Positions 1 through 17,565 of a stretch of DNA of 17,565 nucleotides are shown here, piece by piece (within the stretch, counting starts at the first letter, position 1; every line of letters starts with the position of its first letter). This DNA is from Promethearchaeota archaeon (lineage in GTDB: Archaea; Asgardarchaeota; Lokiarchaeia; Sigyniarchaeales; SOKP01), in assembly GCA_048941265.1 (NCBI GenBank), contig JBHLNT010000077.1, positions 1 to 17,565 of the forward strand, written 5' to 3'. Both the position numbers and the translations under genes were made by a program. Below the pieces are notes generated by a model. It was not told where the DNA came from. It saw nothing but the letters and a program-made list of their open reading frames with translations, and did not search any database.

Positions 1-77
1 ATTGCCTGCCATATTCTTTCAGAAGTTCCTAGTGAACCAGTGTGAGATAAAACCGCAGATTGACCTCTCTGAGTTTT
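1..77. repeat. 77-bp exact direct repeat, copy 1 (copy 2 at 1546..1622)
   Basis: attgcctgcc...ctctctgagtttt is identical base for base to 1546..1622. The first mismatch is at 78 (a vs t). Confidence 0.95.
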
Positions 78-869
78 ACCTCCTCTCAAAATTAAAACAG
101 GTTTTCTTATTTTCTTCAATAGATTAAATAATTTTCTCCCTTCCTTTTTTTCATAACGAGAAAAGCCCTCAAAATATATAAAAATAACATCTGTTTCATT
201 ATCTTTATTTAAATATTCCAAAAAATCAGAGACTTGTAAACTTACGCAATTACCGATACTTGCACACTTAGAATACCTCAAGTTATAAATAAGTGCACCA
301 TGTCCTACAGTTCTAGAGAGCATATCTCCAGAATGTGAAATCATAGCTATGTTTCCGCTTTTTTGTGGAAAAAAAGGCATATAAGCGTTTTTTCCACTTG
401 GACAATATATCCCAAAGCAATTTGGTCCTATTGCTTTAGTTTCAATTTCAGAATTTTCGAAAATCTCTCTAATTTGATTTTCAATAATTAATCCTTCCTC
501 ATCAGATTCACCCATTCCTGCTGTGAAGAAATGAATAAAATTCACTTTTTTCTTGGCCAAAATTTCTTTTAAGGATTCGACAACTAATTCTCTTTTAACA
601 GATAAGATTAACAGATCAATCGTATCGATAGGAAGAGTATCAAAAGAGTTGTAACATTTTAATCCAGAAACTTGTTCTTTAGATGGGGAGATTAAATATA
701 AATTCTCTAAGTTAAAGCCTTGTGACTTTAATCCTTCTATAAAATAACCAACTTTTTGTTTTGCCTCAAAAATAACCACATTTCGAGGTTTAAATAATAA
801 ATCTAACGACTTGATATCGTCATCACCATTAGATGCTTTCATTCTGAGCTCATTCTTTATCCTTGACAT
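1..869 (-). CDS. CoA-binding / NDP-forming acyl-CoA synthetase alpha-subunit-like protein, 3'-truncated by the window edge (paralog of 891..2387)
   Basis: Not in the ORF track. Manual translation from ATG at 869 is open to position 1: MSRIKNELRMKASNGDDDIKSLDYLFKPRNVVIFEAK...IDLLILSV...HFFTAGMGESD...AIGPNCFGIYCP...SHSGD...SIGNC...YFEG...RGGKTQRGQSAVLSHTGSLGTSERIWQA. It is collinear with the upstream paralog. An alternative start is the ATG 9 codons downstream. Confidence 0.88.
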   Translation of the reverse strand, partial: MSRIKNELRMKASNGDDDIKSLDLLFKPRNVVIFEAKQKVGYFIEGLKSQGFNLENLYLISPSKEQVSGLKCYNSFDTLPIDTIDLLILSVKRELVVESLKEILAKKKVNFIHFFTAGMGESDEEGLIIENQIREIFENSEIETKAIGPNCFGIYCPSGKNAYMPFFPQKSGNIAMISHSGDMLSRTVGHGALIYNLRYSKCASIGNCVSLQVSDFLEYLNKDNETDVIFIYFEGFSRYEKKEGRKLFNLLKKIRKPVLILRGGKTQRGQSAVLSHTGSLGTSERIWQA

Positions 870-890
870 TATTTTTTATCTAATTAATAA

Positions 891-2387
891 TTATGGTTCA
901 ATATTCTTTAATTTTCTTCTTAAATGGTTTCCATGTTTGTAAAAAGCCAAAAAAGCTTTAGCTGCTCTTTGAATATCAGGATATACTAAAAAATCATCCT
1001 TAAGAAGTCTTTTATAATATCGCTTTCTAATTATGAGGGGAGAATCAGGTAATATGAGGATAAACACTTTATTTACAGACTCTACATATTCTTTTATTAT
1101 TTTTAAATTATTATACATAATTTCAAAAGTCTTTTTATCACGACGTCGCGCATCCGTATACATCACAACAAGTTGAATATCTTCTGAAATTGCTGCTTTA
1201 CATAGATTAAGATATTCTTGATGCCTTCTTGATGAAATCCAAGGCAAATCAAGTGGATTTGAAAGCGACCCTACCTTTAATGGGTAAATTTTCAATAGTT
1301 TCTCTACTGTCTTTTCGTTAAATAAAGGTAAATTCAACCCAAACTCTGTCAATGTATCCGTATCAAGGATCCCGAGACCACCTGACCAAATGATTACTAA
1401 AATATTTTTTCCGTTGGGATAAAGGTTTAATTGATCTTTTAAAGATAACCTTTGATTATTTTTGTAAAATTTATTAAATATAAATAGAAAATCTATTAAT
1501 TCATTAATAGAGCTTCCGAGCTCGATTAATGGAGTTTGATTATATATTGCCTGCCATATTCTTTCAGAAGTTCCTAGTGAACCAGTGTGAGATAAAACCG
1601 CAGATTGACCTCTCTGAGTTTTTCCTCCTCTTAGAAATAATACAGGTTTTCTCATGTTTTTTAACAGATTAAAAAGTTTTCTTCCCTCATTTTTTCCGTA
1701 TCGAGAAAATCCTTCAAAATATATCGCTATTATCTCGGTTTCTTCGTCTTGATTAAAAAATTCTAAAAAATCAGAAACCTGTAAATTTACACAATTTCCA
1801 ATACTGGCCCCCTTCGAAAAGTTAAGATTGTATCTCATGGAGCCATATCTTATCGTTCTTGAACATAAATCACCGGAATGAAAAATTAATCCTATGATTC
1901 CCTTTTCAATAGGAAAATCTGGAAGATATGAACTATGTTTAGGACAATATACTCCCATACAATTGGGACCGATTGCTCGTGTGTTAGGATGCTCATGATC
2001 TAAAATATCTCTTATTTCGTCCTCAATTTTCACTCCAACCTCATCAGCCTCGCCAGTTCTGGCTGTAAAAAAGTGAATAAACTTTACTTTTTTAACTGCT
2101 AAAATCTCTTTTAAAGATTGAATTAGTCGATCTCTTCCAACAGCTAAAATTAATAGGTCAATTGTATTTATTGGTATGTCGACAAAAGATTTATAACACT
2201 TTATACCTAAAACTTCATCCTCCGATGGAGAAACTAAATATAAGTTAGCTAGATTAAAACCTTGCGTTTTAAATCCCTCTATGAAAAAAGAGAAATTCTC
2301 TTTTGCTTCAAAAATAGCAACAGTTCGGGGCTTAAACAGGCCATCTATAGATTTAATATCGTTATTATCGTTCATGAATATTCGCAT
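891..2387 (-). CDS. CoA-binding / NDP-forming acyl-CoA synthetase (acetate-CoA ligase) alpha-subunit-like protein
   Basis: Motifs LFKPRTVAI, IDLLILAV, IGPNCMG, SIGN, YFEG, SHTGSL (phospho-His loop), SGGLG and NPLD are typical of the ACD-alpha/succinyl-CoA synthetase-like superfamily. The real start may be Met5 (ATG at 2375). No ATP-grasp beta subunit is present in the window. Confidence 0.85.
   Translation of the reverse strand: MRIFMNDNNDIKSIDGLFKPRTVAIFEAKENFSFFIEGFKTQGFNLANLYLVSPSEDEVLGIKCYKSFVDIPINTIDLLILAVGRDRLIQSLKEILAVKKVKFIHFFTARTGEADEVGVKIEDEIRDILDHEHPNTRAIGPNCMGVYCPKHSSYLPDFPIEKGIIGLIFHSGDLCSRTIRYGSMRYNLNFSKGASIGNCVNLQVSDFLEFFNQDEETEIIAIYFEGFSRYGKNEGRKLFNLLKNMRKPVLFLRGGKTQRGQSAVLSHTGSLGTSERIWQAIYNQTPLIELGSSINELIDFLFIFNKFYKNNQRLSLKDQLNLYPNGKNILVIIWSGGLGILDTDTLTEFGLNLPLFNEKTVEKLLKIYPLKVGSLSNPLDLPWISSRRHQEYLNLCKAAISEDIQLVVMYTDARRRDKKTFEIMYNNLKIIKEYVESVNKVFILILPDSPLIIRKRYYKRLLKDDFLVYPDIQRAAKAFLAFYKHGNHLRRKLKNIEP
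1546..1622. repeat. 77-bp exact direct repeat, copy 2
   Basis: Identical to 1..77. It encodes KTQRGQSAVLSHTGSLGTSERIWQA on the minus strand. Confidence 0.95.
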
Positions 2388-2970
2388 TAGTTTCTAATTC
2401 TTTTAAACAATTATAACAGTATTGAGGAAGAGAGTTAAATTCGGTTCCGCAATGGGGACATCTAAATTTAATTTCTTCTACCAACTTTTTAAAATCTTCA
2501 AATTGAGCTTTCCTTTTATGCCTTACAGTTTTATTTAATAGAAAAGATACACCAATCGAAAATAAAAGTATAAATAAACCGAGAATTAAAGTTTGGATTA
2601 GCATCTGAAAAAAATATGAATTAAAATATTTCGGCGAATATCTAGATAAAAATAGATAAAAAAAGAAATTTGGAAAGAAAAAGGTATAAAGATTTGTGGA
2701 AGACGCTGCTTTATAATCCTTAAAATTACATATTGGAATCAAAGATACAACAATCCAAGACATATATATAAAAAAAAAGCCAAAAGAATCGTCCATATTA
2801 TACATAATATAATTTGCGAGAAATTGGATAATTCTCTTGCGCTCTATTGATATTTCCCCGTCAAAATTTATCTTAAATTTATAATTAAAAATATATATGA
2901 GTAAACTTAGAATTAGAATTTGAATTAGAAAATTTATTATTTTAAATTTAAGGATACTAAGTCTATCCAT
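2365..2970 (-). CDS. Hypothetical membrane protein (about 4 TM segments) with a C-terminal zinc ribbon
   Basis: Hydrophobic stretches (IINFLIQILILSLLIYIF; FGFFFIYMSWIVVSLIPI; LYTFFFPNFFFYLFL; MLIQTLILGLFILLFSIGVSFLL), then a basic linker and CPHC-x12-CYNC. Its 3' end overlaps the start of the CoA-ligase-like gene. Confidence 0.75.
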   Translation of the reverse strand: MDRLSILKFKIINFLIQILILSLLIYIFNYKFKINFDGEISIERKRIIQFLANYIMYNMDDSFGFFFIYMSWIVVSLIPICNFKDYKAASSTNLYTFFFPNFFFYLFLSRYSPKYFNSYFFQMLIQTLILGLFILLFSIGVSFLLNKTVRHKRKAQFEDFKKLVEEIKFRCPHCGTEFNSLPQYCYNCLKELETNANIHER

Positions 2971-3278
2971 AATAATTGTATAAATTATAACATCAAATTA
3001 AATTCTTTTAAATATGTTATATAGCTTTTAAAATTCTAAACTATATAATCAAAGAAAGAACAGTATCTTTCCTTTTTTTATTATAAGTTCACCATCGAGT
3101 TTGATTGTTGGATGCCATAATATTCATTAATACTTATACATATAAAAAATAAAAAAAATGATAAATATTAGCTCTAAAACCAAAAAATTTTTATTTTTTA
3201 TTTGATTAAACATCTCATAGTGCAAGAGTTGTCAACTTATTTTTTTAAATTAATCGAATTTCAAATAGAAATTAGAGG

Positions 3279-6254
3279 ATGTTATCTCCTATGAGTTATA
3301 CATTTTCAAGAACTAAGATGATTGAGAAAATCAAGTTCGGATTATTAAGTCCGGATGAGATTAGAAAAATGTCAGCTGCAAGAATTATTACAGCGGACAC
3401 TTATGATGAAGATGGCTTACCAATACCTTCAGGACTTATGGATCAGCGATTAGGTACAATAGAGCCAGGTCAAAGATGTCAAACCTGTGGAAATCTTGTA
3501 AGCAATTGTATGGGACATTTCGGGCACATAGAATTGGCGAGACCAGTAATTCATGTAGGATATGCAAAAAAAGTTTTAAAAGTATTACGTTCCATCTGTC
3601 CAGAATGTTCAAAATTAATGCTTACAGATGAGGAAAAAGAACAAATTAGAGAAGAACAAGCAAAACAACTTGTAATTTCATTTGAGGGGGAGGAAGATTT
3701 TACGAAGGTTGTATTTAAAAAAGCAAGAAAAGCAAAACAATGTCCTTATTGTGGAGCTATTAAAAAGAAAATTATTATTGAAAAACCAACAACCTTTTAT
3801 GAAGAAGAAGAAAATAAAGGATCACGTAGGTTAACTCCTATAGAAATTTTAGAGCGTCTTAAAAAAATACAAGATCCTGACTTAAGAATTTTAGGTATTT
3901 CTCCTGCAAATGCTCGACTTGAATGGGTTATTTTTACAGTATTACCCATACCTCCTGTATGTGCAAGGCCTTCTATTACTTTAGACAGTGGAATTCGATC
4001 TGAAGATGATTTAACCCATAAATTAGTAGATGTTATTAGAATTAATCAGCGTCTAAGAGAAAATATTGATGCTGGAGCGCCTCATTTGATCGTTGAAGAT
4101 TTATGGGAATTATTGCAATATCATATTACTACTTATTTTGATAACCAAGTTTCAGGGATCCCTCCCGCTAGACATCGTTCTGGGAGAGCTTTAAGAACAT
4201 TAACTCAAAGACTTAAAGGTAAAGAGGGAAGATTTAGAAGTAATTTGAGTGGAAAACGAGTAGATTTTTCAGCCAGAAGTGTAATTTCACCAAATCCATA
4301 TATAAGTGTTAATGAAGTAGGAGTTCCAAAAGATGTTGCAAAAATTCTAACAATTCCGACAAATGTAAATGATTGGAATATTGAAGAAATGAAACAATTG
4401 GTTCTAAATGGACCTATAAAACATCCTGGAGCAAATTATATAATTAGAAATGATCGAAGGAGAATTGATCTTCGCTATGTAAAAAACAGAAAAATTATTG
4501 CTGATATGTTAGCTCCTGGATTTACAGTTGAACGACATCTTAATAATGGAGATTTAGTCTTATTTAATCGCCAACCATCTCTTCATAGAATGTCAATTAT
4601 GGCACATGAAGTAAAAATAATGGATGGAAAAACTTTTAGATTAAATTTAACAGTATGTCCACCTTATAATGCTGATTTTGACGGTGATGAGATGAATTTA
4701 CATGTACCCCAAAGTGAAGAAGCTCGTACGGAAGCTGAATTATTACTTAAAGTTCAAGAACATATTCTATCACCTAGATTTGGAGGCCCTATTTTAGGTG
4801 GAATTCAAGATTTTATTTCATCCGTATTTCAATTTACAAGTAAAGATTCATTATATCATAAAAAAGATACCCTTAAATTATTATACATGGGAGGAGTTTT
4901 TGATACCAATCCCGATTTTAGGCTAGATCATTTAAAACCAATTGTCACTGATCCAGAGCCTATGTATTCTGGGAAACAAATATTCAGTACATTATTTCCA
5001 GATGATTTAAACATCAGAGTAAGATCTAAATTTTGCAAGAAATGCTTTACAAAAGAAGGTGGAGAATGCAAGGAGCAAGATTGCAAGTATGATGCATACG
5101 TAATGATTAAAAATGGTGAATTGATTACAGGTACAATTGATGAAAACTCATTTGGAGCTATGCAATCTAATAGCATCCTAGCACGAATTATTAAAGACCA
5201 TGGAAATGCACGAGGTAGAGAATTTTTAGATAATGCAACAAAAATGCTCCTATATGTTATTCGCCAAAATGGAATGACAATGGGGCTAGATGAAGTTTAT
5301 GTAAAAGGATTGGCCTATGATGCGATTCAACAAATATTAGAAGAAGCTAACAATGAAGCTGATAGACTCATTAAAGCGTTTGATGAGAATGATACTGAAA
5401 TCTTAAAAAGAGCACCAGGGCGTTCCATGAGGGAGACATTAGAGTTAAGAATAAGACAAGTGTTAGCAGAAGCTCGTAAAAAAGCTGAGGAAACTGCGGC
5501 ACACTATATTGGAGATGAAGCTCATTCTGTGATTATGACAAAATCAGGTGCTCGAGGGAATATTTTAAATTTAGGACAAATGTCTGCAGTTGTAGGACAA
5601 CAAGCCATTCGAGGTGAAAGAATTAATCGGGGATATAGTCAACGAACTCTTCCCCATTTTAAGATAAATGATCTTACTCCTAGATCACGAGGTTTTGTTA
5701 CATCTTCTTATAGAAATGGGCTTCGTCCTGAAGAATTCTTTTTTCATGCGATGGGAGGTCGTGAAGGTCTTGTTGATACTGCTGTAAGAACTTCTACAAG
5801 TGGATACATGCAAAGGAGGTTAGTTAATGCCTTACAGGATATGGTAATTGAAAACGATGGCACCGTTCGCAATTCTGATAAAAATATAATACAGTTTAGT
5901 TTTGGTGATGATGGAATTGATCCAATGCATACTGATCATGGAAATGCAGTCAATTTAGATGTTTTATTACTAAAAGCAAAAGCTCTTGATGTTCAAAAAA
6001 TTCAGGATGAAATCAAAACTGGATCTAAACCAAAAAAAGCAGAACCTAAGAAAGCACCAATAAAAAAGGAACCTGTGGAAAAAGCTCCTTCAAAAAAACC
6101 CAAAGTAGAAGAAAAAGAAACTAAAGCAACTGTAACTGAGTCAGATGAAGAAACTCTTCAAGCACAATATGAAAATGAAACTGGAAAAAATGCCATATGG
6201 CGTGGAAAAGTAACTAAGGGTTATTTAGAATGGAAAACAGAAAAATTGGGATAA
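3279..6254 (+). CDS. rpoA1: DNA-directed RNA polymerase subunit A' (Rpo1N) with a C-terminal extension
   Basis: Catalytic NADFDGDEMN, clamp Zn motif CQTC...CMGHFGH, GKRVDFSAR, FNRQPSLH and bridge helix GREGLVDTAVRTSTSGYMQRRL. The start could be ATG 3291 instead, since GAGG at 3275-3278 directly abuts ATG 3279. Confidence 0.98.
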   Translation: MLSPMSYTFSRTKMIEKIKFGLLSPDEIRKMSAARIITADTYDEDGLPIPSGLMDQRLGTIEPGQRCQTCGNLVSNCMGHFGHIELARPVIHVGYAKKVLKVLRSICPECSKLMLTDEEKEQIREEQAKQLVISFEGEEDFTKVVFKKARKAKQCPYCGAIKKKIIIEKPTTFYEEEENKGSRRLTPIEILERLKKIQDPDLRILGISPANARLEWVIFTVLPIPPVCARPSITLDSGIRSEDDLTHKLVDVIRINQRLRENIDAGAPHLIVEDLWELLQYHITTYFDNQVSGIPPARHRSGRALRTLTQRLKGKEGRFRSNLSGKRVDFSARSVISPNPYISVNEVGVPKDVAKILTIPTNVNDWNIEEMKQLVLNGPIKHPGANYIIRNDRRRIDLRYVKNRKIIADMLAPGFTVERHLNNGDLVLFNRQPSLHRMSIMAHEVKIMDGKTFRLNLTVCPPYNADFDGDEMNLHVPQSEEARTEAELLLKVQEHILSPRFGGPILGGIQDFISSVFQFTSKDSLYHKKDTLKLLYMGGVFDTNPDFRLDHLKPIVTDPEPMYSGKQIFSTLFPDDLNIRVRSKFCKKCFTKEGGECKEQDCKYDAYVMIKNGELITGTIDENSFGAMQSNSILARIIKDHGNARGREFLDNATKMLLYVIRQNGMTMGLDEVYVKGLAYDAIQQILEEANNEADRLIKAFDENDTEILKRAPGRSMRETLELRIRQVLAEARKKAEETAAHYIGDEAHSVIMTKSGARGNILNLGQMSAVVGQQAIRGERINRGYSQRTLPHFKINDLTPRSRGFVTSSYRNGLRPEEFFFHAMGGREGLVDTAVRTSTSGYMQRRLVNALQDMVIENDGTVRNSDKNIIQFSFGDDGIDPMHTDHGNAVNLDVLLLKAKALDVQKIQDEIKTGSKPKKAEPKKAPIKKEPVEKAPSKKPKVEEKETKATVTESDEETLQAQYENETGKNAIWRGKVTKGYLEWKTEKLG

Positions 6255-6279
6255 TAAAATAAAAAAAGATGAGTGAGAA

Positions 6280-7479
6280 ATGGTAAAAGTAACTCCAAAA
6301 ATATTAGAAGATCGCTTAAAACAATTACAAGATGATGGAATTCCAGAAGATTTAATTGAAAAAATAAGAGATAAAATAATTGATGTACAGTTCGAAGAAG
6401 AACAACTAGAATATTTTTTAAACAAAATATTTATAAATTACAATAATGCAAAAATGGAAGTTTCAGAAGCCTGTGGAGTTGTCGCTGCACAAAGCATTGG
6501 TGAACCTGGAACTCAAATGACCTTACGAACATTTCATTATGCAGGAGTAGAAGAATTCTCGGTAACGCAAGGACTTCCCCGTTTAATTGAAATTGTTGAT
6601 GCCAGAAGATTCCCCTCAACTCCTCAAATGGAAGTTTATTTAGAAAAAGAATTTGGCGAATCTGAAGAAACTGCTATTAAAGTTCATAATCGTATTGAAC
6701 AAATTAGAATCGAGAATATTACACATGATGTAGATTTAGATTATGTAGATTGGCATATAATAATAAACCTCATACCTGAAATCTGTGAAACAAAAGGAAT
6801 AGATATAGATGAAATTCCTGAAATTTTAAAAAGATATAAGAAAAAAGGAACAATTAAAAGAGAAGGTTCTTCTGTAATTATCGACCCTGGAATTGAAGAT
6901 TTGCAAAGTTTACAAAAAATAAGAGAAAAAATTCTGAAAAAAGTTGTAAAAGGTATAAGAGGTGTGAAAAGAGGTTTATTAATGCCCTTAGAAGAGGAAA
7001 AAAAAAAAGAATGGATCATTAAAACTGAGGGAACTAATCTACAAGGAGTAGTGCAAATTGAAGGAGTTGATGCGACAAGAACAGTTTCAAACCATATCCA
7101 TGAAGTTGAGAAATTATATGGTATAGAGGCTGCTCGAAGTATGATAATTAGAGAATCTCAAAAAGTTCTTGAACAACAAGGATTGGATGTTGATTTAAGA
7201 CATTTACTTATTTTATCAGATCTGATGTGTGTATCTGGGACAATTCAATCGATTGGTAGGCATGGAATTTCTGGTTCAAAATCCAGTGTATTTGCAAGAG
7301 CAGCTTTTGAAGTGACCGTAAACCAATTATTGGATGCGGGGCTATACGGAGAAGAAGAAAAATTGCTTGGAATCCCTGAAAACGTCATTATAGGACAAGT
7401 AACTCCCATTGGAACGGGTAGAGTTAGTGTGATGTTCGATTTAGATAAAAACCTTGAAATTATAAAAGGAAATAAGTAA
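6280..7479 (+). CDS. rpoA2: DNA-directed RNA polymerase subunit A'' (Rpo1C)
   Basis: Trigger loop [40 protein letters not shown] and ENVIIGQ..PIGTG. Confidence 0.98.
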
Positions 7480-7656
7480 TTCTGGAATTATTAAAAGGAA
7501 AAATTATATTTGATTTATACACTAAATTAGACGTGTTAAAAAAGAAGAAATTGTATAACATAGCAAAAAAATTAAAATGATAATGTATTTTTTTAATTAC
7601 TTACTAAATTAATGTATTATAAAAAACGGTAAAAGCAATTAAAAAGTTGGCTACTA

Positions 7657-8037
7657 ATGGCAAAAAAAAAGAAGAGCAAAAAGGACGATACCTCAGTTGA
7701 CTTATCGCGAAAAAAGAAAAAAGAATTTGATATTGATACTAATATAAAGGTAGCTTACAAGACAGGAAAAGTAGTTTATGGGAAAAATCAAGTTTTAAGA
7801 GGATTAAGGGAAAACCCTTTTAAGATGCTACTAATTGCTTATAATTGTCCTAAAGAGTTAGAAAGTCAACTTAAATATTATAATTCATTATTGAAGAATA
7901 AACTTTTTATATATAAATATAAGGGTTCAAGTTGGGATCTTGGACTAGCTTGTGCTAAGCCTTACATGATTTCTGCCATAGGTATTATTGATCAGGGAGA
8001 TTCTGATTTGTTATCTTTAAAAACCAAAAGAAATTAA
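7657..8037 (+). CDS. rpl30e: 50S ribosomal protein eL30 (L30e) with a basic N-terminal extension
   Basis: KTGKVVYG, IAYNCP and YKGSSWDLGLACAKPYMISAIGIIDQGDSDL. Canonical position after rpoA2. Confidence 0.95.
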   Translation: MAKKKKSKKDDTSVDLSRKKKKEFDIDTNIKVAYKTGKVVYGKNQVLRGLRENPFKMLLIAYNCPKELESQLKYYNSLLKNKLFIYKYKGSSWDLGLACAKPYMISAIGIIDQGDSDLLSLKTKRN

Positions 8038-8058
8038 CGTTAATCTGGAAATTAAGCA

Positions 8059-8532
8059 ATGCTAAAAAAAAATATTAAAATTGATAGGGGTTCAATGGAA
8101 CTTATTTCTCTCTTTAATAATATTTCTGGGGCGATTATTAAAGATTGTTTGATATTTAAATCTCCAGAAAATCATTCAGAGATAATAATTTTCTTAGTGA
8201 AAAAGGAAGATGTAGGAAAAGCAATAGGAAAAGCTGGAGAACATGTAAAGGATTTAATGGCAAAACTTCAAAAGAAGATAGATGTCATCCCATTCTCTGA
8301 AAATCTTAATGAATTTATTCAAGCAATTCTAAATACTACAAAAATTTCAATAAAAGTTCAAAATATTGAAATTAAGGAAAGTAGGAACCAAAAGAAAACT
8401 GTAATTATCTCTGTAAGACCGCAAGATCGTGGCAAGGCTATAGGTAAAGATGGGAGCATGATTCGAAAGATTAAATTATTAGTTCTTCGTCATTTTGATG
8501 TAGACAATGTAATTATCAATACTAAGAACTGA
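8059..8532 (+). CDS. nusA: Archaeal NusA (two KH domains)
   Basis: Two KH GxxG motifs (GKAIGKAG; GKAIGKDG). Canonical position between rpl30e and rps12. Confidence 0.95.
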   Translation: MLKKNIKIDRGSMELISLFNNISGAIIKDCLIFKSPENHSEIIIFLVKKEDVGKAIGKAGEHVKDLMAKLQKKIDVIPFSENLNEFIQAILNTTKISIKVQNIEIKESRNQKKTVIISVRPQDRGKAIGKDGSMIRKIKLLVLRHFDVDNVIINTKN

Positions 8533-8598
8533 TAAGACCATAAATTTTAAGTTAAAAGAAATATTTCTTTATTAATCATTATCAAAAATAAGATTTTT

Positions 8599-8602
8599 GG
8601 TG
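8599..8602 (+). promoter_or_regulatory. Shine-Dalgarno-like GGTG upstream of the proposed ATA start of rps12
   Basis: GGTG lies 7 nt before ATA(8610) and matches part of the archaeal SD consensus GGAGGTGA. Confidence 0.55.
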
Positions 8603-8609
8603 TATTAAA

Positions 8610-9044
8610 ATAGGAAAGCCAAAAGGATTATACGCTGCCAGACAACTGAAAAAAAATCGCAAGAAATTCAGGTGGAGTAAAACTAAATACAAAAGGAAAA
8701 AATTAAAATTAAAACAAAAGGCAGATCCACTTGAAGGTTCCCCGCAAGCACTGGGTATTGTTTTACAAAAAGTCGGAAGAGAAAGTAAACAGCCTAACTC
8801 TGCAATTCGAAAATGTGTAAGAGTTCAATTAAAAAAAAATGGTAAAGGTGTTACTGCTTTTTTACCTGGGGATGGTGCTCTCAATTTCATAGAAGAACAC
8901 GATCGTGTGATCGTTGAAGGGATTGGTGGCGCAAAGGGGCGTGCTGTTGGAGATCTTCCAGGAGTGAGATGGAAAGTAGTTAGTGTCAATGGTGTTAGCT
9001 TACAAGCCTTATTAACTGGAAAGAAAGAAAAGCCAATGAGGTAA
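8610..9044 (+). CDS. rps12: 30S ribosomal protein uS12, 144 aa, non-canonical ATA start
   Basis: Not in the ORF track. Manual translation gives (M)[22 protein letters not shown]...[36 protein letters not shown]...[17 protein letters not shown]...[29 protein letters not shown]. There is an in-frame TAA at 8589-8591 and no ATG/GTG/TTG between it and the conserved GKP. Confidence 0.95.
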
Positions 9045-9049
9045 ATTAG

Positions 9050-9664
9050 ATGAGTAAAAGTAAATTAGACGTCAAACTTTTCAATAAATGGTCTTTTGAG
9101 AACATTGAGGTAAAAGATTTCACCTTAGAAAACTACATTAATTTGAAACCCATTATCATACCATCATCGTGTGGGCGGCATGAACATAAAAGATTTTGGA
9201 AGTCAAATATTTCGATTGTTGAAAGGTTGTTAAATAGACTCTTATCGCCAGGATTTATAGGAAGCAAAATAAGAGGTCATAAAAGTTCATACAATTCTGG
9301 AAAGAAAAATAAATTGATAAAAAGTATAAAAACTGCATTTACCTTAATAGAACATGTTACTGGAGAAAATCCTCTTCAAATTTTAGTAGATGCAATATGT
9401 AATACTGCTCCAAGAGAAGAAACAACTAGAATTGCTATGGGTGGTATTTCTTATGCTTCAGCTGTTGATATAGCTCCTCAAAGAAGAGTAGATTTAGCAG
9501 TAAAATATTTAGTTCAAGCAGTAGGTGCAAGATCTCATAGTAATCTACATAATTTTGAAGAAAATTTAGCACAGGAGCTTGTACTGGCTTCAAAAAACTC
9601 ACAAGAATCTAGAGCTGTAAAAAGAAAAGATGAAATTGAAAGAATTGCAGTTTCAGCAAGATAA
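9050..9664 (+). CDS. rps7: 30S ribosomal protein uS7
   Basis: KLFNKWS, GRHEHKRF, NPLQILVDAI.NTAPREETTRI, AVDIAPQRRVD and KRKDEIERIAVSAR. Confidence 0.97.
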   Translation: MSKSKLDVKLFNKWSFENIEVKDFTLENYINLKPIIIPSSCGRHEHKRFWKSNISIVERLLNRLLSPGFIGSKIRGHKSSYNSGKKNKLIKSIKTAFTLIEHVTGENPLQILVDAICNTAPREETTRIAMGGISYASAVDIAPQRRVDLAVKYLVQAVGARSHSNLHNFEENLAQELVLASKNSQESRAVKRKDEIERIAVSAR

Positions 9665-9800
9665 ATTTTCTATATTTTGAGTCTAATTTTTAAATATATC
9701 ACTTCAATATCACCTATATATTATCTCAAATTGGTCTGTCATTTATAACTTCCTTAATTTTTATATTTTTGATGAACCTATTATTTTATAATTAGAGATA

Positions 9801-9831
9801 AGAGAATAAACTAAATCAGAGAATAATCTAA
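9801..9831 (+). repeat. Imperfect 14-bp tandem direct repeat at the start of the wHTH-ATP-cone gene
   Basis: AGAGAATAAACTAA (9801-9814) and AGAGAATAATCTAA (9818-9831) differ by 1 base. A TATA-like TTTTATAA lies at 9784-9791. Confidence 0.4.
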
Positions 9832-11822
9832 TGAGTTCCGACAAAAATATTAAAGATATAGGAAATTTTCTAAAAGTATTACAGCAACCTATTAGACGGG
9901 AAATCTTAAACAAATTGAATTCATGTGAGAATCCTATGTCATTTTCAATGCTTCAGAAAGAAGTTTTAGGCAAAATTTCCACTTCTGTGAATTTTTCTTT
10001 TTATATAAAGCCCTTAAAAAGTCTAGCTTTAATCTCATCTAAAGAAGATGGATATTTAATTACAAATTTAGGAAAAAAACTCTTAAAACTCATTTTAAAT
10101 ATGGAACAAGTTCTTATTCAAAATAAAAAACCAGTTATGATTAGAACTTCAAAGTATTCTAAAGAAAAATTTGATATTAATAAAATCGAGGAATACTTGA
10201 TTAAAGAGGGTGAATTAAATCCTAATTTGGCAAAAGGTATCGCCAACCAAGTTAAAAAACGTCTTAAAACTACGAAAATCGATTATCTTACAGCACCCTT
10301 AATGAGAGAATTTATAAATTCTATTCTTATAGAAAATAATTTGGAAGATGTAAGGCATAAATTGACCCGATTAGGCACACCTCCTTATGAAGTCTCAAAA
10401 TATTTTAAAAATTATGATATTTCCCCTTTAGATTTTATCGACATTTTAGGATCAGATGTTTCTGAACAATATCTACTCTTAAATTTATTACCGAAAACTT
10501 TTGCTGATATGTACTTGTCGGGAGAGATTATACTTCTTCATTTAAATCAATGGGCTTTAAGACCATTAAGTATTTACTTGCCCACTAATAATTTTTTAGA
10601 AAAACTTTATCAAAATAATTCTACTTTACCAAAAGAGTTTAAAAATATCAATGAGATAATACGATTAATCCTAAAATTTATAGATCTCTTAAATATCTTT
10701 CGTCCTTACTTTTCTGAAGATATTTTATTAAGTGAATTTAATTCAAAATTTTTAACTTATTTATACAGTCTTAAAAATGAACATATATCTGAGATATCTA
10801 AATTATTAATTTCTCAATTATTTGAATATAGTGAATATTTTAGAGACAATAAACCACATATAACATTAGATTTTAATTATGAAAATAATGGGGTAGCTAG
10901 CTGTGAAATCTCCTCCTTATTTCAAAATGATTGTTTGTTTTTAAAAACTCTCCATCAAGAAAAATTTCTAAATAGAAAATTTAAAAGTCCATTAATTCTA
11001 TTTGATTACTTCAATATTTTTAACTCAATATATAATGAAAATATTATTAATGAGTTATTTCTCCTTACTCGTTTAAAAAATATTATATTTTACAATCATA
11101 ATGCTTCTAATTTGTTAAATTCAGCAATAATAAGAGTTAAAAATCAGGATTGTAATGAAAATAATATAATTTTGGACAAAATATTAATAAATTTAAAACT
11201 TATAGCCCTTAAGGCAAATCAAAATGATGAGATGTTTTATAGTTTATTACAAGATAAATTAAATTTGGTCTTTGAATTTTTTGATTATAAAGGAACCTTG
11301 GTTGCTAAAAAATTAGATCATATGAATGATTGGAAATTTATAATTACAAAGGTTTTAGGAAAGAAATTAGGAGACTGGGTGATGGATTCCTTAAAATCAA
11401 TTAGCTTCATAGGATTAAATGAAGCAATTAAATATCATTGCGGTATAGAGCTTGATAGAATTGAGAATAGTCAAAAATTTGGTTTAAATATTTTATCTTT
11501 TCTTAGAGATTTAATTAATGAAAAAAATGAAACTGAAAATACAAATTATAACTTAAGTCAACCCTGTGATATTAAAGTTTTAAATGGTGTTAAAACCTTT
11601 CATATTCCCTGTAGCTTTAAGAATCATGATCCATTAAAATTAATTAAAACTAACTCTAACTTATCATTAGATAAAAAAATTTTGTTATTCAAGAAGTTTG
11701 AAAAAATACTTGATGGTGGAACTTTATTTAATTTTATCTTAGATTCAACTCAGAGTCTAAATAAAGAAGATTTGGATTTCTTGATTGAATCTAATCTGCA
11801 AGCTTTTACTATAAATCGTTAA
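9831..11822 (+). CDS. ArsR-like wHTH + ATP-cone + degenerate class III ribonucleotide reductase (NrdD)-like fusion, probably catalytically inactive
   Basis: aa ~10-90 form a wHTH (LKVLQQPIRREIL...MSFSMLQ...NFSFYIKPL...GYLITNLGKKL). aa ~101-185 form an ATP cone (VMIRTS...EKFDINKIEEYLIKE...A..IA..V...LTAPLMREFINSILIE). NrdD-like blocks follow: TRLGTPPYEV, LPKTFADMYLSGEI, INLKLIALKANQNDEMF, ISFIGLNEAIKYHCG, LDGG. The C-terminal CxxC..CxxC and R(V/I)xGY motifs are absent. Confidence 0.8.
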   Translation: MSSDKNIKDIGNFLKVLQQPIRREILNKLNSCENPMSFSMLQKEVLGKISTSVNFSFYIKPLKSLALISSKEDGYLITNLGKKLLKLILNMEQVLIQNKKPVMIRTSKYSKEKFDINKIEEYLIKEGELNPNLAKGIANQVKKRLKTTKIDYLTAPLMREFINSILIENNLEDVRHKLTRLGTPPYEVSKYFKNYDISPLDFIDILGSDVSEQYLLLNLLPKTFADMYLSGEIILLHLNQWALRPLSIYLPTNNFLEKLYQNNSTLPKEFKNINEIIRLILKFIDLLNIFRPYFSEDILLSEFNSKFLTYLYSLKNEHISEISKLLISQLFEYSEYFRDNKPHITLDFNYENNGVASCEISSLFQNDCLFLKTLHQEKFLNRKFKSPLILFDYFNIFNSIYNENIINELFLLTRLKNIIFYNHNASNLLNSAIIRVKNQDCNENNIILDKILINLKLIALKANQNDEMFYSLLQDKLNLVFEFFDYKGTLVAKKLDHMNDWKFIITKVLGKKLGDWVMDSLKSISFIGLNEAIKYHCGIELDRIENSQKFGLNILSFLRDLINEKNETENTNYNLSQPCDIKVLNGVKTFHIPCSFKNHDPLKLIKTNSNLSLDKKILLFKKFEKILDGGTLFNFILDSTQSLNKEDLDFLIESNLQAFTINR

Positions 11823-12739
11823 TCCTTTAATAATTCAGCTAAAAGTGCTTTTCTTAGTTGCAGACCATAATTTGTTTGTTTAAAATAAATAGCCTTTTCT
11901 GAATAATCTACATCAGGAGAAATTTCGGTAATTCGAGGTAAGGGATGCATTAATTTGAAATTACTTTTTGTTGCTTTTAAGTCATCCTTATTAAACACAT
12001 AAATTCCTTTAACTCGTTCATATTCTTCTTGATCAACAAATCTTTCTTTTTGGATTCTTGTGATATAAAGTACATCTAAAACGTCTAGTACTTTTCTATA
12101 TTTTGTTAGTTCTTTAAATTTTGCTCCTTTTTCATTAATCAAGAACTCTTTGTATCGATTCCTAATTGCTAATTCAGGGGGGCTGATAAAATAAAGGTTA
12201 ACCTCATAATTTGATAATAATATTGATAAAGAATGGACTGTCCTACCATACTTTAAATCTCCCATAATACCAATGTTTAATCCATCTAAAGATCCACATT
12301 CTTCAGAAATAGTAAGTAAATCGAGCAATCCTTGAGTTGGATGTTCTCCACTTCCCGAGCCAGCGTTAATTATTGGTATTTTAGCAAAATTTGCTGCTAG
12401 TTTGGCAGATCCTTCTAATGGATGTCTCATTACTATACAATCACAGTAGTTTTCTACAGTTCGTATCGTATCTGCAATACTTTCCCCTTTTTTAATTGAA
12501 GAAACATCTCCTGATTGAAAACCAATGACATTTCCACCTAATCTATACATGGCAGATTCAAAACTTAGACGAGTACGAGTTGATGGTTCAAAAAATAAAG
12601 TAGCAAGTATCTTTCCTCTAAGTAAGTTTGAGTTAGTATTTTTTATCATTTCTCTGCCTTTTTTCAAAATATATCCAATATCTTCTCTATTGAATTGCTT
12701 AGCACTTATAATTCCTTCTTCAAATTTCTCCTTAAACAT
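11819..12739 (-). CDS. pyrB: Aspartate carbamoyltransferase catalytic subunit
   Basis: FFEPSTRTRLSF, KKGES..DT, INAG.G..EHPTQ, GDLKYGRTVHS, TRIQKERF and MHPLPR. It shares the TTAA at 11819-11822 as overlapping stop codons with the convergent gene. Confidence 0.97.
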   Translation of the reverse strand: MFKEKFEEGIISAKQFNREDIGYILKKGREMIKNTNSNLLRGKILATLFFEPSTRTRLSFESAMYRLGGNVIGFQSGDVSSIKKGESIADTIRTVENYCDCIVMRHPLEGSAKLAANFAKIPIINAGSGSGEHPTQGLLDLLTISEECGSLDGLNIGIMGDLKYGRTVHSLSILLSNYEVNLYFISPPELAIRNRYKEFLINEKGAKFKELTKYRKVLDVLDVLYITRIQKERFVDQEEYERVKGIYVFNKDDLKATKSNFKLMHPLPRITEISPDVDYSEKAIYFKQTNYGLQLRKALLAELLKD

Positions 12740-12899
12740 TGCCCATCTTCTAAATATGTATTTATTAAAATTATGTAAAAATTGTTTAAATTATTTTTTA
12801 TTAAGCCAAAAATTTTATGCTTAAACGAAACTGAACTCATAAAATTTAAAATTTATAATTAACTTTCTATGTTATTAAGAAAGGAAAGGTCTGTGAAAA

Positions 12900-13181
12900 T
12901 TGAAATTTCCTCGAACGATAAATAGATACTGTCCGACGTGTAGAACTCATACAGTGCATAATGTTGCTATTTATAAAAAGGGAAAAGAACGAATGTTAAA
13001 TCAGGGAAGAAGGAGAGTAGAGAGAAAGAAAAGAGGATATGGCTCTTTTCCGAAAGAAATTTTTCATAAGAATGCCAAAATTAACAAGAAAACTTTACCC
13101 TTATTAGAATGCTCTGAATGTGGTAAAAAACAATATGGTAAAGCTTATCGTGTAAAAAAAGTTGATATACAAGAAAAATAA
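12900..13181 (+). CDS. rpl44e: 50S ribosomal protein eL42 (L44e), TTG start
   Basis: RYCPTCRTHTVH...GRRR..RK.RGYG...K..KK...LECSECGK zinc ribbon. The first codon at 12900-12902 is TTG. Confidence 0.95.
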   Translation: MKFPRTINRYCPTCRTHTVHNVAIYKKGKERMLNQGRRRVERKKRGYGSFPKEIFHKNAKINKKTLPLLECSECGKKQYGKAYRVKKVDIQEK

Positions 13182-13197
13182 GAGATGAGAAATTAAC

Positions 13198-13404
13198 ATG
13201 GTAAAAAATAAAAAAAATACGGAACTTATCCCCCAACCAAAATCTCGATTTTTACGAGTAAAATGCTTAAATTGCGGAAATCAGCAAATTATTTTTGGTT
13301 GTGCTGCCACTGACGTAGCCTGTTTAGTTTGTGGGAAAACTTTACTCCAATCTACTGGTGGAAAGGCTCGTATCCTTACAAAAATATTGGAAGTTCTTAC
13401 CTAA
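13198..13404 (+). CDS. rps27e: 30S ribosomal protein eS27
   Basis: [22 protein letters not shown]...[18 protein letters not shown]. Canonical partner of rpl44e. Confidence 0.96.
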
Positions 13405-13479
13405 AGAAAATACTTATTTTTGATTTTTTAAAAAAAATTCTCTTTAAATTATATAATTTGAAGTGTCTTTTAGTTCAGA

Positions 13480-13501
13480 TCGTGAAACATCTCTTTCACG
13501 A
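13480..13501. other. Inverted repeat (8-bp stem, 6-nt loop) between convergent rps27e and the nucleoside phosphorylase gene
   Basis: TCGTGAAA-CATCTC-TTTCACGA. T-rich tracts follow rps27e at ~13417-13429. Function unproven. Confidence 0.4.
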
Positions 13502-13576
13502 AATTTTCAATCTCTCGAGATAATACTAGGATAATTTTCTGATAATATCAATAAAAAAGGACTTACGTTAAATTTT

Positions 13577-14347
13577 TTATAATTCAAGACAGACTTCCAC
13601 AGCAAGCCAAAAAAATTTTTCTGGAAATTTACGAGCCCTTAATGAGATCCTAGGATCCCATTCAATACCGCTTATATCATCACTTCCTGCTAATATATAT
13701 CCTAATTGAACGTTCCTAAATTGTGCGACTGCAAAAAGTGCGGAGGCTTCCATTTCAACAATAATAGCTCCTTCTCTCTTTCTTTTTTCGATTTTTTTTG
13801 GAGTTTCCCTATAAAAAGCATCTGTCGTCCAAGTTTTACCACAGATATATTTTATTTGTTTTGCATCCAAACTTTTCTGGATTTTCGTAATAATATTAGG
13901 ATCAGCAGAAATTTCTCGACTGGGGGGGATATAATGATATGAAGTTCCCTCATCGCGAATTGCGGCAGTAGGGATGATAAATTGCCCTCGTGCTATCGTC
14001 TTATCTAATACTCCACATGATCCAAACGCAAGAAACTTCTTACATCCTGATGCAATAGCAAATTCTAAGTTACCTGCTGCAAATGGAGCACCGAGACCGG
14101 AAGTCATTACTGCTAGGCGTTTACCATTATGTTCTAATTCATATAAAGGATAGGGAGGAATGGCAAATCCAATATCATATGTAATCACTTTTAGAATTCC
14201 TTTCTTTTTAAGGCGCTCAAGAGTTTTAAAATAGAAAGGGAAAAGGCAGTGTTCAGGTACATCCAATTCATGAACGATCTGAGATGGGTTGACTAGCGCA
14301 TTACGCTCATCATCATATTCAATTATGGGAAAATCACGTGAATCCAT
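13577..14347 (-). CDS. Nucleoside phosphorylase (PNP/UDP family I)
   Basis: GLGAPFAA..LE, FGSCGVL, AIRDEGTSYHY, TWTTDAFYRET, VEMEASALFAVA and SD. Confidence 0.92.
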   Translation of the reverse strand: MDSRDFPIIEYDDERNALVNPSQIVHELDVPEHCLFPFYFKTLERLKKKGILKVITYDIGFAIPPYPLYELEHNGKRLAVMTSGLGAPFAAGNLEFAIASGCKKFLAFGSCGVLDKTIARGQFIIPTAAIRDEGTSYHYIPPSREISADPNIITKIQKSLDAKQIKYICGKTWTTDAFYRETPKKIEKRKREGAIIVEMEASALFAVAQFRNVQLGYILAGSDDISGIEWDPRISLRARKFPEKFFWLAVEVCLEL

Positions 14348-14366
14348 TTACTAATACCATATTATG

Positions 14367-14378
14367 ATTTTATAAAAT
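14367..14378 (-). promoter_or_regulatory. Putative TATA box of the nucleoside phosphorylase gene (leaderless spacing)
   Basis: ATTTTATAAAAT is centred ~25 nt upstream of ATG 14347. The AT-rich background lowers confidence. Confidence 0.35.
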
Positions 14379-14430
14379 AAAAATTAATCCAAATATTAAA
14401 ATAATTTATGTATGAGCTAGTCTAGCTATA

Positions 14431-14439
14431 GAAAAAAAG
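14431..14439 (-). terminator. Putative oligo(U) terminator after tfs
   Basis: The minus strand reads CTTTTTTTC about 8 nt after the tfs stop, followed by the palindrome AGCTAG-T-CTAGCT (14415-14427). Confidence 0.4.
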
Positions 14440-14447
14440 AACTATTT

Positions 14448-14786
14448 TTAATATTCGCGCCAAGTGTATTTACACTTTACACATCTGAAAAAGGTCGTAC
14501 TTGGCTCATCAGCACTCCTTGTTTGTGATTGCCAAGTTTCAGCTTCCATATGATTACATTTTGGACAAATTTTAGTCATTTTAGGATAAATTGATATTTT
14601 ATCATCATCAGATACAACAATCAAATTCTTCTCTAATTTGTCCTTCTTTTTCCGAATTGTTTTTTTTATTTGCTCTTTATCAGTTTCAATCTCCTTTTGA
14701 TATCCACACTTACAAGCTAAGTATGTTTTTCCGCTTTCACGTTTTTTTCTTAAAAGATTAGAACATTCCGGGCAAAATTCAACCAT
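14448..14786 (-). CDS. tfs: Transcription factor S (TFIIS/RpoM-like cleavage factor)
   Basis: N-terminal FCPECSNLL...CKCGY ribbon and C-terminal CPKC...QTRSADEPSTTFFRCVKC ribbon with an intact acidic DE dipeptide. Confidence 0.95.
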   Translation of the reverse strand: MVEFCPECSNLLRKKRESGKTYLACKCGYQKEIETDKEQIKKTIRKKKDKLEKNLIVVSDDDKISIYPKMTKICPKCNHMEAETWQSQTRSADEPSTTFFRCVKCKYTWREY

Positions 14787-14798
14787 TTTTCTTAAAAC

Positions 14799-15122
14799 TC
14801 AGTTTAGTTCTTCAAGTTCCTTTTTTAGTTGATATAATTTTTGATAATATTTGAAGTTCAGTTTATTCATATCCTGAATAATTTCTGGATTAATCATTTT
14901 CTCGCCTTCAATCGTAATAGATATATCTCCAATCACATTAATTAAGTCTTTTTCTTTAAATTTTAATTCGAAATTTTTTAAATTGACCTTAATTTCATCA
15001 GATTCGTCGTCTAAAATGAAATTTTCTTCCGAAATACTTTTTATATAGCCTGTAACTTGGATTCTCTCATCCGAATTTTTAATATCCTTTATTATCCTCT
15101 GCTTCGCGTATTTACTTTCCAT
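14799..15122 (-). CDS. Small OB-fold protein, replication protein A small subunit (RPA14/RPA3)-like
   Basis: The pattern R.IKDI...DERIQVTG...FILDD.S..IKV...DLINVIG...EIIQDM..L plus a C-terminal amphipathic helix resembles my recollection of Thermococcales RPA14. It lies next to pcn. Confidence 0.7.
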   Translation of the reverse strand: MESKYAKQRIIKDIKNSDERIQVTGYIKSISEENFILDDESDEIKVNLKNFELKFKEKDLINVIGDISITIEGEKMINPEIIQDMNKLNFKYYQKLYQLKKELEELN

Positions 15123-15394
15123 CTAAATCAATAACTTTCAATTATTTATAGAAAATCTTTTTGATTTTTTTTTTTATATGCATTGATAATTATGTATCTA
15201 ATTAAATAAAAGAAACAAATTAATAATTAGTTTGAGTATATTCATTAATAAAATACGCTAATATAGGTTTAGTATAAATAACTAATTCAAAACTAACAAC
15301 AAAGAGTTATTAAAAGACTAATATCAAATTTTATAAAAAGTGCCATTAAAACAATATTATCGAAAATAGAATTCTATAAAAGAGCAAATAAATT

Positions 15395-16198
15395 ATGAGT
15401 TTTACATTAAAAATAGAAAATAGTCGGATTTTAAAAGGTATTATTGAAACTCTTTCCAGTATCATAGATGAAACAGAATTTCGAGTAAGTCCATCTGAGT
15501 TTACGATCTCTGCGATGGATCCGAGCAGAATCTGCTTATTAAAACTGTCAATCAAAAAAGATAATTTTGATGAATACATCTGTAAGAAAGAATCTAAAGT
15601 TGGGTTAAATTTAGATGATTTAGATAAGATTTTGAGAAGAAGTGCTGCCAATGATACTATTGAAATTGATTTTAATGAGGAAGATCAAAAAATTAAGATT
15701 AAAATGACTCGTGAGGGGAGTTCTCGTTCACGTTCCTTCAGTCTAGCTCTATTAGATATTGAATATGAAGAAATACCCATGGACAATTTATTAAAAATTG
15801 AATATTCTTCAAAATGGGTAACTGATCCTGAACTTTTAGTAGAAGCTATTAAGGATGCTGAGATTTACGCCGAAATTTTAAACATGAAAACAACTAAAGG
15901 TAAAGGATTAACTTTCAGCTCATCGGGACAGATAGGTGAGATGAATTATGAAATAGGGCTTGATGAGTTAATTGATTCAGACATTAATGAAGATTCTAGT
16001 GCAGCATACTCACTTACCTTCTTGAAAGCCATATTAAAAATTGCTTCAATTACTGAAAAATTAGAAATCTCTCTAAGGACCGATCATCCATTAAAAATGG
16101 TCTTCAACCTTCTTGAAGGTGGGGAATTATTTTATTTTCTCGCACCTCGAGTAGAGGAAGAAGAATATGATGAGGACGAGGATATGGACGAATTTTAA
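15395..16198 (+). CDS. pcn: Proliferating cell nuclear antigen (DNA sliding clamp)
   Basis: IIDE..F, AMDPSRICL, FDEY, VGLNLDDLDKILRR, AYSL.FL, PLK..F and YFLAPRVE, followed by an acidic tail. Confidence 0.97.
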   Translation: MSFTLKIENSRILKGIIETLSSIIDETEFRVSPSEFTISAMDPSRICLLKLSIKKDNFDEYICKKESKVGLNLDDLDKILRRSAANDTIEIDFNEEDQKIKIKMTREGSSRSRSFSLALLDIEYEEIPMDNLLKIEYSSKWVTDPELLVEAIKDAEIYAEILNMKTTKGKGLTFSSSGQIGEMNYEIGLDELIDSDINEDSSAAYSLTFLKAILKIASITEKLEISLRTDHPLKMVFNLLEGGELFYFLAPRVEEEEYDEDEDMDEF

Positions 16199-16213
16199 AA
16201 AAAGTTCATAAAT

Positions 16214-16435
16214 ATCGTAACTACGATGAAATAATGAGAAAAAAGATAAAATAATGAGAAAATTTCAGATAAACCCTAAAAATTTCTTCAATCCATAAAC
16301 CTTAATTATAAAAACATGAACCTACTTCTAGATATTTTATTATATAGCAAGCAACTATAAAATAGAACGTTCTAATTTTCAGTCATATTATCAGATCGGA
16401 TAATTTTTTATGATGTTGATAAAATAATGAGAAAA
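16214..16435. repeat. Three copies of an 18-bp motif GAT(A/G)AAATAATGAGAAAA plus a 14-bp palindrome downstream of pcn
   Basis: Copies lie at 16225-16242 (1 mismatch), 16245-16262 and 16418-16435 (the last two identical). The palindrome ATCGTA-AC-TACGAT at 16214-16227 overlaps copy 1. Confidence 0.8.
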
Positions 16436-16835
16436 AGTACGATTATTATGATAAATAAATAAGAAAAAGAATCTAGGCTATAAACTCATTCCTTCATATA
16501 TGGATGAGCAAATTAAATCTTTTGATCAATTATCATCTATTATAACTATATTCTAAACATAGATTTAATTTAATCAATAAGATTCCCATTGGAAATATTT
16601 TTGAAAATTTGCCGATATTATTTACCGACTATCAATCTAAAAAGCTCTGATATATTTTAATTGAATAATGAATTTTTATTTTCTTAATTAGGTTAAAATA
16701 TTTTCTTATAACTAAGATCATAGGTCTTTGTCTGTTTTGTCCAGTGAACTCAAAATATTAATTCATTATGATTGTGTAATTTTATAGTAATTAAACCTAT
16801 AATTATTTATATTTTTAAGAGCTTTATAATAAATT

Positions 16836-17565
16836 ATGTCAGAAATCTATGATTTAAGGGATTTTTATTCTATTATATTTAATTACTCAATAAGTTTAAT
16901 CTTTATAATTATTTTGTTAATAGATATTCGCTTAAGATTAAAATACGGAAAAATTCTAAATCGCGAAGTGTTTTTAAAAAATTTTCTTGAACAAAATGAA
17001 GAGATATTATGGACTGAAAGACAAAATATTAACAAACTTAAATTAAAAATTTTTTTTTCCATATTGGGAATTACGTTATTATCAATTTTAGTAATATTGG
17101 TTTTTATAATTAGTATTAATAAATGCTTTAATTCAGAAATTTTTTCAAAATCTTGGTGGAATGGGATAGTTTCTCTTGTGTATTATTCATTTATAACTTC
17201 CACTATCATAATTGTGATTTTACTGCTCCTTATCTTTAGGGACCCTTTGAGTAATAAAGTGGTTTATTATTTAAGTAATAAGAGGATGTTTTCTACCTAT
17301 ATGCGAACGAAATTTAGACATATTATGGTCTTTAATACGAAAATAATTCAATTTTATGACTTTAAAGAGAAATTAAATCCGAATTTATATAATTTTTATT
17401 TTAAAACCTCCGAGTTAAGTATTGATGAGATTGAATCGTCAATTTTGAAATTAATTGCTAAGAAAGATCAGATGTCTACAGATTCCTATGAAATAAAAAT
17501 AACTATAGATGACGGATGGAATTGGAGTGGAGAATCGAAGGAGTGTATTATTAGAATAAAAAATA
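16836..17565 (+). CDS. Hypothetical membrane protein, possibly of the membrane-flanked bacterial-type PH-domain family; 3'-truncated by the window edge
   Basis: Not in the ORF track. The frame is open from ATG 16836 to the end (243 codons): MSEIYDLRDFYSIIFNYSISLIFIIILLI...FLEQNEEILWTER...TM...TM...VVYYLSNKRMF... It has three hydrophobic segments. Confidence 0.75.
   Translation, partial: MSEIYDLRDFYSIIFNYSISLIFIIILLIDIRLRLKYGKILNREVFLKNFLEQNEEILWTERQNINKLKLKIFFSILGITLLSILVILVFIISINKCFNSEIFSKSWWNGIVSLVYYSFITSTIIIVILLLLIFRDPLSNKVVYYLSNKRMFSTYMRTKFRHIMVFNTKIIQFYDFKEKLNPNLYNFYFKTSELSIDEIESSILKLIAKKDQMSTDSYEIKITIDDGWNWSGESKECIIRIKN

Follow-up and report, generated by a model that had tools for sequence, protein, structure and literature searches.

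The locus and its genes

The gene studied here lies within a 17,565-nt stretch of a contig from a Promethearchaeota archaeon, which was analysed as a whole and is called the window. It is preceded by putative promoter elements, carries a short conserved element directly after its start codon and is followed by a convergent pyrB gene.

9696..9726, plus strand: three head-to-tail repeats with an 11-bp period (ATATCAC / ATATCAC / ATATTAT), roughly 30 nt 5' of the BRE/TATA element; candidate operator
9750..9766, plus strand: BRE/TATA-like core, putatively the promoter, with its TATA run at 9758-9766; conserved, as judged by eye, in 79 upstream regions
9777..9789, plus strand: ATTATTT-type copy of the repeat half-site, just 3' of the TATA box and near the expected transcription start; judged by eye in 79 upstream regions
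9831..11822, plus strand: whole gene, encoding a predicted winged helix-turn-helix (wHTH), a predicted ATP-cone and a catalytically dead NrdD barrel, 663 aa (Pfam, AlphaFold model, Foldseek, hhalign)
9831..10115, plus strand: predicted ArsR/SmtB-type wHTH, residues 1-95 (models, Foldseek, Pfam DUF7347)
9838..9846, plus strand: CCGACAAAA element under nucleotide-level constraint (79 loci), nt +8 to +16 of the reading frame, 7 nt after the start codon
10131..10364, plus strand: predicted ATP-cone, residues 101-178 (Pfam ATP-cone E 9e-5, conservation, identity to the host's NrdD)
10365..10580, plus strand: linker with the first barrel strand (residues 179-250); Ser247 lies at 10569-10571 (alignments, hhalign)
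11112..11138, plus strand: finger-loop remnant LLNSAIIRV, residues 428-436 (hhalign)
11796..11822, plus strand: C-terminus LQAFTINR and stop codon, at the last barrel strand, without Zn ribbon and without glycyl-radical domain (hhalign)
11819..12739, minus strand: pyrB, aspartate carbamoyltransferase catalytic chain, convergent, with a 4-nt overlap with the gene (Pfam OTCace_N and OTCace)

The original prediction had described an intact 663-aa reading frame, and its coordinates were reproduced with an ATG start and a TAA stop. Ser247 (codon AGT), within a first-strand region whose segment LHLNQWALRPLS begins at residue 236, the LLNSAIIRV segment and the LQAFTINR end were all located where they had been placed. 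Cysteines occur at positions 32, 358, 368, 441, 537, 579 and 594.

Of the neighbours named beforehand, pyrB, a PNP_UDP_1 phosphorylase and PCNA could be confirmed, but the supposed RPA gene is a 107-aa ORF with no Pfam match. The gene stands in fixed synteny with genes for RNA polymerase, S12/S7, PyrB, TFS and PCNA, and pyrB is its neighbour in 78 of 80 orthologous loci; since the whole block is conserved, this arrangement says little about function. As pyrB adjoins the gene without pyrI, the protein was considered as a PyrI substitute, which was rejected because pyrI is present elsewhere in the host genome and sits beside pyrB in loci of the longer relatives described below. No radical-SAM activase gene lies within the window, in line with the absence of a nearby nrdG noted beforehand, and the same genome holds an intact nrdD-nrdG pair on another contig, with the activase beside the real nrdD (product P0122).

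Altogether, three NrdD-family proteins are encoded in the host genome, two of them catalytically dead. The second dead paralogue, P0123 (606 aa), shares with the 663-aa protein a Ser in place of Cys (LRPLS), the loss at the finger loop, where its Cys pair is deleted, and the missing Zn and glycyl-radical domains. However, P0123 has no wHTH and is much closer to the real NrdD (52% identity); by eye, no CCGACAAAA is found in its upstream region in the host genome. Degenerate nrdD copies do arise independently in the host lineage.

A class III reductase fold without its catalytic residues

Pfam NRDD matches the protein with 62.6 bits (cut-off 26.2), over residues 452-577 only, corresponding to profile positions 283-412 of 562. 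The NCBIfam NrdD equivalog TIGR02487 reaches 59.6 against a cut-off of 326.35, and four further NrdD equivalogs likewise stay far below theirs. In a profile-profile comparison (hhalign) of 50 family sequences (alignment A1) with 19 real NrdDs (alignment A2), family residues 104-664 aligned to NrdD residues 29-643 (of 705) with a probability of 99.95. The AlphaFold model (pLDDT 82.3) retrieved class III RNR structures in Foldseek with E-values from 1e-16 to 1e-8; a PDB search with the family profile reached no more than the S. thermophilus NrdD (E 0.0036). The NrdD-like body proposed originally is confirmed. Class III NrdDs (host P0122; P. copri 8p23/8p28; S. thermophilus 9dca; T. maritima 4con; phage T4 1h79) have the fold and the order of N-terminal ATP-cone, linker and barrel in common with the 663-aa protein, which differs from them in its additional wHTH, the absence of an adjoining activase and the low equivalog scores.

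All three catalytic losses read from the sequence beforehand were recovered by hhalign. Ser247 aligns to Cys174, invariant among real NrdDs and the first-strand active-site Cys, which the host enzyme carries in LRPFC. Ile433 and Ile434 align to Cys381 and the invariant Cys382 of the thiyl-radical finger loop; no conserved Cys is present in the finger-loop region of the family, whose only invariant Cys is C537. Finally, the family sequences stop at a position corresponding to NrdD residue 643 and do not reach the invariant CxxC..CxxC (649, 652, 663, 666) and R676/G679/Y680. The 663-aa protein is consequently a non-catalytic class III RNR paralogue that has lost both active-site Cys positions together with the Zn ribbon and the glycyl-radical domain. 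In the wide alignment the catalytic set is retained in 0 of 115 representatives with a wHTH, and the four sequences that do retain it all lack this domain. Residues lining the NrdD active site are nevertheless conserved in the barrel, namely the invariant N454 (the NLPR Asn), a GLNE motif and a GG motif, and no alternative catalytic motif was seen there.

The N-terminal ArsR-like winged helix that had been proposed is supported by structure prediction: full-length and domain models (the latter with pLDDT 88.6) both show the topology a1-a2-a3-aR-b1-b2-a5, and Foldseek places this domain next to NolR-DNA, CggR-DNA, ArsR, HlyU, BigR, CzrA and CadC, two of which were solved on DNA. Top matches include 8r3g, 7oyk, 4omy and 3f6o; for NolR, ArsR, HlyU, BigR, CzrA and CadC, probabilities are 0.97-1.00 and TM-scores 0.5-0.7, at E-values of just 6e-3 to 6e-2. 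The N-terminus is thus predicted to fold as an ArsR-type wHTH whose nearest solved neighbours are DNA-bound regulators. Pfam scores fall just short of the cut-offs, with DUF7347 (residues 14-87) at 26.0 against 27.6 (E 1e-5) and HTH_45 at 19.8 against 25.5. Among the relatives, most are annotated with PF24038, and PF12840 is assigned to 4 of the 120 listed (P0077, P0086, P0103 and one more). PDB sequence searches with the wHTH alone or the cone alone gave chance-level matches only.

For the ATP-cone, the evidence is divided. It matches the cone of real NrdDs column for column in hhalign and shows the b-b-a-a-a pattern in the model; however, its Pfam score (residues 103-174) of 23.4 bits remains under the cut-off of 25.8, as does that of the host's real NrdD with 21.8. 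Family-wide invariant cone residues are R105, T106, S107, E112, R144, R159 and R175, and conserved basic or acidic positions comprise R105, E112, R144, R159, R175 and R180. Canonical ATP-cones have Lys-Arg where the 663-aa protein and the host's real NrdD both have Arg-Thr. In the P. copri cone the equivalent residues are Lys7/Arg8 (PMC11226230). The mean frequency of the major residue amounts to 0.79 in the cone, 0.76 in the linker, 0.68 in the wHTH and 0.44 in the barrel middle, and cone plus linker (residues 101-246) are 31% identical to the host's real NrdD. The putative sensor parts, the cone and the linker following it, are hence the most constrained portion of the family.

Purifying selection acts on the gene, which is found widely among Asgard and TACK archaea. 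Two dN/dS estimates gave 0.18 and 0.21, and of 68 genomes sampled from the host's GTDB family, 64 have an intact orthologue. Relatives, found by an alignment-based scan of genome contigs (a scan with a single protein as query gave none), are encoded in 120 species genomes, of which 80 loci were inspected; among the 120 closest relatives listed, both architecture and length (about 660 aa) are maintained. Together with the absence of the catalytic set from all 115 representatives, these values bear out the claim of a conserved pseudo-enzyme and refute a truncated or decaying nrdD copy with no function of its own. What would speak for such decay is that the protein has lost its catalytic residues and C-terminal domain and that independent degenerate nrdD copies are known in the lineage. 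Low dN/dS, retained architecture and distribution in the family, the gained wHTH and the conserved promoter elements contradict it, rendering decay practically untenable.

The architecture turned out to be much wider spread than anticipated, since at least 576 species genomes encode a longer form (about 770 aa, in a range of about 730-790). These genomes belong to Bathyarchaeia, Methanomethylicia and the Jord-, Atabey-, Hel-, Odin- and Baldrarchaeota. The long form shares wHTH, cone and dead barrel with the 663-aa protein, and in both pyrB often lies convergently downstream (in 26 of 80 long-form loci it is no more than 5 kb away). It differs in keeping the four Zn-ribbon Cys, which are invariant in alignment A4, followed by a C-terminal tail without a conserved Gly-Tyr, whereas the 663-aa protein ends earlier. 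In 5 of 16 Pfam-annotated long-form loci (L088, L095, L105, L107, L123), all from Bathyarchaeia, a full-length nrdD follows in the same orientation, in three of the five after an intervening glutaredoxin gene.

Conserved elements in the promoter and the leader

The direct repeats upstream of the gene recur in 75 of 79 orthologous upstream regions and form a new conserved cis-element and candidate operator. At a position weight matrix (PWM) score of at least 14, 78 occurrences fall at the gene's own promoter and four elsewhere in 952 kb from 78 loci. The second high-scoring sites of L061 and L068 belong to a duplicated promoter segment. In the host genome, the repeats at the own promoter score 28.5 and 20.5; outside it, five matches score at least 18, compared to about two in a shuffle, and these adjoin a transposase-like ORF, an integrase-like ORF and small ORFs. 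The element was not found at any nucleotide-metabolism gene, and nrdD promoters contain no match with a score of 8 or more. Promoters of the Bathyarchaeial long form yielded no clear shared operator; 38 of 79 loci have a TATA run of the TTTTAAAC/T type in the 250 nt upstream.

A second element, CCGACAAAA, is located just inside the reading frame, by estimate 40-50 nt 3' of where transcription is expected to start. CCGACAA is kept in 76 of 79 orthologous loci. Codon 3 has the form NCC and specifies four different amino acids across the loci; all 79 have GAC as codon 4, and 78 have AAA as codon 5. At five loci (L020, L027, L033, L041, L059) the motif instead lies in the 5' UTR. It also appears in the leaders of the real nrdD, as CCGACAAA in 21 of 24. 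CCGACAA(AA) follows the TATA box by 68-71 nt in 52 loci of the dead-NrdD gene, and the same motif does so by 63 or 71 nt in 18 nrdD leaders. Its distance from the TATA box (63-71 nt) is steadier than that to the nrdD start codon. The host genome contains 34 copies of the 9-mer, three of them near the start of an ORF, and two of these three belong to the dead-NrdD gene and to nrdD. CCGACAAAA is thus a new conserved cis-element common to the dead-NrdD gene and the real nrdD. Among nrdD loci of a family without the dead-NrdD gene, CGACAAA occurs upstream in 0 of 25; this control is weak, since nrdD is there within an operon and the genomes are of higher G+C. Rfam gave no match in the window, and in four nrdD loci only a sub-threshold S15-leader hit (E 0.47, 21.1 vs 39.5 bits), which we take as chance. 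The third near-start copy in the host genome (C312:13981) precedes a 107-aa ORF beside RFC genes and may be chance.

Proposed function and its alternatives

We propose, with a probability of about one half, that the 663-aa protein is a nucleotide-sensing transcription regulator and functional analogue of NrdR, with both DNA and nucleotide binding being predicted. The protein would dimerise via an RNR-type interface, bind ATP or dATP in its cone and perhaps dNTPs at what was the specificity site, and as a nucleotide-dependent oligomer contact DNA by two wHTH domains. Control of its own and the nrdD promoters would then amount to control of dNTP supply, a link that is strengthened by the glutaredoxin-nrdD synteny in Bathyarchaeia and by the leader motif in common with nrdD. 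From the (d)NTP-reading regulator of the original prediction, the pseudo-enzyme, the wHTH fold and the connection to nrdD through synteny and motif have stood up, but a regulon beyond the own promoter was not found. Several observations count against the regulator: the repeat element was found neither at nucleotide-metabolism genes nor in the nrdD promoters, both cone and wHTH score under the Pfam gathering cut-offs, the cone has Arg-Thr in place of Lys-Arg (as does the host's real NrdD), and CCGACAAAA lies at a place that we regard as unusual for an archaeal operator.

More tentatively, and with the odds rather against it, the dNTP supply of Asgard and TACK archaea may be under a master regulator that arose from a complete dead RNR; archaea would thereby have invented the NrdR principle independently. 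The allostery of the enzyme would be retained in the cone activity site, the dimer-interface specificity site and perhaps the substrate pocket, and the ATP/dATP/dNTP state would set the occupancy of the direct-repeat operators and of CCGACAAAA at the own gene and nrdD; in a bolder variant, CCGACAAAA would be read on the mRNA. Its position 3' of the expected start could indicate such reading on RNA or another factor that co-regulates both genes.

The 663-aa protein might instead be an RNA-binding, post-transcriptional regulator, which would recognise CCGACAAAA in its own and the nrdD mRNA and set translation or stability by nucleotide levels. The motif lies 3' of the expected start in both genes and is retained at the five loci where it falls in the 5' UTR. 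However, the steadier spacing from the TATA box fits a role at the DNA level, all structural neighbours of the wHTH bind DNA and no Rfam family was matched, so that we consider RNA binding distinctly improbable. Improbable, too, is a non-catalytic regulatory subunit, whose dead barrel would pair with the real NrdD or the second dead paralogue via the conserved RNR dimer interface and tune the reductase, leaving the wHTH a tethering or secondary role. In its favour, cone, linker and first strand are the portion most like the host NrdD and among the most conserved in the family, the host possesses three NrdD-family proteins, and the gene adjoins nrdD in Bathyarchaeia. A subunit would nevertheless leave unexplained why the wHTH is present in 115 of 115 relatives without the catalytic set, and why the promoter repeats are conserved. 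Heterodimerisation is also weakened a little by two metagenome-assembled genomes (MAGs), G019 and G159 (98-99% complete), in which the dead wHTH-NrdD is the sole NRDD-family match, a weak point since binning or assembly gaps could explain it. Unless nrdD was missed by binning, the role of the protein is not limited to nrdD there. In some near-complete genomes, no intact RNR is seen.

The conserved active-site lining and the fixed synteny could also reflect a different nucleotide-binding role, either as replication- or chromatin-associated dNTP sensor or as non-radical enzyme, with the wHTH serving protein contacts or non-specific tethering. This is poorly compatible with the barrel middle being the least conserved part (0.44) and the lack of a visible alternative catalytic motif, and a synteny block conserved as a whole carries little functional information; we therefore regard it as quite improbable.

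For the regulator we favour, NrdR is the closest known parallel. With a length of roughly 150 aa, NrdR consists of an N-terminal Zn ribbon and an ATP-cone, whereas here an ArsR-type wHTH without Cys clusters precedes the cone and a barrel of about 480 residues, absent from NrdR, follows it. NrdR is reported to sense ATP/dATP via changes in oligomeric state and to repress nrd operons, and often its own gene (PMC9110341, PMC12176259), and to be present in most bacteria but in only some archaea (PMC9110341). Likeness lies in the predicted joining of a cone to a DNA-binding domain, and in a gene that has a cis-element in common with nrdD besides conserved promoter repeats of its own. The candidate sites, direct repeats and CCGACAAAA, differ from the paired NrdR boxes, and homology is confined to the cone. 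At most, the 663-aa protein thus works like NrdR and is not a member of that family.

CggR/SorC-type and ArsR/SmtB regulators have an N-terminal wHTH of the same fold, and in the CggR/SorC type the effector domain is enzyme-derived, as here. Catalytically inactive RNR scaffolds kept for a non-catalytic role are known from herpesvirus large-subunit homologues such as M45; these are, however, class I homologues of animal viruses, act in cell-death signalling and have no DNA-binding domain, in contrast to the class III scaffold with wHTH described here. To our knowledge, the regulation of dNTP synthesis in archaea is largely unknown. This large family shows deep conservation in the archaeal lineages closest to eukaryotes and offers a testable candidate with candidate DNA sites. 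No regulator with an RNR-derived effector domain was found in the literature; if our proposal holds, this would be the first RNR-derived transcription factor found, an allosteric enzyme recycled as sensor.

Supplementary tables aside, we found no description of the family in the literature, and 'DUF7347' appears in 0 papers. The family is already present in databases, where it is mostly mislabelled, many members being entered as active reductase. Since dead NrdDs are labelled in this way, metabolic reconstructions from Asgard and Bathyarchaeia MAGs overcount RNRs.

A winged helix and an ATP-cone on an NrdD scaffold that has lost catalysis

The target gene (window 9831-11822, + strand; window G+C 29%, AT-rich) is the intact open reading frame of 663 aa that the original prediction had claimed. 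In its product, Pfam places NRDD above cut-off at residues 452-577 only, matches to DUF7347, ATP-cone and HTH_45 lie slightly under their cut-offs, and all NCBIfam NrdD equivalogs are missed by far. The closest solved structures to an AlphaFold model of the full protein, for which 50 relatives were used (pLDDT 82.3, pTM 0.72), are class III RNRs (S. thermophilus, P. copri, T. maritima and phage T4; E 1e-16 to 1e-8). The proposed N-terminal ArsR-like wHTH could be confirmed as a fold, since residues 1-100 modelled alone (pLDDT 88.6) adopt the topology a1-a2-a3-aR-wing-a5 and find as nearest solved structures ArsR/SmtB-type and related regulators, including DNA-bound NolR and CggR, at TM 0.5-0.7 and probability 0.97-1.00, with E values no better than 6e-3 to 6e-2 for this short domain. 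The recognition-helix region follows the consensus SxNFSFHLKxLK, in which N54, S56, H58 and L59 are nearly invariant.

The genome that carries the target gene also has a bona fide NrdD (P0122, 705 aa; NRDD 480.6 bits across the whole profile) with a radical-SAM activase gene directly 3' of its gene, which provides the separate intact nrdD/nrdG pair that the original prediction had proposed to search for. Among 19 aligned real NrdDs, Cys174, Cys382, Cys649/652/663/666, Arg676, Gly679 and Tyr680 are invariant, and profile-profile alignment of the target family against them (probability 99.95) upholds all three catalytic losses that had been read from the sequence. The segment LHLNQWALRPLS, beginning at residue 236, sets Ser247 (AGT, 10569-10571) against the first active-site Cys174; LLNSAIIRV (residues 428-436) takes the place of the finger loop, with Ile433/434 aligned to Cys381/382 and the thiyl-radical Cys therefore lost; the protein ends in LQAFTINR, and the alignment reaches no further than NrdD residue 643, the Zn ribbon and glycyl-radical loop lying beyond it. 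C537 remains the sole invariant Cys of the family, and pocket residues are kept, namely an invariant N454 on the Asn of NLPR as well as GLNE and GG motifs. Architecture and loss of catalysis are established, and cone and linker are under constraint: the ATP-cone is the most conserved part (0.79), ahead of the linker plus first strand (0.76) and the wHTH (0.68), and the barrel middle the least (0.44).

Other NrdD copies were also observed. The host carries a second dead paralogue without wHTH (P0123, 606 aa; L002:1513-3330, - strand, contig C273 of G000), which shares 52% identity with the real NrdD, has the Ser of LRPLS in the Cys position, lacks the finger-loop Cys pair through a deletion of about 20 residues and has no Zn/Gly domain; many relatives of it, about 600 aa long and 53-87% identical, exist in the same lineage, most of them annotated as active reductase. 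A degenerate nrdD that arose independently encodes 624 aa (L192:1447-3321, + strand, in G144; also in G138 and G261); it retains the first Cys (LRPFC), with the finger loop deleted and the Zn/Gly domain missing; intact nrdD was not found in G144 or G138 (98-99% complete). In L186 (G309) and L187 (G168), the real nrdD forms part of open frames as long as 1658 and 1687 aa, respectively, a size that hints at an insertion, for instance an intein.

Family, distribution and gene neighbourhood

A word-index search returned 479 relatives, of which the 120 listed span 561-677 aa at 46-100% identity, nearly all carrying DUF7347 and NRDD under database names such as 'anaerobic ribonucleoside-triphosphate reductase', 'hypothetical protein' and 'ArsR/HxlR family regulator'; an exhaustive search of representatives found 613 clusters with E no higher than 1e-3. 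In a wide alignment of 122 sequences (119 representatives no shorter than 560 aa plus P0122, P0123 and the target protein P0001), 115 possess the wHTH. The first Cys, finger-loop Cys and Gly-Tyr never occur jointly in these 115, of which 54 keep at least three Zn-ribbon Cys; the four sequences that do have the full catalytic set are all without the wHTH. The dN/dS value, anticipated to lie below 1, is 0.18 and 0.21 against two orthologues, and the target gene is under purifying selection. A pseudogene reading was rejected in view of the conserved family and these values.

An alignment-based scan with one genome per species detected a relative in 120 genomes, the best 80 of which bear Promethearchaeota/Promethearchaeia or other Asgard candidate phyla labels, barring two odd ones. 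In a GTDB-phylum sample of 301 genomes, the window's own included, the window's own family has the short form of about 660 aa in 64 of its 68 sampled genomes, and a long form of about 770 aa with wHTH occurs in families f2 (7/7), f15 (3/3), f17 (3/4), f21 (5/6), f23 (2/3), f11 (1/1) and f3 (1/1). No relative was seen in f7 (0/28), f14 (0/19), f24 (0/21), f16 (0/11) or f29 (0/11) of this sample, and matches in f9, spanning cone and linker only, are real NrdDs. The long form, present in at least 576 species genomes including Bathyarchaeia, Methanomethylicia and Jord-, Atabey-, Hel-, Odin- and Baldrarchaeota, has four invariant Zn-ribbon Cys and lacks the catalytic Cys and the conserved Gly-Tyr. 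It is likely that an NrdD gained the wHTH, then lost its radical residues (long form) and finally, in the window's lineage, the Zn-ribbon tail.

The gene order of the window contains the predicted pyrB, nucleoside phosphorylase and PCNA neighbours:

5' of the target gene: rpoA1, rpoA2, L30e, NusA, S12, S7
Convergent with the target gene, 4-nt overlap: pyrB
Past pyrB: L44e, PNP-type phosphorylase, TFS, a 107-aa ORF of no recognised family, PCNA

Across 80 orthologous loci, pyrB is found in 78 and S7 in 74, counts of other neighbours being limited by contig ends. Since opposite-strand membrane-protein genes part S7 from the target gene in some loci, the latter should have its own promoter. Of 80 long-form loci, 26 have pyrB at a distance of 5 kb or less. 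Among 16 long-form loci annotated with Pfam, all five from Bathyarchaeia (L088, L095, L105, L107, L123) have a full-length NrdD downstream on the same strand, with a glutaredoxin in between in three; in four of the five (L088, L095, L105 and, judged by ORF position, others of this type) convergent pyrB and divergent pyrI follow, and pyrB was not seen in the annotated stretch of L107 or L123. Elsewhere the long-form gene directly adjoins pyrB (L087, L099, L144, L158), with pyrI next in L087, L144 and L158. These nrdD, pyrB and pyrI neighbours link the family with RNR genes and with pyrimidine genes in two archaeal superphyla.

Immediately 5' of the long-form gene in the Bathyarchaeota locus L107 lies a 433-aa protein with N-terminal HTH_20/HTH_5/DUF7347 (3539-4837, + strand). 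In loci of Jord-, Atabey- and Methanomethylicia-type (L085, L086, L087, L091, L116), mevalonate-pathway genes precede it on the same strand (HMG-CoA synthase-like, thiolase, DUF35-type OB/Zn-ribbon and, in some, HMG-CoA reductase).

Cis-elements of the target gene and nrdD

Comparison of the upstream regions of 79 orthologues yielded two conserved elements, new here:

Window 9696-9726: three 11-bp-period repeats, target-gene promoter
Window 9838-9846 (ORF nt +8 to +16): CCGACAAAA, start of the target ORF

The ATATCAC..ATATTAT direct repeats lie, with 11-bp period, about 30 nt 5' of a conserved BRE/TATA in the 79 orthologues. Their PWM scores at least 14 at target-gene promoters 78 times and elsewhere four times in 952 kb, two of the four being a duplicated promoter. 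The site is nearly unique in the host genome, with no other good match at any nucleotide-metabolism gene, and the array appears unique to the target gene's own promoter. In L061 (3150-3300) and L068, the space between S7 and the target gene holds a tandem duplication of the promoter region along with a membrane acyltransferase-like gene.

At the second element, 76 of the 79 orthologous loci carry CCGACAA. Codon 3 is NCC, which specifies Ser, Ala, Thr or Pro; GAC stands at codon 4 in 79/79, in a window whose genes use GAT 180 times vs GAC 22, and AAA at codon 5 in 78/79. Five loci place the motif in the 5' UTR, where a stop comes after it. By this codon pattern and 5' UTR placement, CCGACAAAA is a nucleotide-level element. 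It sits 68-71 nt past the TATA run in 52 loci. In the same family, 21 of 24 loci with the real nrdD carry CCGACAAA in its leader, at a spacing from the upstream TATA run of 63 nt in 15 loci and of 71 nt in 3; three degenerate nrdD copies are preceded by it as well. Of 34 copies of the 9-mer in the host genome, three fall within -200 to +30 of an ORF start, at the target gene, nrdD and one small ORF. This common positioned element shows target gene and nrdD to be co-regulated.

The third start-proximal copy (G000 C312:13981) lies 120 nt 5' of a 107-aa ORF without family assignment, adjoining two replication factor C small-subunit-like genes. Target-gene start codons across the 79 loci are GTG (34), TTG (26) and ATG (only 14).

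A nucleotide-responsive regulator and its alternatives

We propose as the best-supported reading, at a probability of about one half, that the target protein is a nucleotide-responsive transcription regulator and thereby a functional analogue of NrdR, likened to it by function and not a member of the NrdR family. Synteny and the common cis-element link the target family to nrdD. It would dimerise via the RNR interface, its cone would bind ATP/dATP by analogy with P. copri NrdD, where nucleotides are reported to shift a dimer-tetramer equilibrium (PMC11226230), and the wHTH would bind the candidate repeats or CCGACAAAA. In build, it resembles known regulators combining a wHTH with an enzyme-derived sensor, on the NrdR principle. 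Full-text literature searches brought up no account of a wHTH-ATP-cone-NrdD-like protein or a dead archaeal NrdD; for a Promethearchaeota genome, a preprint describes Tn7-like elements adjoining a gene that it names nrdD (10.1101/2025.07.27.667033).

Among the alternatives, we regard a non-catalytic partner of NrdD as unlikely. One point speaks against a role tied solely to nrdD: in G019 and G159 (98-99% complete) the target-type protein is the only NRDD-family match. The class I/II RNR barrel PF02867 was not detected in these two genomes, nor in the host, G144 or G138; with the dead wHTH form as their only NrdD match, no intact RNR is detected in the near-complete MAGs G019 and G159. This could be explained by a binning gap or by reliance on external deoxynucleosides, and binning gaps are a real possibility for the missing nrdD, since in G030, from the same genus, a short contig carries an nrdD. 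Slightly less probable than the partner is an RNA-level regulator acting on CCGACAAAA, the element that lies in the 5' UTR in some loci, and we rate another nucleotide-binding role just as low.

Two further observations concern the window outside the target gene. The ribosomal protein S12 frame (8592-9044, + strand) has 150 codons from stop to stop and no ATG, GTG or TTG near its beginning, so that S12 starts at another codon or has an unusual start. At the window's beginning lie tandem paralogues of ADP-forming acyl-CoA synthetase type:

3-869 (- strand): CoA_binding_2 + Succ_CoA_lig gene, extending past the window edge
891-2387 (- strand): CoA_binding_2 + Succ_CoA_lig gene, its tandem paralogue
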